Assembly: GCA_035268905.1 (NCBI GenBank)
Contig: DATFJY010000284.1
Coordinates: forward strand, 1,718 to 65,717
Source of the DNA: Desulfotignum sp.
GTDB lineage: Bacteria; Desulfobacterota; Desulfobacteria; Desulfobacterales; Desulfobacteraceae
Direction: 5' to 3'
DNA: 64,000 bases
Part shown: piece by piece, positions 1-64,000 of the stretch
How positions within the stretch are numbered: position 1 is the stretch's first letter
Layout of the letters: every line of letters begins with the position of its first letter
Notes under the pieces: model-generated
The model's input: the letters and a program-made list of their open reading frames with translations, nothing else
Database searches by the model: none
Told to the model about the DNA's origin: nothing
Made by a program: the position numbers and the translations under genes

Positions 1-2339
1 GCGTTTTCCAGCACCTGGTTCATGTCATCCACAAAAACGATCTCCAGCTGCTTTTGAATGGATTTGGGAATTTCCAGGATATCCTTTTTATTTTGCGACG
101 AAAGCACCACCTTTCTGATGCCGTTTGTATGGGCAGCCAACAACTTCTCCTTGACCCCGCCAATGGGCAGAACCCTTCCCCTGAGGGTGATTTCCCCGGT
201 CATGGCAACATTCCGGTTCACCGGCCGACCGGTTAAAATGGATACCACGGCAGTACACATGGCAATGCCGGCGGATGGCCCGTCCTTGGGAATGGCCCCT
301 TCCGGCACATGGATATGGATGTCCCGGTCCTTGTAAAAATCATCTCTTATACCCAGATCCTGTGTTCTGGACCGCACATAACTGACGGCTGCCTGGGATG
401 ATTCCTGCATCACATCCCCCAGTTTGCCGGTGATCATGATGCGCCCTTTTCCGGGCATGGTGACCGCCTCAACCGTCAACAGTTCTCCGCCCGCCTGGGT
501 CCATGCCAGTCCGGTAACGATCCCGGCTTTGTCTTCCACCTCAAGGGGATTATTGCGAAATTTGGCCTGGCCCAGAAATTTCTGAACGCTGGAGGTGCTT
601 ATCTGGTGGCATTTGCGTTCTTTGGTGCGGACGATCCGGGTAGCGATTTTTCTGATAACGGAAGATATTTCCCGCTCAAGGTTCCGGACCCCGGCTTCCC
701 GGGTGTATTGTTTAATAATGGTTTGCACGGCATTTCTGGAAAAGGCCACGTCTGCATCATTCAGGCCGTTTTCATTGAGCTGTTTGGGAATCAGAAATTG
801 TACGGCAATCTGTTCTTTTTCATAGGTGGTATACCCGGGAATCTGGATGATTTCCATTCTGTCCCGCAACGGGGCAGGGATATCAAACAGGGTATTGGCC
901 GTGGTGATGAACAAAATTTCCGACAGGTCATAATCCACTTCCAGATAATGGTCGTTGAAATGCCTGTTCTGTTCCGGATCCAGGGCTTCCAGCAGGGCGG
1001 ATGACGGGTCCCCCCGAAAGTCGGATGTCATCTTGTCGATCTCGTCCAGACAGAAAACCGGGTTATTATATCCGGTTTTCTTGAGGGTCTGGATAATCTT
1101 TCCCGGCATGGCCCCCACATAGGTGCGGCGGTGACCACGGATTTCCGCCTCATCTCTGACCCCCCCCAGAGAGATTCTGGCAAAGGACCTTCCTGTGGCA
1201 GATGCGACAGACCGGGCCAGAGAGGTTTTTCCCACACCCGGCGGGCCCACCAGACAGAGAATCGGGCCTTTGATTTTTTTGACCAAAATCTGTACAGCCA
1301 GGTATTCCAGAATTCTTTGCTTGGGTTTTTTCAGGCCGTAATGGTCCTGATCCAGGGTATTTTCCGCTTTTTCCAGATCGTTTTTCGGTCTGTTTTTACG
1401 AAACCAGGGCAACAAAACCAGCCAGTCAATATAATTTCTGATAACAGTGGCCTCAGATGACATGGGCGCCATCATCTTGAGCTTGTCCAGTTCCCGCCGG
1501 GCCACTCCGGCGGCCTCTTTTGGCATGCGTTTTTTGCGTATGCGCTTTTCCAGCTCTGCAAATTCACCCGACTCACCGTCCTCCCCCATCTCTTTTTTAA
1601 TGGCCCGCATCTGCTCAGTGAGATAATGGCGTTTCTGCAGTTTTTCCATCTGTTCTTTCACACGGCCCTTGATCTTCTGGGACATGGCAAACACTTCTGT
1701 TTCCTGCTCAATCAGTTTGAGCAGCAGAAAAAAGCGCTCTTGAATATCATCGCATTCCAGAAGCTTCTGCTTGTCAGCCACCTTAAAGGGCAGCTGGGCG
1801 GCAATGGCATCTGCATACCGTGAGGGGTCTTTTTCCAGCATCTCGAGATTCTTGAAAAAACTCTTGGAAACTGTGCCCGACATGGTGCTGTATTGTTCAA
1901 ACGCCTCCAGAACCGTTCGCAGGGCCGCTTTTAAAACATCTTCGGGCATTGGGATCTCTTCAGCCAAAATATAATCAACCGTCAGAAACCCTTTTTCATC
2001 ACTGAGTTTGAGAATTTTTCCCCGGTGGCACCCTTCCACCAGGGCCTTTACCGTGCCGTCAGGCAGACGCAGCAGCTGGGTGATTTTTGCCTCGGTTCCA
2101 ACCTGAAAAATATCCTGGATGGTGGGTTTAAGCACTTCAGGGTCTTTCTGGGTGGTGAGAAATATTCGCTTATCCGCAGCCATGGCTTCTGACAGGGATT
2201 TAATGGATTTTTCCCTGCCCACAAAAACCGAGGTCGTAACAAAGGGAAACAGTACCATATCCCGCAGTGGTACAAGGGGCAGGGTCTGGTTGATACGTTC
2301 TGATCCGTCCTGGTTGAAAAATCTGGAAATATTGATCAT
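1..2339 (-). CDS. lon: ATP-dependent Lon protease (C-terminus runs off the window edge)
   Basis: Translated by hand (absent from ORF track because open-ended): start MINISRFF at 2339, N-domain LPLVPLRDMVLFP, Walker A GPPGVGKTS (~1220-1250), catalytic DGPSAG (~265-285). Frame is consistent at the spot checks; follows clpX. Confidence 0.95.
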   Translation of the reverse strand, partial: MINISRFFNQDGSERINQTLPLVPLRDMVLFPFVTTSVFVGREKSIKSLSEAMAADKRIFLTTQKDPEVLKPTIQDIFQVGTEAKITQLLRLPDGTVKALVEGCHRGKILKLSDEKGFLTVDYILAEEIPMPEDVLKAALRTVLEAFEQYSTMSGTVSKSFFKNLEMLEKDPSRYADAIAAQLPFKVADKQKLLECDDIQERFFLLLKLIEQETEVFAMSQKIKGRVKEQMEKLQKRHYLTEQMRAIKKEMGEDGESGEFAELEKRIRKKRMPKEAAGVARRELDKLKMMAPMSSEATVIRNYIDWLVLLPWFRKNRPKNDLEKAENTLDQDHYGLKKPKQRILEYLAVQILVKKIKGPILCLVGPPGVGKTSLARSVASATGRSFARISLGGVRDEAEIRGHRRTYVGAMPGKIIQTLKKTGYNNPVFCLDEIDKMTSDFRGDPSSALLEALDPEQNRHFNDHYLEVDYDLSEILFITTANTLFDIPAPLRDRMEIIQIPGYTTYEKEQIAVQFLIPKQLNENGLNDADVAFSRNAVQTIIKQYTREAGVRNLEREISSVIRKIATRIVRTKERKCHQISTSSVQKFLGQAKFRNNPLEVEDKAGIVTGLAWTQAGGELLTVEAVTMPGKGRIMITGKLGDVMQESSQAAVSYVRSRTQDLGIRDDFYKDRDIHIHVPEGAIPKDGPSAGIAMCTAVVSILTGRPVNRNVAMTGEITLRGRVLPIGGVKEKLLAAHTNGIRKVVLSSQNKKDILEIPKSIQKQLEIVFVDDMNQVLEN

Positions 2340-2355
2340 CTAGGCAAACTTTCTG

Positions 2356-3615
2356 TCAGGCCTGTTTTTTGGGTTGTTCGTACAAAAGGATGGGGGCCTC
2401 GTTATTCAAAACGACCTCTTCTCCCACAACACATTCTCTGACATCTTCTTTGGATGGAATCTCATACATGATGTCCAGCATGGTTTTTTCCATGATGGCC
2501 CGCAACCCCCGGGCACCTGACTTTCTGGCAACCGCTTCTCTGGCCATGGCTTCAAGTGCCTCATCAGTGAATTGCAAATCCACACCCTCCACTTTGAACA
2601 ATTCCCGGTATTGTTTCACCAGGGCATTTTTGGGTTCTGTGAGGATCTTGACCAGAGAGGGTTCAGTGAGTTCACCAATGGTGGTGATAATGGGCAGCCG
2701 TCCCAGAAATTCCGGAATCAATCCGAACCCGATCAGATCTTCGGGTTTGAGCTGTTCCAGAAGTGTACCGATGTTCTCCTCTTTTTTTTCTGCAATTTTT
2801 GCGCCGAAACCCATTGTTTTCTTGGTTATACGCCGTTCTATAACTTTTTCAAGACCGTTGAAGGTCCCGCCGCAGATAAAAAGAATATTGGAAGTGTCCA
2901 CCTTGACGTAGTCCTGCTGGGGATGCTTTCTCCCACCTTTGGGCGGAATACTGGCAACAGTGCCTTCAATGATCTTCAGCAGGGCCTGCTGGACCCCTTC
3001 TCCGGAAACATCACGGGTTATGGACGGATTGTCACCCCGCTGGGATATTTTATCAATTTCATCAATATAGATAATTCCTTTCTGGGCCCGCTCAATATCA
3101 TAGTCTGCATTCTGAACCAGCGACAATACAATATTTTCCACATCCTCTCCCACATAACCCGCTTCGGTCAGGGCAGTGGCATCGGCAAGGGCAAACGGCA
3201 CATCCAGAAATCTGGCAAGGGTCTGTGCAAGCAGGGTTTTGCCACATCCGGTAGGCCCGATGATCAGAATATTGCTTTTCTGGATCTCCACATCATCGGC
3301 ACCTTTTTCCAGCCGGGCTGTGAGCCGTTTATAATGATTGTACACGGCAACGGAAAGCACTTTTTTTGCTGTATCCTGCTCAATTACATAGGAATCCAGC
3401 TGCTCCTTGATCTGCATGGGCACAAGAAAGTCTTTTGCACCTTCTGATTCAGCTGCTTTTTCTTTTTCTTCATCCTCGATTATCTCACCACAGAGCTTGA
3501 TGCATTCATTGCAAATGTAAACACTGGGGCCTGCAATCAATTTCTGGACCTCTTTTTGATTTTTCCCGCAAAAAGAACAGAAGAACTGATCACTGGTATC
3601 ATCTTTTTTGGCCAT
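2356..3615 (-). CDS. clpX: ATP-dependent Clp protease ATP-binding subunit ClpX
   Basis: Zn-finger CSFCGK...[33 protein letters not shown]. Confidence 0.98.
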
Positions 3616-3641
3616 GTCTTTTGGACTCCTTTGAAACCGGA

Positions 3642-4244
3642 TTAGGTTTCAGCTTCCAATTCACTTCTATCGGCAACCACCCGGTCTACTATGCCATAGG
3701 TTTTTGCCTCATCACCGGACATAAAAAAATCTCTGTCCGTGTCTTTGGCGATTTTGTCTATTTTCTGTCCGGTGTGGGCTGCCATTATTTCGTTCAGGGT
3801 ATCTTTCATTCGTAAAATCTCAGTGGCCTGGATCTTAATATCTGCTGCCTGGCCCTGGGCACCGCCCAAAGGCTGGTGAATCAGAATCCTGCTATTGGGC
3901 AAAGCAAAGCGTTTTTTGTGTGCACCGGCTGCCAGAAGCAGGGCCCCCATACTGGCTGCCTGCCCTATGCAGACGGTTGCCACATCTGGTTTGATATACT
4001 GCATGGTGTCATAAACAGCAAGCCCGGCTGTCACAACCCCTCCCGGAGAATTGATATAAAAACTGATATCTTTCTCAGGATCTTCTGATTCCAGAAACAG
4101 CAGCTGGGCAACAATGAGATTGGCAATTTCACTGTCAATTGCAGAACCCAAAAATACTATCCGGTCTTTTAACAAACGGGAATAGATATCATAGGCACGC
4201 TCTCCTCGGTTGGTCTGTTCAACCACCATTGGAACTAAAGGCAC
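3642..4244 (-). CDS. clpP: Clp protease proteolytic subunit
   Basis: [23 protein letters not shown] (Ser), HQP (His), DRD (Asp). Confidence 0.98.
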
Positions 4245-4320
4245 AATATAACTCCTTGGTTATCTGTCGTTGTCAACTTTTTTCAAGTCTACATTCAACC
4301 ATGCTTCGGATCAGGTAATA

Positions 4321-5703
4321 TCACTGATCCAGGTTATTTTCAGATGCCGGTATTTTTTCAGCAGATGCAGCCTCACCTGATCGCTCAGGATCATCATTGT
4401 CATCACTGTCCGGCTCTTTTTCCGTTATGCTGCTATTTTCTATAATAAGATCAACTGCTTTTTTTTCAAGTTGTGAGTGCTTGTAATATTCCATCTGTTT
4501 GGGATCACTCTTGAAAAAATTATTAATGGCCTCCACACTGGCATTCATTCCCCTGGCCATCTCCTCCAGGCTGGCTTCCATCTCCTCATCCGTGAGATCC
4601 AGTTTTTCCTGGGTGATGATCTTATCCAGAATCAAATGCCGCCTTGCCTGTTTTTCCGCCACATCCCGGTACTGGGTAAAAAGCATATCCCGGCTGAGCC
4701 CTTCCTGTTCAAGGCTGGTATTATTGGCTGCATACGACTGTTCCGCCTCACTGACTATGCCGTTGAGCTCTGCTTCTATCATGGCTTCAGGCACTTCAAA
4801 TACATATTTTTCCAGCAGGTGCTGAAATATCTGCTCACTGAGTTCATGTTTTATGCGCTGCCGGTACCCTTTGTCCAGATTGTTCCGGATGGAATCCTTG
4901 ACTTCCTGCAGGGTTTCGAAACTACCGAGGTCTTTAACCAGATCATCATTGATCTCCGGCAGAATTTCCTCCTGGATCTCTTTGAGGGTAACCTTGTACA
5001 AAATAGTTTTTCCCCTGAGATTTTCATCCGGATGGTCTTCCGGATAGCCAACTGCAATTTCCAGATCCTGAACCGGCACACTGCCGATCAATTTCTCGGA
5101 AAATTCTTGGGGCAGTGCATCATGTCCAATACCATACAGATAATTTTCCACCTGAGGGGTATGTTCATATGGTGCATTGTCCAGAAATCCCTGGTAATCG
5201 ATGAGGACAAAATCATCTGCCTTGACAGGCCTGGTTTCCTCCACAGTCTGTTTTTTTGCCATGGTCCGCTGGATCATATGGATCTGCCCGTCAATTTCCG
5301 CATCAGAGACCGCATACCGGTTCTTTTCAAGGGATATACCCTTGAAATCAATCGCTTCCAGTTCAGGCTTCACCTCGACAGTAATATCGAACGTATAGGC
5401 AGCATCCGGATCCAGCTCCGGTGGATCCATCTGGGGGCCGCCCACAATGTTCAGATCATGTTCCTGAATCGCCTCAATAAAAGCATCCTGGATCAGGCGG
5501 GGGGCGACATCGGCATGGACATCTTTGGAAAAACGGTTTTCCAGAACCTTTCTGGGAATTTTGCCTTTCCGAAACCCTTTGATATCAGCCTTTTTTTTCA
5601 GCTCATTGTAGGCCTTGTCGAGTTCTTTTGCAATTTTTTCTCTGGGGATTTCAAAAGAGAGTACTTTTTTTACACTGCTTTTGTCTTGAATTTGTACCTG
5701 CAT
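4321..5703 (-). CDS. tig: Trigger factor
   Basis: GFRKGK ribosome-binding motif, FKBP-like centre, tig-clpP-clpX-lon synteny. Confidence 0.96.
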   Translation of the reverse strand: MQVQIQDKSSVKKVLSFEIPREKIAKELDKAYNELKKKADIKGFRKGKIPRKVLENRFSKDVHADVAPRLIQDAFIEAIQEHDLNIVGGPQMDPPELDPDAAYTFDITVEVKPELEAIDFKGISLEKNRYAVSDAEIDGQIHMIQRTMAKKQTVEETRPVKADDFVLIDYQGFLDNAPYEHTPQVENYLYGIGHDALPQEFSEKLIGSVPVQDLEIAVGYPEDHPDENLRGKTILYKVTLKEIQEEILPEINDDLVKDLGSFETLQEVKDSIRNNLDKGYRQRIKHELSEQIFQHLLEKYVFEVPEAMIEAELNGIVSEAEQSYAANNTSLEQEGLSRDMLFTQYRDVAEKQARRHLILDKIITQEKLDLTDEEMEASLEEMARGMNASVEAINNFFKSDPKQMEYYKHSQLEKKAVDLIIENSSITEKEPDSDDNDDPERSGEAASAEKIPASENNLDQ

Positions 5704-5822
5704 GTTTTTGTCCTGTTACATTCCATTATTAATGACCATTTTCCAACAATTTGTGCAAAATTTTCAGTTTACTGCCATATATCCCGGATTATATTACACA
5801 AAACCATTTAACAAATTTTATT

Positions 5823-5851
5823 AAAATAACGCGTATCCCTAGCTGTGTCAA
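5823..5851 (-). promoter_or_regulatory. Putative sigma70 promoter of tig-clpPX-lon
   Basis: TTGACA (5851-5846), 17 nt, TATTTT (5828-5823) on minus strand. Confidence 0.55.
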
Positions 5852-5991
5852 GAAAATTGCCAAACAACCCGGATTTTCGCCATAAAACTGCTGCATTGTT
5901 ACACATTTCAAACCCTCACAGCTTCGGCCTGAAAAAACCGCTTGCATTGAACTGCACGCAATGGTAAAGAATGTGGTTATGTCAAATTATC

Positions 5992-6068
<77 letters not shown>

Positions 6069-6124
6069 GGTAGTTTGTTTGCGCACACCTTCAGGGGGTT
6101 TAGCCCGGACAGCACTGAGAGATT

Positions 6125-6613
6125 ATGGTATTTCTTACCGCTATGCTCGTCATCATCATTATCTACTATCTGCAGACAGATGGTCTGATATATGCCACCA
6201 TCGTTGCCCTGATCGCCGAACTTCTGAATATTTTCATGGTCCATGCTTTGACAAAATCGGTTGAAAAAAAAATGCGGAAACGTATCCGAAAACTTGTGGA
6301 TGGATACAGCAAGCGCATCAAGGCAAACCGGAAAACCATCCAGAACCTTGAAAACATCCAGGCGGAATCTGTCAAAAAACTGTATAATGCCAACATGAAA
6401 ATACAAGCATATGAAGCCAGGCTGGAAGCGATGGAAAAGGCATCGCCTGACACGACAGACAGCATGGCAGCACCCTCCGGGTCTCCGGCCCCGGAAAAAA
6501 CGCCTTCAGAAACCAGCCAACAGACTGCGCCGCCAACAGGCAAACCATCAGAAAAAAACCAGGTGTATTCAGATTTGCCGTCCGGCTCAAACCGCAAAAA
6601 ACTGCCCTTCTAA
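6125..6613 (+). CDS. Hypothetical membrane protein: two N-terminal hydrophobic helices, coiled coil, P/S/T-rich tail
   Basis: 162-aa ORF; hydrophobic N-terminus, charged helical middle, low-complexity C-terminus. Confidence 0.7.
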   Translation: MVFLTAMLVIIIIYYLQTDGLIYATIVALIAELLNIFMVHALTKSVEKKMRKRIRKLVDGYSKRIKANRKTIQNLENIQAESVKKLYNANMKIQAYEARLEAMEKASPDTTDSMAAPSGSPAPEKTPSETSQQTAPPTGKPSEKNQVYSDLPSGSNRKKLPF

Positions 6614-6639
6614 CCTGCAGCCTTGCCCATCAGAAAAAC

Positions 6640-6996
6640 CTATTGCCTATAGATTCTGATTCTCGTGATTTTCCCGTCTTTGTCCAGATAGGCCACCCCT
6701 TTGGCAATGGCATTGCCTGAAGCGGAATCAATGATTTCAATCTGTCTTTCATACAAAGCAGCAGTGGTCTTTTCGGTTTTCATTTCTTTGTCTTTTGCTG
6801 GATGCTGGCTTTGCGGTGCCCCTTCCTTTCCTTCCTTTGCTATGGATTTGCGCAGCTCATGCCGCTCAGAAACCATCTTTGAAAACCCCGGGTATGGATC
6901 TTCTTTATCATCACAGGCAGACAGCAAACCCAGCATACCCACCCATCCGATATATAGTGCAATTTTGAACAATAGCATTTGCCTGATTGACAGCAT
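6640..6996 (-). CDS. Hypothetical lipoprotein
   Basis: AGGA RBS before ATG 6996; signal peptide ending in lipobox LSAC; directly downstream of the STAS gene. Confidence 0.65.
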   Translation of the reverse strand: MLSIRQMLLFKIALYIGWVGMLGLLSACDDKEDPYPGFSKMVSERHELRKSIAKEGKEGAPQSQHPAKDKEMKTEKTTAALYERQIEIIDSASGNAIAKGVAYLDKDGKITRIRIYRQ

Positions 6997-7018
6997 ACCG
7001 TATCCTGCCATTTGCGGT

Positions 7019-7330
7019 CTACGCTGCCTGCTCCACTGTGAATCGTCTGTTAAGACGCATGGTCGCAAACAGGCTGTAAATATCTTTGGCGGCATTGATC
7101 ACCTGCAGTTTGCGGCCGGCCCGGTCCAATGAGTTGTGGGCGGCAATAATAACGCCGATACCAACAGAATCAACCATTTCCACACCAGCCAGATCAATGG
7201 TCAAATCCCCGTCAGATGTATCAATAGTGGACAACAACTCGGCTTTGAAAGTTTCCGCCATGGAGGCAACAATGTCCGTTCCAGGCCTGATAATTGTCCG
7301 TCCCTCTGTATTCACTATTTCGCTCATCAT
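7019..7330 (-). CDS. STAS-domain protein (anti-sigma-factor antagonist type)
   Basis: IDLAGVEMVDSVGIGVII matches STAS D-x-S-G phosphorylation motif; 103 aa. Confidence 0.9.
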   Translation of the reverse strand: MMSEIVNTEGRTIIRPGTDIVASMAETFKAELLSTIDTSDGDLTIDLAGVEMVDSVGIGVIIAAHNSLDRAGRKLQVINAAKDIYSLFATMRLNRRFTVEQAA

Positions 7331-7504
7331 TTTTTGTCTCCTGAATTACCCAGACGCAACCACCACCCCACAAATCTTTTATGTGTACAGGCCCTGCCGG
7401 ATTTTCATGTACATAATCTTACGATTACTGTACCGCAAAAAAATTTGAAACTCAAACATTAAATTGGCGGAAGGTATTTTCCGGTGCAGATTTTCAAAAT
7501 ACAC

Positions 7505-7533
7505 TTGAAAAAACAGCACAGGTTTGCTATAAA
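7505..7533 (+). promoter_or_regulatory. sigma70 promoter of SRP RNA
   Basis: TTGAAA (7505-7510), 17 nt, TATAAA (7528-7533), immediately upstream of the RNA. Confidence 0.75.
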
Positions 7534-7537
7534 TATT

Positions 7538-7702
7538 GGTTCCGGCTGGCAGGCCGGTAAGCAGGCGATTCTGATCGGTCGCCTTGTAACAGAAGGCCAT
7601 GAACCTCGTCAGGTCCGGAAGGAAGCAGCGATAAGTGATCTCTTCTGTGTCAAGGATCGATCCCGGTCATGCAATTGCCTGACACCCCCTGTCAGCCGGT
7701 TC
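7538..7702 (+). ncRNA. ffs: Signal recognition particle RNA, ~165 nt
   Basis: Helix-8 signature GTCAGGTCCGGAAGGAAGCAGC (7608-7629); nested complementary arms out to CCGGCTGGCAGG/CCTGTCAGCCGG; T-run follows. Confidence 0.92.
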
Positions 7703-7806
7703 TTTTTTCTTTATGCCCACCAGTTTTTTATATCTTGACATGCCTTTAAACAGACTTATTTTTCAGCCATAATTTATAGAAATCATACTATTTACAGCAG
7801 GAATTT

Positions 7807-8436
7807 TTGGACCAGGAGACAAAATTGGCACTCAAAGAAAAGCGCAACAACAAAAACCAGAAGACAGATGACGGGTCCAAAGAGGAAGCTGCACAAGTTG
7901 CTGAATCTGCAGAGGGGCATGAAGGTAAGGAAAATAAAGCCAACGGCCCGCATGAAGAATCAGTATCACTCGAGGAGCAGCTTTCTATTGAAAAGGACCG
8001 TTTAATGCGGCTTTCAGCTGAATTTGACAACTATAGAAAAAGAAAACAACGGGAAATAGACGAATTTAAAAAATTTGCCACTGAAACCGTATTCAAGCAG
8101 TTTCTATCGGTTGTTGACAATCTTGAAAGGGCCATTGCATCTGCTGAAAAGAACAACGACCAGGACAGCCTGCTCGAAGGGGTGAAGTTGACACACAAGG
8201 AAATTTTAAAAATTTTCCAGGCCTTTAATGTGAAACCGGTGGAAGCCCAGAATCAGGCATTCGACCCCAATTTCCATCAGGCAGTCACCCAGAAGGAAAC
8301 TGATGCCGTTCCTGAAAACACGGTAACCAATGTCCTGCAGACCGGATATGTGCTCAATGACAGGCTAATCAGACCGGCTATGGTTGTTGTTTCGAAAAAT
8401 CCACAAAATGAGACCAGCGAACCAAAAGAACAATAA
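7807..8436 (+). CDS. grpE: Nucleotide exchange factor GrpE (TTG start)
   Basis: [37 protein letters not shown]. Confidence 0.96.
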
Positions 8437-8455
8437 ATATCTTGGAGGAGAAGTT

Positions 8456-10366
8456 ATGGGTAAAATAATCGGAATTGATCTTGGAACAACCAACTCCTGT
8501 GTTGCCGTCATGGAATCTGGAGGAGAAGCAAAAATCATCACCAACGCCGAAGGCGGACGGACTACCCCTTCCATTGTCGCCATCACCGAAGGCGGAGACC
8601 GCATTGTGGGACAGACTGCCAAACGACAGGCCATTACCAATCCGGAAAATACGGTATTCGGTGTCAAAAGGCTCATAGGCAGAAAATTCAAATCAAAGGA
8701 GGTCCAGAGCGACATTCCCAATCTGCCTTATAAAATTGAAGCGGCATCCAATGGTGATACGCGAATCAACCTGCGGGCAAAACAATACAGCCCAGCTGAA
8801 ATATCCTCGTTCATTCTGGCCAACATCAAGAATACCGCTGAAGAATACCTGGGGGAAGAGGTAAAAGAAGCTGTCATTACCGTGCCGGCATATTTTAATG
8901 ACAGCCAGCGCCAGGCCACCAAAGATGCCGGCAAGATCGCCGGACTGGATGTCAAACGGATCATCAACGAACCGACTGCAGCGTCTCTGGCCTACGGACT
9001 GGACAAAAAAGGCGAAGAAAAAATTGCGGTATTTGACCTGGGCGGCGGCACCTTTGATGTGTCCATTCTTGAAATTGGAGACGGGGTGTTTGAAGTAAAA
9101 TCCACCTCAGGGGATACCCACCTGGGTGGTGAAGATTTTGATCTGCGTGTCATTGATTATATCGCCAATGAATTCAAAAAAGACCAGGGAATTGATGTCC
9201 GTTCCGACAAAATGGCGCTGCAGCGTCTCAAAGAGGCGGCGGAAAAAGCAAAAATGGAATTGTCCAGTGCAACGGAAACCAATATCAACCTGCCCTTTAT
9301 CACTGCGGATGCCTCCGGTCCCAAGCACCTGGATGTCAAACTGACCCGGGCGAAACTGGAATCTCTGGTGGCAGATCTTTTGGACAATCTGGAAGGCCCT
9401 TGCAAGGTGGCATTGAAAGAAGCAGGTGTAGGCTCCGGCACTGTGGATGAAGTTGTCCTGGTGGGCGGCATGACCCGCATGCCGGCTGTCCAGCAGCGGG
9501 TGGAAAAGATATTCGGCAAAAAACCCCACAAGGGGGTGAACCCGGATGAAGTGGTTGCCATGGGTGCTGCTGTCCAGGCCGGTGTACTGCAGGGGGATGT
9601 CAACGATGTCCTGCTGCTGGATGTGACCCCGCTTTCCCTGGGTATTGAAACCCTGGGCGGTGTGATGACCAAACTCATAGAAAAAAACACCACCATCCCC
9701 ACCAAAAAGAGCCAGGTGTTCTCCACTGCTGCGGACAACCAGCCCGCGGTTTCCATCCACGTGCTCCAGGGAGAACGGGAGATGGCAGCTGACAACAAGA
9801 CCCTGGGCCAGTTTGAACTCGCGGATATCCCGCCGGCACCCCGGGGGGTTCCCCAGATAGAGGTATCCTTTGATATTGATGCCAACGGCATTGTTCAGGT
9901 GTATGCCAAAGACAAGGCAACCGGCAAGGAACAGTCCATCCGCATCACCGCAGCTTCCGGTCTTTCAGACGATGAAATTGAAAAAATGGTCAAAGATGCG
10001 GAAATGCATGCAGAAGATGACAAAAAGCGGCGGGAACTTGTGGATACCAAAAACCAGGCGGAAGCATTGGTGGACCAGACGGAAAAGACCCTGAAAGAAC
10101 ATGGTGACAAAGTGGATGCAGAATCCAAAAAGGGCATTGAATCCGCTGTAGAGGCCTTGAAGCAGGCCAAGGAATCCAGTGATGTGGATGACATAAAACA
10201 GAAAATCGAGGCCCTTTCCCAGGCCTCCCACAAGCTGGCTGAGGTCATGTACCAGCAGGCATCTTCCTCACAGGAAGGCGGCCAGGGAGACACCGGTGAT
10301 GCCGGGGCCCAGGCAGATGATGACGTGGTGGATGCCGACTTTGAAGAGGTCAACAAAGACAAGTAA
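8456..10366 (+). CDS. dnaK: Chaperone DnaK
   Basis: GGAGG RBS then [15 protein letters not shown]; DLGGGTFD; C-terminal DADFEEV. Confidence 0.99.
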
Positions 10367-10393
10367 CGCTTTCCCAAACATTGGGTTGAATAT

Positions 10394-10439
10394 AATCCTG
10401 CCGTGGTCTATTATAGTGACCCGGCAGGATTTTTTTTTA
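10394..10439 (+). terminator. Rho-independent terminator after dnaK
   Basis: AATCCTGCCG...CGGCAGGATT stem followed by long T-run. Confidence 0.85.
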
Positions 10440-10475
10440 TAACAAAGCCAAAACAAAAAGGGTAGTACAGCGGTT

Positions 10476-12065
10476 ATGCGCATCACGGAAATACTGGCAG
10501 AAAACAGCAGGCTGTACAGGGATGAAATTGCACTGGTGGAGCGGATACCTGCCAGTGACACCAGAAGAGAACTGACCTGGCACCAGTTTTACACCAGTGC
10601 CTGCAAACTGGCCAACGGCCTTCACCACAGCGGCATCAAAAAATCAGATACCGTGGTGCAGCTCATGACCAACAGCATAGAATGGCTGCCCATCTATTTT
10701 GGCATCCTGTATACCGGTGCCTGGGCAGTGCCCTTGAACTTCCGGTTTGAATCAGACAAAATCCTTTTGTGCGCAAACACCGCAGCACCCAAAGCCTTTA
10801 TATTTGGAGAAGAATTTATTGAGCGCATTGAAGCCATTCGCAGTGCCCTGGCATCCAGTGTGCGCCTGTGGATTTTTACCGGACCCAGAGAATCCTGTCC
10901 GGAATGGGCATATCTTTTTGATGACTTTGTCCAGGAGCAGCAGGGCCATCTGCCGCCGGATGTTCCCATGGCAAATGACGATGATGCCGCGCTGTATTTC
11001 ACCTCCGGCACCACCGGCACCCCCAAGGCGGTACTGCTCACCCACAAAAATCTGACCCAAGCCTGTGAAGTGGAAAACAGCCACCATTGCCAGACCCATG
11101 ATGATATCTTTTTGTGCATACCGCCGTTGTATCACACCGGCGCCAAGATGCACTGGATGGGCTCTTTTCTGGTAGGGGGCAGGTGTATCCTGCTAAAAGG
11201 GGTCAAACCGGAATGGATTTTTGAAGCGGTTTCTGAAGAACGCTGCACCATTGCCTGGCTTCTGGTTCCCTGGGCCCACGATATTCTCATTGCCATAGAA
11301 AACAAGACCCTTGATCTGTCGCACTATCACCTGGACCAGTGGCGGCTGATGCATTCCGGGGCCCAACCCGTTCCCCCCAGCCTTGTCAAAAGATGGCAAA
11401 CATACTTTCCAGGTCAGGGGTATGACACCAACTACGGACTTACCGAATCCACCGGACCGGGCTGTATCCACCTGGGGCTTGAAAACAGCCAACACATCGG
11501 TCCCATAGGCAAAGCAGGCCACGGGTGGGAGGCCAAAATTGTGGACAAGCAGGGCAACCACCTGTTCGGCAACGAAACCGGAGAATTGATTGTGCGGGGC
11601 CCGGGGGTGATGAAAGCCTATTACAAAAATCCCGAGGCCACCGAAAAAACCCTTCACAACGGGTGGCTGCGCACCGGTGATCTGGCCCGGTATGACAAGA
11701 ACGGATTCATCTGGCTGGTGGACCGGAAAAAGGACATGATTATCTACGGGGGGGAAAATATCTACCCCAATGAAATAGAAAATTTCTTTCTGGACCACGA
11801 AAAAATAAAGGATATCGCTGTTATCGGCGTGCCGGATGAGCGCTTAGGGGAGATTCCTGCAGGTATCATCAGCGTCAAACCGGATTGCATGATCTGTGAG
11901 AGCGACATTCAAAACTTCCAACAGGCACTGCCCCGGTACAAACGCCTGAAAAAAATTTTTTTCGGGGATGTGCCCCGCAATCCCACCGGAAAAATTGAAA
12001 AACCCAAGCTGCGGCGCCTGTATGCACAAGACAAGCGAAAAGACCTGGAGAAACTGCTGCGGTAA
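10476..12065 (+). CDS. Class I adenylate-forming enzyme (acyl-CoA synthetase family), substrate unknown
   Basis: YFTSGTTGTPKAV, YGLTES, RTGDLA, PRNPTGKI. Confidence 0.9.
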   Translation: MRITEILAENSRLYRDEIALVERIPASDTRRELTWHQFYTSACKLANGLHHSGIKKSDTVVQLMTNSIEWLPIYFGILYTGAWAVPLNFRFESDKILLCANTAAPKAFIFGEEFIERIEAIRSALASSVRLWIFTGPRESCPEWAYLFDDFVQEQQGHLPPDVPMANDDDAALYFTSGTTGTPKAVLLTHKNLTQACEVENSHHCQTHDDIFLCIPPLYHTGAKMHWMGSFLVGGRCILLKGVKPEWIFEAVSEERCTIAWLLVPWAHDILIAIENKTLDLSHYHLDQWRLMHSGAQPVPPSLVKRWQTYFPGQGYDTNYGLTESTGPGCIHLGLENSQHIGPIGKAGHGWEAKIVDKQGNHLFGNETGELIVRGPGVMKAYYKNPEATEKTLHNGWLRTGDLARYDKNGFIWLVDRKKDMIIYGGENIYPNEIENFFLDHEKIKDIAVIGVPDERLGEIPAGIISVKPDCMICESDIQNFQQALPRYKRLKKIFFGDVPRNPTGKIEKPKLRRLYAQDKRKDLEKLLR

Positions 12066-12082
12066 ACCATAAGGAAAATGGT

Positions 12083-12733
12083 ATGAAATTCATGAACCCC
12101 TTTCTTATCATCGCTCTGGTTTTCTGCTGGGCCTTTCCCGGAAATGCTGCAGATACCAGTGGCCTTGCACAGGCCATCCTGGACGGCATTGAAGACCGGT
12201 ATGCCGGCAAAAGCTTTTCTGCCGATTTTTTTCAGACATCCACCCTGTCTGCCCTGGATATTAAAGAAACCGCTTCGGGCAGGGCCTTGTTCAGTCACCC
12301 CGGCAAAATGAAATGGCAGTACCTGTCTCCGGAACGTCACGATATTATCACCAACGGGACAAATCTGTGGATTTTCAGACCCGAAGAAAACCAGGTCATG
12401 CGGGGGAATGCAGCCCGGTTTTTCCAATCCGGTGCAGGGGGTGCTTTTTTATCTGATATCTCCCTGATTCGAAAAAATTATACCGTATCTGTAAAAAACG
12501 CAGCCGATGAATGGGTGGAACTGCTTTTGGAGGACATGTCTGATAATCCCGACATCCAGCGCATCATCATCCGGGTATCCCGTAACCGGTTTCTTATCTC
12601 CACCGTCACCACAAAAAATGCTTTCGGCGATACCACCCGCTTTGTATTCACTGATATACGCTTCCGGAACATACCGGATGACCGGTTTGAATTCACCATC
12701 CCGTCCGGGGTGAATATGCTTGACATGGAATAA
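12083..12733 (+). CDS. lolA: Outer-membrane lipoprotein carrier LolA family
   Basis: Signal peptide; SADFFQT...PGKMKWQY..P.....I.NG.NLW pattern. Confidence 0.8.
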   Translation: MKFMNPFLIIALVFCWAFPGNAADTSGLAQAILDGIEDRYAGKSFSADFFQTSTLSALDIKETASGRALFSHPGKMKWQYLSPERHDIITNGTNLWIFRPEENQVMRGNAARFFQSGAGGAFLSDISLIRKNYTVSVKNAADEWVELLLEDMSDNPDIQRIIIRVSRNRFLISTVTTKNAFGDTTRFVFTDIRFRNIPDDRFEFTIPSGVNMLDME

Positions 12734-12756
12734 ACAAAACATAGGAAAGGACTGTT

Positions 12757-13653
12757 GTGATGAAAGAGGCTATCCAGGCGCTGGCACGCAAAAAGAACGC
12801 CATTATTCTGGCCCACAATTACCAGCCCCCTGAAATCCAGGATATTGCAGATCTGTGCGGTGATTCTCTGGAACTGAGCATCAGGGCCGCAGAAACTGCT
12901 GCCGATATCATTGTGTTCTGCGGTGTCCAGTTCATGGCAGAAACCGCATCCATCCTCTGTCCGGAAAAGACCGTACTGCTGCCCTGCCCGGATGCCGGAT
13001 GCCCCATGGCGGACATGGTGGACCCGGCCGCCCTGACCGCCCGGAAAAAAGCCTTAGGTGATATCCCGGTGGTGACCTATGTCAACTCTTCGGCCGCTGT
13101 CAAGGCGGTATCCGATATCTGCTGCACCTCGGCCAACGTAATCCAGGTGGTCAATGCCCTTAAGGCGGATGCGGTGCTCATGACCCCGGATAAAAACCTG
13201 GCCCAATATGCAGCCGGCCATACGGACAAAAAAATTCATCTGTGGGAAGGGTACTGCCCATTTCACAACAATCTGACCGAAGCGGATGTAAAGGCTGCCA
13301 GACAGGCCCATCCAGAGGCCTTGTTCATGGCCCATCCGGAATGTCCGCCAGCGGTTCTGGCCATGGCCGACACCATCCAGTCCACTTCCGGCATGATCCA
13401 GTATGCCAGAACCAGCCCCCTTCGCCAGTTCATTCTGGGAACGGAAAACGGCCTGCTGTATCCCATTTCAAAAGCCAACCCGGACAAGCAGTTTTTTGCT
13501 GCATCCCCCAAAATGGTGTGCCCTGACATGAAAAAAATCAGCCTGGCAGATGTCAAACACAGTCTAAAAACCCTGACAGATGAGGTCCGGGTACCGGAAG
13601 ATACCAGGAAAAATGCATTGGGTGCGGTACAAAAAATGATTGATCTGGCCTGA
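12757..13653 (+). CDS. nadA: Quinolinate synthase A
   Basis: LAHNYQ, VFCGVQFMAE, AGCPMAD, YVNSSA, AHPEC, CPDMK. Confidence 0.96.
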   Translation: MMKEAIQALARKKNAIILAHNYQPPEIQDIADLCGDSLELSIRAAETAADIIVFCGVQFMAETASILCPEKTVLLPCPDAGCPMADMVDPAALTARKKALGDIPVVTYVNSSAAVKAVSDICCTSANVIQVVNALKADAVLMTPDKNLAQYAAGHTDKKIHLWEGYCPFHNNLTEADVKAARQAHPEALFMAHPECPPAVLAMADTIQSTSGMIQYARTSPLRQFILGTENGLLYPISKANPDKQFFAASPKMVCPDMKKISLADVKHSLKTLTDEVRVPEDTRKNALGAVQKMIDLA

Positions 13654-13657
13654 TGGC

Positions 13658-13690
13658 AAAAGGCCGGCATCATTCAGATACCGGCCTTTT
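13658..13690. terminator. Bidirectional terminator between nadA and yebC
   Basis: AAAAGGCCGG...CCGGCCTTTT between convergent genes. Confidence 0.8.
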
Positions 13691-13742
13691 GGCAATGGCT
13701 GCAGCATAATAAGCCTGCAGCAGAAATGGGGCACAGCAACAA

Positions 13743-14486
13743 TCACATACCTTCAAATGCCTCATCCGGTATATCGGCATTGGTATAAAATTTTTGCACA
13801 TCATCGCAATCATCTAAGGCATCCATGAACCGGATCATCTGTTCCGCTTCTTTGCCGGTGACTTCTGTCATGGTCTGGGGAAGCATGGTGATTTCCGCCA
13901 TCTGGCATGCAATGCCGGCCTTGTCAACAGCCTTTTGCACCGCTTCAAATTCCGCCGGTTCAGTGATCACTTCAAACATATCCCCTTCATCTCTGATATC
14001 CTCGGCACCGGCATCCAATGCCGCCTCCATAAGGATGTCCTCATCCACGGCATCCTTTTCCACAGCGATGAGGCCTTTTTTGTCAAACATCCAGGCCACA
14101 CACCCGTCCGTGCCCACATTGCCGCCGGCTTTGGAAAACATGTACCGGACATCGGCAATGGTACGGTTCCGGTTGTCGGTGAGGCACTCCACCAGCACGG
14201 CCACCCCGCCGGGCCCGTAGCCCTCATAGGTGATCTCCTCATAATTGACCCCCTCCAGTTCCCCTGTGCCCTTTTTAACGGCCCGTTCAAAATTCTCTTT
14301 GGGCATGTTCTGGGCCTTGGCTGCCGCAAGGGCCTGGCGCAGTCTGGGGTTTGCTTCCGCATCCCCACCGCCCATGCGGGCCGCCACCGTGATCTCTTTG
14401 ATCAGCTTGGTGAAGATCTTGCCCCGCTTTTTATCGGCCGCCCCTTTTTTATGTTTGATGGTCGACCATTTGCTGTGTCCTGACAT
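13743..14486 (-). CDS. yebC: YebC/PmpR family protein
   Basis: [23 protein letters not shown]. Confidence 0.96.
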
Positions 14487-14497
14487 GGATACACTCC

Positions 14498-15139
14498 TTA
14501 CATTTGGCGTTTATTTTTGGCTATAATATATATTTCTTTGCTTTGTTTTCTGCAGCTTTCCGGTTTAAACATACGACAGCTGCCAAAGCGTTTTTTTACC
14601 TGTTTTTCAAAGCCTGCAAATTCATTGCCCTGAAAAATCTTGCACACAAAATGGCCGCCCATCCCCAGGCACTGTTCTGCCACATCCAGCGCCATTTCAC
14701 ACAATTCAAAGGAACGAAAGGCATCCACATCTTTTCGCCCTGTGGTGGCCGGCGCCATGTCCGACAGCACCACCCGGCAGCCGGATGCCTGTTGTAAAAA
14801 AGTATCATCCGCCATGAAAAGGATATCATCCTGGATCACCCTAACATTTGCCGGCAGACCGATATCCACCACTTTGATGTCAATGCCCAGCACCCGGCCT
14901 TCCGGACCTACCTGCCTGGATGCATACAACAGCCATGATCCCGGTGCACACCCCAGATCCAGGACCGTGTCTTTTTTTTTCATGATGGAAAATTTTTGCT
15001 GAATTTCTTCCAGTTTGTACACGGATCTGGCGGGATAGTTGTCTGCTTTGGCCTGCTGTGTCAGGTGATCCGCCCATTGCCGGCCTGATCTGCCGGCAGA
15101 CCGGCCGGCGGGTCTGCCGCTTTTTTTCCTAGCTGCCAA
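14498..15139 (-). CDS. rlmE: 23S rRNA 2'-O-methyltransferase RlmE/FtsJ
   Basis: [43 protein letters not shown]. Confidence 0.93.
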
Positions 15140-16496
15140 ACAATACCTCCATGGCTTCCTTTAAAAACCGGACACTTTCAATGGTCACACCGCGCACCTT
15201 TGACAATTGTTTCAACGCCGATGCCGGCACCAGGCAGGTGGTAAATCCCATCTTGGCAGCTTCCTTTATCCGGGCCTGGGCATGGCTGACCGCCCGGATC
15301 TCTCCTGTCAGGCCGATTTCTCCGATAAGGGTGGTTTCTTTGGGTACGGGTTTGTCCATGAAGCTGGCAGCCAGGGCCGCAGCAATGGCCAGATCCGCAG
15401 AAGGCTCCACGATCCTGACCCCGCCGGTCACATTCATGAACAGGTCCAGGCCGGACAGGTTCATGCCCAGGCGCTTTTCCATGACCGCCACAATCAGGGC
15501 CACCCGCTGTATGTCCAGACCCAGCACAGTGCGTCTGGGATTGCCCAGGCTGGAGGTGGACACCAGTCCCTGGATCTCCACCAGAATGGGACGGGTGCCT
15601 TCCATGCAGGCGGTGACCACCGATCCCGGGGCCACAGATGCCCGCTCAGACAAAAATACGGCAGAAGGATTGGGCACTTGTACCAGCCCTTTTTCCCGCA
15701 TTTCAAACACCCCGATCTCGTTGGTGGAGCCGAACCGGTTTTTCACGGCCCGCAATATGCGGAACACATGGCTTTTGTCCCCTTCAAAATACAATACCGT
15801 GTCCACCATATGCTCCATGATCCTGGGGCCGGCAATAGCCCCGACCTTGGTCACATGTCCCACCAGGAAAATAGGGGTCCCGGAGGTTTTTGCCAGGTGC
15901 ATGAACCGCATGGCCGCTTCCCGGATCTGGGTTACACTGCCCGGGGTGGCAGTGACATCTGTCTGGAAAACGGTTTGAATGGAATCGATGACCACGGCAT
16001 CATAAGTGGTTTTCTCCATCATGGCGGCAATGGCATCCAGATCGGTTTCCGATACAATAAACAGGGTGGAACAGGCCCCGCCGTCCAGCCGTTTCCCCCG
16101 CATGGAAAGCTGACGGATGGATTCTTCGCCGGAGACATACAGACAGGTTTTGCCGGACCCGGCCAGGGCGGTCAGCACCTGGAGCATGAGGGTGGATTTG
16201 CCGATGCCCGGATCACCGCCGATGAGCACCAGGGACCCGTCCACAATACCGCCGCCAAGGACCCGGTCAAATTCCGACATGCCGGTGTGTATCCGCAGGG
16301 ATTCGCCCCCGTCCACAGAATCCATGGGAACCGGTTTTGCCGCAAACAAGGCATGGGATTTTCCTTTGTGCCCGTCGGTCTGCCGTTCCTGGACCAGAGA
16401 ATCCCAGTCCCCGCAGTCCGGGCACCGGCCCATCCATTTAAAGGTCTGGCCCCCGCAGGTTTTGCAACGGAATATGGATTTTCCCTTGTTTTTCAT
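15129..16496 (-). CDS. radA: DNA repair protein RadA/Sms
   Basis: C4 Zn finger, GDPGIGKSTL, KNRFG motif, Lon-like C-terminus. Confidence 0.97.
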   Translation of the reverse strand: MKNKGKSIFRCKTCGGQTFKWMGRCPDCGDWDSLVQERQTDGHKGKSHALFAAKPVPMDSVDGGESLRIHTGMSEFDRVLGGGIVDGSLVLIGGDPGIGKSTLMLQVLTALAGSGKTCLYVSGEESIRQLSMRGKRLDGGACSTLFIVSETDLDAIAAMMEKTTYDAVVIDSIQTVFQTDVTATPGSVTQIREAAMRFMHLAKTSGTPIFLVGHVTKVGAIAGPRIMEHMVDTVLYFEGDKSHVFRILRAVKNRFGSTNEIGVFEMREKGLVQVPNPSAVFLSERASVAPGSVVTACMEGTRPILVEIQGLVSTSSLGNPRRTVLGLDIQRVALIVAVMEKRLGMNLSGLDLFMNVTGGVRIVEPSADLAIAAALAASFMDKPVPKETTLIGEIGLTGEIRAVSHAQARIKEAAKMGFTTCLVPASALKQLSKVRGVTIESVRFLKEAMEVLFGS

Positions 16497-16575
16497 GTAT
16501 CTGTTTTCCAATTGTTACCAAAATGTGCAAATATATCATACACCAGTGATTTGTATCAACATCAATTCTGATGTT

Positions 16576-16685
16576 CTGGATATTTGCCGCAAGCATACCA
16601 GAATTTCAGTCTTTCTGAGCAGCACCCCATCTCAGGATACCACCAGGGGCTTCATAGTGTGCACGCTCCTGTAACAAATATGCAG
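16576..16685. mobile_element. MITE, short form (copy A)
   Basis: TIRs CTGGATATTTG / CAAATATGCAG; 8-bp direct repeat CTGATGTT at 16568-16575 and 16686-16693; colinear with both ends of the 26575-26836 copy. Confidence 0.8.
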
Positions 16686-16761
16686 CTGATGTTTTGATTG
16701 ACAAAAAAGCGGTGCCCGATCTAATATGAAGATTTATACTTTTTATAAAATGGAGACATTC

Positions 16762-17130
16762 ATGAAATTTACCATTGATCACTTCAACATCAATGTCCTG
16801 GACCTGGAAAAAAGCCTTGCCTTTTATGAAAAAGCGCTGGGCCTTTATGAAGCCCGCCGCAAAACTGCAGATGACGGCAGCTATATTATTGTGTTTCTGG
16901 AAGACGGCACCAGTGCCAACAAACTGGAACTGACCTGGCTCAAGTCACAGGAAAAACCTTATGATCTGGGGGATGAGGAATTTCATATCGCCTTTACAAC
17001 CGATGATTTTGATGCGGCTTATGCCCTGCACAAAAAAATGAACTGCATCTGCTTTGAAAACAAGGATATGGGCATCTATTTTATCAACGACCCGGACGGG
17101 TACTGGCTGGAAATTGTGCCGGTGCGATAA
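16762..17130 (+). CDS. VOC/lactoylglutathione lyase family protein
   Basis: DHFNINVLDLEKSLAFY, LELTW, HIAF, YFINDPDGYWLEI; GGAG RBS. Confidence 0.9.
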   Translation: MKFTIDHFNINVLDLEKSLAFYEKALGLYEARRKTADDGSYIIVFLEDGTSANKLELTWLKSQEKPYDLGDEEFHIAFTTDDFDAAYALHKKMNCICFENKDMGIYFINDPDGYWLEIVPVR

Positions 17131-17158
17131 TGCAGCCTTCCTGAATGGTAAGGGTGGA

Positions 17159-18070
17159 TTAGCCTTTGGCAAAGAAGGCTTTCACTATGTGCCTGACCAT
17201 GGCTGGGTTTTCTTTGAGCCGCCGGGTGGAATAGCCGAACCAGTACTCTCCAAAGGGTACATAGACACGCAGTTTATGGCCTGCATCCACCAGTTCCTGC
17301 CGCTGTTTGGGGGTTACCCCGTAAAGCATCTGGAACTCATACCTGTCTTTGGGGACACCATAGGTTTTGATCAGATCCAGTGCACCCTGGATCAGGGGTT
17401 TGTCATGGGTGGCAATCCCCGGATAAATCCTGTTCTGGAACATAAATTCCAGGTCTTCCAGATAGTGGGCATTGATTTCATGATAATCTTTGTATGCGAT
17501 ATCAGGGGATTCCACATAAATACCCTTGCACAGTCTCAGATTCAAATCTGCCTCATCTGATGCAAGATCCAGCAGGGCCTCGATATCCGACCGGGTCCGT
17601 TTCAGGTACGCCTGGAGCACCAACCCGACATTCCGGGGATATTCCGCCTTTATCCGCCTGAAAATTTCGATAGTGTCATCCACTGTGGGAGAATTTTCCA
17701 TATCAATGCGGATAAAGTTGTCATAACCGGCAGCAGTTGCCACAATATCCCGCATGTATGCAAAACAGGTCTCCTTGTCCAGCAGCAGACCGAACATGGT
17801 CGGCTTGATGGAATAATTCCCGATAACCGCTGTTTCCTGTACGGTTTTGATAAGGTCAACGTACTGGTCACGGTTCTGTTTTGCCTGGTCCATATTTTCA
17901 ATGAACTCTCCCAGAATGTCCAGGGTGACCAGGGTATTTTTACGATTGAGAGCCAGGGAAGCATCAATGGCGGACTGGGTTGTTTCTCCGGCGATATAGT
18001 TTTTGGAAAACGGCCAGACCAGTTTCTGGGGCATGTGGGGAAGTATGTTGCTGATGAGTTTGTTTATCAT
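17159..18070 (-). CDS. Monofunctional proline dehydrogenase
   Basis: DILGE, SIKPT, RIDME, LQAYL, RLCKGIY, ATHD, FQMLYG, RVYVPFG...YSTRRLKE. Confidence 0.92.
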   Translation of the reverse strand: MINKLISNILPHMPQKLVWPFSKNYIAGETTQSAIDASLALNRKNTLVTLDILGEFIENMDQAKQNRDQYVDLIKTVQETAVIGNYSIKPTMFGLLLDKETCFAYMRDIVATAAGYDNFIRIDMENSPTVDDTIEIFRRIKAEYPRNVGLVLQAYLKRTRSDIEALLDLASDEADLNLRLCKGIYVESPDIAYKDYHEINAHYLEDLEFMFQNRIYPGIATHDKPLIQGALDLIKTYGVPKDRYEFQMLYGVTPKQRQELVDAGHKLRVYVPFGEYWFGYSTRRLKENPAMVRHIVKAFFAKG

Positions 18071-18107
18071 AAAAATTCCTCATATTTTCAATATGGACAT
18101 CTTAATA

Positions 18108-18122
18108 AATGGTTAAACCATT
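18108..18122. promoter_or_regulatory. FadR-subfamily GntR operator candidate
   Basis: Palindrome AATGGT-TAA-ACCATT; second partial copy ATGGTTTAAC at 18359-18368 over the -10 region following TTGACA (18340-18345). Confidence 0.65.
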
Positions 18123-18433
18123 GGAAGAAAAAATGCAAGGGTAAATTCCGTTTCCAGTAAAAATACCATACCCCCCTGTACTGCGCAACCAGCTGGTGCC
18201 TGAATGAGAGCAAAACCCTTTCAACGCAGAACCGCACCATAAAACCATAAACTGTGATTCCTGCGTGCAGCCGGTGGGCCAACCCGGTATCTATGAGCAG
18301 AAACCGGAAGAACCATTGCCCCGTGTAATCAATTCCCGGTTGACAGATGCAAGCCGGGATGGTTTAACACAGGGTAATCAATATAAATTTTTTTCCGCAT
18401 GGAACAATGCAAGCAAACCAGCAGGAATATTTT

Positions 18434-19141
18434 ATGTTCAAACGTGCCAAACAAAACCGGGTGTTTCAGGATGTGGTGGAACAGATTCAGGATGCCATTT
18501 TGACCAAAAAGCTGGCACCCGGCACCCGGCTGCCGGCGGAACGGGAACTCAAGGAGATGTTCAACACCAGCCGGGGCACCCTCAGGGAAGCCCTGCGGGT
18601 GCTGGAGCAGAAAGGGCTCATCGAGATCAAACTCGGGGTCTCTGGCGGGGCCATTGTCAAGCGCATCGATACAGATCCCATCATGGAATCTCTGGCATTG
18701 CTCATCCGCTCCGGAGAAGTGTCGCTGGGGCATTTATCAGAATTCCGCATCAAAATCGAGGGCAGTCTTGTGGAGCTGGCAACAGAACGGGCCACCCCTG
18801 AGGACATCCAGGAGATGGAACGGCTGTTTGAAAAGGCCAGGCATTGTTTTGAAAACCAGGACTGGGAAACCTTCTTAAAGACCGATGAAGCCATGCACAC
18901 CTTTATCGGGACCATGACCCGGAATCCGGTATTCCAGTTTGTCCAGAAAAGCATCCATGAAAATATCCACCGCTATTACCAGGATTATCTGCCCATGAAC
19001 CATGAGCGGACCCTGGAAAACCTCAACGATTTTGACAAGATCATAGCCGCCATGAAGGCAAAAGAGGGCACCACCGCATCTGCCATCATCACGGACCATG
19101 TCCGGCGGTTCCATGCCAAAATGACAGGGAAACAGCCATGA
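18434..19141 (+). CDS. GntR/FadR family transcriptional regulator
   Basis: wHTH LPAERELKEMFNTSRGTLREALRVL plus FCD domain. Confidence 0.93.
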   Translation: MFKRAKQNRVFQDVVEQIQDAILTKKLAPGTRLPAERELKEMFNTSRGTLREALRVLEQKGLIEIKLGVSGGAIVKRIDTDPIMESLALLIRSGEVSLGHLSEFRIKIEGSLVELATERATPEDIQEMERLFEKARHCFENQDWETFLKTDEAMHTFIGTMTRNPVFQFVQKSIHENIHRYYQDYLPMNHERTLENLNDFDKIIAAMKAKEGTTASAIITDHVRRFHAKMTGKQP

Positions 19142-19998
19142 AACCCGTTGCACAGACCCCGTCACCTCAGGATGCCGCCGCCCGCAAAGCGGTGAAGCCG
19201 GTGATCTGCTATCCCACAGACACCCTGCCGCTGCCGGACATGGCCATGATCACGGCAGCCAGGCATCCCCTTGAGATGAGCGAAAAAATCATCGTTCCTC
19301 CCAGGGATGCCCGCACCTTCACGGTGCCGGCCGGTCATTTTTTCCGGATTGTCAGTGTGGAAGGCCCACAGGTGGGGGATCTGAATCTCTGGGCTCGGCA
19401 GGATCTGTCAGAAAAATTTTACAGCGGCAAGACCCGGGCGCTGCACGGTACACACCTGGGGGTGGGGGACCGTTTGTGGAGCGGATTTCCCTGTCTGCGC
19501 CCCATGGCCACCATTTCATATGACACCCTGGACTGGTACGGGTTCGATGACTACGGCGGCGGGGTGCACGATGTCATCGGCACCAGGTGTGATCCTTATA
19601 CCGGCCGGCTTTTGGGCGGTGCAGACTACCATCACTGCTGCCACTCAAACCTGACCCGGGCCCTGGCAGCCGAAACAGGGTTGCCCCTTCTTGCGGCAGA
19701 AATGCATATACATGATGTGCTCAATGTGTTCATGTGCACGGGCTTTACCAAAGATACCCACCAGTATTTCATGAAGGCCAGCCCGGTGCGGCCGGGGGAT
19801 TTTCTGGAATTTTTTGCAGAGATCGATCTGCTGGGGGCCTTGTCCACCTGTCCGGGCGGGGACTGCAGCACAGAACATTCCAGTGATACAGCCGCCTGTT
19901 ATCCACTGGAAATCCAGATCTTTGCGCCGGAGCCTGAAACCCTTGCCGGATGGTCATCACCACAACCGTCTTCCTATTCCCGGAAGCATGGCCTGTAG
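19138..19998 (+). CDS. DUF1989 (urea-carboxylase-associated family) protein
   Basis: GPQVGDLNLW, HDVIGTRC, HCCHSNL, LNVFM, DFLEFFAEIDLLGALSTCP; ATGA overlap with gntR. Confidence 0.85.
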   Translation: MKPVAQTPSPQDAAARKAVKPVICYPTDTLPLPDMAMITAARHPLEMSEKIIVPPRDARTFTVPAGHFFRIVSVEGPQVGDLNLWARQDLSEKFYSGKTRALHGTHLGVGDRLWSGFPCLRPMATISYDTLDWYGFDDYGGGVHDVIGTRCDPYTGRLLGGADYHHCCHSNLTRALAAETGLPLLAAEMHIHDVLNVFMCTGFTKDTHQYFMKASPVRPGDFLEFFAEIDLLGALSTCPGGDCSTEHSSDTAACYPLEIQIFAPEPETLAGWSSPQPSSYSRKHGL

Positions 19999-20139
19999 CA
20001 TCCGGCATAACCCCAAGGCAACACTCATTGCAAACCCATTTTCAATGGTTTGGGCAACCGCCTGAACAATAGTGGACAATAGTATCTATCTGCGCTTTGG
20101 TGATAATCAGGACTTGGGTTGGCCGTTCTGGCGGACAGA

Positions 20140-21873
20140 TCATGCCTTTCTGGCATTTAAATGGGCATATTTATCCAGATACCGCACAGGGAGGGCCAGG
20201 GCATCCCGCCTGAAGGGGTCTGCCAGGACCTCTTTTCCCCCCTGGACAAGGGCATTGATCACCGTGGGTTTTTCCCATGCAATGGCCTGTTTTACCGCAT
20301 CCCCCACCTGGTCAGGGTGGTCGATGCGAATCCCTTTTGCACCCATGTCCTCGGCAATTTTGGCATAATCCGGGTTATCCGGGAGATTGGCCCCCACAAA
20401 CCGGTTGTCGTAAAAATCGATCTGGTTTTTCTTTTCCGCCCCCCATTCATAGTTGGTGGCCACAATGGCAATCACGGGAATGTTTTCCCGCACTGCTGTC
20501 ATCACCTCCTGGATACCGCTGATGCCAAAGGCCCCGTCCCCCTGAAAAGCGATCACCGGGACCCCGGGTTTTGCCAGTTTGCCTCCCAGGGCTGCCCCAT
20601 AGGCAAACCCGCAGTTGCCCCAGGACAAAGCGGAAATATGCTGCCTGATTCCCTCAAATTTCAGGTAGCTGTTGATCATGGAGGCGTTGTTGCCGATATC
20701 GGTTGTCACAATGGCATTTTCAGGTAGGGCCCGGGTCCATTCCGCATGGAACCGCCTGGGGTGCATGGGCGCACTTTGACCGGAAGCACTCCATTTATTG
20801 AGTTCCTCCGCCCAGGCGGCATTCTGCATTTTCACATCCCCCAGCCTGGCCGCATCCTTTTCACGATCCGGCAGGACGGATTTCACTGCCGTCAGCAAAA
20901 AGGCGGCAAATTCCTTCACATCCCCCACACTGTAAACATCGGCTTTTTTTGAAAGCCCCAGGGTAGCAACATTGGTATCACACTGGATTAATTTGGCATG
21001 TTCGGGCCAATAGTCAATATCATACTGGGGCAGTGTGCCGAACGGCCCTAAGCGGGTGCCCAGGGCAATGATCAGGTCCGCTTTTTTCAGGATGCGCATG
21101 GCTGCCTTGGAACCGCAATACCCGATGGGACCGCATGCCAATTCATGGCTTGCAGGGAACGTATCGTTGTGAAGATAGGTGTTGCACACCGGCGCGGTGA
21201 GGTATTGCGCCAGGGCCGCAACCTCTTTGCCGGCATCAGCCTGACACACCCCGCCGCCGGATATAATTACGGGATACCGTGCCTGTCTGATAAGATCAGC
21301 CGCTTTTTCAATATCTGCCATACTGCCCGGTCCCCTTGAAATCAACGGGGTCTGATAAATCTCATCATCACAGATCCCGTAAAAATGATCCCTGGGGATA
21401 TTGAGCTGGGCAGGACCATTCATGTTTTTGGCCATATAAAAACAGCGGCGGGCCAGTTCAGCCATGCGGACCCCGCTGGGAATCCGGACCTGGAATACCA
21501 CGGATTTTTCAAACATGGCCATCTGGTCCAGTTCCTGAAATCCACCGGTACCAAGGCCAAGGGAACCGGTTTCAGGGGTAATGGCCACCACGGGGGAGTG
21601 GGCCCAGAAAGCGGCTGTCAACGCGGAAACAAAATTGGCGGCCCCTGGTCCGTTCTGGGCAATGCATGCCTGGGGCCTGCCAGTGATCCTGGCATATCCG
21701 TCTGCCGCGTGGCAGGCTGCCTGTTCATGGGCCACCGGCACAAAACGGATACCGGCTGCCGGAAACAGATCCAGCGCATCCATAAAAGCAGAGCCCACAA
21801 TGCCGAACACATGTTCCACCCTTTCTGCCGCAAGGGTTTCCACCAATGCCTCGCTGGGTGTCATTCTGGCCAT
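20140..21873 (-). CDS. xsc: Sulfoacetaldehyde acetyltransferase (TPP enzyme)
   Basis: MTPSEALVE, GIVGSAFMDALDLFP, IAQNGPG, GDGAFG, WGAEKKNQ are characteristic of Xsc within the acetolactate synthase-like family. Confidence 0.85.
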   Translation of the reverse strand: MARMTPSEALVETLAAERVEHVFGIVGSAFMDALDLFPAAGIRFVPVAHEQAACHAADGYARITGRPQACIAQNGPGAANFVSALTAAFWAHSPVVAITPETGSLGLGTGGFQELDQMAMFEKSVVFQVRIPSGVRMAELARRCFYMAKNMNGPAQLNIPRDHFYGICDDEIYQTPLISRGPGSMADIEKAADLIRQARYPVIISGGGVCQADAGKEVAALAQYLTAPVCNTYLHNDTFPASHELACGPIGYCGSKAAMRILKKADLIIALGTRLGPFGTLPQYDIDYWPEHAKLIQCDTNVATLGLSKKADVYSVGDVKEFAAFLLTAVKSVLPDREKDAARLGDVKMQNAAWAEELNKWSASGQSAPMHPRRFHAEWTRALPENAIVTTDIGNNASMINSYLKFEGIRQHISALSWGNCGFAYGAALGGKLAKPGVPVIAFQGDGAFGISGIQEVMTAVRENIPVIAIVATNYEWGAEKKNQIDFYDNRFVGANLPDNPDYAKIAEDMGAKGIRIDHPDQVGDAVKQAIAWEKPTVINALVQGGKEVLADPFRRDALALPVRYLDKYAHLNARKA

Positions 21874-22000
21874 ATCCTTACCTCCTGAAAAAAAGAAAAA
21901 ACAGCAGCAGGCGCATTTCGTATCCCCTGATCCACCATTTGCATATCAAGCCATTTCATATATCAGCCTTTTTTTTCTGTCAAGACGCATACCACCAGAT

Positions 22001-22086
22001 CTGGATATTTGCCATAGCAGCATACCCGCTATGGGGAGTCCCTGGTGGTGTCCTGTGAACGGACCGTCAGATTCGGAGGGGGCCGG
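22001..22086 (+). mobile_element. Truncated MITE (copy C): one TIR plus one arm of the hairpin module
   Basis: CTGGATATTTGCCATAGCAGC...CCCTGGTGGTGTCCTGTGAACGGACCGTCAGA...GGAGGGGGCC aligns with the reverse complement of 26755-26836. Confidence 0.8.
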
Positions 22087-22102
22087 TGAAAAAAATTAAC
22101 GC

Positions 22103-22131
22103 TTGAAAAAAAACAGCCAAGCCCATACACT
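22103..22131 (+). promoter_or_regulatory. Putative sigma70 promoter of the aminotransferase
   Basis: TTGAAA, 17 nt, TACACT. Confidence 0.55.
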
Positions 22132-22181
22132 CCGTCAGATCAAATTGTTGATTATTTTTTTAATCAGATATTTTTCAGGAG

Positions 22182-23528
22182 ATGTGTATGAAAACCCCTA
22201 TCAACCGTGAAATTGTCAAACAGGAAATTGATAAAATGGGCCTGGAGTCAGTGGGCCTGGCATCCATTCGGGAATTGAACCGGATCGTCAACAATATTGA
22301 AAATGCCGCCGGCGACCAGTTCATCCGCATGGAAATGGGGGTGCCGGGCCTGGCACCGCCGCAGATTGCCGTTGATGCGGAAATTGAAGCCTTACAACAG
22401 GGGGTGGGGTCCAAATATCCGCCCTTTGACGGCATCCCCCAGCTGAAAACCGAAATATCCACCTTTGTGAAAAATTTTGTGAATGTGGACATTCCTGCGG
22501 AATCCTGCTTTCCCACAGTGGGGTCCATGCAGGGGTGTTACATGGCCATGATGTGCTGTGCCAGGCGCATCAAAGACAAAGACCGCATATTGTTTATCGA
22601 CCCGGGATTTCCCGTGAACAAGCACCAGGCAAGGGTGCTGGGACTTCCCTATGCCCATTTTGACGTGTATGAATACAGAGGGGACAAACTGGGAGCCAAG
22701 CTGGAAACCTATCTGGAAAAAAATGATGTGGCCGCCATCATGTATTCCAATCCCAACAATCCGGCCTGGATCTGTTTTACCGAAAAAGAGCTGGAAATCA
22801 TAGGCAATCTTGCCACCAAATATGACTGCATTGTCATGGAAGATCTTGCCTATTTCGGCATGGATTTTCGGCAGAACTATTCCATTCCGCGGCAGCCCCC
22901 GTTCATCCCGTCAGTGGCCAAATTCACCGACAATTATATTTTGCTGATATCCAGCTCCAAATCCTTTTCCCTGGCCGGCCAGCGCATCGGCATGACCGCC
23001 ATCCCCGAAAAACTGTTCCATTCCACAGGGGACAACCTTGCGCCCTTTTTCGGCAGCGACCGGTTCGGGTATGCCTATATTTTCGGTGCCATGTATGCCT
23101 TGAGTTCCGGGGTGTCCCACTCCAACCAGTATGGACTGCTGGGGCTGCTCAAAGCGGTGAATTCCGGAAAATTCAATTTTGTGGACCATGTAAAGGAATA
23201 TGGAAACCGGGCCGCTGCCATGAAGCAGATGTTCACGGCAAACGGATTTCAGATCGTCTATGACATGGATGATGGCCAGCCCATTGCAGACGGATTTTAT
23301 TTTACCATCTCCTACCCCGGGTTCACCGGGGTGGAGCTGGTGGAGGAACTGCTCTATTACGGCATCAGTGCCATTTCTTTGACCACCACGGGCAGTGACC
23401 GCCACGAAGGGCTGCGGGCCTGCGTGTCCTTAACCGGCAAGGAAAGATTTGAAGAACTGGCTCACCGGCTGACAAAGTTCCAGGGGGATCATCCCGAGGG
23501 AAGCAGTTTCAAGATCATACACACCTGA
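22182..23528 (+). CDS. PLP-dependent aminotransferase class I/II
   Basis: YSNPNNPA, EDLAY, PLP lysine SSSKSFSLAGQRIG. Confidence 0.9.
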   Translation: MCMKTPINREIVKQEIDKMGLESVGLASIRELNRIVNNIENAAGDQFIRMEMGVPGLAPPQIAVDAEIEALQQGVGSKYPPFDGIPQLKTEISTFVKNFVNVDIPAESCFPTVGSMQGCYMAMMCCARRIKDKDRILFIDPGFPVNKHQARVLGLPYAHFDVYEYRGDKLGAKLETYLEKNDVAAIMYSNPNNPAWICFTEKELEIIGNLATKYDCIVMEDLAYFGMDFRQNYSIPRQPPFIPSVAKFTDNYILLISSSKSFSLAGQRIGMTAIPEKLFHSTGDNLAPFFGSDRFGYAYIFGAMYALSSGVSHSNQYGLLGLLKAVNSGKFNFVDHVKEYGNRAAAMKQMFTANGFQIVYDMDDGQPIADGFYFTISYPGFTGVELVEELLYYGISAISLTTTGSDRHEGLRACVSLTGKERFEELAHRLTKFQGDHPEGSSFKIIHT

Positions 23529-23699
23529 TCCAGGCACCTTCTTGGGGCGGTGTGCAGCCGGCCGGGGTCACCTGCGCTGACACAGCCTGGTTGCCGCGCA
23601 CCGCCCAAAAGACTGTCTAACCTTTTCCAGTCCACCATAGGTCTCACAGGTACATCCAGATTACCTGGTTTCGGACATTCACCCCACCATCCCTTTTTT

Positions 23700-23801
23700 A
23701 TGAAAGCCGTCAGCCGTCAGTACCCAGCCATCAGCTAACAGCTAAATGCTAACAGCTAACAGCTTTCATCCTTTGTTGTGCCCGCCAGGGCATAGGTGTT
23801 A
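23700..23801 (+). repeat. Heptamer-rich dispersed element (copy H1)
   Basis: ATGAAAGC...(GCTAACA)n...GCTTTCAT followed by CTTTGTTGTGCCCGCCAGGGCATAGGTGTTA. Confidence 0.8.
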
Positions 23802-23906
23802 CTTCGTGGTCTCCGTGTTCTTCGTGGTCAAATTCAGCTGCACCATACCATTGCTGACATCTCGACAAACCAGGCTGTATTTTCAGGGACCAGGTGCAAG
23901 ACTGCG

Positions 23907-25754
23907 TTATTTTTTATCCTTCTTTTTGCGTTTTCCGGCTATGAGATGGCGTTTCTGGGCCTGTAAAACAGTTTTGCGCAACCGTATGGAAACCGGGGTG
24001 ACCTCCACCATCTCATCATCCGCAATAAAATGGATGGCCTTTTCCAGTGTCATCTCCCGGACAGGGGTGCACACCACATTTTCATCCTTGCCCGAGGCCC
24101 GCATATTGGTAAGCTTTTTTTCCTTGCAGGGATTCACATCGATGTCTGTGGCCCGGTTATGCTCGCCGATGATCATGCCTTCATACACCGGCGTGCCCGG
24201 GGCAATGAACAGCTGGCCCCGGGGTTCGAGGTTGAACAGGGCATAGGGCACGGCACTGCCCTGCCGGTCCGAGACCAGGGAACCGTTGAACCGCACCGGA
24301 ATTTTTCCCCGGAATGGCTCGTAACCGGCCAGATAGGAATTCATGATCCCGGTGCCCCTTGTATCGGTGAGAAACTCATCCCGGTATCCGATCAAAGATC
24401 TTGAAGGGATGGAAAACTCGATACGGACTCTTCCCTTGCCGTTGTTGACCAGGTTGGTCATCTTGCCTTTTCTGATGGAGAGCTTTTCTGTTACCACGCC
24501 CATGAAATCCTCTTCACAATCCACGAAAAGGTGCTCGACAGGTTCCAGTTTCTCCTTGTTTTCCATCTTGTAGATCACCCGGGGGCGGCTCACACAGAGT
24601 TCAAACCCTTCCCGCCGCATGGTTTCAATGAGAATAGCCAGCTGGAGTTCGCCTCTGCCCTTGACCACAAAACTTTCATCCGTGGTGCTTTCTTCCACGG
24701 CAATGGCCACGTTCATCAAGATTTCCTTGAACAGCCGCTCCCGAATTTTCCGGGACTGCACATATTTGCCTTCACGTCCGGCAAACGGAGAATTGGAAAT
24801 GGCAAACTGCATGAACACGGTTGGTTCGTCCACGGTTATCCTGGTCAGGGCACACGGTGCCTGGCGGGTACAGATGGTATCTCCGATTTTGACATCATCG
24901 ATGCCGGACAGCACCACGATGTCTCCGGGATCAGCCCGGTCCACCGGATCCAGAACCATACCTTTGTAGGATTGGAGCTTGCTCACTTTGAGCGGTAACT
25001 GGCGGTTGTTTTCTCCCAGACAGACCAGAGATTCATTGGATGCGGCAGATCCGTTGAACACCTTGCCGATGGCAAGACGTCCCAGATAATCGGAATACCC
25101 CAGGTCAGACACCAGCATCTGGAAGGGGGCATTTGGGTCATAGGACGGTGGGGGCATCTCTTCTATGATGGTATCAAACAGCACATGCAGATGTGCCACA
25201 TCCGCATCCAGCTCCTTTTTGACAATACCATCACGGCCGATGGCATAAAAATAGGTAAAATCCAGCTGCTCTTCTGTGGCCTCCAGGTCTATGAACAGAT
25301 CATACACCATGTCCAGCACTGCATCCGGCCGGGCATCTTTGCGGTCGATCTTGTTGATGATCACCATGACCGGCAGGTTGGCTTCAAAGGTTTTTTTGAG
25401 CACAAACCGGGTCTGGGGCAGGGGGCCTTCAGAGGCATCCACCAGAAGAATGGCGCTGTCCGCCATGGACAAAGCCCGTTCCACCTCCCCGCCGAAATCC
25501 GCATGGCCCGGCGTGTCAATGATATTGATCTTCACGTTCTGCCACACCACGGAACAGTTTTTGGCAGCAATGGTAATACCCCGCTCTCTTTCCAGGTCCA
25601 TGCTGTCCATGAGGCGCTCATCCACCTGCTGCCCTTCCCTGAAAATCCCGCTCTGGCGGAACATGGCATCCACCAGGGTGGTTTTGCCATGGTCTACATG
25701 GGCTATTATGGCAATATTCCGTAAGCGCGCGTTGGTCACTTTCTGTTTTTTCAT
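23907..25754 (-). CDS. typA: Translational GTPase TypA/BipA
   Basis: AHVDHGKTTL, ERERGITI, DTPGHADFGGEVER, GRGELQL. Confidence 0.97.
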   Translation of the reverse strand: MKKQKVTNARLRNIAIIAHVDHGKTTLVDAMFRQSGIFREGQQVDERLMDSMDLERERGITIAAKNCSVVWQNVKINIIDTPGHADFGGEVERALSMADSAILLVDASEGPLPQTRFVLKKTFEANLPVMVIINKIDRKDARPDAVLDMVYDLFIDLEATEEQLDFTYFYAIGRDGIVKKELDADVAHLHVLFDTIIEEMPPPSYDPNAPFQMLVSDLGYSDYLGRLAIGKVFNGSAASNESLVCLGENNRQLPLKVSKLQSYKGMVLDPVDRADPGDIVVLSGIDDVKIGDTICTRQAPCALTRITVDEPTVFMQFAISNSPFAGREGKYVQSRKIRERLFKEILMNVAIAVEESTTDESFVVKGRGELQLAILIETMRREGFELCVSRPRVIYKMENKEKLEPVEHLFVDCEEDFMGVVTEKLSIRKGKMTNLVNNGKGRVRIEFSIPSRSLIGYRDEFLTDTRGTGIMNSYLAGYEPFRGKIPVRFNGSLVSDRQGSAVPYALFNLEPRGQLFIAPGTPVYEGMIIGEHNRATDIDVNPCKEKKLTNMRASGKDENVVCTPVREMTLEKAIHFIADDEMVEVTPVSIRLRKTVLQAQKRHLIAGKRKKKDKK

Positions 25755-25864
25755 GTTCTGCTCTTTTGTTTGTCACGACAGCTTTTAGACCTGATGTTTG
25801 GGTGACATATGTGCCGTCATCTTCCAAACCGGTAGTATGAACTGTTGCAAATGGGTTAATATGC

Positions 25865-26335
25865 TTATTTCGACACCCGGGTGGTGCCGTCGGCCGCAGT
25901 GATAATTCTGACCCGGTCTCCCGGTGCCAGTGCTACATCCGCCTCCTGCACCACCACAATGGTGGTGCCGGTATCTTTTTTGACCACAATTTCAAGCCCG
26001 GGTTTTCTGGTGATGCCTTCTTCGGCAGCTGTACCGGCAGCAGCCCCTGCCAGGGCACCGATAACAGTTGCAACGGTTCGGCCGGACCCACTCCCCACGG
26101 TACTGCCCAGTACACCACCGGCAACACCGCCGGCTACGGTTCCCACCGGTGTTTTGGTACCCTCTATGGTAATATGTTTCACCGATTCCACAGTCCCTGC
26201 CATTACATTCTGGGCCTGGCGGGCATGGTCCCTGGAATAGACCTCCCCTGACCGGCTGGAAGCACATCCTGCCGCCATACAGGCGGCAGCTGCCAGAAGC
26301 ACGACAGCACGGGCAATGGTTGATGCCGTTTTCAT
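25865..26335 (-). CDS. Glycine-zipper outer-membrane lipoprotein (SlyB/Pcp-like)
   Basis: Signal peptide with lipobox AAGC; GxxxG glycine zipper; start placed at MKTAST. Confidence 0.88.
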   Translation of the reverse strand: MKTASTIARAVVLLAAAACMAAGCASSRSGEVYSRDHARQAQNVMAGTVESVKHITIEGTKTPVGTVAGGVAGGVLGSTVGSGSGRTVATVIGALAGAAAGTAAEEGITRKPGLEIVVKKDTGTTIVVVQEADVALAPGDRVRIITAADGTTRVSK

Positions 26336-26574
26336 AACACGTTCCTTTTGTTTCATTGTTTTTTTAGAAGCGATTCCATCATAATGAAGTAAACATGAAT
26401 CCTTCAAAGTCATGCCTGTATATGGGGTCATGTGCTGCAATCGATTTATAAGATTCATTTTTAAGCAGTATATCACATTTTTTCAATTTTCACACCTTTT
26501 CTCCGGTGAAAAACAAAGGCTGTTCCATGAAACGTTCTCCCGGCAGGGATCCCTCCCCGGACGCTATCTTTGGT

Positions 26575-26836
26575 CTGGATATTTGCTATAAGCAACCCGG
26601 GTTTTTGACCTTTTGCTGCAGCACTCTGTCGCCGGTCCCGCCCCTGGTGATATCCTGTGCCCGGCCCGAGACCCTTCGGGGGCCCGGTTCCATGTGAATA
26701 ATGAAATACAGCGATCCAATCTCTGACTTCAAAGCATCCCGGCATATTTTACCAGGCCCCCTCCGGCTCTGATGGTCCGTTCACAGGACACCACCAGGGG
26801 CTCCTTAGCGTGTACGCTGCTATCGCAAATATGCAG
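26575..26836. mobile_element. MITE, long form (copy B, 262 bp) carrying the palindromic hairpin module
   Basis: TIRs CTGGATATTTG (26575) / CAAATATGCAG (to 26836); imperfect flanking repeat CTTTGGT/CTCTGGT; internal inverted arms 26641-26659 and 26782-26800. Confidence 0.8.
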
Positions 26837-26915
26837 CTCTGGTCAAAGCCATTGCAAATTTGATACAGATGCACTAATTTGGACAGCAGGCTGCATAGCA
26901 TCCCGAAAACCCAAC

Positions 26916-29786
26916 ATGAAAAAAGGCAGGGCATTGGACAATTTTCTTGCTACCGCATCACAAAACATCTGTACAAAAACCGGCATGACCATCCGGCACA
27001 GTCCGGAATGGACCGATCTAGAGCTGACACCTGCATATTTTGTCACCTTTCATCTGATCGGCAAAAATATTGTAAGCACCTACCCCAAAGGAAAAATCAG
27101 CCATGAAGGTACCCTGGCCCTGTTTAAAAATTACGACCGGTTCCTGGCAGCCTGCGACTTAGATGCCTCCCCTTTCATTGAAATTTCCGATTACAGTGGG
27201 ATCAGCAATACGCCAAGCCAGCGGACCCGTCTCAAGGTGCTGGAATTATTACTGGAAAAAGTGGAAAAAAAACGGCTGAAGGGCCATTTTGTCTACAATG
27301 TGCCCCGGCATATCCAGTGGATGTACAATATCGGCACCCATTTGAAAAAACCGGGGATTCCCATGAAGGCCCTGGACTCCTATCCATCGGCAATGCAGCA
27401 CGCCATGCGGCTGAGCCAGGACAGATACAAAAAAACCATCAGCGCATCCCCTGCTTTTTTCCGGTTTCTCCGGCGGTTCATCCCGGGGTTCAGGCTGCAG
27501 CTGTATGCAGAAGAGATCCTGGAATACATCGGCGGTATCAACTGGAATGAAAAAGGGATACAGGCCGGCCAGATCGGCACGGCCCACCCTTTCCGACGGG
27601 TATTTGATGCCCTGACGGTTTTGAAAACCGATTTTGACCAGAACCAGGCGGCCCGGAACCAGATGGAAAGAGAGCTGACACAGCATAAAAACCATCTGGA
27701 AATACTGGTGGAGGAACGTACCCGGGCCCTTGAGGCAGCTTTGGCCAGGGCAGAAGAAGCCACCCGGTCCAAGAGTGAATTTCTGGCCAACATGAGCCAT
27801 GAGATACGAACGCCCATGAATGGCATCATGGGCATGGCAGAACTTTTGCACGATACCCGTCTCAGCCGGGAACAGGCAACGCTGGTCGACACCATCACCA
27901 CAGAAGCCCGGTCTTTGATGGACATTATCAACAGCATTCTGGATTTTTCCAAAATTGAAGCCGGGAAAATGGAGCTGGACAACACCCCTTTCAACCTGCG
28001 TTTTCTATTTGAAGATATTGCCGCCACCTGCGGTATTGTTGCCAGAAAAAAAAACCTGGAACTGATCTTTTTTCTGCCGCCGGGCACACCGGAAAATTTT
28101 GTGGGAGACCCCGGCCGCCTGCGCCAGATTTTAACCAACCTGACCGGAAATGCCATAAAATTCACCCATAAAGGAGAAATTTTTGTATGGGGAGAAACCA
28201 GTGCAGAATCAAACAGCCATGTCACCCTGAAATTTGCTATCAAGGACACTGGTATCGGTATTCCCGAAGAAAAGCAGAAAACCATATTCGACAGCTTTTC
28301 CCAGGCTGACGGCTCCACCACCCGGATGTACGGCGGCACCGGCCTGGGCACCACCATCTCCAAGCAGCTGGTGGAAATGATGGGCGGCACCATCGGTGTA
28401 ACCAGCCGGCCAGGCAAAGGTTCCACCTTCTGGTTCACCATTGTGCTCCAGATTGACCACACCCCTGCAGCACGGGACAATGTTACAGACAACCCCCCGA
28501 AATTGACAGGCAGAAAAATGCTGGTGGTGGATGACAACAGAACCAACCGCCACGTTGTCATGGAACATCTGAAATCCTGGGGGTGCATTCTTCTGGAAGC
28601 TGCCAATGCCGCTCAGGCCATGGATCTGCTCAAGACACGCTCCGACCTGGATCTGGTCATCACAGATGTCCGGATGCCGGAAACCAACGGGTTTCAGCTG
28701 GCAGAAAAAATACGTGCCGCATCCGGCATCCCCCAGGTTCCCATCATCGCCCTCACCTCCATGGGCATGATGGGAGACAGCAAAAAATGCCGGAAAGCCG
28801 GCATCCAGGGATATCTGACAAAACCGGTCCGGCAAAAGGATTTGAAAGATACCATATGGTCTGTCTTATGCCGGGACAGCAACGCCCCATTGTCTGATAC
28901 GCCCCCGTTGACCAGGCATACCCTGGCGGAAACCCGGAGAAGAAAGATTCAGATTCTACTGGTGGAAGATTACCCCACCAACCAGGCGATCGCCATCAGG
29001 CACCTGACTTCCCAGGGGTTTGAAGTAACCCTGGCGGAAAATGGGCAGCAGGCAGTGGACCTGTTCCAAACCCGCAGATTTCACCTGGTGCTCATGGATA
29101 TCCAGATGCCGGTAATGGATGGATATGAAGCCACCCGCCGGATCCGGGCACATGAACAACGGGAAAAAACCGCGTTTCTGACTGAGAATCCAAACAAATG
29201 CCAGCCGTTTGTACCTACCCCCATCATCGCCATGACTGCCCATGCCATCCAGGGATACCGGGAAAAATGCCTGGCTGCAGACATGGATGACTACATCACA
29301 AAGCCTTTGAAAAAAAATGATTTCATCGCCATTGTAAAACAATATGCACTGAAGCAAAACGCCGGCGATCCAAAAGCATTTGCCGAAACCGCGCCGGATG
29401 AAGAAACCGGCCCCCGGAATGATACCACATGCACCCCTGCACCGGATGCGCCGTTGGAAGCCCCCCTGGACCTGGCAGAAGCGGTAAAGGAATTTGAAAA
29501 CGACACCCCGTTTTTCCTGGAGGTGCTGACAGAATTTCTGGCGGATACGGACAAAACACTGGGGCAGATCCAACAGGCGGCAGCTGACCAAAACGGTCCT
29601 GCTGTTGCAGGTTTTGCCCATGCCATCAAAGGCGGGGCTGCCAATCTCACCGCCATGGAACTTTCCCGGGCAGCCGGTGCCATGGAAGAAGCCGCAGCTT
29701 TGAACCATTTTCAGAATATGCCGGATCGTATTTCACAGCTGATGTCTGCTTACAGCCGTCTCAAGGCGTTTGCAGAAAAAATCTAA
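26916..29786 (+). CDS. Cytoplasmic hybrid sensor histidine kinase (unknown N-domain, HisKA, HATPase, two REC, Hpt)
   Basis: [21 protein letters not shown], two receiver domains (DVRMP, DIQMP), Hpt AHAIKGGA; the ORF-track extension to 26772 lies in the MITE. Confidence 0.93.
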
Positions 29787-29873
29787 AGCGGGGAAACCTG
29801 CACTGCAACCCAGGTGCTTTGCCTCATTTTCTTGATTTTTTGACAGGGTTTGAGGCGTAAGGCATTTATGGGT

Positions 29874-31130
29874 TTATGCCCGGCCGGCAGAGCTGCGATA
29901 CTGAATCACCGTGAACAAAAAAGTGCCTGACACCATTACCAGGCCTGCCATGGGAAATGCCAGTCTGAGGCTGAAAAAATCCATTGCCAGCCCTGCTGCC
30001 AGGGAGCCGGTGAGCATCCCCAGGCTGTGGGCAACAGTCATTACCGCCATCACCGATCCCATGGCTTTTTTCTGGTCCCCCTTTACCACTGCCAGGGCGG
30101 TGATGGCAGGCATGGAGATGCCCCCGCCCACCCCGAAAAGGGATATGGCTGCCAGCAGGTCGGAAAACGAGGCCGCAAAGTAGATCAAAAACATGCCCAA
30201 AGCGGCAACAATGCCGCCGGCAATGGTCAGAATTCGTCGGCTGAACCGGTCTGCAGCATAGCCCATGGGCAGCTGCAGAATGCCTGATATGAAAACACCC
30301 AGCATGACCAGCAGGCCGATCCTGGCACCGGAAAGCCCGAAAACGGCATCGGCAAACAGGGGCAGAAAACACCAGACCGCCCCGATACAGGCGGTATAAG
30401 CATACCGAAAGGAAAAAAGGGCAAACAGATCCAGATCCTTGACCACCAAAGACCAGGGAATCTGGGCAGGCAAAGGCCCGGAACGGATCCGCTCCTCCGA
30501 CAGGGGGGGCAGCAGCCAGAAACACAGCAGTACCCCGGTCAAAGACAGCAGCCCCATGCACACAAACGCGGCGTTCATGGTCCAGATATCATGGATCACC
30601 CCGCCCATGAGCGGCCCTAAGCTCAGGCTCAGAAACATGGACAGATTGAACAGCCCCATGGCATATCCTTCAGAGCCCGGGGGCGTAATCTCTCCCACAT
30701 AGGCCTGGACCACGGGCATGATCATGGCGGAGCCGGCCCCCTGGATAAACCGGATAAAAATCAATCCATTGACCGTATCTGAATACACAAACGCAATGGA
30801 GATCAGGGTATAGGAGATCAATCCCGCAAGAATGAACGGTTTTCTGCCTTTTTGGTCTGACAGCCGCCCGAAATAGGGCAGCAAAAATACCCGGGAGATG
30901 GAAAAGGAGCCGAAAATCATGGCCACATAAATCCCGGTTGCTCCCAGGTCATGGGCATAAATGGGCAGCAGGGGCACCACAATCCCCACGCCGGTGACAG
31001 TGGAAAAAATAATAAAGAACAGGGTGGCGAAAATGCCCTTGTGGTCCGATGGAATGGCCCGGATGCTGTTTCTGATTATTTTTGCCGACAATTGGGAAAA
31101 TGGTTCCCGTATGGTATAGAAAAAATCCAT
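29874..31130 (-). CDS. MFS transporter (DHA1-like)
   Basis: GRLSDQKGRK motif A, ~12 hydrophobic segments. Confidence 0.9.
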   Translation of the reverse strand: MDFFYTIREPFSQLSAKIIRNSIRAIPSDHKGIFATLFFIIFSTVTGVGIVVPLLPIYAHDLGATGIYVAMIFGSFSISRVFLLPYFGRLSDQKGRKPFILAGLISYTLISIAFVYSDTVNGLIFIRFIQGAGSAMIMPVVQAYVGEITPPGSEGYAMGLFNLSMFLSLSLGPLMGGVIHDIWTMNAAFVCMGLLSLTGVLLCFWLLPPLSEERIRSGPLPAQIPWSLVVKDLDLFALFSFRYAYTACIGAVWCFLPLFADAVFGLSGARIGLLVMLGVFISGILQLPMGYAADRFSRRILTIAGGIVAALGMFLIYFAASFSDLLAAISLFGVGGGISMPAITALAVVKGDQKKAMGSVMAVMTVAHSLGMLTGSLAAGLAMDFFSLRLAFPMAGLVMVSGTFLFTVIQYRSSAGRA

Positions 31131-31140
31131 GCAGGCATGC

Positions 31141-33003
31141 CTAAGCCAGGCATTCTTTGATCTGGTCGATGAACCGGCTCGGGACCCCGAACTCCCCTTT
31201 CCGGTAGCTGGCATGGGTGAGGTACAAAAACCGTTCCGCCCGGGTCATGGCCACATACATGAGGCGCCGTTCTTCAGCCAGGGCGGCGTCACCGTCATCA
31301 ATGGAGCGCCAGTGGGGAAAGAGGCGCTCTTCACACCCCGCAACAAACACGGTGTCAAATTCCAGGCCCTTGGCAGAATGAATGGTCAGCAGCGCCACCC
31401 CGGCTGCATCCTGGTCCGCATCCGCTTCCTTGTCTTCCCGGATAAGGGCTGCCTCTTCCAGGTATTCCAGCATATCTGACTTGGTGCGGGCCGTATGAAT
31501 CAGCTGCGCGATATTTTCTTTTTTGGAAATCCATTCTGCCCGGGTCTTGGTCTTTTTTTCCAGGTAGTCATAATATTCGGTGCGGGCAATAACTTCTTCC
31601 ATGGCCATTGCCGGGGCCATATCCCGGATAGTATCCAGAATATCAAGCACCTGGCAAATATTTTCATGGATCTTCGGCGTCAGGACCCGGTCTTTTACCA
31701 TGATCCTGGCTGCATCCTGCAGACTGGTACCATCTGCCCGCATGGCTGCCATTTTTTTGATCATGGCAGGTCCGATTCCCCGCTTGGGGGTGTTGACTAC
31801 ACGCTCGAATGACAGGTCATCATTGGGAAAGAAAGAAGCGCTCAGATAGGAGTTGATGTCCAAAATTTCCATGCGTTCAAAAAATCCCTGGGCCCCCATG
31901 AGCCGGTAGGGCACCCGGAGGGCCCTGAAAATCTTTTCAAAGGGCAGGGAACAGAATTTGGTTCTGTATACCACCGCCATTTTGTCATAGGCAATGCCCT
32001 GACCATGGCGGTGCATCGCCTTTATTCTTCTTGCCACCCATTCTGCTTCATGGCTGTCGGACAAAAAATCATAGATCTCCACCACCCCGCCTTTTTTAAC
32101 GGAAAAGCAGTGCTTGTCCATCTTGTCCGGGTTGTGGTCAATCATGTCATTGGCGGCCTGGACGATTTCATCGGCAGACCTGAAATTTTCCTCCAGCCGG
32201 AAAATTTTTGCATCCCTGTATTTGTGGGAGAACCCCAGAAAATGGTCGATATTGCTGCCCCGGAATCCATATACCGCCTGCCAGTCATCGCCGACGCAAA
32301 ACAGGTTCCTGTGGGGTCCCAGCAGCAGGCCGGTGAGATCCTCCTGGAGATTGTTGGTGTCCTGGTATTCATCCACCAGAATATGGGAGAACCATGACTG
32401 GTAGCCCTCCCGGACCTCTGCATGCTGCCGCAGAAGGTCCCGGGTCTTGAGCAGGATATTGTCAAAATCCACACAGTTCATCTCCTTGAGACGGTCTTCA
32501 TACTGCTGGAAAATATCACTGATCCTGACATTGAAAACAATGGGTTTTATATCAAAATATTTTTGGGGATCACCTGAATTTTTGGCCCGGGATACCAGGG
32601 ATAGTATCCGGTTGGCGAATTTTTTTTCAATATTGTTTTTCACACACAGTTCTTTGACCAGTTTGTCCTGCTGGTATACGGAAAGCACCTGTACCGGCGG
32701 CACAAACCCCAGGCGCTGACAATGGCGCTTGAGCATCATCAGACAGGCGGAATGAAAGGTCCGGACCCACTGAAAATGGCCAAGGGAAAGTCCGGTCATC
32801 TCCATGAGCCGGGACTTCATCTCATCTGCCGCCTTGTTGGTAAAGGTAATGGCCAAAATCCGCCTGGGGTCATACCCTTGGGTGATCAGGTGGGAAAACC
32901 GGGCTGTCAGGGTGCGTGTCTTTCCGGAGCCCGCCCCTGCCACAATTAGTGCAGGAGAACCGGTATGGTCAACAGCCTTTTGCTGCTGTGGTGATAATAG
33001 CAT
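31141..33003 (-). CDS. UvrD/PcrA/Rep family ATP-dependent DNA helicase
   Basis: AGAGSGKT, DEYQDTN, VGDDWQAVYGFRG, TIHSAKGLEF, YVAMTRA. Confidence 0.94.
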   Translation of the reverse strand: MLLSPQQQKAVDHTGSPALIVAGAGSGKTRTLTARFSHLITQGYDPRRILAITFTNKAADEMKSRLMEMTGLSLGHFQWVRTFHSACLMMLKRHCQRLGFVPPVQVLSVYQQDKLVKELCVKNNIEKKFANRILSLVSRAKNSGDPQKYFDIKPIVFNVRISDIFQQYEDRLKEMNCVDFDNILLKTRDLLRQHAEVREGYQSWFSHILVDEYQDTNNLQEDLTGLLLGPHRNLFCVGDDWQAVYGFRGSNIDHFLGFSHKYRDAKIFRLEENFRSADEIVQAANDMIDHNPDKMDKHCFSVKKGGVVEIYDFLSDSHEAEWVARRIKAMHRHGQGIAYDKMAVVYRTKFCSLPFEKIFRALRVPYRLMGAQGFFERMEILDINSYLSASFFPNDDLSFERVVNTPKRGIGPAMIKKMAAMRADGTSLQDAARIMVKDRVLTPKIHENICQVLDILDTIRDMAPAMAMEEVIARTEYYDYLEKKTKTRAEWISKKENIAQLIHTARTKSDMLEYLEEAALIREDKEADADQDAAGVALLTIHSAKGLEFDTVFVAGCEERLFPHWRSIDDGDAALAEERRLMYVAMTRAERFLYLTHASYRKGEFGVPSRFIDQIKECLA

Positions 33004-33008
33004 GTATG

Positions 33009-34370
33009 TTATTCTTGTTTTGTCTGTGCAATAATCTGGTCCAAGGTGGTTTCGATATCCTGCTGGATCTCTTCCAGCCTTGCTGCTGTAAGGGCTTCAA
33101 ACCGCAGCACCAGGGCGGGCTGGGTGTTGGAAGCCCGGACAAGGCCCCACCCGTCCGGATACAATGCCCGCATGCCGTCGATATCGATGACCTTTTGTCT
33201 GGCCTTGTAATGGTCTACAATCTTTTTTACCACATCAAACTTGATCTCATCCGGGCATTCTTTTCTGATTTCAGGGGTGGTAAAGGTCCGGGGCAGATCC
33301 TTGATCAATTCATCCACGCCTTTGCCTGTGGCAGCCAGGATCTCGAGCAGGCGGCAGGTGGCATACAGGGCATCATCAAATCCAAAATAGCGGTCCTTGA
33401 AAAACATGTGCCCGCTCATTTCGCCTGCCAGTTCGGCATTTTCCTCTTTCATCTTCTTTTTGATCAAAGAATGGCCGGTGCGCCACATGACGGCATTACC
33501 GCCGTGTTTCCGGATATCATCATACATGACCATGGAGCACTTGACCTCGGAAATAAAGGTGGCCCCGGGCTTGCGGGAAAGGATTTCTCTGGCATAGATC
33601 ACCATAAGCTGGTCCCCGTATATCACGTTGCCCTTTGCATCCACCACGCCGATGCGGTCCCCGTCCCCGTCATATCCCACACCCAGATCCAGTTTTTTAT
33701 CTTTTACCAGAGAAATCAGATCCCCCAGGTTTTTTTTCTGGGTGGGGTCTGCCTCATGGTTGGGAAAGCTGCCGTCCGGATCACAGAAAATATCATACAC
33801 GTCACATCCCAGTTCTTTTAGCACCGGCAAAGCAGTAATACCCCCGGTACCGTTACCGGCATCGATGCCGATGCGGATGGTATCGGAAATGGTGATATTT
33901 TCCAGGATATATTTCTTATAGGGGGTGAGCACGTCCTTTTGGGTCCGGTTTCCGGATCCGGTGACAAATGCCCTGGTTTCAATGATTTTGCGGATCTCCT
34001 GCAGTCCGTTGCTGTGGATGGAGTCATGGCCGCTCATGAGCTTGAACCCATTGTATTCAGGGGGATTGTGGCTGGCCGTGACCATGGCGCCGCCTTCGAG
34101 GTCCAGATGGTGAATGGAAAAATACAGCACCGGGGTGGGACAAAGCCCTATGTCCACGACATCACAGCCGGTGGACAAAATACCCTGGATAAACAGATCT
34201 GCATAATTGTCCGAGGTAAGGCGGCAGTCCCTGCCCACGGACACCCTGTGTTTGTTCTGCTGGTGCAGCATGGTGCCAAAGGCTTTTCCAATATCTTTTA
34301 CATCCTCATCCAGGATATCCCCCCCTGCCACTCCACGGATATCATATTCTCTGAAAATTCCCGAATGCAT
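33009..34370 (-). CDS. Phosphomannomutase/phosphoglucomutase
   Basis: TASHNP, DGDGDR, GEMSGH, VRASNT. Confidence 0.94.
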   Translation of the reverse strand: MHSGIFREYDIRGVAGGDILDEDVKDIGKAFGTMLHQQNKHRVSVGRDCRLTSDNYADLFIQGILSTGCDVVDIGLCPTPVLYFSIHHLDLEGGAMVTASHNPPEYNGFKLMSGHDSIHSNGLQEIRKIIETRAFVTGSGNRTQKDVLTPYKKYILENITISDTIRIGIDAGNGTGGITALPVLKELGCDVYDIFCDPDGSFPNHEADPTQKKNLGDLISLVKDKKLDLGVGYDGDGDRIGVVDAKGNVIYGDQLMVIYAREILSRKPGATFISEVKCSMVMYDDIRKHGGNAVMWRTGHSLIKKKMKEENAELAGEMSGHMFFKDRYFGFDDALYATCRLLEILAATGKGVDELIKDLPRTFTTPEIRKECPDEIKFDVVKKIVDHYKARQKVIDIDGMRALYPDGWGLVRASNTQPALVLRFEALTAARLEEIQQDIETTLDQIIAQTKQE

Positions 34371-34379
34371 AGGTCCTCC

Positions 34380-35210
34380 TCACAAATTTCCGTATATGTT
34401 TGACAAAACAACCAGGGCCCCCACCAGCCAGCAGTAAGGGGCGAACAGGTGAAACTTTCCCGCATGCACCATTCGTATCAACACTTTCAAGGCGACCAGG
34501 CCGGTGACAAACGCCACCAGTGTACCATAAATCATGGCTGCGTCAATGCCTGCCCCCTGTTCCCTGTATCCCATGACGCTGACCAGCTGCGCCCCCATAA
34601 TGGCGGGAATGGACAACAAAAAGGAAAATTTGGCAGCGGTATGGCGGTCAAGGCCGCAGAACATGCCGCAGGCAATGGTGGTACCGGCCCTGGAAATCCC
34701 CGGGATGACAGCAAGGCCCTGACTGGCGCCGATGACCAGAGACCGTTTCATATCAAGACCACTGCTGTTATTTTTTGTCCGGTAAAATTTACGGGAGGTC
34801 CACAGAATGGTCCCGGTCACCAGCATCATTGCCCCCACCAGCAGGCTGGAGGTGAACAGTATGTGTTCAAATTGTTTTAAAAACATGCCCATCATGGCTG
34901 TGGGCACAGAGCCGGCCAGTATCAATACAGCCAGTTTCAGGTTTGTATCCGGTGCCGCAGCAGCAGATTTTCGTTGGATAATTCTGCCGGCCCAGGCAGA
35001 CATGGCAGTGACCATGGCCATGATATCTCTCCAGTAGATTACAAACACCGCGCCCAAAGTTCCCATGTGAACGCTGATGTCGAATGCCAGAACCGGTTCT
35101 GTGATCCCGAAAAAAAGCTGTCCCAACACCAGGTGACCGGAACTGCTCACCGGCAGAAATTCCGTCAACCCCTGTATGATGCCCAGGGTTATTGCCTGGT
35201 AAATTTCCAT
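34380..35210 (-). CDS. uppP: Undecaprenyl-diphosphate phosphatase
   Basis: QGLTEFLPVSSSGH, PGISRAG, FSFLLSIP. Confidence 0.94.
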   Translation of the reverse strand: MEIYQAITLGIIQGLTEFLPVSSSGHLVLGQLFFGITEPVLAFDISVHMGTLGAVFVIYWRDIMAMVTAMSAWAGRIIQRKSAAAAPDTNLKLAVLILAGSVPTAMMGMFLKQFEHILFTSSLLVGAMMLVTGTILWTSRKFYRTKNNSSGLDMKRSLVIGASQGLAVIPGISRAGTTIACGMFCGLDRHTAAKFSFLLSIPAIMGAQLVSVMGYREQGAGIDAAMIYGTLVAFVTGLVALKVLIRMVHAGKFHLFAPYCWLVGALVVLSNIYGNL

Positions 35211-35558
35211 TGTTTGTTTTGTCCTTATTTTTGTACAGCTCGAACATCTACCGGACCTGGTTTTCGGGTGCTGCACACTGAAACCGGCCATGCATGGTGT
35301 ATATCAGGCACTTTACATAGTATTGTTGGCCCCGAATTGCAAGGTATTGTTGAAAATTATACCCCAATTTTTACTTTTCTTATCAGATATTATAATAAAT
35401 TTCTCCTTTTCATCCTGCAATTTGGCGTTGATTTCATTCAAGTTCTGCTATATTATTATTTTTACTTTACACAAAATGGTGAACAGGCTGCAAATTGGTG
35501 TTTTCACAACACATCACCATAATGATCCAAATGGTCCAAATTTTGAAAGGAGAGAAAA

Positions 35559-36725
35559 ATGAGCAAAAAAATTGTTATTCAAAGCCTTCTGGCTGTACTT
35601 GCTTTTGTTTTTTTGTTCGGCTGTGCAACAAAGGAACCAGCTGAACTGCCCTCATTCACAGCCCTGCACTTTGATGCCAACCAGTTTGAATCCAAGGTGG
35701 ACAATTTCGTCGTGATCCTGGATGCATCCAGCTCCATGCGGCATGATTACAATGGAAACACCAAATTCACCACTGCCAGAGCCATTGTCGAGCGCCTGAA
35801 CATGACCCTGCCGGAACTGGGCCAGACAGCCGGCCTCAGATCTTTTGGCCACCACCCTTCAGTCTCCAAAAACAAGACCGAGTTGTTTTACGGCATGCAA
35901 CCCTATACATCTGGCGGCATGGCTGACGGCCTGGAAATGATTTTCAAGCCCGGGGGTAACAGCCCTCTGGGCACTGCCCTGGATGCCGCACAGACAGATC
36001 TGCACGGACTGGCCGGCATTTATAATGCCGTGGTCGTCATCAGCGACGGCAAAGATATGACAAATGTACGCGAACAGGCCCAGGCCTTAAAGGACAAGTT
36101 CGGCTCCTCCCTGTGTATCTATACGGTACTGGTGGGGGATGCCCCTGAAGGCCGCCAGCTGCTCCAGGATATTGCAGACGGCACCTGCGGATTTTTCACA
36201 ACTGCGGAAGATATCATGACCAATGCCGGCATGGCCGCTTTTGTGAAAAACGCCTTTCTCAGAGAAAAAGCTGCCCCGGCAACCGCGCCGGCACCTGCAC
36301 CGGAAAGAAAAGATTCTGATGGAGACGGGGTGTATGATGATGAAGACCAGTGTCCGGGAACACCTGAAGGTGCCCGGGTCAATGCAGTGGGCTGCTGGAC
36401 CCTGGACAATGTCCTGTTTGATTTTGACAAAGCGGTCATCAAACCGGAAGCCTACCCCTTACTGGACGAAGTTGTGGCCATCATGAAGAAAAACCCGGCC
36501 ATGAGCGTGGAACTCCAGGGACATACCGACAATATCGGCACCAAAGCATACAACAAAGACCTGTCCATGAGACGGGCCAACGCGGTTGCACAATACCTTG
36601 TGAAAAAAGGCATTTTGAGAAACCGCCTGGCAACCACTGGATTCGGCTTCACCAAACCGGTGGCCCTTAACGGCACCAAATTCGGCCGGTCCCTCAACAG
36701 ACGGGTTGAGCTGCATCCCTATTAA
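35559..36725 (+). CDS. Lipoprotein with vWA domain and C-terminal OmpA peptidoglycan-binding domain
   Basis: Lipobox LFGC; MIDAS DASSS; DSDGDGVYDDEDQCP; GHTD...LSMRRA...NRRVE. Confidence 0.9.
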   Translation: MSKKIVIQSLLAVLAFVFLFGCATKEPAELPSFTALHFDANQFESKVDNFVVILDASSSMRHDYNGNTKFTTARAIVERLNMTLPELGQTAGLRSFGHHPSVSKNKTELFYGMQPYTSGGMADGLEMIFKPGGNSPLGTALDAAQTDLHGLAGIYNAVVVISDGKDMTNVREQAQALKDKFGSSLCIYTVLVGDAPEGRQLLQDIADGTCGFFTTAEDIMTNAGMAAFVKNAFLREKAAPATAPAPAPERKDSDGDGVYDDEDQCPGTPEGARVNAVGCWTLDNVLFDFDKAVIKPEAYPLLDEVVAIMKKNPAMSVELQGHTDNIGTKAYNKDLSMRRANAVAQYLVKKGILRNRLATTGFGFTKPVALNGTKFGRSLNRRVELHPY

Positions 36726-36736
36726 ACCCTGAAACC

Positions 36737-36768
36737 TGCTTCCGGAAAAAATCCTTTTTCCGGAAGCA
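36737..36768. terminator. Hairpin, probable terminator between convergent genes
   Basis: 14-bp stem TGCTTCCGGAAAAA/TTTTTCCGGAAGCA, 4-nt loop. Confidence 0.6.
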
Positions 36769-36780
36769 CCATCACATTCT

Positions 36781-36808
36781 TGGGGTCAGAAGTTAACTTC
36801 TGACCCCA
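36781..36808. repeat. Perfect 28-bp palindrome, REP-like
   Basis: TGGGGTCAGAAGTT-AACTTCTGACCCCA. Confidence 0.7.
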
Positions 36809-36815
36809 TTTATAT

Positions 36816-38747
36816 TTACTGCCGAAACATTTCCTGGCCGGTTTTCTGTACCCCGTAACCGCCAAGGGCAAGGACCCGTTTTTTAAAGCCGTCGCCTGCA
36901 ATGGTTTCCAGCAGGATCTGCATATTCGGGGTATGATAAAACGGCTCTGGCATCACCAGGTCATATGCTTCCGTGACAACAGGGACAAAATCCAGGTCCA
37001 GGGCCCGGGCCGCTGCCATGATGCCCAGCCCTGCATCTGCCCGGCCGGAAAGCACTGCCACGGCAACCGACATATGGGTGTACTCATCATTTTCATACCC
37101 TTGAATATCAGCCGGTGCCACCCCCAGCGTTCCCAGCTTGTAATCAAACAGAATCCGGGTGCCGGAACCGGGCTGGCGGTTGATGAACCGCAGTTTTTTA
37201 TCGGCAAGGTCTGCTATGGACCGGATCCCTTCCGGATTGCCTTTTGGCACGATCAGGCCCTGTTCGCGCATGACCAGGTTCACCAGGCGCAACGGAATTC
37301 CCGGCAGGTATTTTTTGATATAAGAGATATTATAGGTGCCGTCATCCGGATCCAGCAGGTGGGTACCGGCCAGGTGACAGGTGTTTTTCCTGACGGCCAT
37401 AAGTCCCCCCATGCTGCCCACATGGCTGGAGGAAATGCCGACCCCGTCATGGAACCGCCGCATCTGGTCCGCCAGCAGATCCAGGGTGTTGTCATGGGAA
37501 CCGGTGATCACCAGGGTGTTTTCTATGGCGGACAGCGGCCGCAGCAGCTGGGCCGTGACAGTATCATCTTCTGAAATCCCTTCCACATCCCCTGGAATCC
37601 GGATAATGCCGTCTGCTTCGGTAAGGGTGGTGATACTGCCCGACCCCCTGGGCAGCTGGGAAGCGATCAATTTTTTGTCCACCGCCCCTATTTTCACCCG
37701 CAAAAATTCATCCTGGCCCAGCTTTGACGTCATTTTACGGGCCAAAGATACCGGGGCGGTCGGAACCGGCATTTGCGGCAGTTTCTGCATCCTGCGCAAC
37801 AAAGGGCCTGCAAACTGTTCAAAGGCCACTATGGCGGAGACCGGATATCCGGGAATGCCGAATACGGGTTTTTCAAACACCCTGCCCATCAATACCGGTT
37901 TGCCCGGCATCATGGTCACCCCGTGCACCAGTACCTCCCCTAAAGATGCGATCACCGGCCGGGCAAAATCCTCTGATCCGGCAGAAGACCCCCCGATAAT
38001 GCAGACCATGTCATAGTTCCCTTTGGCAGCTTTGGCCACAGCATCTGTAATCGTGTCAAGATCGTCTTTGAGCATGGGGTGACAGTCAAAATCCGCCCCG
38101 TTATCCCGGCACAGGGCCCCCAGAACCGTGGAATTGGATTCCACCACCTGTCCTGGTGCAAGCTGATCCACCCGGGCGGTATGCCACTGGACAAGTTCCG
38201 ATCCTGTGGGAATAATGAGCACCCGGGGTTTTTGATACACCCCGACCCTGAAAATACCGCCGGAAAGCAGTGCCCCCATGGCATAGGCATTGATCTGGTG
38301 TCCCCGGGGAAACAACAGTTTGGTGGCAACGATATCCTCTCCCATTTTGCGGACATACTGCCAGGGAAATACCGGTGCTTCAATCTCCACAGTATTGTCA
38401 TCGATCACATTCACATGTTCGATCATGATCACGGCATTGGTCCCGTCCGGCATGGCATGACCGGTGTTGATCCAGAAAGCGTCTTTTCCGGGCACCAGGG
38501 TTTTCGGGGCTTCATCACTGGCACCGAAAGTGTGGCTCGCATCCACTGCAATGCCGTCCATGGCGGCTGCATGGAAATTGGGACTGGACAACACCGCAAT
38601 GGCAGGGGCTGCCAAAACACGACCCCGGGCAGCTGTCACATCTATGGTTTCCACAGGGGTTGTGCAGTCTCTAAACGTGTTTTTCAGTATCTCCCAGGCG
38701 GTTTCAATGGGTTTTGTATCCAGATATATGTTGCGTTTTGATGTCAT
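36816..38747 (-). CDS. moeA: MoeA fused to C-terminal PBP-like (substrate-binding) domain
   Basis: AAMDGIAV, PTGSEL, GGSSAG, PGKP, GIPGYP; C-terminal GSHD...GSMGGL...NRQPGSGTR. Confidence 0.9.
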   Translation of the reverse strand: MTSKRNIYLDTKPIETAWEILKNTFRDCTTPVETIDVTAARGRVLAAPAIAVLSSPNFHAAAMDGIAVDASHTFGASDEAPKTLVPGKDAFWINTGHAMPDGTNAVIMIEHVNVIDDNTVEIEAPVFPWQYVRKMGEDIVATKLLFPRGHQINAYAMGALLSGGIFRVGVYQKPRVLIIPTGSELVQWHTARVDQLAPGQVVESNSTVLGALCRDNGADFDCHPMLKDDLDTITDAVAKAAKGNYDMVCIIGGSSAGSEDFARPVIASLGEVLVHGVTMMPGKPVLMGRVFEKPVFGIPGYPVSAIVAFEQFAGPLLRRMQKLPQMPVPTAPVSLARKMTSKLGQDEFLRVKIGAVDKKLIASQLPRGSGSITTLTEADGIIRIPGDVEGISEDDTVTAQLLRPLSAIENTLVITGSHDNTLDLLADQMRRFHDGVGISSSHVGSMGGLMAVRKNTCHLAGTHLLDPDDGTYNISYIKKYLPGIPLRLVNLVMREQGLIVPKGNPEGIRSIADLADKKLRFINRQPGSGTRILFDYKLGTLGVAPADIQGYENDEYTHMSVAVAVLSGRADAGLGIMAAARALDLDFVPVVTEAYDLVMPEPFYHTPNMQILLETIAGDGFKKRVLALGGYGVQKTGQEMFRQ

Positions 38748-38803
38748 AAATGGTTTTCCTGTATGCGGGTTGCTGATAATTTGGGGGATAATGTTTGCCG
38801 ATA

Positions 38804-40030
38804 TTACAAAAGAATGACCTGTGTCCAGGTATTTTTTTCCAGGCCTTCCAGGTTTTCACCAATATCCAGCAGTCCGTCTGCAAGGACCATGGTCCGGATC
38901 AGGCCGGATTTTCCCAGCACTGGTTTTGCCATGAGCCCCTCCGGCCCATTTTCCAGCACCACCCGGATGAAATCCCGCCGGCCCTGGGCAGAGGCAACAT
39001 TCCGGGTCAGTCTGGCCGGTACCCGGACAAGGGGCCTGGGGGCGGCATACCCCTGAATTCTGTGCAGAAACGGTACCACCACCATTTTCATCACCACCAT
39101 GGCAGACACCACCTGACCGGGCAGCCCCCATACAGGGATGGTACCGCTTCTTGCCAGAATAGTGGGTTTGCCCGGACTCACCGACATGCCGTGGACCAGA
39201 ATATCCGTATCCGGCAGTTTTGACAGCACCGTCACTGTATAATCCCGGGTACCAACGGAACTGCCCCCTGATATAAGCACCATGTCGGTTTCAGCCAGGG
39301 CCTTTTCACAGCAGGCCTGCAGTGCCCCGGGATCATCTTTTACGATTCCGTACCGCACCGGCCGGGCATGGGCTTCCTGTACAAATCCTGACAGGGTATA
39401 GGAATTGATATCACGGATACGTCCGGGTTCAGGGTCTTCATGGATGGGAATAATTTCATCTCCGGTTGAAATAATACCCACCTTCGGCACCTGGTACACC
39501 GGCAGAGTGGAAAGCCCCATACCGGCGGCAAGCCCCACCTCCTGTGGCCGCAGAAAAGTACCGGCCGGCAATACAACCTCCCCTGATGTACAATCTTCAT
39601 CTGCATCTATGACGTTCTGAAGAGGGGCCACACTTTTGTAAATTTCCAGGGAGGTTTCATCTATGGTCTGGGTATGTTCCACCATGACAACCGCATCTGC
39701 CCCCCGGGGCAGCATACCGCCGGTTGCAATGCCGGCGGCTTTTCCCGGTGCCAGCACAAAATCAGGCACCTGGCCCATGGGAACGGATCCCTGGATCTCA
39801 AGCCATGCCGGTGTTGATTCCGAGGCCCCGAAAGATGCGGATGCCTGTATGGCATATCCGTCCATGGTGGCCCGCCGGAATCCCGGCATATTCCGGGGTG
39901 CTGTCACATCCTGTGCCAGTATCCGGGAAAAAGCGGCATCTACCGCAATGGTTTCCGGTGCTTTGGGCACAAACCGCTGCTGTAAAGCCATGACCTCATC
40001 AAGGGTTTTCACTTTAAAAAAATGGCTCAT
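38804..40030 (-). CDS. moeA: Molybdopterin molybdotransferase MoeA
   Basis: ATMDGYA, IATGGMLP.GADAVVMVE, STGDE, SGGSSVG, PGKPT, GLPG. Confidence 0.92.
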   Translation of the reverse strand: MSHFFKVKTLDEVMALQQRFVPKAPETIAVDAAFSRILAQDVTAPRNMPGFRRATMDGYAIQASASFGASESTPAWLEIQGSVPMGQVPDFVLAPGKAAGIATGGMLPRGADAVVMVEHTQTIDETSLEIYKSVAPLQNVIDADEDCTSGEVVLPAGTFLRPQEVGLAAGMGLSTLPVYQVPKVGIISTGDEIIPIHEDPEPGRIRDINSYTLSGFVQEAHARPVRYGIVKDDPGALQACCEKALAETDMVLISGGSSVGTRDYTVTVLSKLPDTDILVHGMSVSPGKPTILARSGTIPVWGLPGQVVSAMVVMKMVVVPFLHRIQGYAAPRPLVRVPARLTRNVASAQGRRDFIRVVLENGPEGLMAKPVLGKSGLIRTMVLADGLLDIGENLEGLEKNTWTQVILL

Positions 40031-41253
40031 TGCAGGGCCTCTTTTATGCTTTCCATGGCCTGGACCACATTTTGCCGGCTGTTGAATGCAGAGATACGGA
40101 TATAGGGGTTACCGCATCTGCCAAACCCGCCACCCGGCGTACACACCACAGATGCCCGGTTGAGCAGCAAATCAAAAAATTCCCAGGAGTCTCTGCCCTG
40201 GCCGTCCACCCAGATATAAGGAGAATTTTTTCCCCCTGCATACCCAAACCCCAGATCTTCAACCGTCCGGCAGATAATGTCTGCATTCTCCAGGTACAGG
40301 GAAATCAGCTCTCTGATCTGTTCCCTGCCTTCCGGGGAATACACCGCTTCTGCAGCTTTCTGTACCGGGTAGGAAACACCGTTGAATTTGGTACTCTGCC
40401 TGCGGTGCCACAACCCATGCAGCGCAATCGGCTCTCCTTTGTGCGAATAAACCGTGCAGTTTTTGGGCACCACGGTGAATCCACACCTGGTTCCGGTAAA
40501 ACCGGCTGTCTTGGAAAAACTTCTGAACTCCACCGCCACCCTGTCGGCCCCGTCAATCTCAAAAATGCTTCCGGGCAGGTCATCTTCCCGGATAAAGGCC
40601 TCATATGCTGCATCAAACAGAATCAAGGCCTTGTTCTCCTGCGCATAGTCCACCCATGCGGCAAGATCTGACCTTGAGGCGCAGGTGCCTGTGGGGTTAT
40701 TGGGAAAGCACAGGTAGATCAGATCCACAGGTTCATCCGGAATCTGCGGCAGAAAACGGTTCTCCTTGACACAATCCATGTAGACAATATTCTGGTATCT
40801 GCCCGCTTTGAAGGCACCGGTTCTGCCTGCCATGACATTGGTGTCCAGATAGACCGGGTACACCGGATCGGGAATGGCAATTTGTATATCCCGGGCAAAC
40901 AGTTCCTGAAAATTGCCGGTATCGCATTTGGCCCCGTCACTGACAAAAATTTCATCAGCAGAGATATCAGCCCCCCTGGCCTGATAATCATGGGCTGCGA
41001 TCTTTTCCCGCAAAAACGCATACCCCTGCTCCGGGCCGTATCCCCTGAAGGTGGCATCTTCAGCCATCTCATCCACCCCTTTATGAAAGGCGGCAATGAC
41101 GGCCGGGGGAAGGGCCCTTGTCACATCTCCGATACCCAGACGTATGATCTGTGCCTCAGGATTGTTTTTTTGAAAAAGGGCCACGCGCTGTGCAATATCT
41201 GAAAAAAGATAAGAAGCCTGCAGCTTCTGGTAATTTTCATTGGCTCTGATCAT
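40027..41253 (-). CDS. dapL: LL-diaminopimelate aminotransferase
   Basis: LGIGDVT, GYGPEQG, SDGAKCD, CFPNNPTG, SFSKTAGFTGTRCG. Confidence 0.94.
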   Translation of the reverse strand: MIRANENYQKLQASYLFSDIAQRVALFQKNNPEAQIIRLGIGDVTRALPPAVIAAFHKGVDEMAEDATFRGYGPEQGYAFLREKIAAHDYQARGADISADEIFVSDGAKCDTGNFQELFARDIQIAIPDPVYPVYLDTNVMAGRTGAFKAGRYQNIVYMDCVKENRFLPQIPDEPVDLIYLCFPNNPTGTCASRSDLAAWVDYAQENKALILFDAAYEAFIREDDLPGSIFEIDGADRVAVEFRSFSKTAGFTGTRCGFTVVPKNCTVYSHKGEPIALHGLWHRRQSTKFNGVSYPVQKAAEAVYSPEGREQIRELISLYLENADIICRTVEDLGFGYAGGKNSPYIWVDGQGRDSWEFFDLLLNRASVVCTPGGGFGRCGNPYIRISAFNSRQNVVQAMESIKEALQ

Positions 41254-41312
41254 GAATGTTCCTTTTTGGTTTTCAACTGATTTGTCATGTTGTGCTTAAA
41301 GGCGGTGACGCA

Positions 41313-42761
41313 TCAGGCAGACATGGCAGCCTCCCTGAGAAACTCGGGCAAAAGGTTATACACCTCTTTCGGGGTCCGGATGCTCCGGGAACTGTCGATG
41401 GCCAGTACGGGATCTGCATCCTGTTCTGCCAGATCCACCGGGTCTGAACTGCGGTGCAGCGTATTGCCGCTGGTATCGGTAAAAGGCAGTACCAGCGGCC
41501 CCTTGCTTTCCAGCACATAGGCCATCTGGCGGTTTTTCAGAAACACAATGCTGCCCGGTGGATAAATACCGATACTTTTGACGAATGCATGGAGGATGAA
41601 CTGCAGCATGGTGTTTTTTTTCACATATGTGCGGAATACCTCTGTAACTGCGGAAATCTGGTTCAAGGCCTCCTTGTAACTGCGCTTGGAGGTCATGGCA
41701 TCATAGATATCCGCCAGCTTGCAGATTTTGACATATAACGGGATTTCACTGCTGTCTTTATCAGTGGGATAACACCCTTCTTCATTATGGAACAGCGGGG
41801 CATGGTGGTAGGCCACAATATTTTTGAGCACCGCACTCTGGATATTGTTTTTTTCCAGTATCTCAGTTCCGTATTCATAGGAATGGCGCTTGATCGTATC
41901 AAACTCTTTGGGGGTCAACCGGCCGTTTTTATTGAGCAGCTGCTCCGGAATCATCACTTTTCCGATATCATAAAGGAAAAATCCCAGAGACATGTCTGTG
42001 ATTTCATCCGGATAATAATACCGGAATCCGTGATCTGTTTTTTCCTTTGCCTTGAACACATTGCCCGGGATATCGCCGCTGTTTTCAGACAGAAATCTTT
42101 CCACAGTGCGGGAAAAATGGGTATTGAACCTGTGCACAACCGCTGTTGCTGTGGCGCAGACATTAATGGAGTGGTTGAACAAATAATCGTCAAAGGAAAA
42201 GATCTCCCTGTTCAGATAAGAAAACGGATGGCCTTTGGATACCAGAAAATCCGACAATTGGAGTACCTGGTCCTCCACAGCATTGATATCAAAACGGCCA
42301 TTGTCCTGTTTTATCTCTCCAATGGCCGTTTTGATACAATCTTTGGCCTTCTGGTACTGCACGGCTGCCTGTTTTTTTATGGCCTCAATTTCCTGCAGGC
42401 GCTGCCCCAGATCCCCGGAAAACTGGGCCTGTTCAGACGAAGGGGGCAAAGATGCCCCTTTTTCAGGAGTGGGCAATGGAACCCCTTCTTCAGAAGGGGC
42501 GGGATCAACCGTCTTGTCGCTGGCAAACTGGATCTGGTTGCCGTTTTCATCCCAGAGACCGCCGTTGTTGGATGCATTGACCATCACAGACCGGATGCCA
42601 TTTTCTTTGATTATCTCCAGTGTGCGGGGTTTTTCCACAAGAACGGTTTTTTCCAGCAACAGGGTCCCTTTTCTGTTGTAGACATCCACGCCTGTCTTAA
42701 CTTTCCCGCCTGATCTGACAATCTCGATCAGATTGTCAATGGTCACCATGGTATTGGTCAT
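41313..42761 (-). CDS. HD-GYP-like protein with degenerate HD motif
   Basis: FLYDIGK (YD instead of HD), HH...GCYP, ADIYDAMTSKRSYK. Confidence 0.85.
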   Translation of the reverse strand: MTNTMVTIDNLIEIVRSGGKVKTGVDVYNRKGTLLLEKTVLVEKPRTLEIIKENGIRSVMVNASNNGGLWDENGNQIQFASDKTVDPAPSEEGVPLPTPEKGASLPPSSEQAQFSGDLGQRLQEIEAIKKQAAVQYQKAKDCIKTAIGEIKQDNGRFDINAVEDQVLQLSDFLVSKGHPFSYLNREIFSFDDYLFNHSINVCATATAVVHRFNTHFSRTVERFLSENSGDIPGNVFKAKEKTDHGFRYYYPDEITDMSLGFFLYDIGKVMIPEQLLNKNGRLTPKEFDTIKRHSYEYGTEILEKNNIQSAVLKNIVAYHHAPLFHNEEGCYPTDKDSSEIPLYVKICKLADIYDAMTSKRSYKEALNQISAVTEVFRTYVKKNTMLQFILHAFVKSIGIYPPGSIVFLKNRQMAYVLESKGPLVLPFTDTSGNTLHRSSDPVDLAEQDADPVLAIDSSRSIRTPKEVYNLLPEFLREAAMSA

Positions 42762-43624
42762 ATTTTCTCCCCCAAAATTGTCTGTACCGACCGGGTCAAG
42801 GATAAAAATTCATTTTTTGTCAACGTTTCCGCCCGTCTTTCAGGAACAATCTCTGCTTTGTCCAGGGCCCGGGCAATGACGTTCTTGTGCAGCCCCAGGT
42901 CCTGCCCCACCAGAGAATTTTTCAAGGATTTGCGCCGTTTGGAAAAGGCCGCCTTTATTACGGTAAACAAAAGGGTTTCTGTTGCCGCAGACACGGTTGA
43001 CGGCACAATAAAATAAAACCCAAGAACCGTGGAATCCACCGTTGGTTTAGGGAAAAAAGCGGCGGCACTGACATTGGCCACAAAAGAGATCTGTGCTGCA
43101 TACTGGGCAACGGCAGACAGCCGGGAGTATGCTTTTTTCCCGGGGGGAGACAGGATACGGTCTGCCAGTTCTTTCTGGAACATCAAAAATGCCTTTTCTA
43201 TACAGCCCCGCTCCTGGACAAGCCGGAACAGGATCTGGGAAGAAATATTATAGGGCAGATTTGAGATGACCACAAGTTTTTTATCCTTTGCCAGGGCCTG
43301 AATATCGGTCTTCATGATATCCTGGCACAGGATGTCAACCCAGTCGATGCCATGATCTTCCAGCTCTTTTTTCAACACCGGTGCCAGACGTCTGTCTTTT
43401 TCCACCACAGTCACCTGCCGGGTCTTTTGTGCAATGGGAATGGTCAATGCCCCGAGGCCGGGACCGATTTCCAATACCCGGCTGTCTGCAGATATCCCGG
43501 TCCGGTCAATGAGCATCCGGGCCGTGGAAGGATCACAGAGAAAATTCTGCCCCATTTCCTTACCCGCATAAAGACTTTCCCGTTTTAACAATTGGCCTGG
43601 ATGTGTCACAGGGTTTATCCACAT
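42758..43624 (-). CDS. rsmA: 16S rRNA dimethyltransferase RsmA/KsgA (exact start uncertain)
   Basis: GQNFL, LEIGPGLGALT, SNLPYNISS, PKPTVDS. Confidence 0.95.
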   Translation of the reverse strand: MWINPVTHPGQLLKRESLYAGKEMGQNFLCDPSTARMLIDRTGISADSRVLEIGPGLGALTIPIAQKTRQVTVVEKDRRLAPVLKKELEDHGIDWVDILCQDIMKTDIQALAKDKKLVVISNLPYNISSQILFRLVQERGCIEKAFLMFQKELADRILSPPGKKAYSRLSAVAQYAAQISFVANVSAAAFFPKPTVDSTVLGFYFIVPSTVSAATETLLFTVIKAAFSKRRKSLKNSLVGQDLGLHKNVIARALDKAEIVPERRAETLTKNEFLSLTRSVQTILGEKI

Positions 43625-43923
43625 TTCAAATGGGTTATAGGACAGAATTTACAGGTTTCAGCCCGGGGGGACTTTACTTTTCTTTTCCTGCCCATGAAAA
43701 ATTACTACTTGACTTTCAGTATTTTCAGAAGTAATTTTAATCTATACAAACAAACAATATACGCCAACATTTCACAAGATTCAATACCGGTACACAGGGT
43801 AATATAACCCAAGAGCGCCCTTTCAGTATTTTTTTAGGTGTATTTTTTGGCGATACGCATATCTTGTAAAGGTATGGCCTGTTGTGTTGGGAAAAAATAT
43901 TTTTTTGGATAAGGAGATGCATT

Positions 43924-44295
43924 ATGTCAAACAACATGGACATTGGTAACAACGGAAACAACTGGGAAGGCTTCATCAAAATGTTGCTGCAACGCCTGGA
44001 TATGCCCACCAAAGAGGACATAAACACCCTGCATAACCGGCTTGACGTACTGGAACAGCTTATCCAGCAAAAACAGGCCATACCCAAAAAACAGGCAACA
44101 GGGCAACCTGCCAGGCGCAAAAGTGCCTCTGCTGCCGTACTGGAAATTATTGCCAACCATCCAGATGGAACCGATTTTAAAACCATCAAGGCGGCAACAG
44201 GATTTGATGAAAAGAAGCTGAGAAATATCATCTTCCGGCTGGACAGACTCGGACGGATCAAACGGATCCGCCGGGGCGTTTACACAACCCCTTAA
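43924..44295 (+). CDS. Hypothetical protein: phasin-like helix plus winged-helix-like C-terminus
   Basis: LDMPTKEDINTLHNRLDVLE then helix-helix-helix-GRIKRIRRGVY. Confidence 0.7.
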   Translation: MSNNMDIGNNGNNWEGFIKMLLQRLDMPTKEDINTLHNRLDVLEQLIQQKQAIPKKQATGQPARRKSASAAVLEIIANHPDGTDFKTIKAATGFDEKKLRNIIFRLDRLGRIKRIRRGVYTTP

Positions 44296-44316
44296 ATCTT
44301 TCGGAAAATCATCCAT

Positions 44317-47295
44317 ATGAGTTCTTCACCATTTTCGCAGGGACAGATTATTCACAATTATGAAGTCCAGGATATCACCCCTTTGCCCATCATCGATGCC
44401 ACAATGATCCGGCTGGTTCACAAACATACCGGTGCCAGGCATTTCCACATTGCCAACAAGGACAAGGAAAACACCTTCAGTGTTATTTTCCGGACCGTGC
44501 CCACTGATTCCACAGGGGTTGCCCACATACTGGAGCACACGGTATTGTGCGGATCAAAAAACTTCCATGTCCGTGATCCTTTTTTTTCCATGATCAAGCG
44601 GAGCCTTTCCACATTCATGAACGCCTTTACCGCTTCAGACTGGACCATGTATCCGTTTGCCACCCAGAACGAGAAAGATTATTTCAACCTCATGGATGTG
44701 TACCTGGATGCGGCATTTTTCCCCAAAATTGATGAGCTGAGTTTCAAACAGGAAGGGTGCCGGCTGGATGTGGATCCGGCCCAGGATCCGGAACTGGTTT
44801 ACAAAGGCGTGGTATACAATGAAATGAAAGGCGCCATGTCTTCGCCCAGCCAGGTCATGGGGCGGGCCCTGCTCAAAAGCCTGTATCCGGACACCACATA
44901 CAGCAACAACTCCGGGGGCGATCCCCTGGAAATCCCCTCACTCACCTGGCAGGATCTCAAAGCGTTTCACAGCCGGTATTATCACCCCTCCAATGCCCAG
45001 TTCTATACCTATGGGAGTCTGCCCCTGGAAAAGACCCTGGCCTTCATAGATGACAAGGTGCTGCAGCAGTTTGATTTCCTTTCCGTGGACTCTGCTGTGC
45101 CTCCCCAGCCCCGGTGGCAGACCCCGAGAAAGGAAACCCACTTTTATGCCTATGCCGATTCGGTCGACATGGCAAAAAAATACCAGGGATGCGTGGCCTG
45201 GCTGACCTGTGATGCCAAAGATTCTTTTGAGGTTCTGGTGCTCACAATTCTCGACCAGATTTTGCTGGGCAATTCCGCATCCCCATTGCGCAAAGCCCTG
45301 ATCGATTCCAACCTGGGTTCTGCCCTGGCGGATGCATCCGGATTTGAGCCTGACAACCGGGATGCCATGTTCGTGTGCGGCCTCAAAGACATCACCAAAG
45401 ATGCTGTGCCAAAAGTGGAAGAAATCATTTTTGAAACCCTCAAACACCTGGCTGCAAACGGCATTGACCCGGACCTTGTTGCATCTGCCATCCACCAGAT
45501 TGAGTTTTACCGCAAAGAGATCACCAATACCCCCTATCCCTTTGGTATCAAACTGCTGCTTTCCTTTGCCGGCACAGTGATACACGAAGGCGATCCTGTG
45601 GCCTGCATCAACATTGACCAGGATCTGGACCGGCTCAAGCAGGCCGTTGCACAGGGCGGGTTTCTGGAAGAAAAACTGCAGGCCTATTTTATTGACAACC
45701 CCCACCGGGTCTTGTTCACCCTGGCACCAGACCCGGATCTGGAAGAGACCACACAGGAAAAAACCCGCAAAGCGCTTGCAGGAATTTACAAACAACTTTC
45801 CGAAAATGACCTGGAAAAGATAAAAAATGATGCCAAAATCCTCGAGCAGCTCCAGGAAAAACAGGAGGATCTGTCTGTCCTGCCCACCCTGGAGCTGTCA
45901 GATGTGCCCCCCAGCATAGAAATCATCACTCCGGACCACCTGGACCAGGTCGCCAACACCACCTGCTATGACAAGGCCACTTCCGGCATTCTCTATTTTA
46001 CCTGTCCTGTGGGCGCCGGCCATGTGGAAACCCCTTTTTTCCCTCTGGTACCGTTCTTCTGCAGGGCCTTCACCAACAGCGGTACCCGCAGCCAGTCCTA
46101 TGTGCAGATGGCGGAAAAAATGGATCTGTTCACCGGTGGTATCACATTGACACCCTTTTCCGGCACCTATTTTAACCAGGAAGCAGATTCCCATGTTTTT
46201 CTGGCCCTCCAGGGAAAAGCCCTGGACCGGAATGTGGAGCACCTGTTTGATATTGTCAAAGAATTTGTGCTGGATTATGGTTTTTTGGACCTGGACCGCA
46301 TCAAAAACCTGCTGCTCCAGTACCAGGCCGGCATGGAAGCCGCTATTGTATCCACTGGTCACCGGTATGCCATTTCCCTGTCATCACGCCATCTGTCCAT
46401 GGCATCCCATATCACCGAACTGTGGCACGGCATTGCCCAGTATAAAACCATCAAAAAAATGACAGAAAATCTGACTGATACAGACACTGCAGAACCGATT
46501 TTGAAAACACTGGCTGCCAACCTCGATGCCATGGCTGCCAGCATGCTGCGAAAAGACAATTTCAAGCCGGCGGTCATTGGAAGCCCGGAAACTATCCGCC
46601 AGGCTGATACAGCGGTCGGCGGCATCATGGCCGCCCTGGACAACGGTTCCAGGCCTGCTTTTTTTACGCCGGACATCCCCATAGATACCCGGCTGCCCAG
46701 GGACGGGTGGTATACCAACACAGCGGTTTCCTTTGTGGGGCAGTCCTTTAAAGCCGTGGGCATTACCCATGAAGATTCTCCGGGTCTGGCAGTGATCAGC
46801 AAAATCCTGCGGTCTTTGTTTCTGCACAGGGAAATCAGGGAAAAAGGCGGTGCATACGGCGGATTTGCCATCTATAACCCAGAAGAAGGAATCTTTTCCT
46901 TTGGCTCCTACCGGGACCCCCATATCACAAGAACCCTGGATGTATATTCCCGGGCATGTGACTATATCATGAAAGGGGATTACACCCAGACCGATGTCAA
47001 GGAAGCCATTCTCCAGGTCTGCTCAGAAATCGACCGGCCGGAAACCCCCGGCCCTGCAGCCATGAAAGCCTTTTACCGGGATATCGCCAAACTCACCAAT
47101 GAGATACGGCAAAAATTCAAGGACGAACTGCTGCAGCTGGACAAAGAGCGGATCCAGCGCATTGCCCGCCGGTATTTTGCCCTGGACAGCCAGCAGACCG
47201 GCATCTCGGTGATCTCCAGCAAATCCCTGCTGGAACAGGCCAACAAGACACTGGAAGCGGAAGGCCAGCCCCCGCTGGAACTGATAAAAATATAG
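44317..47295 (+). CDS. M16C (presequence-protease/insulinase family) metallopeptidase
   Basis: HILEH inverted zinc motif, STFMNAFT, GVVYNEMKG, IREKGGAYG. Confidence 0.94.
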   Translation: MSSSPFSQGQIIHNYEVQDITPLPIIDATMIRLVHKHTGARHFHIANKDKENTFSVIFRTVPTDSTGVAHILEHTVLCGSKNFHVRDPFFSMIKRSLSTFMNAFTASDWTMYPFATQNEKDYFNLMDVYLDAAFFPKIDELSFKQEGCRLDVDPAQDPELVYKGVVYNEMKGAMSSPSQVMGRALLKSLYPDTTYSNNSGGDPLEIPSLTWQDLKAFHSRYYHPSNAQFYTYGSLPLEKTLAFIDDKVLQQFDFLSVDSAVPPQPRWQTPRKETHFYAYADSVDMAKKYQGCVAWLTCDAKDSFEVLVLTILDQILLGNSASPLRKALIDSNLGSALADASGFEPDNRDAMFVCGLKDITKDAVPKVEEIIFETLKHLAANGIDPDLVASAIHQIEFYRKEITNTPYPFGIKLLLSFAGTVIHEGDPVACINIDQDLDRLKQAVAQGGFLEEKLQAYFIDNPHRVLFTLAPDPDLEETTQEKTRKALAGIYKQLSENDLEKIKNDAKILEQLQEKQEDLSVLPTLELSDVPPSIEIITPDHLDQVANTTCYDKATSGILYFTCPVGAGHVETPFFPLVPFFCRAFTNSGTRSQSYVQMAEKMDLFTGGITLTPFSGTYFNQEADSHVFLALQGKALDRNVEHLFDIVKEFVLDYGFLDLDRIKNLLLQYQAGMEAAIVSTGHRYAISLSSRHLSMASHITELWHGIAQYKTIKKMTENLTDTDTAEPILKTLAANLDAMAASMLRKDNFKPAVIGSPETIRQADTAVGGIMAALDNGSRPAFFTPDIPIDTRLPRDGWYTNTAVSFVGQSFKAVGITHEDSPGLAVISKILRSLFLHREIREKGGAYGGFAIYNPEEGIFSFGSYRDPHITRTLDVYSRACDYIMKGDYTQTDVKEAILQVCSEIDRPETPGPAAMKAFYRDIAKLTNEIRQKFKDELLQLDKERIQRIARRYFALDSQQTGISVISSKSLLEQANKTLEAEGQPPLELIKI

Positions 47296-47304
47296 GCACC
47301 ATTG

Positions 47305-47577
47305 GCCGCCAGGGCATGGGTGATGATACAAAAGCTGTTACTGTTAGCCGTTAGCCGTTAGCTGTTAGCTGTTAGCTGTTAGTACGCAATTATTCGCTAC
47401 CAGTAACCAAAATTTCCCCTGCTGTTACCACCGGCTAACGCTTTCATACTTTGTTGTACCTGCCAGGGCATGGGGGATTATATGAAAGCGGTCAGTACTC
47501 GGTCATCAGCCAAGAACTAAAAGCTAACAGCTAACAGCTTTCACGTTTTGTTGTGCCCGTCAGGGCATGGTCGTTAT
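47305..47577 (+). repeat. Head-to-tail tandem of heptamer-rich elements (tail + H2a + H2b)
   Basis: (GTTAGCT/C)n; three GCC(A)GGGCATGG tails; heads at ~47326 and 47482. Confidence 0.85.
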
Positions 47578-48474
47578 TCAGGAATGATTTTTCAGCAGAT
47601 CCCAAAGCGCCTGGTCAGCCGCTTTGGGAAAATCCTTTCTCTTCCTGGCAATCTCCAGGGTATGCTGTCCCAAAAGCCGGTATAGGGCTGAAAACTGCGG
47701 CATTTTTTTGTCAATATCTGCCAGGTGGCGGGCTATGACGGCCGTATCCCCCCGGACCACCGGCCCGGTCAGGGCATCCACACTTCCTTTGGATGCGATG
47801 TTGCCCAGGGTCCCCTGGATCAAAGGCGCCAGGATCTCATAGGCCCGTTCCTGTTCAAGGCCGGTCTGTGCCAGCAGGGTCAAGGCAACATGTTCCAGGG
47901 TGACCAGATAGTTGGAAGCCACCACGGCAGCGGCATGGTACAGGATCTTGGCATCGGTGGGGATGGTAAAGGCCCGGGCCTCCAGGGCCGCCGCAATCTT
48001 GTGCCCCAGGGCTGCAGCTCCGTCAGTACCTTCCACCGACATATTGATACCTGTAAAAGGAGATGCATGGCCGGGTTCATACGGGGCAAACGCCTGGAGG
48101 GGGTGCAGGGAACCGGTTTGTGCCCCGGTTTTTTGGGCCGATGCCAGGATTTCTGACGACAGGGCCCCGGACAGATGAAACACCACGCTGTTTTCATTGC
48201 ACCCGCCGTCTGCTGCTATCTGATCACATACCGGGGCAATGCAGATATCCGGGGTGGTAATAAAAATCAGTTCACAGGTGGCTGCCGCATCTGCCGCATT
48301 CTCAAAAACCTTGCCCTCCCCGGCATGAAAAGCGGCATTTCGGGCCGATGCAAAAGTTCTGCTGGAAAAGGCGGACGGCCGATACCCCTGACCAGCAAGA
48401 TGCACTGCCAGATGGGTTCCCACCCGGCCGCATCCGATAACGCAAAACCTTTTCTGTGTGTTATTTGTATTCAT
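47578..48474 (-). CDS. Rossmann-like/DUF2520 protein, probable PanG-type ketopantoate reductase
   Basis: [40 protein letters not shown]; overlaps the panB stop. Confidence 0.8.
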
Positions 48475-49252
48475 ATGCATCCGATGGGAAACTGCCCTGC
48501 TGTACCTCATCGACATAGGCTGCCAGCCCTTTTTTTGCTGCTGCTGCCAGGTCTGCGTATTGTTTCACAAATTTGGGCAGAAACCGGTCATTGATGCCCA
48601 GCATGTCATGGAGCACCAGGATCTGGCCGTCGCAGTGGGGGCCGGCACCGATACCGATGGTGGGTATTGTCAGGGCCTGGGTGATTTTTTGGGAAATAGG
48701 GGAGGGGATCCCCTCCAGGACAACAGAAAAAGCACCGGCTGCTTCCACATCCTGTGCATCTTTGAGCAGCCGCTTTTCATCCCGCTGCACCTTGAACCCG
48801 CCCATCTGGTGCACCGACTGGGGGGTAAGGCCGATATGGGCCTGGACCGGTATGCCGGCTTTGGCAACCGCCGTGATCACCGGGCAGACATCCGCCCCGC
48901 CCTCAAGCTTGACTGCGGCAGCGCCTGCCTCCTTTAAAAACCGGCCGGCATTTTCCACGGCAGCATCCAGAGACCCCTGGTAAGACATGAATGGCATATC
49001 CCCCACCACCAGGGCACGGGAACAGCCCCGGGAAACCATGGCAGTATGATAAATGATTTCATCCATGGTCACGGACAGGGTGTTGGGTTTGCCCTGGACC
49101 ACCATTCCCAGGGAATCTCCCACCAGGACCGTGTCGATACCGGCTTGATCCAGCATCCGTGCAAACGGAAAATCATAAGCCGTCAGCGCGGTGATTTTTT
49201 TGCCTTCCTGTTTCATTTTCATCAGTGTTGATACGGTTACCTGTGGCTGCAT
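48461..49252 (-). CDS. panB: 3-methyl-2-oxobutanoate hydroxymethyltransferase
   Basis: [36 protein letters not shown]. Confidence 0.97.
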
Positions 49253-49273
49253 GGCCTTTTCCCTCCAATTTAT

Positions 49274-49415
49274 ATGAAAGCTGTTAGCTGTTAGCCCTTA
49301 GCGATTAGCTATTAGTAGTACGCAATCATTCGCTTCCAGTAAACAAAATTTCCTTGCTGTTATCACCGGCTAACGCTTTCATACTTTGTTTTGCCCGCCA
49401 GGGCATGGGTGTTAT
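49274..49415 (+). repeat. Heptamer-rich element (copy H3)
   Basis: 49317-49409 matches 47381-47474 at about 90% (hand count). Confidence 0.85.
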
Positions 49416-49483
49416 TGATTCCAGACATCTTGCGGTACTGTAGAATAAAACCGGCCAAGTTTCAACCCAACTACCAAATAGTT

Positions 49484-49598
49484 CTGAATGTTTGCCATAA
49501 GCGTACCATATTTTAATTCGTTCCATAGGGTGTCCTTGTCCCAAGCCTACCCCTGTCAAGGTTCTTGTGATACACAATCCATTATAGCGAATATCCAG
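49484..49598. mobile_element. Diverged short MITE (copy G)
   Basis: Ends CTGAATGTTTGCCATAAGCGTACC / GCGAATATCCAG; left end 19/24 identical to copy A; similar length; no target duplication visible. Confidence 0.6.
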
Positions 49599-49651
49599 TA
49601 TTCGGTGTCAAGATAATCGTATGTAGATGCAGCGTCACATATATTGAAAAG

Positions 49652-49723
49652 CCCCCTGAGGGTGCCGTGTGACAGGACCGTCAGATGCCAATCTCGGGCC
49701 GGTCACACGGCACCCTCAGGGGG
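49652..49723 (+). repeat. Stand-alone hairpin module (copy E)
   Basis: Perfect 22-bp arms around AGGACCGTCAGATGCCAATCTCGGGCCG. Confidence 0.85.
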
Positions 49724-49732
49724 GGGCAGCAA

Positions 49733-51949
49733 TCAATCAGACAGGATCGGGGCACTTGCGCTGACCGTGCGGCACCACTGCTGGTACTGGTGCATGCTGG
49801 ACAACGCTTTGACCGCGCGTTCCGGTGAGGGAAAAAAGACCCCTTTATATTCCAGATCTTCATACCGGTACAGGGTCTGGCTGCGGGCATCGGTGAGCAG
49901 GCTGACCCCCAGGACGGGTTTGCTGTATTTTTGTGTCATCTCCACCACATACCGTGTATAGGCTTCTTCAAATTCCAGTATTATCTGTTTGAAGCCTGCC
50001 ACCTGTTCTTTGGAAATCGACGGGTCAGTTTCGGCAATGGATTTGGCCATGTTATCAACCAGGACCCGTTTGCCATGGATCCCCAGGTGAATGACCGCAT
50101 CACACCCGTCCCATTTGAGCAGTGCCTCCAGGCATGTTTTGGGGACTTCCGGATCGCCCTCCCCCACCAGGTCCACAGGATTCCCATGGCTCCAGAAGTC
50201 CGGAAGAACAGCATTCAGGCGTTCTATGATATCTTCTGACAGCGGCGGCACCACCAGCCCGTATTCCGCGCACAGATCCGTGGCGATCACCCCCCAGCCG
50301 CCCCCTAAGGTCATGATAGCCACCCGGTTGCCCCGGGGCAGCGGCAGGGAAGAAAACACCGCAGACAGGTCCAGCAGTTCCATGGGCTGGTTCACCTGGA
50401 TGATGCCGGCCTGGCGGCAGGCAGCATCAAACACCCGGGCATTGGATGCCATGGCACCGGTATGGCTGGCCGCAGCCTGCTCCCCTCTTGCGGTGCGGCC
50501 GCCCTTGAGCACCACCACCGGTTTTTTTGTGGATACCCGCCTGGCACTGTTGAAAAACCGCCGGCCGTCCTTGACGCTTTCAATATACAGGACCACGGTA
50601 CGGGTAAGGGCATCTATTTCAAAGGCCTCCATATAGTCTTCAATGGTGACCATGGCCTCATTCCCGGATCCGGAAAAGGCCCGGATGCCGATTCCCTGCT
50701 GCTCGGCAAAAGCCAGAAGCTGGGTGCCCATGTTACCGGACTGGCTCACCAGGGCGGTGGACCCGGGAATGGGATAGGCATGGGCAGCACTGCAGTAAAT
50801 ATCTGCATGGGGATTGCACATGCCCATGGTGTTGGGTCCCAGAATCAGGATACCGGCTTTTCGTGCCGCTTCCACCAGTGCTTCTTCCAGTGCTGCACCC
50901 TGGTCTCCCACCTCCCGGAATCCGGAAGTGATGAGCAGCATCCCTTTTACCTTTTTGGCCCCCAGTTCCGGGATCAGGTCCATGACATGCCGGGCCGGTA
51001 CCGTGACCACAGCCAGATCCACATCTGCGGGGATGTCGGAGACCGACCGGTACACCTGCCTGTCCATGATGGTCCCGCCTCTGGGATTCACCAGATACAC
51101 CTTTCCCTTGTAATCCCGGGACAACGTATTGGCAGGCAGCATGTGCCCCCATTTTCCCGGTGTCGCAGATGCCCCCACAAAGGCAATGGATTCCGGATAG
51201 AAACACGCCCCCAGTGTTTTCAGATCAATGCGGGGAGACAACCCGTTTTGCCTGGCAGGGGGACCGGTGATGATAAGCCCGTCCACTGCCACCGGGGCGC
51301 CGTCAGGCTGGATAATCAGGGGGTTGATATCAATTTCTCTGATCTGAGGCCAGGTGACTGCCAGATCGGAAAGCCCTTTTAAAACAGCCTTTATTGCCTG
51401 TATATCACAGCCAGCTTCCCCTCTGAAGGCCCGGAGTATTCCGCTACCGGCAAAGGATCTCAGCATATCATCCATGTCCGCCTCATTCAAAGGCGCAATT
51501 TTAAAGACAATATCTGCCAGCACCTCGGTGAATATTCCCCCCAAACCGAACATGATTACCGGCCCGAACTGGGGATCCCTGAACATCCCGGCAACCAGTT
51601 CGCGTTTTCCCTGCACCATGGGCTGCACCAGAAATCCTTCCACCGCATTGCCTTCACTGGCCGTCATTTTTCGGGCTGCAGCCATGACCTGTTCTTTTGT
51701 AAAAAGTCCCAGGTGCACCAGGTCTGCTTCTGTTTTATGCAACACCGCTGCCCCCATACCCTTGAGCACCACGGGAAACCCTGATGCCGCCGCTGCCCGG
51801 GCCGCATCTTCCGGAGTTTTTGCGTCATACTCTTTGACTACCGGCATGCCCATGGCCTTGAAAATCTCTTTGGCATCAGCTTCTGTTATGTATTTTTGGT
51901 TTTCCTGTGCAGCCCTATCCAGGACCGCTGCAATATCAATGGCTTCCAT
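49733..51949 (-). CDS. ADP-forming acyl-CoA synthetase, ATP-grasp (beta) domain first
   Basis: N-terminal VVLK...HKTE..LV ATP-grasp, EIDINPL; then CoA-binding domain, GPNTMG, SQSGN, phospho-His ASHTGA, NPVD. Confidence 0.9.
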   Translation of the reverse strand: MEAIDIAAVLDRAAQENQKYITEADAKEIFKAMGMPVVKEYDAKTPEDAARAAAASGFPVVLKGMGAAVLHKTEADLVHLGLFTKEQVMAAARKMTASEGNAVEGFLVQPMVQGKRELVAGMFRDPQFGPVIMFGLGGIFTEVLADIVFKIAPLNEADMDDMLRSFAGSGILRAFRGEAGCDIQAIKAVLKGLSDLAVTWPQIREIDINPLIIQPDGAPVAVDGLIITGPPARQNGLSPRIDLKTLGACFYPESIAFVGASATPGKWGHMLPANTLSRDYKGKVYLVNPRGGTIMDRQVYRSVSDIPADVDLAVVTVPARHVMDLIPELGAKKVKGMLLITSGFREVGDQGAALEEALVEAARKAGILILGPNTMGMCNPHADIYCSAAHAYPIPGSTALVSQSGNMGTQLLAFAEQQGIGIRAFSGSGNEAMVTIEDYMEAFEIDALTRTVVLYIESVKDGRRFFNSARRVSTKKPVVVLKGGRTARGEQAAASHTGAMASNARVFDAACRQAGIIQVNQPMELLDLSAVFSSLPLPRGNRVAIMTLGGGWGVIATDLCAEYGLVVPPLSEDIIERLNAVLPDFWSHGNPVDLVGEGDPEVPKTCLEALLKWDGCDAVIHLGIHGKRVLVDNMAKSIAETDPSISKEQVAGFKQIILEFEEAYTRYVVEMTQKYSKPVLGVSLLTDARSQTLYRYEDLEYKGVFFPSPERAVKALSSMHQYQQWCRTVSASAPILSD

Positions 51950-52542
51950 TATTTTTTTACCCCGTAAGATACAATGTTTATAATACCGCTGGCTGCGGCT
52001 GGCACATCCAGTTCCCTGTCAAAAATCACCTGCTTCAGACAGGTATGCTCAATGGCCCCGAGTATGACTTTCTGTAATAAAAACGGATCAGTATCCGGCT
52101 TGAGTTCGTTTTTTGCAATCCCGTCACAGACAATCTGTCGGATAAGCCTGCTGTAGTTTTTCACCATGGCGTAGGCACAGGAATCAAAATACGCCGGAGA
52201 GTTGCGGACCTCCAGCAGCAAAATCCTGGCAAACACCCGGTTCTGGTTATAGCTTTCAAGACTGGCTGAAACAATGGCCCCCAGTTTTTCCATGCAGCTG
52301 TTTTCTGCGGCGGTCCTTTCCTGGACATGGGATAAAAATCCGTCAAAGTGCTGGTGCAGCACCTGGTAGAGCAGGTCTTTTTTGTCCTTGAAATACTTGT
52401 AGATAAGCCCTTCGGTCACCCCGGCATTTTTCGCGATTTCAGCAATGGTAATGGATTGAAAATCTTTTGCCCCCATCAGGGTGGAAAAAGATGTCATAAT
52501 CTTGATTCTGCCCGGCGGGCTGGTTTTGCACACAGGTTTCAT
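51949..52542 (-). CDS. TetR/AcrR family regulator
   Basis: ITIAEIAKNAGVTEGLIYKYFKDKKDL. Confidence 0.93.
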   Translation of the reverse strand: MKPVCKTSPPGRIKIMTSFSTLMGAKDFQSITIAEIAKNAGVTEGLIYKYFKDKKDLLYQVLHQHFDGFLSHVQERTAAENSCMEKLGAIVSASLESYNQNRVFARILLLEVRNSPAYFDSCAYAMVKNYSRLIRQIVCDGIAKNELKPDTDPFLLQKVILGAIEHTCLKQVIFDRELDVPAAASGIINIVSYGVKK

Positions 52543-52580
52543 ATAGCTGCGTCCTTATACGGAATTGCGGATCAAAAAAG

Positions 52581-52599
52581 GTGAGTAACATTTACTTAC
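52581..52599. promoter_or_regulatory. TetR operator candidate
   Basis: GTGAGTAA-CAT-TTACTTAC dyad overlapping the -10 zone of a minus-strand TTGACA (52617-52612). Confidence 0.6.
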
Positions 52600-52738
52600 A
52601 AAACACCAATCTGTCAAGAACAAATGCTCACCCCCCAACGTGGAAAACCCGCAACCCAATTGACCCGCCTCATTCTCTCTTTTTTTGACAGGAACGGAAG
52701 CGTCAGAGAACAGTATTTGGTAATGCTGGACAAACCAG

Positions 52739-52894
52739 CCCCTGGTGGTGCCCTGTGAACGGACCGTCAGAGCCGGAGGGGCAACCCGAACAAGCCAGGA
52801 TCTAAAGTACTATCCGGCTGCCCGGTTTATATCTGAAATTATCATCGTAACCGCCCCGCAGGATCTCGGACCGGGCACAGGGCACCACCAGGGG
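52739..52894 (+). repeat. Hairpin module, long form (copy D)
   Basis: Perfect 19-bp arms CCCCTGGTGGTGCCCTGTG/CACAGGGCACCACCAGGGG, conserved core, 70-nt inner segment. Confidence 0.85.
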
Positions 52895-53095
52895 CGGCAT
52901 CCTTGCCAATATCCTGACAAAACCGAACGAAATACCCATTGTCAAATAAAAATCCCTGCAAACCGGCCTTTGTGCCTGCAGATACCATGTAATCTTTAAA
53001 TAACAGGAAGCTAGTGAAAATCCCACACAGGTATGATAAGGTGCGCTCCCATGAAATGCCCGGCCAATATATCATCGCCAATAAGGACGGTTCCC

Positions 53096-53875
53096 ATGTC
53101 CCTTGACCTGCACAGCGACATCCACATGCACTCCACCTATTCCGACGGCAGCGCCACCATCGCTGCAATGGCTGAAGCCGCCTTTGAAAAAGGGATGACA
53201 ACCATTGCCATCACCGACCATGTGCCTTTGCCCTTTGACAACTGGTATGCCATGAAAAAAGAACAGATGGCTGCATACCGCAAAGAGACAACCCGATTAA
53301 AGCGTGCATATGAAGGCAGAATGGCCGTGAAAACCGGCCTGGAAATCGAGTATATCCCGGAGCACAAAGACTGGTTTGCATCCATCGCGTCCCTGGACTG
53401 GGATCTCACCATTGCATCCGTCCACACCCTGGTTGTGGGCAGCACCCCCTGCCTGGTCAACGGCAATGAACCGGAATTTCACACCTGCCTGGACAAAAAT
53501 TTCAACCAGGATATCAAATCCCTTTGCCGGGCATATTACCATACCCTGCAGGAAGCGGTTCAAACCGGATGGTTTGATATAGTGGGGCACCTGGATGTAT
53601 TGAAAAAATACAATACCAAAAACCGGTTTTTCAATGAAACCGATGCCTGGTACCGGGAACTGATGGAAGACACCCTGGACGCTGTCAGGGAGCAGAAAAT
53701 GCAACTGGAAATCAACATGGGGGGCATGGCACACCCGGTTGCCGCACCCTACCCGTCTCCCTGGATTGTGAAGACAGCACAAAAAAAGGGGATTTCACTG
53801 GTCATGGGATCCGATGCCCACAACACCGAGGCCATTGGTCAGGATTTCGACCGGATCCAGGACATGTTTACCTGA
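53096..53875 (+). CDS. PHP-family phosphatase (HisJ histidinol-phosphatase-like)
   Basis: DIHMHS, ITDH, GLE, ASVH, GHLD, GSDAH. Confidence 0.88.
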   Translation: MSLDLHSDIHMHSTYSDGSATIAAMAEAAFEKGMTTIAITDHVPLPFDNWYAMKKEQMAAYRKETTRLKRAYEGRMAVKTGLEIEYIPEHKDWFASIASLDWDLTIASVHTLVVGSTPCLVNGNEPEFHTCLDKNFNQDIKSLCRAYYHTLQEAVQTGWFDIVGHLDVLKKYNTKNRFFNETDAWYRELMEDTLDAVREQKMQLEINMGGMAHPVAAPYPSPWIVKTAQKKGISLVMGSDAHNTEAIGQDFDRIQDMFT

Positions 53876-54016
53876 AAAAAACCCCCTGCAGGCGTACCCG
53901 GCTGGAAATGCCCTGAGGCGGGAAACCCGCAACCCAAATCCCCCTCCCCATTTTCTTGTTTTTTTTACAGGAACTGAGGGGCAAGGCACAAAAACAGGAA
54001 AAGGACAGCCCAGTCA

Positions 54017-54454
54017 TCAGCTGTTCCTGCCTGCCACCGGCATCACTGCCATGGTCAATCTGGACACACAAATCTTTTCTTTGGCTGCATTTTCGATGGT
54101 AATATCCCAGACATGGGTGGTACGTCCCAGGTGTACGGGCCGCACTGTGCCGGTCACCCGGCCGGAGCGCACCTGCTTGAGATGATTGGCTGATATTTCA
54201 AGGCCCACGGAATAATGATCCGAATCCAGGGCCAGAAAAGAGGCCACACTGCCCAGTGTTTCCGCCAGCACAACCGATGCACCGCCATGAAGAATCCCCA
54301 TGGGCTGGACTGTCCGGTGGTCCACCGGCATGGTGGCGCAGATATAATCAGGTCCGAATGCCGTAAATTCAATCCCCATGTGGCCCACAATGGTTTTGTC
54401 AATGACAGGTTCAAAAGGGGCCATATCAAGGGGTTGCTTCCAAATCTGCTGCAT
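54017..54454 (-). CDS. Hotdog-fold thioesterase (PaaI/MenI-like)
   Basis: QPMGILHGGASVVLAET, GLEISANHL, HLGRTTHVW. Confidence 0.9.
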   Translation of the reverse strand: MQQIWKQPLDMAPFEPVIDKTIVGHMGIEFTAFGPDYICATMPVDHRTVQPMGILHGGASVVLAETLGSVASFLALDSDHYSVGLEISANHLKQVRSGRVTGTVRPVHLGRTTHVWDITIENAAKEKICVSRLTMAVMPVAGRNS

Positions 54455-54559
54455 GTCTTCTCCGTATATTGTTCGGGATGTGATACCCAATTTTTTTTCC
54501 AATAAAAATTATTGGCTGTCTATGTTTGTACGGTTTCCGGACGGGCCGCTCCGGACACA

Positions 54560-55726
54560 TCAACCCGGAATCCGCACCATCCGGCTGGCAGGAATTATCT
54601 CAATTTCACCTTTAAGTTTGGGCAACTCCATTTTCAAGGTTTCAAGGGTGGCTGGATATGGGTGGCCTATGCCGATGGCAGCCCCGTATTTTCTGGCAAT
54701 TTTTTTGAGCTGTTCAAACTGCCCGCTGATATAGGCCACCTCCTGCACATTGTCCAGGAACACATCCCGTTCGGCAAACCGGACCTGCAGCAGGCGTGCA
54801 GAGGCACGGCACTGGGAATTTTTTGCAGTTCTGGAATCAATGAAAAACAGGTCTTGTTTTTTCAGGATGGTGAATATCTGGTTCATCTGGTTGGCCTGGG
54901 TGGTAAACATGGATCCCATGTGGTTATTGACCCCTGACACCCCATGGACCTCTTTCAGGTTCTTTTCCAGCTGTGCAATCAGCACATCAGGGGGCATGCT
55001 CGTGAGCAAGGCACCGGGACCTGGATTTACCGTTGGATATTCCATTGGTTCCATGGGCAGATGCAGCATGATTTCCGCACCTTTTTCAGCCAGCATTCTG
55101 GAAATGGTCTTGCCAAATGGTGACCAGGGCAGTACGGAAAAACTGATATTAGGTTCCAGTGCGTGCAGGGCACTGGCCATTTTTTTGTCATATCCGATGT
55201 CATCAATGATCAGGGCAATCCTGATGATATCCTCTTCCATCCCGACCATATCATCTTCCGGCTGGTCGCTGAAGGCAGAAGGGTGTTTTTGAATATCTTC
55301 CAGACCATCGAACACTTCATATACAATGGGATTTCCGTTTTTTTCCATGAGACCGGGCTGGGGTTTTTTGGGCGGCAGATCGCTGATATCTTCAAAAACA
55401 GGGGGCGGTGTATCCATGTCCTCTGGTGTGCTGATATCCGGTTGGGGCGCAGTGCTGTCGGCAGCCTTCCGGGTCGTTTCGGGCGGCCGGGCCGGCTTTC
55501 GGATAAAAATATCCGCCAGCATGGCGCCTGTAAGGCACACAGCCACCAGAACCACAACCCCGATCACCATTTTTTTCAATTCCGACGGCACATGAACGGT
55601 ATTCTTTGTACCACGCTTTTTCGGGGATGAACTGGTTTTTTTCTGCCCTGCTTTTTTTGATACCGGTTTTTTGGGTGCCGGTTTTTTGGGTGCCGGTTTT
55701 TTGGCACCCTTTTTTTTAATTGCCAT
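54560..55726 (-). CDS. Divergent polysaccharide deacetylase family protein
   Basis: ALIIDDIG, LHLPMEP, NNHMGS, FIDSRT, RDVFLD, IGIGHP; one TM helix. Confidence 0.9.
   Translation of the reverse strand: MAIKKKGAKKPAPKKPAPKKPVSKKAGQKKTSSSPKKRGTKNTVHVPSELKKMVIGVVVLVAVCLTGAMLADIFIRKPARPPETTRKAADSTAPQPDISTPEDMDTPPPVFEDISDLPPKKPQPGLMEKNGNPIVYEVFDGLEDIQKHPSAFSDQPEDDMVGMEEDIIRIALIIDDIGYDKKMASALHALEPNISFSVLPWSPFGKTISRMLAEKGAEIMLHLPMEPMEYPTVNPGPGALLTSMPPDVLIAQLEKNLKEVHGVSGVNNHMGSMFTTQANQMNQIFTILKKQDLFFIDSRTAKNSQCRASARLLQVRFAERDVFLDNVQEVAYISGQFEQLKKIARKYGAAIGIGHPYPATLETLKMELPKLKGEIEIIPASRMVRIPG
55663..55704 (-). repeat. 15-nt coding tandem repeat (PKKPA x ~3)
   Basis: CCGGTTTTTTGGGTG repeated at 55663, 55678 and partially at 55693. 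Confidence 0.9.
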
Positions 55727-57077
55727 TTACTTTATTGAAGACTCCATAGCTTATCAGGATATCAAGGGCTCTTCTCACCTGGGCATCCTGGTGGAGCTGT
55801 TCGGTTTCCTGCTGCTGCCGGGATTGTGTGGATGGTTTTGGAGGAACCGCATCCATGCGGCTGTCATCTGTTTCTTCCGGCTGCAGACTGTTCTGCAGAT
55901 CTTTTTCCTTGAGCATCCGATCAAAGGCGGACGGCTTTTTCGTTTGTTTTTCAATGATGGCATGGGCGACCGTAATATCCGGCTGAATCCCCTTGGCCTG
56001 AATGGATCTGCCGCTGGGGGTGTAATACCGGGCAATGGTATATTTGAGACCGTATCCGTCTTTCAATGGACGGACAGTCTGAACCGATCCTTTGCCAAAA
56101 GAAGGGGTGCCCAAAATCAGAGCCCTGGCATGGTCCTGCAATGCACCGGCCACAATCTCGGAAGCGGAAGCAGAACCGCCGTTGATCAATACCACAATGG
56201 GATATTTGGGGTCTTCTTCGCCGGGACGGGCTTTGTATTCCTGGGTATTTTTTTCTTCACGCCCCTTGATGGAAACAATCACGCCCTGGTCCAGAAAAAT
56301 ATCAGACATTTTGATGGCCTGGTCCAGAAGTCCGCCGGGATTATCCCGCAGGTCAATGACAAGCCCTGTGAGCGGGTTTTCATCTGATTGCAGTTTTTCC
56401 AGATGCGCGGCAATCTCTTCATGGGTGTTCATCCTGAAATTGGTTACCCGCAGGTACCCGTATCCAGGCTTGAGCATGGCAGATCGAACACTGGTCATGG
56501 GAATCAGGTCCCGCTGTAAAGAAAATACCAGGGGGGCGGGCTCACCCTCCCGGATAATGGTGACGACCACCTCTTCATGCCTGGGCCCCCGCATTTTGCT
56601 CACTGCCTCCCAGAGTGCCATTCCTTTGGTGGATGCTCCATCAATTTTCACGATGATATCCCCGGCAAGAATACCGGCCTTATAGGCAGGGGTCCCTTCA
56701 ATGGGAGAGACCACGGTCAATATCCCCTCTTTCATGGTGATCACTATCCCGATACCGGAAAATTCCCCTTTGGTTTCATCCTGAAGGTCATCAAAGGCCT
56801 GCGCAGGCATAAAGCTGGAGTGGGGATCCAGATTTTCCACCATACCTTTAATGGCATTGTGGATCAGGGTGTCGGCATCCACTTCATCCACATAATTCTC
56901 CTCCAGTTCTTCCAGGACTTCCACGAACAACTTCAAAGATTTGTAGGTTGTACCGGTTTCAGCACAAACCGGTATTCCGCCGGAAACAGCCAGAACCAGA
57001 GCCAAAATGGCTCCGCACAGCCACCGGGTGTAAAACGATCGCACTATCATATGTTTTATGCTCCTTTTTTTAACCAT
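55716..57077 (-). CDS. C-terminal processing peptidase (S41, CtpA/Prc); start uncertain
   Basis: LDPHS, PDZ, DLRDNPGG, SASASEIVAGALQD, GKGSVQ. Confidence 0.94.
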   Translation of the reverse strand: MVKKRSIKHMIVRSFYTRWLCGAILALVLAVSGGIPVCAETGTTYKSLKLFVEVLEELEENYVDEVDADTLIHNAIKGMVENLDPHSSFMPAQAFDDLQDETKGEFSGIGIVITMKEGILTVVSPIEGTPAYKAGILAGDIIVKIDGASTKGMALWEAVSKMRGPRHEEVVVTIIREGEPAPLVFSLQRDLIPMTSVRSAMLKPGYGYLRVTNFRMNTHEEIAAHLEKLQSDENPLTGLVIDLRDNPGGLLDQAIKMSDIFLDQGVIVSIKGREEKNTQEYKARPGEEDPKYPIVVLINGGSASASEIVAGALQDHARALILGTPSFGKGSVQTVRPLKDGYGLKYTIARYYTPSGRSIQAKGIQPDITVAHAIIEKQTKKPSAFDRMLKEKDLQNSLQPEETDDSRMDAVPPKPSTQSRQQQETEQLHQDAQVRRALDILISYGVFNKVNGN

Positions 57078-58483
57078 TTCAGGGGATCCTTCGGTTTGCC
57101 GTGGTGTCTGACCTCAAAATGCAAACAAAGCCCTTTTATGGAACCGGTATCACCTGCTGTGGCGATCACCTCTCCGGTATCCACTTTTTCACCTGTCTGC
57201 TTGAAAAACTCCTGTAAATGGGCATACAGTGTATAGTAATTTTCCCCATGATCTATAATCAAAAGATTGCCATACCCTTTCAGCCATTCGGCGAATATAA
57301 TCTCCCCCTTGAAAACAGACCGGACAGGTTCCCCCCGTTCCACCTTTATATCAATTCCGCTCTGAAAAGTGAAGGAATTGTAATTTCCTGATCGGGCCGG
57401 GCCGAACCGGGACACGATTTTTCCTTTGACCGGTGTGGGCAGGCGGCCTTTTAACCCGGAAAATACTGTGTCCTCCACAAAAGCGGGGGCCTGTTTCCCC
57501 ATGGCTGACATTTTGGCATCCAGCCGGATGGCGGCATCCTTCAAAGATGCCACCGCAGCCTGTGACAATGCTTTTTTCCGGCGGATCTCATCAAGCACAG
57601 CCGCTTTTTTTCGGCTTTCCTTTTCCTTGATACGGATCTGAAGCGCCAGCTCCTGCTCCAGTTTTGCCTTGGCCTCCTTTTGTTCCGCCAGTTGGGCCGC
57701 AAGTTTCTGAAACTTTTCCAGATCATGCAGCTGATTTTCTATGGCCTGAAAATCAGACATAACAATCCGTTTCATGGCATTCTGGGAAACAAAAAAATCA
57801 AACACCGAAGCAGGCATCCCCATCATATCCAGACTGCCGATATTGTGCATACGGTACAATGCACAAAGCCGCTCTCCGGCATACACCTGGTTTTCCTGGA
57901 TCTGCTCTGCCAGTTTCCGCCTGTCCGTCAGGATGGCGGCAATGCTCTTTTCCAGATGCCTGTTTTCTCTGGACAGGGCATCCGCCTTGATCCGGGCCTG
58001 GTTCAATGTATAGTCGATCTGGTTCAACCCCTCGATGATTTGTATCTCTTTTTTGCTGAACTGGGTGATCTGCTCTTCTTGTACACTGATACGGGTTTCA
58101 ATGGCCTGTTTTTTTTCCTGTATCCGGGGATCAGGTTTCAGTGGTTCGGCTCTTTTTTTCTCTGCAGGGGCGACAGGCGCCAGCGCTATGTATATGGGCC
58201 GGTTTCTGACATATCCCTGAATATTTTTATGCTGAATTGTCACCCACCCGCCGATACCGCCTTTTACCGCTGTCACATCCACCCGGGTACCTTTTTCCAG
58301 GACCATCAACACTTCGGCATTCCGGGAGGGTTCCGACCGGACATTGAGTTTGGCGGCAGTGATTGTACCCTGATATATAACCGCCTGTGCAGCCCCAAAA
58401 ACCAAGGGTACTGCCAGAATCACCCACAGCCAAACCAGCGTTATTTTAAAATCTGCTTTAAGGAAAGATAGCATCCAAACCAT
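57056..58483 (-). CDS. envC: EnvC-like murein hydrolase activator with N-terminal SH3b domain; start uncertain
   Basis: LNVRSEP SH3b, coiled coil, M23 domain GIDI...YAHL...LHFEVR; follows ftsEX. Confidence 0.85.
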   Translation of the reverse strand: MVWMLSFLKADFKITLVWLWVILAVPLVFGAAQAVIYQGTITAAKLNVRSEPSRNAEVLMVLEKGTRVDVTAVKGGIGGWVTIQHKNIQGYVRNRPIYIALAPVAPAEKKRAEPLKPDPRIQEKKQAIETRISVQEEQITQFSKKEIQIIEGLNQIDYTLNQARIKADALSRENRHLEKSIAAILTDRRKLAEQIQENQVYAGERLCALYRMHNIGSLDMMGMPASVFDFFVSQNAMKRIVMSDFQAIENQLHDLEKFQKLAAQLAEQKEAKAKLEQELALQIRIKEKESRKKAAVLDEIRRKKALSQAAVASLKDAAIRLDAKMSAMGKQAPAFVEDTVFSGLKGRLPTPVKGKIVSRFGPARSGNYNSFTFQSGIDIKVERGEPVRSVFKGEIIFAEWLKGYGNLLIIDHGENYYTLYAHLQEFFKQTGEKVDTGEVIATAGDTGSIKGLCLHFEVRHHGKPKDPLKWLKKGA

Positions 58484-59316
58484 CCCAAAAAAGTACTGGC
58501 CAGAAGAATGATCCCCATGGCCCTGACTGACAGGAACCGAATATCAAGGTATACATAGGCGCTCAAATTCCGGGATATACCTGATGAAACGGTAAAAAAG
58601 GCGGCCAGCAGGATCAAAAGCCCCAAGACGCCCCCCAGAAACCCCTGGAGCAGTCCTTCCACATAAAAAGGGGTTTTGATAAACCCCTGCGTGGCCCCCA
58701 CCAGCCGCATTATTTCGATTTCAAGGCGCCGGGAATAAAATGCCAGCCGCACGGTATTGGCGGTAATAAAAAGGGCAATCAGCAAAAACAGCCCGCACAT
58801 GGCATACCCGGTGATCCGGAACAAAGAAAAAATCTTTAAAAATCTTGCCAGCCATCCCTGGCCGTATTCCACACTTTCCACCATCTCCAGCGCTGCAATT
58901 TTTTCTGCAAAGGCCTTCATTTGCTGAAAATCCCCATGGGTGTTCATCCGGATCTCCAATGCATGGGGCAGGGGATTTTCCTTCAGGGTTTCAAAAAAAC
59001 CCGTATTCCCGGTCATCTCATCCTTCAGCCGCTCCAGTGCCCGGGATTTTGAAATAAAACGCATCTCTTCCACCTCTCCCAGGGTTTTGATCCGGGCTTC
59101 AAGATCCGGGAGCATCTCCGGGGAAAAGGCAGGTGTCAGATATATCATGGCCCGGCCGCCCTGATTCCACCCCTCGATCACCCGGCTGGCATTTTCAAAA
59201 AACAAAAGAAACAACGACACCACAAGGATGGACAACGAAATGGTCACAATGGTGATCAGGTTCAAAAACCGGTTGGACCGGATATCTGCCAGGGCTTTTT
59301 TGATATAACGGATCAT
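58441..59316 (-). CDS. ftsX: Cell division permease FtsX
   Basis: ENPLP, NTVRL..YSRRLEIEIMRLVGAT..FIK.PF..EG. Confidence 0.93.
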   Translation of the reverse strand: MIRYIKKALADIRSNRFLNLITIVTISLSILVVSLFLLFFENASRVIEGWNQGGRAMIYLTPAFSPEMLPDLEARIKTLGEVEEMRFISKSRALERLKDEMTGNTGFFETLKENPLPHALEIRMNTHGDFQQMKAFAEKIAALEMVESVEYGQGWLARFLKIFSLFRITGYAMCGLFLLIALFITANTVRLAFYSRRLEIEIMRLVGATQGFIKTPFYVEGLLQGFLGGVLGLLILLAAFFTVSSGISRNLSAYVYLDIRFLSVRAMGIILLASTFLGWFGCYLSLKQILK

Positions 59317-59349
59317 GGAAACAGTTTCCTTATCACAACACAACATCTG

Positions 59350-60045
59350 TCACAGCAGGGTGGATGTTTTGACCAGCTGTCCCTGTTCCAGCTCAATATT
59401 CCGGCCCCGCACCATGCTTTCCAGCAAATGCAGGTTATGGCTTGCCAGCAGAATCGTGGCCCCGTTTTTGTGGTACGCCATCAAAAAATCCAGCACCAGT
59501 TTTGCAGATGCGTGATCCAGGCTGCCGGTGGGCTCATCCGCCAGAATGATATCCGGATCACCCACCACCGCCCGGGCCACTGCCACCCGCTGCTGTTCAC
59601 CGCCGGACAGGGTCGGCGGCAGGGCATTTGCCTTTTTTTCCATACCGGTGGTGCGCAGGACATGCATCACTTTTTTGCGGATATAGGCTGGTTTTTCTCC
59701 GGCTACCTCCAGCACCAGGGCCACATTTTCAAATACCGTCCGGCCGGGAATCAGTTTAAAATCCTGGAACACCATGCCGAAGCGCCGCCGCAAAAGGGGC
59801 AGCTTGGCAGAAGAAATCCGGGCAAGGTTCATGCCGTTGATGAGAATCTGGCCCTCGGAGACTTTTTCAGCCAGGTACAGCACCTTGAGCAAAGTGGACT
59901 TACCAGCCCCGGAAGGGCCTGAAATAAATATGAATTCTCCAGGCTGGATATCCACAGACACATCGTTCAATGCCATCTTTGCGCCATAGCGCTTGGTGAC
60001 ATTGAACAGTCTGATAATGGCATGTTTACTGCTTTCCAGATTCAT
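59350..60045 (-). CDS. ftsE: Cell division ATPase FtsE
   Basis: [31 protein letters not shown]. Confidence 0.93.
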
Positions 60046-60094
60046 TATTTTTCACCAACAGGTTTATACCGCAGTCCATAATTGACTGGCACTG

Positions 60095-60123
60095 AATTTA
60101 CTGATATAAACCAGCTGTGTCAA
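60095..60123 (-). promoter_or_regulatory. Putative sigma70 promoter of ftsEX operon
   Basis: TTGACA (60123-60118), 17 nt, TAAATT (60100-60095). Confidence 0.55.
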
Positions 60124-60234
60124 GGAGTGCTGAAAAACAGTTTTTCTTACACCCAAAGCCTTCACTGAACCCGTAAATCCGGCTTCTTCCAAGCAGTGAA
60201 GGCTTTGCCATGTAAAACCCATAAGGACAGAGAT

Positions 60235-61023
60235 ATGCTGTTATTTGATTCCCATTGCCATATTGACGACCCCTGTTTTGCTGATGATTTGGATGCCGTG
60301 TTTGAACGGGCCAAAAACACAGGGGTCCGCGCCATGGCCATTGCAGGGGTTGACACGGACACCGCGCAAAAAGCGGTCAAAATTGCCGCCGGCCGGGACA
60401 ATGTTATCACGGCGGTGGGCATCCATCCCCATGATGCCGTGCACTGCACCCGGAAAAATCTGGCGGATCTGGCCGGCCTGGCTGAAGAAAATGATTGTGT
60501 CAAAGCCTGGGGGGAGACCGGCCTGGATTTCAACCGGATGTTTTCGCCGCAAAAGGAGCAGGAAGCCTGCTTCACAGCCCAGCTGGCCATTGCTGCTGAA
60601 CGGGATCTCCCCCTGATTTTCCACGAACGTGATTCCAACGGCCGGTTTTATGACATTGTAAAAACAGACGGGCCTGGCAGCAGAAAAGGGGTGGTGCACT
60701 GTTTTTCCGGCACCCGCAAAGAGCTGTTCCAATACCTGGACCTGGGGTACCACATCGGCATCACCGGTATTCTCACCATCCAGCAGCGGGGAAAACTGCT
60801 CCGGGAACTGGCGCCGTTGATTCCCAAAGACAAGATTCTCATTGAAACCGATGCCCCGTATCTCACCCCTGCCCCCGAAAAAAACAGATACCGGCGCAAT
60901 GAACCCGCGTTTGTCCGGTCAGTGCTGGAGAAACTGGCACAGGTTTGCAACGAAAACCCGGAAGCGCTGGCCAGGACCATCTTCACCAACACCAACAGAT
61001 TCTTCAACACCTGCTTTGCCTGA
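60235..61023 (+). CDS. tatD: TatD family hydrolase
   Basis: DSHCH, GIHPH, GETGLDF, VHCFSG, ETDAPY. Confidence 0.93.
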   Translation: MLLFDSHCHIDDPCFADDLDAVFERAKNTGVRAMAIAGVDTDTAQKAVKIAAGRDNVITAVGIHPHDAVHCTRKNLADLAGLAEENDCVKAWGETGLDFNRMFSPQKEQEACFTAQLAIAAERDLPLIFHERDSNGRFYDIVKTDGPGSRKGVVHCFSGTRKELFQYLDLGYHIGITGILTIQQRGKLLRELAPLIPKDKILIETDAPYLTPAPEKNRYRRNEPAFVRSVLEKLAQVCNENPEALARTIFTNTNRFFNTCFA

Positions 61024-61087
61024 AAACTTGAATTACCCGGGGCAATCGCATGTAACAGATCTACATCCTGCCTTCCAGGAATCCCCT

Positions 61088-61159
61088 CCCCTGTAGGCAA
61101 CCTGAACACGGCCCGAGATTGCATAATCTGACGGTCCGTGTTCAGGTTGCCAACAGGGG
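61088..61159 (-). repeat. Stand-alone hairpin module (copy F)
   Basis: 24-bp arms (1 mismatch); reverse complement core CGGACCGTCAGATTATGCAATCTCGGGCCG. Confidence 0.85.
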
Positions 61160-61231
61160 GGCACACTGCAGACCGATTTTTGGAGCCTCCGGCGGTAGTT
61201 TGCAGCCCAGCCGACTGTCAGTGCCCGCAGA

Positions 61232-62440
61232 TCAGGCTGCCGTGGTTGTATCCTTTGCCATCAGCTTGGTCACCGCTTTTTCCAGGCCGTCCAAAGACAG
61301 TTCAAACATGGGAAAAATGGCATTGATGGTCATGATGGTGTGGGTGTAGCCCCACATGGATGCAGGCACCGGGTTCAGCCACACGCTGTGGGCAAAGGTT
61401 TCGGCCAGGAATTTGAGCTGCTGAATGCTGGGCCGGCCGCTGCGCTCACTGATGTGGATCGAGCCGTCATGGGCCATGAGTTCATAGGGGGCCATGCTGG
61501 CGTCACCCACTATGATAAGCCGCGTTTCCGGATCATTTCTGGCAAAATCCACAATCTTTTTGGGTTTTTTATACCGGGCCGGGTCTTCCCACACATAATC
61601 GTAAATGGTGTTGTGGAAAAAATAAGTCTTCACCTCTTTGAACTGGGCCCTTGCATAATCAAACAGGGTCTGGACAATGTCGATATGGGGATCCATGGAC
61701 CAGCCGCCGTTGTCAATGGCCAGGATCACCTTGAGCCGGTCCTTGAGGGCCCGGTCAAACACCAGTTCGATCTCACCGGCATTGCGCATGGTCTCTCTGA
61801 TGGTTTCATCCACATTGATCTTGTCTTTGGGACCGGCCGGCACCAGGTTGCGCAGGCGTTTGAGGGCTTCCCCGATATTGGCCTGGGTCAGGGGACCGGC
61901 AGTGGAATAATCCTTGTACCGCCGTTCATTGGCCACCTTTACCGCGGATTTATTGCCGGACGTCCCGCCCACCCGCATGCCGCCGGGGTGGTATCCGGAA
62001 TGACCCACAGGGGAATACCCGCCGGTGCCAATCCATTTGCCGCCGCCGTCATGGCGGCCGTCCTGGTCTTTGAGCCGCTCCTTGAAGTATTCGATCAGTT
62101 CATCCGGCGACATTTTGTTGAGCTTTTCCTCATCAATGCCCAGGGCATCCGCCACCTTTCTGGGATTTTTCAGCCATTCCTCCAGCAGTCCCCGGGCAAT
62201 GGCATCAATCTCAAAGCCCGCGTCCTCGGGCAGGGGTACCCCTTCAAAATAATGGGCAAACACCTGGTCATACAGGTCAAAATACCGCTCGCTTTTGATG
62301 AGGATGGCCCGGGCGCAGGTATAAAAATCATCCAGGCCGGCCACCATGCCGTTGTAAAGGGCTTTCTGCAGGGTGAGAAAAGCGGTGGGGGACACGGGAA
62401 TGCCCACATCCTTGAGGGTATAAAAAAATTTTACAAACAT
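61232..62440 (-). CDS. VWA-domain protein (CoxE-like partner of MoxR ATPase)
   Basis: MIDAS-like DNGGSM, FFHN, VGDASM, WLNP; follows the ATPase. Confidence 0.85.
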   Translation of the reverse strand: MFVKFFYTLKDVGIPVSPTAFLTLQKALYNGMVAGLDDFYTCARAILIKSERYFDLYDQVFAHYFEGVPLPEDAGFEIDAIARGLLEEWLKNPRKVADALGIDEEKLNKMSPDELIEYFKERLKDQDGRHDGGGKWIGTGGYSPVGHSGYHPGGMRVGGTSGNKSAVKVANERRYKDYSTAGPLTQANIGEALKRLRNLVPAGPKDKINVDETIRETMRNAGEIELVFDRALKDRLKVILAIDNGGWSMDPHIDIVQTLFDYARAQFKEVKTYFFHNTIYDYVWEDPARYKKPKKIVDFARNDPETRLIIVGDASMAPYELMAHDGSIHISERSGRPSIQQLKFLAETFAHSVWLNPVPASMWGYTHTIMTINAIFPMFELSLDGLEKAVTKLMAKDTTTAA

Positions 62441-62452
62441 GAAATCCGCCCC

Positions 62453-63304
62453 TTAAAACAAGCGTCTTCTGGTTGTCAGGTTCTGGGCCCGTTCATAATC
62501 CGGGCTTTTTTTGAACAATACCCCGAGAAAGGGCAGTTTGCCGTTGATCAGGTCCTTGACCCGGAAATCCGGGTCAGCATGCAGCGCCCTGATCCAGTTG
62601 ATCAACTCCCGGGTAGCCGGTTTTTTCTCTATACCATCAATATCCCGCATGCTGAAAAACGCCTTGATGGCATTGTCCGCCAGTTTTTCATCCAGATCCG
62701 GGAAATGCACATGAATGATCTTGCGCATCATCTTGGGATCGGGAAATGCGATATGGTGAAAATTGCACCGGCCCAAAAACGGGTCGGACAGGTCTTTTTT
62801 CGCGTTGGAAGTGATGATGATCACCGGCCGGTGGGTGGCTTTGATGGTCTGGTCCGTCTCGATGATATCAAACTGCATCTGGTCCAGGACATCCAGCATG
62901 TCATCCTGGAAATCGGTATCTGCCTTGTCGATCTCATCGATGAGCAGCACGGTACGCTGGTCTGCCACAAAGGCCTGGCCGATTTTTCCCATTGTAATGT
63001 ATTCATCGATATTGCTCACATCCCGTTTCGAGTCACCGAACCGGGAATCGTTGAGCCGGGTAAGGGTATCATATTGATACAGCGCCTCCACCAGTTTCAT
63101 GCTGGATTTCACGTTGAGTACAATCAGGGGCATGCCCAGGCTTTCGGCAATGGCATAGGCCAGCATGGTTTTGCCGGTGCCCGGTTCTCCCTTGAGCAAG
63201 AGGGGCATTTCCAGCCGCATGGAAATGTTGACGATTGCGGCCAGCTCCTGGTCCAGTACATATTTTGTGGCACCCTGAAATTCATCGGTAACAATCTGGT
63301 TCAT
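62453..63304 (-). CDS. MoxR-family AAA+ ATPase (CoxD-like)
   Basis: GEPGTGKT, LIDEIDKAD, ITSN..K.LSDPFLGRC. Confidence 0.9.
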   Translation of the reverse strand: MNQIVTDEFQGATKYVLDQELAAIVNISMRLEMPLLLKGEPGTGKTMLAYAIAESLGMPLIVLNVKSSMKLVEALYQYDTLTRLNDSRFGDSKRDVSNIDEYITMGKIGQAFVADQRTVLLIDEIDKADTDFQDDMLDVLDQMQFDIIETDQTIKATHRPVIIITSNAKKDLSDPFLGRCNFHHIAFPDPKMMRKIIHVHFPDLDEKLADNAIKAFFSMRDIDGIEKKPATRELINWIRALHADPDFRVKDLINGKLPFLGVLFKKSPDYERAQNLTTRRRLF

Positions 63305-63568
63305 GGATTTTTTTCTCCGGTTATTAAAGAATTTACACATATTTCCCTGGTTTTGCCCATGGGGCAACCGTATATTATACCGGAAATATGAAGCAAATCC
63401 CGGGTTTTCACAAGGATTTTTATAAAAACCCTTTGATCCACCCCACATATTACAAAATTGTATCTTTTTATTCTCACTGCCTGTACGCTAAATCATTGAC
63501 ACTGATACCACTTAGTGTTAAGAGTTTTTATTTGATATTTTCAGCCATGAAACAAACAGGAGCATGCT

Positions 63569-63760
63569 ATGATTGGTGGAATTGGAATGCCGGAACTGAT
63601 AATCATCCTTGTGATCATACTCATTATTTTTGGCGCAGGCAAGTTGCCGGAAATCGGTGCCGGTCTGGGCAAAGGTATTAAAAATTTTAAAAAAGCCACA
63701 AATGAGCCCCTTGAAGACAAGGACAAAGACAAAGATCCGGAGCAGATTGAAAAAGATTAA
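63569..63760 (+). CDS. tatA: Twin-arginine translocase subunit TatA/E
   Basis: [35 protein letters not shown]. Confidence 0.94.
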
Positions 63761-63787
63761 AAATTATCTGTTCATCTTCTCTCTTCT

Positions 63788-63816
63788 GCAACCGGGCGGC
63801 TAAAACACCCGGTTGC
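63788..63816 (+). terminator. Hairpin after tatA, possible terminator
   Basis: GCAACCGGG...CCCGGTTGC; no clear T-run. Confidence 0.45.
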
Positions 63817-64000
63817 CTGCATTTCATTTCCAGATACCCTGATGTGCCTGCTACTCCCTTATAGGCAAAAATTCTATTCAAAAAAACAATTAAACGCAAA
63901 AATGTATTTTTACTTGTTCAATAAAATACATTTTTGTTATTTATTTTAATAAAATGTTTTTTTGAGGTGCTTTTTTCATAACATCACAGGGGGAAAATTT

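Follow-up and report, generated by a model that had tools for sequence, protein, structure and literature searches.

A hairpin with a divergent loop of near-constant length is very probably the middle of a small mobile element (MITE) in Desulfotignum

Introduction

An imperfect hairpin recurs in a 64-kb stretch of Desulfotignum DNA (64,000 nucleotides in all, referred to here as the window) in two long forms, termed B and D, and two short forms, termed E and F. The long forms share a highly similar scaffold and enclose 70 nt each that differ almost completely between them, which raises the question of what this segment is and what kind of element carries it. The original prediction was that the scaffold might hold an exchangeable insert of constrained size, as REPIN spacers and the variable terminal structures of integron attC sites do, or that the center of the hairpin simply diverges faster than its surroundings. 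REPINs are described as hairpin repeats with a middle less conserved than the arms, compensatory changes in the stem and an apparently conserved length (PMC3116915). Prokaryotic MITEs, in turn, are defined by size, terminal inverted repeats (TIRs), a target duplication and the lack of a transposase gene (PMC11602168).

The assembly that contains the window comprises 3.69 Mb in 379 contigs and is 97.98% complete. From its analysis, and from comparison with other genomes of the genus, we conclude with high confidence that the hairpin with its apparent variable insert forms the folded middle part of a small noncoding mobile element (MITE) present in about 120 copies in this genome. With equal confidence we regard the full unit as an internal-deletion derivative of a 2.5-kb insertion sequence (IS), and the center of about 70 to 75 nt as the hairpin loop of that IS, inherited and not exchanged.

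Results

The hairpin module and its copies in the window

Rereading the sequence at B and D bore out the coordinates and strings of the hairpin module as first described. In D (52738 to 52895, plus strand; from the repeat search and the fold), AGAGCCGGAGGGGC runs to 52782 and is followed by the 70-nt center (52783 to 52852, plus strand) and then by GCCCCGCAGG. B has the same structure on the minus strand (scaffold arms and center, 26640 to 26801; repeat search and fold), with ...CCTTCGGGGGCC reaching 26684, the 70-nt center at 26685 to 26754 and GGCCCCCTCCGGCTCT after it. The repeat search placed the outer arms at 26640 to 26667 and 26774 to 26801 in B and at 52738 to 52766 and 52867 to 52895 in D. 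The short patches reported as common to the two centers are present (GCCGGGAT/GCCAGGAT and CATGGAACC/CATCGTAACC), and the contrast between a similar scaffold and a divergent center holds, with identities of 0.90 and 0.54, respectively, against 0.49 ± 0.03 for shuffled centers under the same global aligner. As single-stranded DNA, the D module was predicted to fold with −48.6 kcal/mol (z = −7.9) and the whole B unit with −56.9 kcal/mol (z = −4.7), and in both cases none of 200 shuffles was as good. The end motif of the module occurs 13 times in the window, where 3.4 occurrences were expected. In E and F, a short loop does sit at the tip as had been noted, but its length of 6 to 7 nt was not confirmed for both, the loop between the AGAT/ATCT pairs being 4 nt (GCCA) in E and 6 nt in F.

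Long modules lie between terminal inverted repeats and target duplications

What had not been seen at first is that the repeat does not stop at the hairpin but reaches terminal inverted repeats flanked by target duplications. Pairing the blastn matches of both scaffold arms across the genome gave 146 modules, 120 of them long (153 to 163 nt, mode 158 to 159 nt), 25 short (66 to 76 nt) and one of 433 nt. Their lengths are sharply bimodal, none falling between 76 and 153 nt. A blastn search with the whole module returned 159 full-length matches (120 unique loci plus 39 second-strand duplicates) and some match at 157 places. In an alignment of 112 copies, conservation extended past the hairpin by about 38 nt to the left and about 66 nt to the right, up to inverted ends CTGGATATTTGCCATA(A)GCA, and 62 of the 87 TIR pairs in the genome are 260 to 279 bp apart, with units of 262 to 265 bp at the mode. 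The full unit, which we call MITE-A, is about 263 bp long and consists of a TIR (CTGGATATTTGCCATA...), a short linker, the imperfect hairpin of about 158 nt, a longer linker and the second TIR, flanked by a 7- to 8-bp target duplication.

The B module lies inside a 262-bp MITE whose ends are CTGGATATTTGC...GCAAATATGCAG and which is flanked by a 7-bp target duplication. The whole copy (26575 to 26836, minus strand; ends CTGGATATTTGCTATAAGCA ... GCTATCGCAAATATGCAG) was delimited by the 112-copy alignment, the TIR pairs, an empty site and the alignment to the left end of the parent IS described below. The left target-site duplication, CTTTGGT, occupies 26568 to 26574, and the right one, CTCTGGT, 26837 to 26843, with one mismatch to the left copy. 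The exact empty site was found in a congener (G068:C3, where a single CTTTGGC stands at the unoccupied site): CTTTGGT, the unit at 26575 to 26836, then CTCTGGT CAAAGCC in our genome corresponds to GCCTTTGGC CAAAGCC there.

Genome-wide, 64 of the 112 long copies with enough flank have recognizable ends. A direct repeat of at least 5 nt abuts these ends in 40 of the 64, and 30 of those repeats are 7 to 8 nt long (19 of 7 nt and 11 of 8 nt), while mispaired flanks, used as the control, gave about 1.9 of 64; no duplication of at least 5 nt was seen in the other 24 copies (none at all in 23, 3 nt in one). The D locus is unoccupied in two congeners (G076 and G073) with fuzzy break points, and D itself has only degenerate TIR-like ends and fuzzy borders; the full D unit (CAGTATTTGGTAATGC ... 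TTGCCAATATCCTG, 52711 to 52916, plus strand) is tentative and its borders uncertain. The region with E and a neighboring 115-bp unit is missing from all five congeners searched. At the three loci tested (B, D and E), no orthologous occupied site was found in congeners.

The copies are dispersed over many contigs and do not form arrays. Outside open reading frames (ORFs) of at least 110 amino acids lie 102 of the 120 long modules, at a crude coding density of 0.85. The ORFs on the two sides are divergent in 48 cases, tandem in 22 + 16 and convergent in 13, with no clear orientation bias relative to genes (22 versus 16 in the tandem contexts). With its size (within 50 to 800 bp, no transposase gene), TIRs of at least 10 to 15 bp, a target duplication within 2 to 10 bp and insertion polymorphism, MITE-A is a new family of a well-known kind. 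The elements also break the assembly in which they were found, 14 strong unpaired scaffold arms lying within 200 nt of contig ends.

Further MITE-A sequences in the window are incomplete. A copy of about 110 bp (16576 to 16685, minus strand) keeps both ends and, by comparison with the consensus, only the last 20 nt or so of the hairpin; a truncated copy (22001 to 22084, plus strand), recognized as a strong unpaired left arm (C284:23756), has the left TIR, the linker and the left scaffold arm up to GGAGGGGGCC; and at 49484 to 49598 (minus strand) a TIR pair of the MITE-A type, 115 bp in extent and one of five pairs of 110 to 115 bp in the genome, lacks the hairpin module precisely, with the junction CAGGGG/TAGGC. 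This last unit has E on one side and on the other, at about 49250 to 49415, another dispersed repeat with paralogous matches of about 80 to 82% identity in congeners (G075:C236 and G067:C12); since the repeat, the 115-bp unit and E are jointly absent from the orthologous site, three elements stand side by side here.

Some other features were recorded along the way. The window contains a tRNA gene (5992 to 6065) and a small SRP RNA gene (7573 to 7669), which matched Rfam with 67.4 and 62.2 bits, respectively. At 47353 to 47539 there are two inverted arrays of the heptamer GCTGTTA (AGCTGTTAGCTGTTAGC.../...GCTAACAGCTAACAGCT), and comparable heptamer runs adjoin hairpin units at other places of the genome (C32:6635 and the left flanks of C290:34589 and C37:11764). 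The right-linker consensus of MITE-A contains TGGCATGCTTATGGCA (alignment columns about 287 to 302), reading outward with a GG-N10-GC spacing, which we take to be that of a sigma-54 −24/−12 promoter; the motif is not kept in B, where the corresponding stretch, at about 26590 to 26610, is degenerate.

The center of the hairpin

Fixed anchors allowed 115 of the 120 long modules to be split into scaffold and center; these anchors make the center about 5 nt longer than in the first description. Center lengths in the 115 copies fall between 70 and 78 nt (75 nt in 54 copies and 76 nt in 30), a narrow distribution where a broad one would have spoken against an insert of constrained size. Clustering divided the centers into seven discrete types with 86, 22, 2, 2, 1, 1 and 1 copies. 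The B center belongs to the commonest (cluster 7, minus strand; supported also by the parent-IS alignment) and the D center (plus strand) to a rare type with two copies (cluster 1), of which three more were found among modules sampled from nine other genomes. Within the two large types, centers align end to end with about 0.75 identity, at scaffold identities of 0.91 and 0.87; between types, center identity drops to 0.518 ± 0.032 (2,667 pairs), no better than the 0.49 of shuffled sequence, at a scaffold identity of 0.857. By eye, the first 20 nt or so and the last 15 nt or so of the center keep short common patches, which the middle of about 40 nt does not.

These data speak against an insert that is exchanged: 86 of the 115 anchored long copies have one and the same center type and 22 another, centers of one type align end to end, and the B center aligns end to end with that of a parent IS in a congener. 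The alternative, that the center diverges faster, applies between the old types (0.52 for the center versus 0.86 for the scaffold) but was not seen among the closest copies. In the 37 closest pairs of copies (mean identity, 93.8%), the center has 0.055 substitutions per site, compared to 0.031 and 0.052 for the two scaffold halves, 0.054 and 0.093 for the TIRs and 0.09 for the linkers. Since the center is not faster in these pairs, its excess divergence is that of old lineages and not of recent decay, and the centers of B and D differ because they descend from different old sub-lineages of the MITE. Judged by these alignments, the centers are not cassettes and are inherited with the element; the 70 to 75 nt taken for an insert are very probably the unpaired loop of the hairpin. 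No conserved pairing inside the center was predicted by RNAalifold in either the 86-copy or the 22-copy type, and on whole modules alifold kept only the basal stem.

A loop that merely drifts leaves one observation unexplained, namely, that centers which cannot be aligned with each other keep lengths of about 72 to 77 nt across the seven types, whose median lengths range from 73 to 77 nt. The linkers of the same elements vary far more in length, by 1.3- to 3-fold (left end plus linker, 38 versus 50 nt in the two large types; right side, 66 nt versus 22 nt in D), and since the center is narrower in length than the linkers, a length constraint is possible. A sample from the genus (61 long modules from nine other Desulfotignum genomes plus 65 from our own, each required to have an exact 20-mer and the right arm) gave the same picture, with 88 to 101 nt, mostly 93 to 96 nt, from anchor to anchor in 126 modules of 11 types. 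It is therefore a serious, though still minority, possibility that the loop is selected for length and the scaffold for shape, any sequence being tolerated as long as either about 75 nt or about 4 nt stands at the tip; the 70- to 78-nt centers of the unalignable types and the gap from 76 to 153 nt among the 146 arm pairs fit this idea, and the same logic has been stated for REPIN spacers (PMC3116915). Its weight is reduced by one type with a center about 6 nt longer (98 to 100 nt from anchor to anchor), by rare intermediates (47 nt in another genome) and deletion derivatives of 66 to 68 nt, by the loop having yielded no structure or protein site, and by the types perhaps being few independent samples, five of the seven having only one or two copies. 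The loop is free in sequence, then, and perhaps not in length.

A candidate parent insertion sequence in congeners

A genus-wide search for DDE_Tnp_1 domains, followed by a motif scan, identified a 2,520-bp element in a congener (G076:C6, locus L291) with the ends CTGGATATTTGCTATAAGCA...TATAGCAAATATCCAG, the same as those of MITE-A. Its single ORF of 562 amino acids (P0002) matches Pfam DDE_Tnp_1 with 59.5 bits (cutoff, 23); the curated IS-family models were not reached, IS4 (NF033592) scoring 32.9 bits against a cutoff of 115. The left 230 nt of this IS, made up of the end, a 67-nt linker and the long hairpin in full, align with B over 231 columns with 193 identities (83.5%), the center included. 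Past this IS-like part, B has a short junction and then the other inverted repeat. On the evidence of the alignment, MITE-A looks to be the left end of the IS plus the right TIR, with the appearance of an internal-deletion derivative. A second copy of the parent IS, 97.5% identical, is present in another congener (G019), and the similarity of the two stops at the TIR; a clean target duplication was not seen at the L291 copy. Just inside the right inverted repeat, at 2560 to 2740 of L291, lies a short and degenerate relative of the hairpin module (CCTGCCGGACCGCCAGAATAATCGGTCTCC ... GGCACAAGGCATATCCAGGGACT), and both ends of the IS may therefore carry module-like subterminal repeats.

Our own genome matches the L291 IS only over its first 230 nt or so and its last 100 nt or so, and neither a transposase of the parent type nor any DDE_Tnp_1 protein was found in the assembly (97.98% complete, 379 contigs). 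A search of this genome for an autonomous element among TIR pairs up to 6 kb apart gave only a pair around hflK/hflC-like genes, and the inner sequences beside 246 TIR matches contained no recurrent IS-like class. Relatives of P0002 occur in 4 of 21 other genomes of the genus, in two of them as fragments. Three congeners with high contiguity (G061, G062 and G072) have few TIR matches, and nothing but fragments or MITE copies turned up in four regions taken from G061 and G072.

In another genus (G054), a homologous IS shares this end but lacks the hairpin and is interrupted by an unrelated IS4-family element. The protein of the latter, P0001 (724 amino acids), was considered as the partner transposase and rejected, as it belongs to a separate element nested in the P0002-type IS that owns the matching end; neither its DDE part nor PF14706 was found in 22 genomes of the genus. 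The P0001 ORF (3661 to 5835 of L084, G054:C1:1225500-1232500) combines DruA (Druantia), a Tn5-type DNA-binding domain and an IS4-family DDE domain (NF033590, 303 bits). Our own genome has a stand-alone DruA/DUF4338-like ORF of 311 amino acids (1408 to 2343 of L085, G000:C224:22894-26724) that shares 31% identity with the N-terminal part of P0001; no transposase domain adjoins it.

The mechanism that we propose starts from a 2.5-kb IS that would encode one DDE_Tnp_1 transposase and carry the long hairpin in full, placed between its left end and the gene for that enzyme. MITE-A would arise from such an IS by internal deletion and keep the loop, and a transposase supplied in trans would cut and paste the MITE, as suggested by the TIRs, the target duplications and the empty sites.

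Short forms have the ends of a second type of insertion sequence

E and F lie in a different unit of 161 to 164 bp with the ends CAGGGTAATCGCATG...CATGCGATGGCCCTG, termed MITE-B. E is a 161-bp copy (49609 to 49769, plus strand; ends CAAGATAATCGTATG ... CTTGCGCTGACCGTG) with its short hairpin at 49652 to 49723; as described above, the orthologous site lacks it in the five congeners, and its ends match those of an ISAs1-family IS. The short hairpin of F (61088 to 61159, minus strand; repeat search and sequence) is in a unit of the MITE-B type with a TIR-like end, GGGCAATCGCATGTAAC, from about 61040. The MITE-B ends, CAGGG(T/C)AATCGCATGTA, match both ends of an ISAs1-family IS in a congener (G074; IRL CAGGGCAATCGCATGTAAAT, IRR ...TTACTTGCGTTGGCCCTG), the transposase of which matches NF033564 with 451.8 bits against a cutoff of 70 and which has no hairpin core. 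ISAs1 elements produce target duplications of 8 to 10 bp. In MITE-B, duplications of 8 and 10 nt were found in 2 of the 12 copies of our genome with both ends, and duplications of 6 to 10 nt in 6 of 14 such copies from other genomes, at a control rate of 1.7%; the 14 copies were those, among 84 short cores, with both ends within 3 mismatches. E and F, the short forms, belong to a second MITE family, which has ISAs1-type ends and a 70-nt version of the same core.

A drifting loop also does not account for two further observations: the same core sits in MITEs with the ends of two IS families, and the hairpin is absent from the related IS of G054. One could suppose instead that the hairpin core is no IS debris but a portable, selected structural module of DNA or RNA with a function of its own, marked by an invariant asymmetric motif near the tip, a covarying 19-bp stem and a loop of only about 4 or about 75 nt, and captured separately by the IS, by its MITE and by the ISAs1-type MITE. 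We consider this improbable, even though several observations speak for it. The invariant core GGACCGTCAGA(T)...(A)TCTCGGGCCGG, with the same mismatches and TC bulge, occurs in units ending in CTGGATATTTGC... as well as in units ending in CAGGGTAATCGCATG...; the ISAs1-family IS that matches the second kind of ends (451.8 bits) and the homologous IS of the other genus are themselves without the module; it is precisely missing from the five TIR pairs of 110 to 115 bp; and the rare center types have neither kind of end nearby. Against it, no copy was seen inserted as a bare hairpin, the units without a module are explained equally well by slippage between CAGGG repeats at the base of the hairpin, and the motif GCAGCGT, common to the linkers of both MITE families, may point to common descent instead of capture; the core also has no Rfam match and an orientation relative to genes that looks random.

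Distribution of the module

Among 185,579 species genomes scanned, a 20-mer of the long arm was found at 79 loci or more, all in Desulfotignum records, and the short-core pattern at 84 loci, 83 of them in Desulfotignum records and one in a Desulfobacteraceae MAG. Among the matches listed, the core thus appears to be confined to the genus, that one short-core locus excepted. The B unit was matched in 6 of 61 genomes of the family, namely, our own, three of four congeners and, partially only, two of other genera. No module was found in phages, plasmids or viral contigs; the 83 viral matches to a 16-nt end motif appear to be fortuitous, and the core was absent from all 80 loci checked.

A conserved and base-paired scaffold

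In every form, GGACCGTCAGA...TCTCGGGCCGG is kept together with its mismatches and TC bulge, while the 19-bp basal stem varies and stays paired. In 211 distinct modules, 97.0% of the cells of the 19 stem pairs were paired, compared to 88.3% in shuffles, and 256 cells had changes on both sides, compared to 32 ± 5 in shuffles; all 19 pairs had such double changes, in counts that are inflated by shared descent. A scaffold that is conserved and base-paired between lineages, with a loop whose middle has diverged to saturation, suggests that the scaffold is a cis-acting feature needed for propagation. We see about an even chance that it acts as folded or cruciform DNA recognized by the transposase or a host factor, the other half being divided between a role at the RNA level, in the leader of the IS, and no function at all. 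At the gathering threshold, the tRNA and the SRP RNA were the only Rfam matches in the window, and 26540 to 26900 gave no match up to E = 10.

Discussion

Both MITE families share some properties with known systems. The 5'-CT ends, 7- to 8-bp target duplications and AT-rich flanks of MITE-A resemble those of IS-derived MITEs of DDE_Tnp_1 IS (the IS4-like superfamily), of which the ISPepr1 subgroup is described with 5'-CT ends, duplications of 7 to 8 bp and AT-rich flanks, and IS50 with duplications of 8 to 9 bp (PMC2266710); in contrast, P0002 reaches no IS4 model, and the parent IS is 2.5 kb long with a 160-nt hairpin upstream of its gene. MITE-B resembles the ISAs1 family in that its ends match both IRL and IRR and some copies have 8- to 10-nt target duplications, and it differs in that the IS lacks the hairpin core and duplications were found in few copies (the 2 of 12 and 6 of 14 given above).

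In overall design, the elements resemble the Correia elements of Neisseria (CREE/nemis), which are also small and noncoding, have inverted-repeat ends and a target duplication, exceed 100 copies, are mostly intergenic and fall into discrete length classes. CREE length classes of 153 to 157, 104 to 108 and 69 to 73 bp are given in PMC2649163, with an internal segment in the long class only, and no transposase is described as demonstrated in the host. The sequences are unrelated, however, and the hosts belong to different phyla. MITE-A has a parent IS in congeners and duplications of 7 to 8 bp, it encloses a long hairpin with covarying stems, and in Desulfotignum the ends differ between the long and the short class.

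The comparison to REPINs and attC sites made in the original prediction holds at the level of appearance. As in REPINs, the middle of the MITE-A hairpin is less conserved, the stems covary and the length seems to be kept; REPINs, however, have no TIRs with target duplication and are tied to a flanking RAYT gene, whereas the Desulfotignum modules have duplications and no Y1 gene near. Like attC sites, the modules are imperfectly palindromic, have unpaired bases and differ in the sequence of their central part; attC sites, however, stand in cassette arrays beside intI, whereas the copies here are dispersed, bounded by TIRs and duplications, and accompanied by no IntI at the cutoff. REPINs and their RAYTs use a Y1 single-strand mechanism, with insertion that leaves no TIR-bounded target duplication, and attC sites have R''-L''/L'-R' core sites with defined extrahelical bases; to our knowledge, neither Y1 transposases nor integron integrases make target-site duplications together with TIRs. 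We give next to no credence to the modules being REPINs moved by a REP-associated tyrosine transposase, or attC-like sites, and have rejected both identities: imperfect hairpins with unpaired bases and a variable center, and two Y1_Tnp genes in the genome (145 and 129 bits), might have suggested them, but this reading is contradicted by the 7- to 8-bp target duplications abutting the TIRs; in addition, the 2-kb loci of the two Y1 genes contain no module motif (the nearest module lies 21 kb away on one contig, and the other contig has none), no integron integrase was found in our genome (best TIGR02249 score, 75 bits; cutoff, 265), and the copies are dispersed without arrays. The two Y1_Tnp genes, of the IS200 type and encoding about 150 amino acids, lie at G000:C14:203-559 and G000:C209:12493-12846 (L080 and L081) and are unrelated to the hairpin modules.

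Reading the hairpin as the inherited middle of a MITE removes a false lead, since no cassette-like variable insert is present here. It also defines two Desulfotignum MITE families, with their borders, target duplications and candidate parent insertion sequences, that to judge from the portion of the literature available to us, in which we found no description of either, are unreported. About half of the long copies lie between divergently transcribed genes (48 of the 99 with two flanking ORFs), and the elements are therefore relevant to annotation and possibly to regulation. For specialists in mobile DNA, the points of interest are a loop length that is constant across unalignable sequences and a single hairpin core common to MITEs of two transposase families; should the core indeed be portable, this pattern would be in keeping with a factor that is specific for structure, for instance a nuclease or a protein binding cruciforms or hairpins, and that boosts the propagation of the inverted repeats surrounding the core.

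Follow-up and report, generated by a model that had tools for sequence, protein, structure and literature searches.

The hairpin at 49652–49723 is probably the palindromic core of a non-autonomous DDE transposon, belonging to miniature elements (MITEs) that have multiplied in Desulfotignum and in which the core would serve as a portable folded module; for the long form of the hairpin, the MITE identity is well supported. The preliminary description of the window (the whole stretch of 64,000 nt analysed here) had held that the hairpin is not the arm of a MITE. This does not stand, because most hairpins have terminal inverted repeats (TIRs), target duplications are present and there is a cognate insertion sequence (IS) with a DDE transposase. 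The accompanying proposal of a structure-recognised ssDNA or RNA element survives in part: it is supported by the covariation of the stem, by a one-strand bias towards G.T pairs and by the pairing of the conserved boxes, but the hairpin is not independent of the MITE.

Hairpins in the window and the elements that carry them

The window comes from a draft genome of 3.69 Mb in 379 contigs, with 52 % G+C. The five copies previously located in it were all found, with the boxes GGACC(G/A)TCAGA (5′ box) and TCTCGG(G/A)CC (3′ box) where they had been placed. The 5′ box occurs five times in the window, each with zero mismatches, and the 3′ box occurs at the four complete copies and once more as a chance match inside an open reading frame (ORF) at 24266. 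The coordinates originally given are correct for the hairpin cores, but they cover the cores only, each of which (E, B, D and F) lies inside a larger element. The hairpins and these elements, of the L-type or the S-type, are as follows:

16576–16685, minus strand: hairpin-less L-type copy, between CTGATGTT direct repeats
22001–22086, plus strand: L-type fragment reduced to the left TIR, left arm and 5′ hairpin half
26575–26836, minus strand: complete 262-bp L-type MITE around hairpin B, TIRs CTGGATATTTGCTATA / CGCAAATATGCAG
26641–26800, minus strand: hairpin B, long form
49484–49598, minus strand: L-type (subfamily 2) MITE that has lost the hairpin by deletion and keeps only the CAGGGG of the stem; abuts the S-type element of E
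ca. 49609–49768, plus strand: S-type MITE-like element around hairpin E; its left end, CAAGATAATCGTATGTA, is a degenerate CAGGG..ATCGCATGTA repeat
49652–49723, plus strand: hairpin E, short form, with a 23-bp stem GGGTGCCGTGTGACA, the invariant tip and a 6-nt loop, TGCCAA; 100.6 bits with covariance model R1
ca. 52711–52916, plus strand: short-armed L-type variant around hairpin D, with diverged ends CAGTATTTGGTAA / TTGCCAATATCCTG, read by eye
52739–52894, plus strand: hairpin D, long form, with ca. 92 nt between boxes
ca. 61036–61217, minus strand: insertion carrying hairpin F, with one recognisable S-type end, CCCGGGGCAATCGCATGTA
61088–61159, minus strand: hairpin F, short form; its stem, GGCAACCTGAACAC, is highly divergent and its loop is TTATGCAA

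The tip of E folds as had been proposed, with GG/CC, an A.G mismatch, CCG/CGG, a TC bulge and AGA/TCT; the complete order is the 23-bp stem, an A.G mismatch, GG/CC, a second A.G mismatch, CCG/CGG, the TC bulge and AGA/TCT. Its folding energy is −62.7 kcal/mol (z = −8.1 versus shuffles). The two G.T wobbles reported for B on the GGACC-first strand are present in the sequence, and the compensatory difference between B and D is confirmed as a T-A/C-G pair. We also agree that the hairpin is not an ordinary terminator, since it has no T tract; the stems are followed by CGGGGCC, and no terminator-like site was found at B or E.

The bounds of the element around E are based on the ends of the S-type family, on its complete copies of 163–164 bp and on related strains that skip 49469–49769. 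The right arm of this element (49733–49768) supplies the last ca. 12 codons and the stop codon of a minus-strand ORF, 49733–51949, and related strains that do not have this stretch must therefore end their version of the protein differently. The MITE of B is flanked by CTTTGGT and CTCTGGT, a 7-bp duplication with six of seven positions identical. The copy at 16576–16685 retains 17 nt of one stem arm (CAGGATACCACCAGGGG), which indicates a deletion derivative and not an empty backbone. Close to E, at 49260–49412, the window contains a different repeat, rich in GTTAGCT-like heptamers, which is also skipped in related strains, where 8–9 other letters lie between 49260 and 49412; its very high summed depth in metagenomes points to a second abundant and polymorphic repeat family.

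Anatomy of the elements

In the long form, a hairpin of ca. 160 nt is the core of a MITE of ca. 262 bp with 17-bp perfect inverted repeats (CTGGATATTTGCCATAG / CTATGGCAAATATCCAG), and the unit consists of 5′ CTGGATATTTGCCATAGCAGCGTACCCGCTATGGGGAG, the hairpin and CGGGGCCCGGGAAAGCGTGCTGCATAGAACAATCAAAAACCTGGCATGCCTATGGCAAATATCCAG 3′. There are 69 complete L-type copies of 250–290 bp and 365 TIR matches genome-wide, and target duplications of 7–8 bp were found at many copies (TGGACAT, AAATGGT, ACCACCCT, AAAAACAT). The whole L-type unit folds end to end, with −145 kcal/mol (z = −9.1). Several subfamilies can be told apart by their left arm and their interior of ca. 70 nt, and the polarity of the hairpin with respect to the arms is constant in all complete copies but one (C370:545-809). 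In that copy the hairpin is flipped relative to the arms, an outcome that recombination of one stem arm with the other would produce, and chimeras between subfamilies also exist, for instance C14:27499-27746. The interiors of the long forms (26685–26754 and 52783–52852 among them) are nearly unrelated sequences of constant length, closed by a second conserved helix, GGGG(G)CC / GG(C)CCCC, with a distance between boxes of 92–97 nt in the different subfamilies. The right end of L-type elements, CCTGGCATGC(C/T)TATGGCAAATATCCAG (26575–26600, minus strand, in the MITE of B), is sigma-54-like in its spacing and, as a promoter, would fire outward.

The short forms, such as E and F, are carried by a second element of 163–164 bp with ends CAGGGYMATCGCATGTA / TACATGCGATKRCCCTG, of the CAGGG...ATCGCATGTA type. 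The CAGGGYMATCGCATGTA repeat is present at both ends, and 10-bp flanking repeats were seen at two of ca. six S-type copies, with none visible at the others; TGACA/TGTCA recurs beside several S-type ends. A third group, the T-type, has no recognisable arms, and its tip, GGACTGTCAGA...TCTCAGGCC, with GGACTG, corresponds to a compensated C-G to T-A change within the otherwise invariant tip. One and the same hairpin tip is thus common to elements with unrelated ends (CTGGATATTTGCC, CAGGG..ATCGCATGTA and the T-type). At the foot, the hairpins read (A/G)AG|CCCC...GGGG|CGG. At least one recognisable TIR lies within 190 nt of 101 of the 113 long forms and 18 of the 29 short forms in this genome.

Hairpins have been lost repeatedly through deletion at short direct repeats. 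We considered that the hairpin might be an insertion into an empty MITE backbone and rejected this possibility, because the hairpin-less backbones retain pieces of the stem, indicating deletions and not empty targets of an insertion of the hairpin alone. There are also hairpin-less S-type copies, with the same junction and diverged sequence, and the S-type backbone may move without the hairpin.

Abundance and distribution

The 5′ box occurs 140 times in the genome and the 3′ box 144 times, compared with a handful expected by chance, and 142 sites have both boxes and a paired stem (113 long forms and 29 short forms). Many contigs of the draft genome end inside the repeat. When a single genome of each species was scanned with the exact pattern, the long form turned up in more than 10 Desulfotignum metagenome-assembled genomes (MAGs); the number of remaining exact-pattern matches is about that estimated by chance for this pattern in 596 billion bases. 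The covariance model of the short form has matches in all 22 genomes of the genus; outside the genus, it detects only weak, divergent copies, with tip GGACCGTYGRAA, in two further genera of the family. In agreement with the view that the repeat belongs to no named family, it has no Rfam match at gathering or at permissive thresholds: the window yielded only tRNA and SRP RNA at the gathering score, and, under permissive settings, E produced generic hairpin (miRNA precursor) matches far below threshold and B none. A literature search likewise found no paper linking Desulfotignum with such a repeat.

Presence and absence at orthologous sites

A comparison of orthologous loci for empty sites, advised in the preliminary description, showed that strains and species differ in which copies they have. 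At the E site, metagenome contigs from related strains join 49468/9 to 49768/70 with 9–15 other letters between, which indicates that these strains contain neither the adjacent L-type remnant nor E. For F, the orthologous position was read out in ten genomes of the genus, and further states were taken from match coordinates. The site is empty, with 37–41 nt between the flanks, in four genomes and, with 47 nt, in a fifth; match coordinates place ca. seven more in the empty state, so that the F insertion is absent from ca. 12 genomes of the genus. F itself was found only in this genome and in G011.

In three other genomes, the F site contains a T-type element of ca. 140 nt, in the opposite orientation and at the same position, GAATTG^TCAG, and match coordinates suggest the same for three further genomes. 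The F-type and T-type elements share this position between convergent genes (61036/61217 in the window and the orthologous loci L123, L125, L127 and L128), apparently with a TG/TA dinucleotide on both sides of each. The presence of two different hairpin elements at one site suggests a preferred target. In three genomes, both the stem and the tip of the old T-type copy at this site have degenerated, showing that the fold is not maintained at every locus.

A parent insertion sequence

A unit of 2520 bp in a Desulfotignum MAG (L042, 1877–4397) is bounded by the same TIRs as the L-type MITEs, and it contains a hairpin (1945–2100) and an ORF of 562 aa (2428–4116) whose product matches the Pfam domain DDE_Tnp_1 at 5e-16. 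This transposase scores below all NCBIfam cut-offs for IS families, the best being IS4 with 32.9 bits against a cut-off of 115. The hairpin lies ca. 70 bp inside the left end and ends ca. 330 nt upstream of the transposase start, without overlap; read on its GGACC-first strand, it is antisense to the transposase gene and directed at the outer end of the IS. A MITE on contig C300 of this genome (ca. 8465–8756) aligns to L042 positions 4400–4340 and then 2148–1915, which identifies it as an internal-deletion derivative (1877–2148 plus 4340–4397) lacking the central 2.2 kb. In three genomes, similarity to the L042 IS ends exactly at the right-hand TIR, beyond which each genome has a different flanking sequence; no matching TSD was found in the flanks of L042. 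The shared ends and the C300 derivative make the L-type MITE a derivative of this IS group, and we infer that the transposase of the group mobilises it through its ends.

The L042-type transposase has more than 800 close homologues in metagenomes, mostly on contigs of 2–3 kb. Three relatives with transposases 69–81 % identical define ISs of 2243, 2492 and 2761 bp that carry CTGGATATT(T/C)G... at both ends, with boundaries confirmed by copies in different flanks, and one related IS is flanked by a 7-bp duplication, ATATTTT. The group as a whole (L042, L145–L150) consists of ISs of 2.2–2.8 kb with TIR CTGGATATT.., a 7-bp TSD and a DDE_Tnp_1 transposase of 550–570 aa, and it may constitute an unclassified IS4-related group. 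None of these three relatives contains a comparable hairpin. We therefore discarded the idea that the hairpin is a conserved part of the IS family; it was added in the Desulfotignum lineage, and the transposase family does not require it. Beside one IS copy, in a Desulfobacteraceae MAG, there is a gene of 326 aa (L149:2864-3844) with Y1_Tnp and a weak Bac_DnaA_C match, RAYT-like in size, and genomes of the genus also hold Y1_Tnp genes of 220–340 aa with weaker scores.

By tblastn, this draft genome contains no homologue of the transposase, and only four of the 22 genomes of the genus have one; as multi-copy ISs are often lost from binned assemblies, the missing transposase says little. We looked for an autonomous element in this genome and found that every TIR leads into MITE arms. 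One pair of TIRs 2.3 kb apart proved to be a chance match enclosing genes that, from their translations, we take to be hflK/hflC-like.

Covariation and strand bias of the stem

The long stems had been described as different sequences that are each nearly self-complementary, and covariation among copies bears this out. In an alignment of 28 short-form copies, 24 of the 31 pairs were changed on both sides (111 cells), and 95.8 % of the cells were paired, versus 80.9 % in shuffles (0 of 500 reached the observed value) and 32–47 % when the partner was slid. Stems as unlike as those of F, C176 (GGTAACCCATGCCC) and E close the same tip, in which the only change within the short-form set is a compensated C-G to U-A pair. 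Two species have orthologous copies of F, between which two pairs have changed in a compensated manner (A-U to U-A and A-U to G-C); the G011 version of F has a stem that resembles the common L-type stem. The boxes are conserved whether they are 6 or ca. 95 nt apart, which makes sense only if they act paired.

The types of imperfect pairs were counted at stem positions 4–22 of 141 copies from this genome, oriented by the tip and anchored on the boxes. Read on the GGACC-first strand, these contained 2533 Watson-Crick, 68 G.T, 18 A.C and 60 other pairs, the counts treating copies as units although copies are not independent. G.T exceeded A.C at 17 of 17 non-tied stem positions, and 96 copies from other genomes gave a ratio of 45:12. 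Rare mismatch classes in this genome were balanced (20:18). Among the classes reaching at least three copies, the difference was marked (10 of 22 for G.T versus 0 of 13 for A.C; Fisher p = 0.005), as would be expected if copies with G.T still multiply or recur and those with A.C do not; this contrast was not significant in the smaller sample from other genomes. Unpaired control regions showed a weaker bias in the same direction (81:45; stems versus control, Fisher p = 0.02), so part of the wobble excess could be mutational. A recount based on nhmmer, in which the bias seemed to vanish (54:42), is invalid because the palindrome matches both strands and reversed hits turn G.T into A.C; the multi-genome model alignment A2, in which both strands are mixed, was also left out of the pair counts.

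Neither replication nor neighbouring genes explain the wobble bias, because the orientation of the copies is balanced with respect to both. By GC skew, the top strand was on the G-rich or the C-rich strand in a ratio of 54:62, and the orientation relative to neighbouring genes was 61:55 overall and 13:14 and 8:12 in co-directional contexts.

Comparison with known systems

Bacterial MITEs with a structured core include bcr1 of the Bacillus cereus group, Correia/NEMIS of Neisseria and ERIC (PMC3184786). MITEs are defined by TIRs around a core, TSDs, the lack of a transposase gene, a size below ca. 400 bp, many copies and a cognate autonomous IS (PMC3184786); in our case we found TIRs, TSDs of the L-type, sizes of 250–290 bp, a cognate IS in the genus and polymorphism for presence and absence. 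Like bcr1, Correia and ERIC, the elements are small and gene-less, with TIRs, TSDs, many dispersed intergenic copies and a long stable stem-loop. In bcr1, the long stable stem-loop shows compensatory base-pair changes (PMC3184786), and hairpin MITEs with such changes are thus already known. Unlike these, the present elements are a new sequence family in a new host genus, their asymmetric tip is common to unrelated ends, the stems are free to vary and the tip is invariant, and there is a reproducible one-strand bias of G.T over A.C. What is new is therefore the repeat family, its parent IS group, the asymmetric tip common to elements with different ends and the reproducible strand bias.

The parent IS resembles the IS4/IS10/IS50 group in its DDE_Tnp_1 domain, in TIRs beginning with CTG and in its 7-bp TSD, and it differs in its size of 2.2–2.8 kb, in a transposase below the NCBIfam cut-offs and in that distant family members do not have the hairpin. 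RNA-OUT of IS10, a member of the IS4 family, has its own promoter and overlaps the 5′ end of the transposase mRNA. The hairpin studied here is likewise subterminal and antisense to the transposase gene, with the better-pairing strand pointing outward; unlike RNA-OUT, it does not overlap the start of the ORF and has no predicted promoter.

In integrons, attC sites form arrays of cassettes beside an integrase, and their conserved boxes are at the hairpin base. The hairpin described here shares with attC the folding of one strand, extrahelical bases, and a structure that is conserved although the stem sequence varies; here, in contrast, conservation is in the tip, and each copy stands alone within a transposon, scattered over the genome. 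HUH elements of the IS200/IS605 type have no TIR and no TSD and show an orientation bias relative to replication, whereas TIRs and TSDs are present here and there is no bias in replication strand. The elements also recall REP and REPIN sequences, which are abundant intergenic palindromes with long hairpins and conserved unpaired features and are mobilised by RAYT (PMC3116915, PMC3333891, PMC3733652). The foot of REP palindromes bears a conserved tag, GTAG or CGTC (PMC3733652); our hairpins have no such foot tag, the only CGTC lying in the tip box, and they do have TIRs and TSDs. A RAYT partner was not found in the genome, whose two PF01797 genes (on C14 and C209) are IS200-like, of ca. 150 aa, with unrelated flanking hairpins.

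Alternative explanations

The one-strand wobble bias, reproduced in other genomes, would also result if the GGACC-first strand were transcribed and the hairpin worked as RNA, either as an outward stable antisense or regulatory RNA like RNA-OUT or as a stabiliser of mRNA ends. We regard this as possible, if rather doubtful. The favoured strand of the L042 IS is indeed antisense to the transposase gene and points outward, and the unpaired regions also have more C>T and A>G on the GGACC-first strand, as would be expected of a non-template strand. For bcr1 repeats, both transcription and compensatory changes at the RNA level have been reported (PMC3184786). Nevertheless, the hairpin ends well short of the transposase start, no sigma-70-type promoter was predicted in the elements (scans at B and E), orientation with respect to neighbouring genes is unbiased, and a search for RNA sequencing runs covering the locus or the MITE found none. 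Somewhat less probable still, in our opinion, is a functionless inherited palindrome, in which pairing would come from the youth of the copies and from conversion between arms or paralogues, and the shared tip from descent and the formation of chimeras. Such a palindrome would account for the chimeric and flipped copies, for the recurrent hairpin deletions at microhomologies, typical of unstable palindromes, for the decayed T-type copy at the F site and for the L-type-like stem of F in G011, which is what paralogue conversion would give. Conversion, however, predicts equal numbers of G.T and A.C, contrary to the 68:18 and 45:12 observed; besides, the boxes of the tip are invariant while the interior of ca. 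70 nt and the stems diverge almost completely between subfamilies, and the conserved mismatch and bulge have not been repaired to a perfect palindrome.

The likeness to attC sites and to substrates of HUH enzymes (IS200/IS605 or RAYT), put forward initially, does not hold in the features compared. It is extremely unlikely that the hairpin is the substrate of a single-strand-specific enzyme, be it an HUH Y1 or RAYT transposase of the kind that acts on REP/REPIN or a tyrosine recombinase of the kind that acts on attC, and moves independently of the MITE ends: TIRs and TSDs flank most copies, the GC-skew orientation is unbiased, conservation is in the tip and not in the foot, and the hairpin-less backbones, keeping pieces of the stem, are deletions. 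The search for copies beside Y1 transposases led to the same result, as the module is not near either of the two IS200-like Y1_Tnp genes, whose hairpins are unrelated. What such an enzyme would explain are the ca. 22 hairpins, including the GGACTG T-type, that have no recognisable TIR, the two different hairpin elements found at one site in opposite orientation in different lineages, and the strand-specific fold. It is also very unlikely that the element is a portable promoter, with the boxes of the long form as the upstream activator site for a sigma-54-like −24/−12 motif at the right end. This motif, TGGCATGC(C/T)TATGGCA, has the GG-N10-GC spacing of sigma-54 promoters in 34 of ca. 70 right ends and is preceded by an IHF-like AATCAAAAACCTG, and 53 of 72 right ends face a co-oriented gene (53:19). 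The motif-less left end, though, faces genes just as often (32:14), and since both MITE ends face co-oriented gene starts ca. 70 % of the time, the sigma-54-like motif is not specifically supported; moreover, the short forms do not have it, and the boxes are 6 or ca. 95 bp apart in different forms.

A proposed folded module in DDE miniature transposons

In the preferred reading of the hairpin as the core of DDE MITEs, the transposase would act in trans on the terminal repeats and the hairpin would be a portable cis-acting module, working folded on the GGACC-first strand. The two conserved boxes would act only when paired, as the A.G mismatch and the TC bulge. That the boxes are kept at either spacing, that mismatch and bulge are never repaired and that wobbles are biased together suggest that they act as one imperfect helix on one strand, and the one-strand fold seems to matter, as RNA or as ssDNA. 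The folded strand could be a transcript, or ssDNA exposed during transposition or replication, and the lineages keeping the fold would be those that multiply or persist.

The presence of the module in elements with unrelated ends and diverged interiors, with a conserved tip, argues for a benefit independent of one transposase. A bolder proposal, which we consider improbable, is that a factor of the host or the element reads the module in a strand-specific manner through the A.G mismatch and the TC bulge, and that the module has been exchanged between unrelated DDE backbones because it raises their multiplication or survival. If this were true, the hairpin would be a cis enhancer read by its structure, within elements whose movement otherwise depends on double-stranded ends.

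The MITE family accounts for an abundant and previously undescribed repeat that breaks Desulfotignum assemblies, and its parent can now be named as a widespread IS of the Desulfobacterales, with more than 800 homologues, that falls below every curated IS-family threshold. Should the strand-specific fold not be confirmed, the element would be one more hairpin MITE. To our knowledge, only HUH elements and integron cassettes have so far been associated with spread that depends on a folded single strand; a confirmed strand-specific fold would provide, in Desulfotignum, a tractable DDE miniature transposon with the same dependence.
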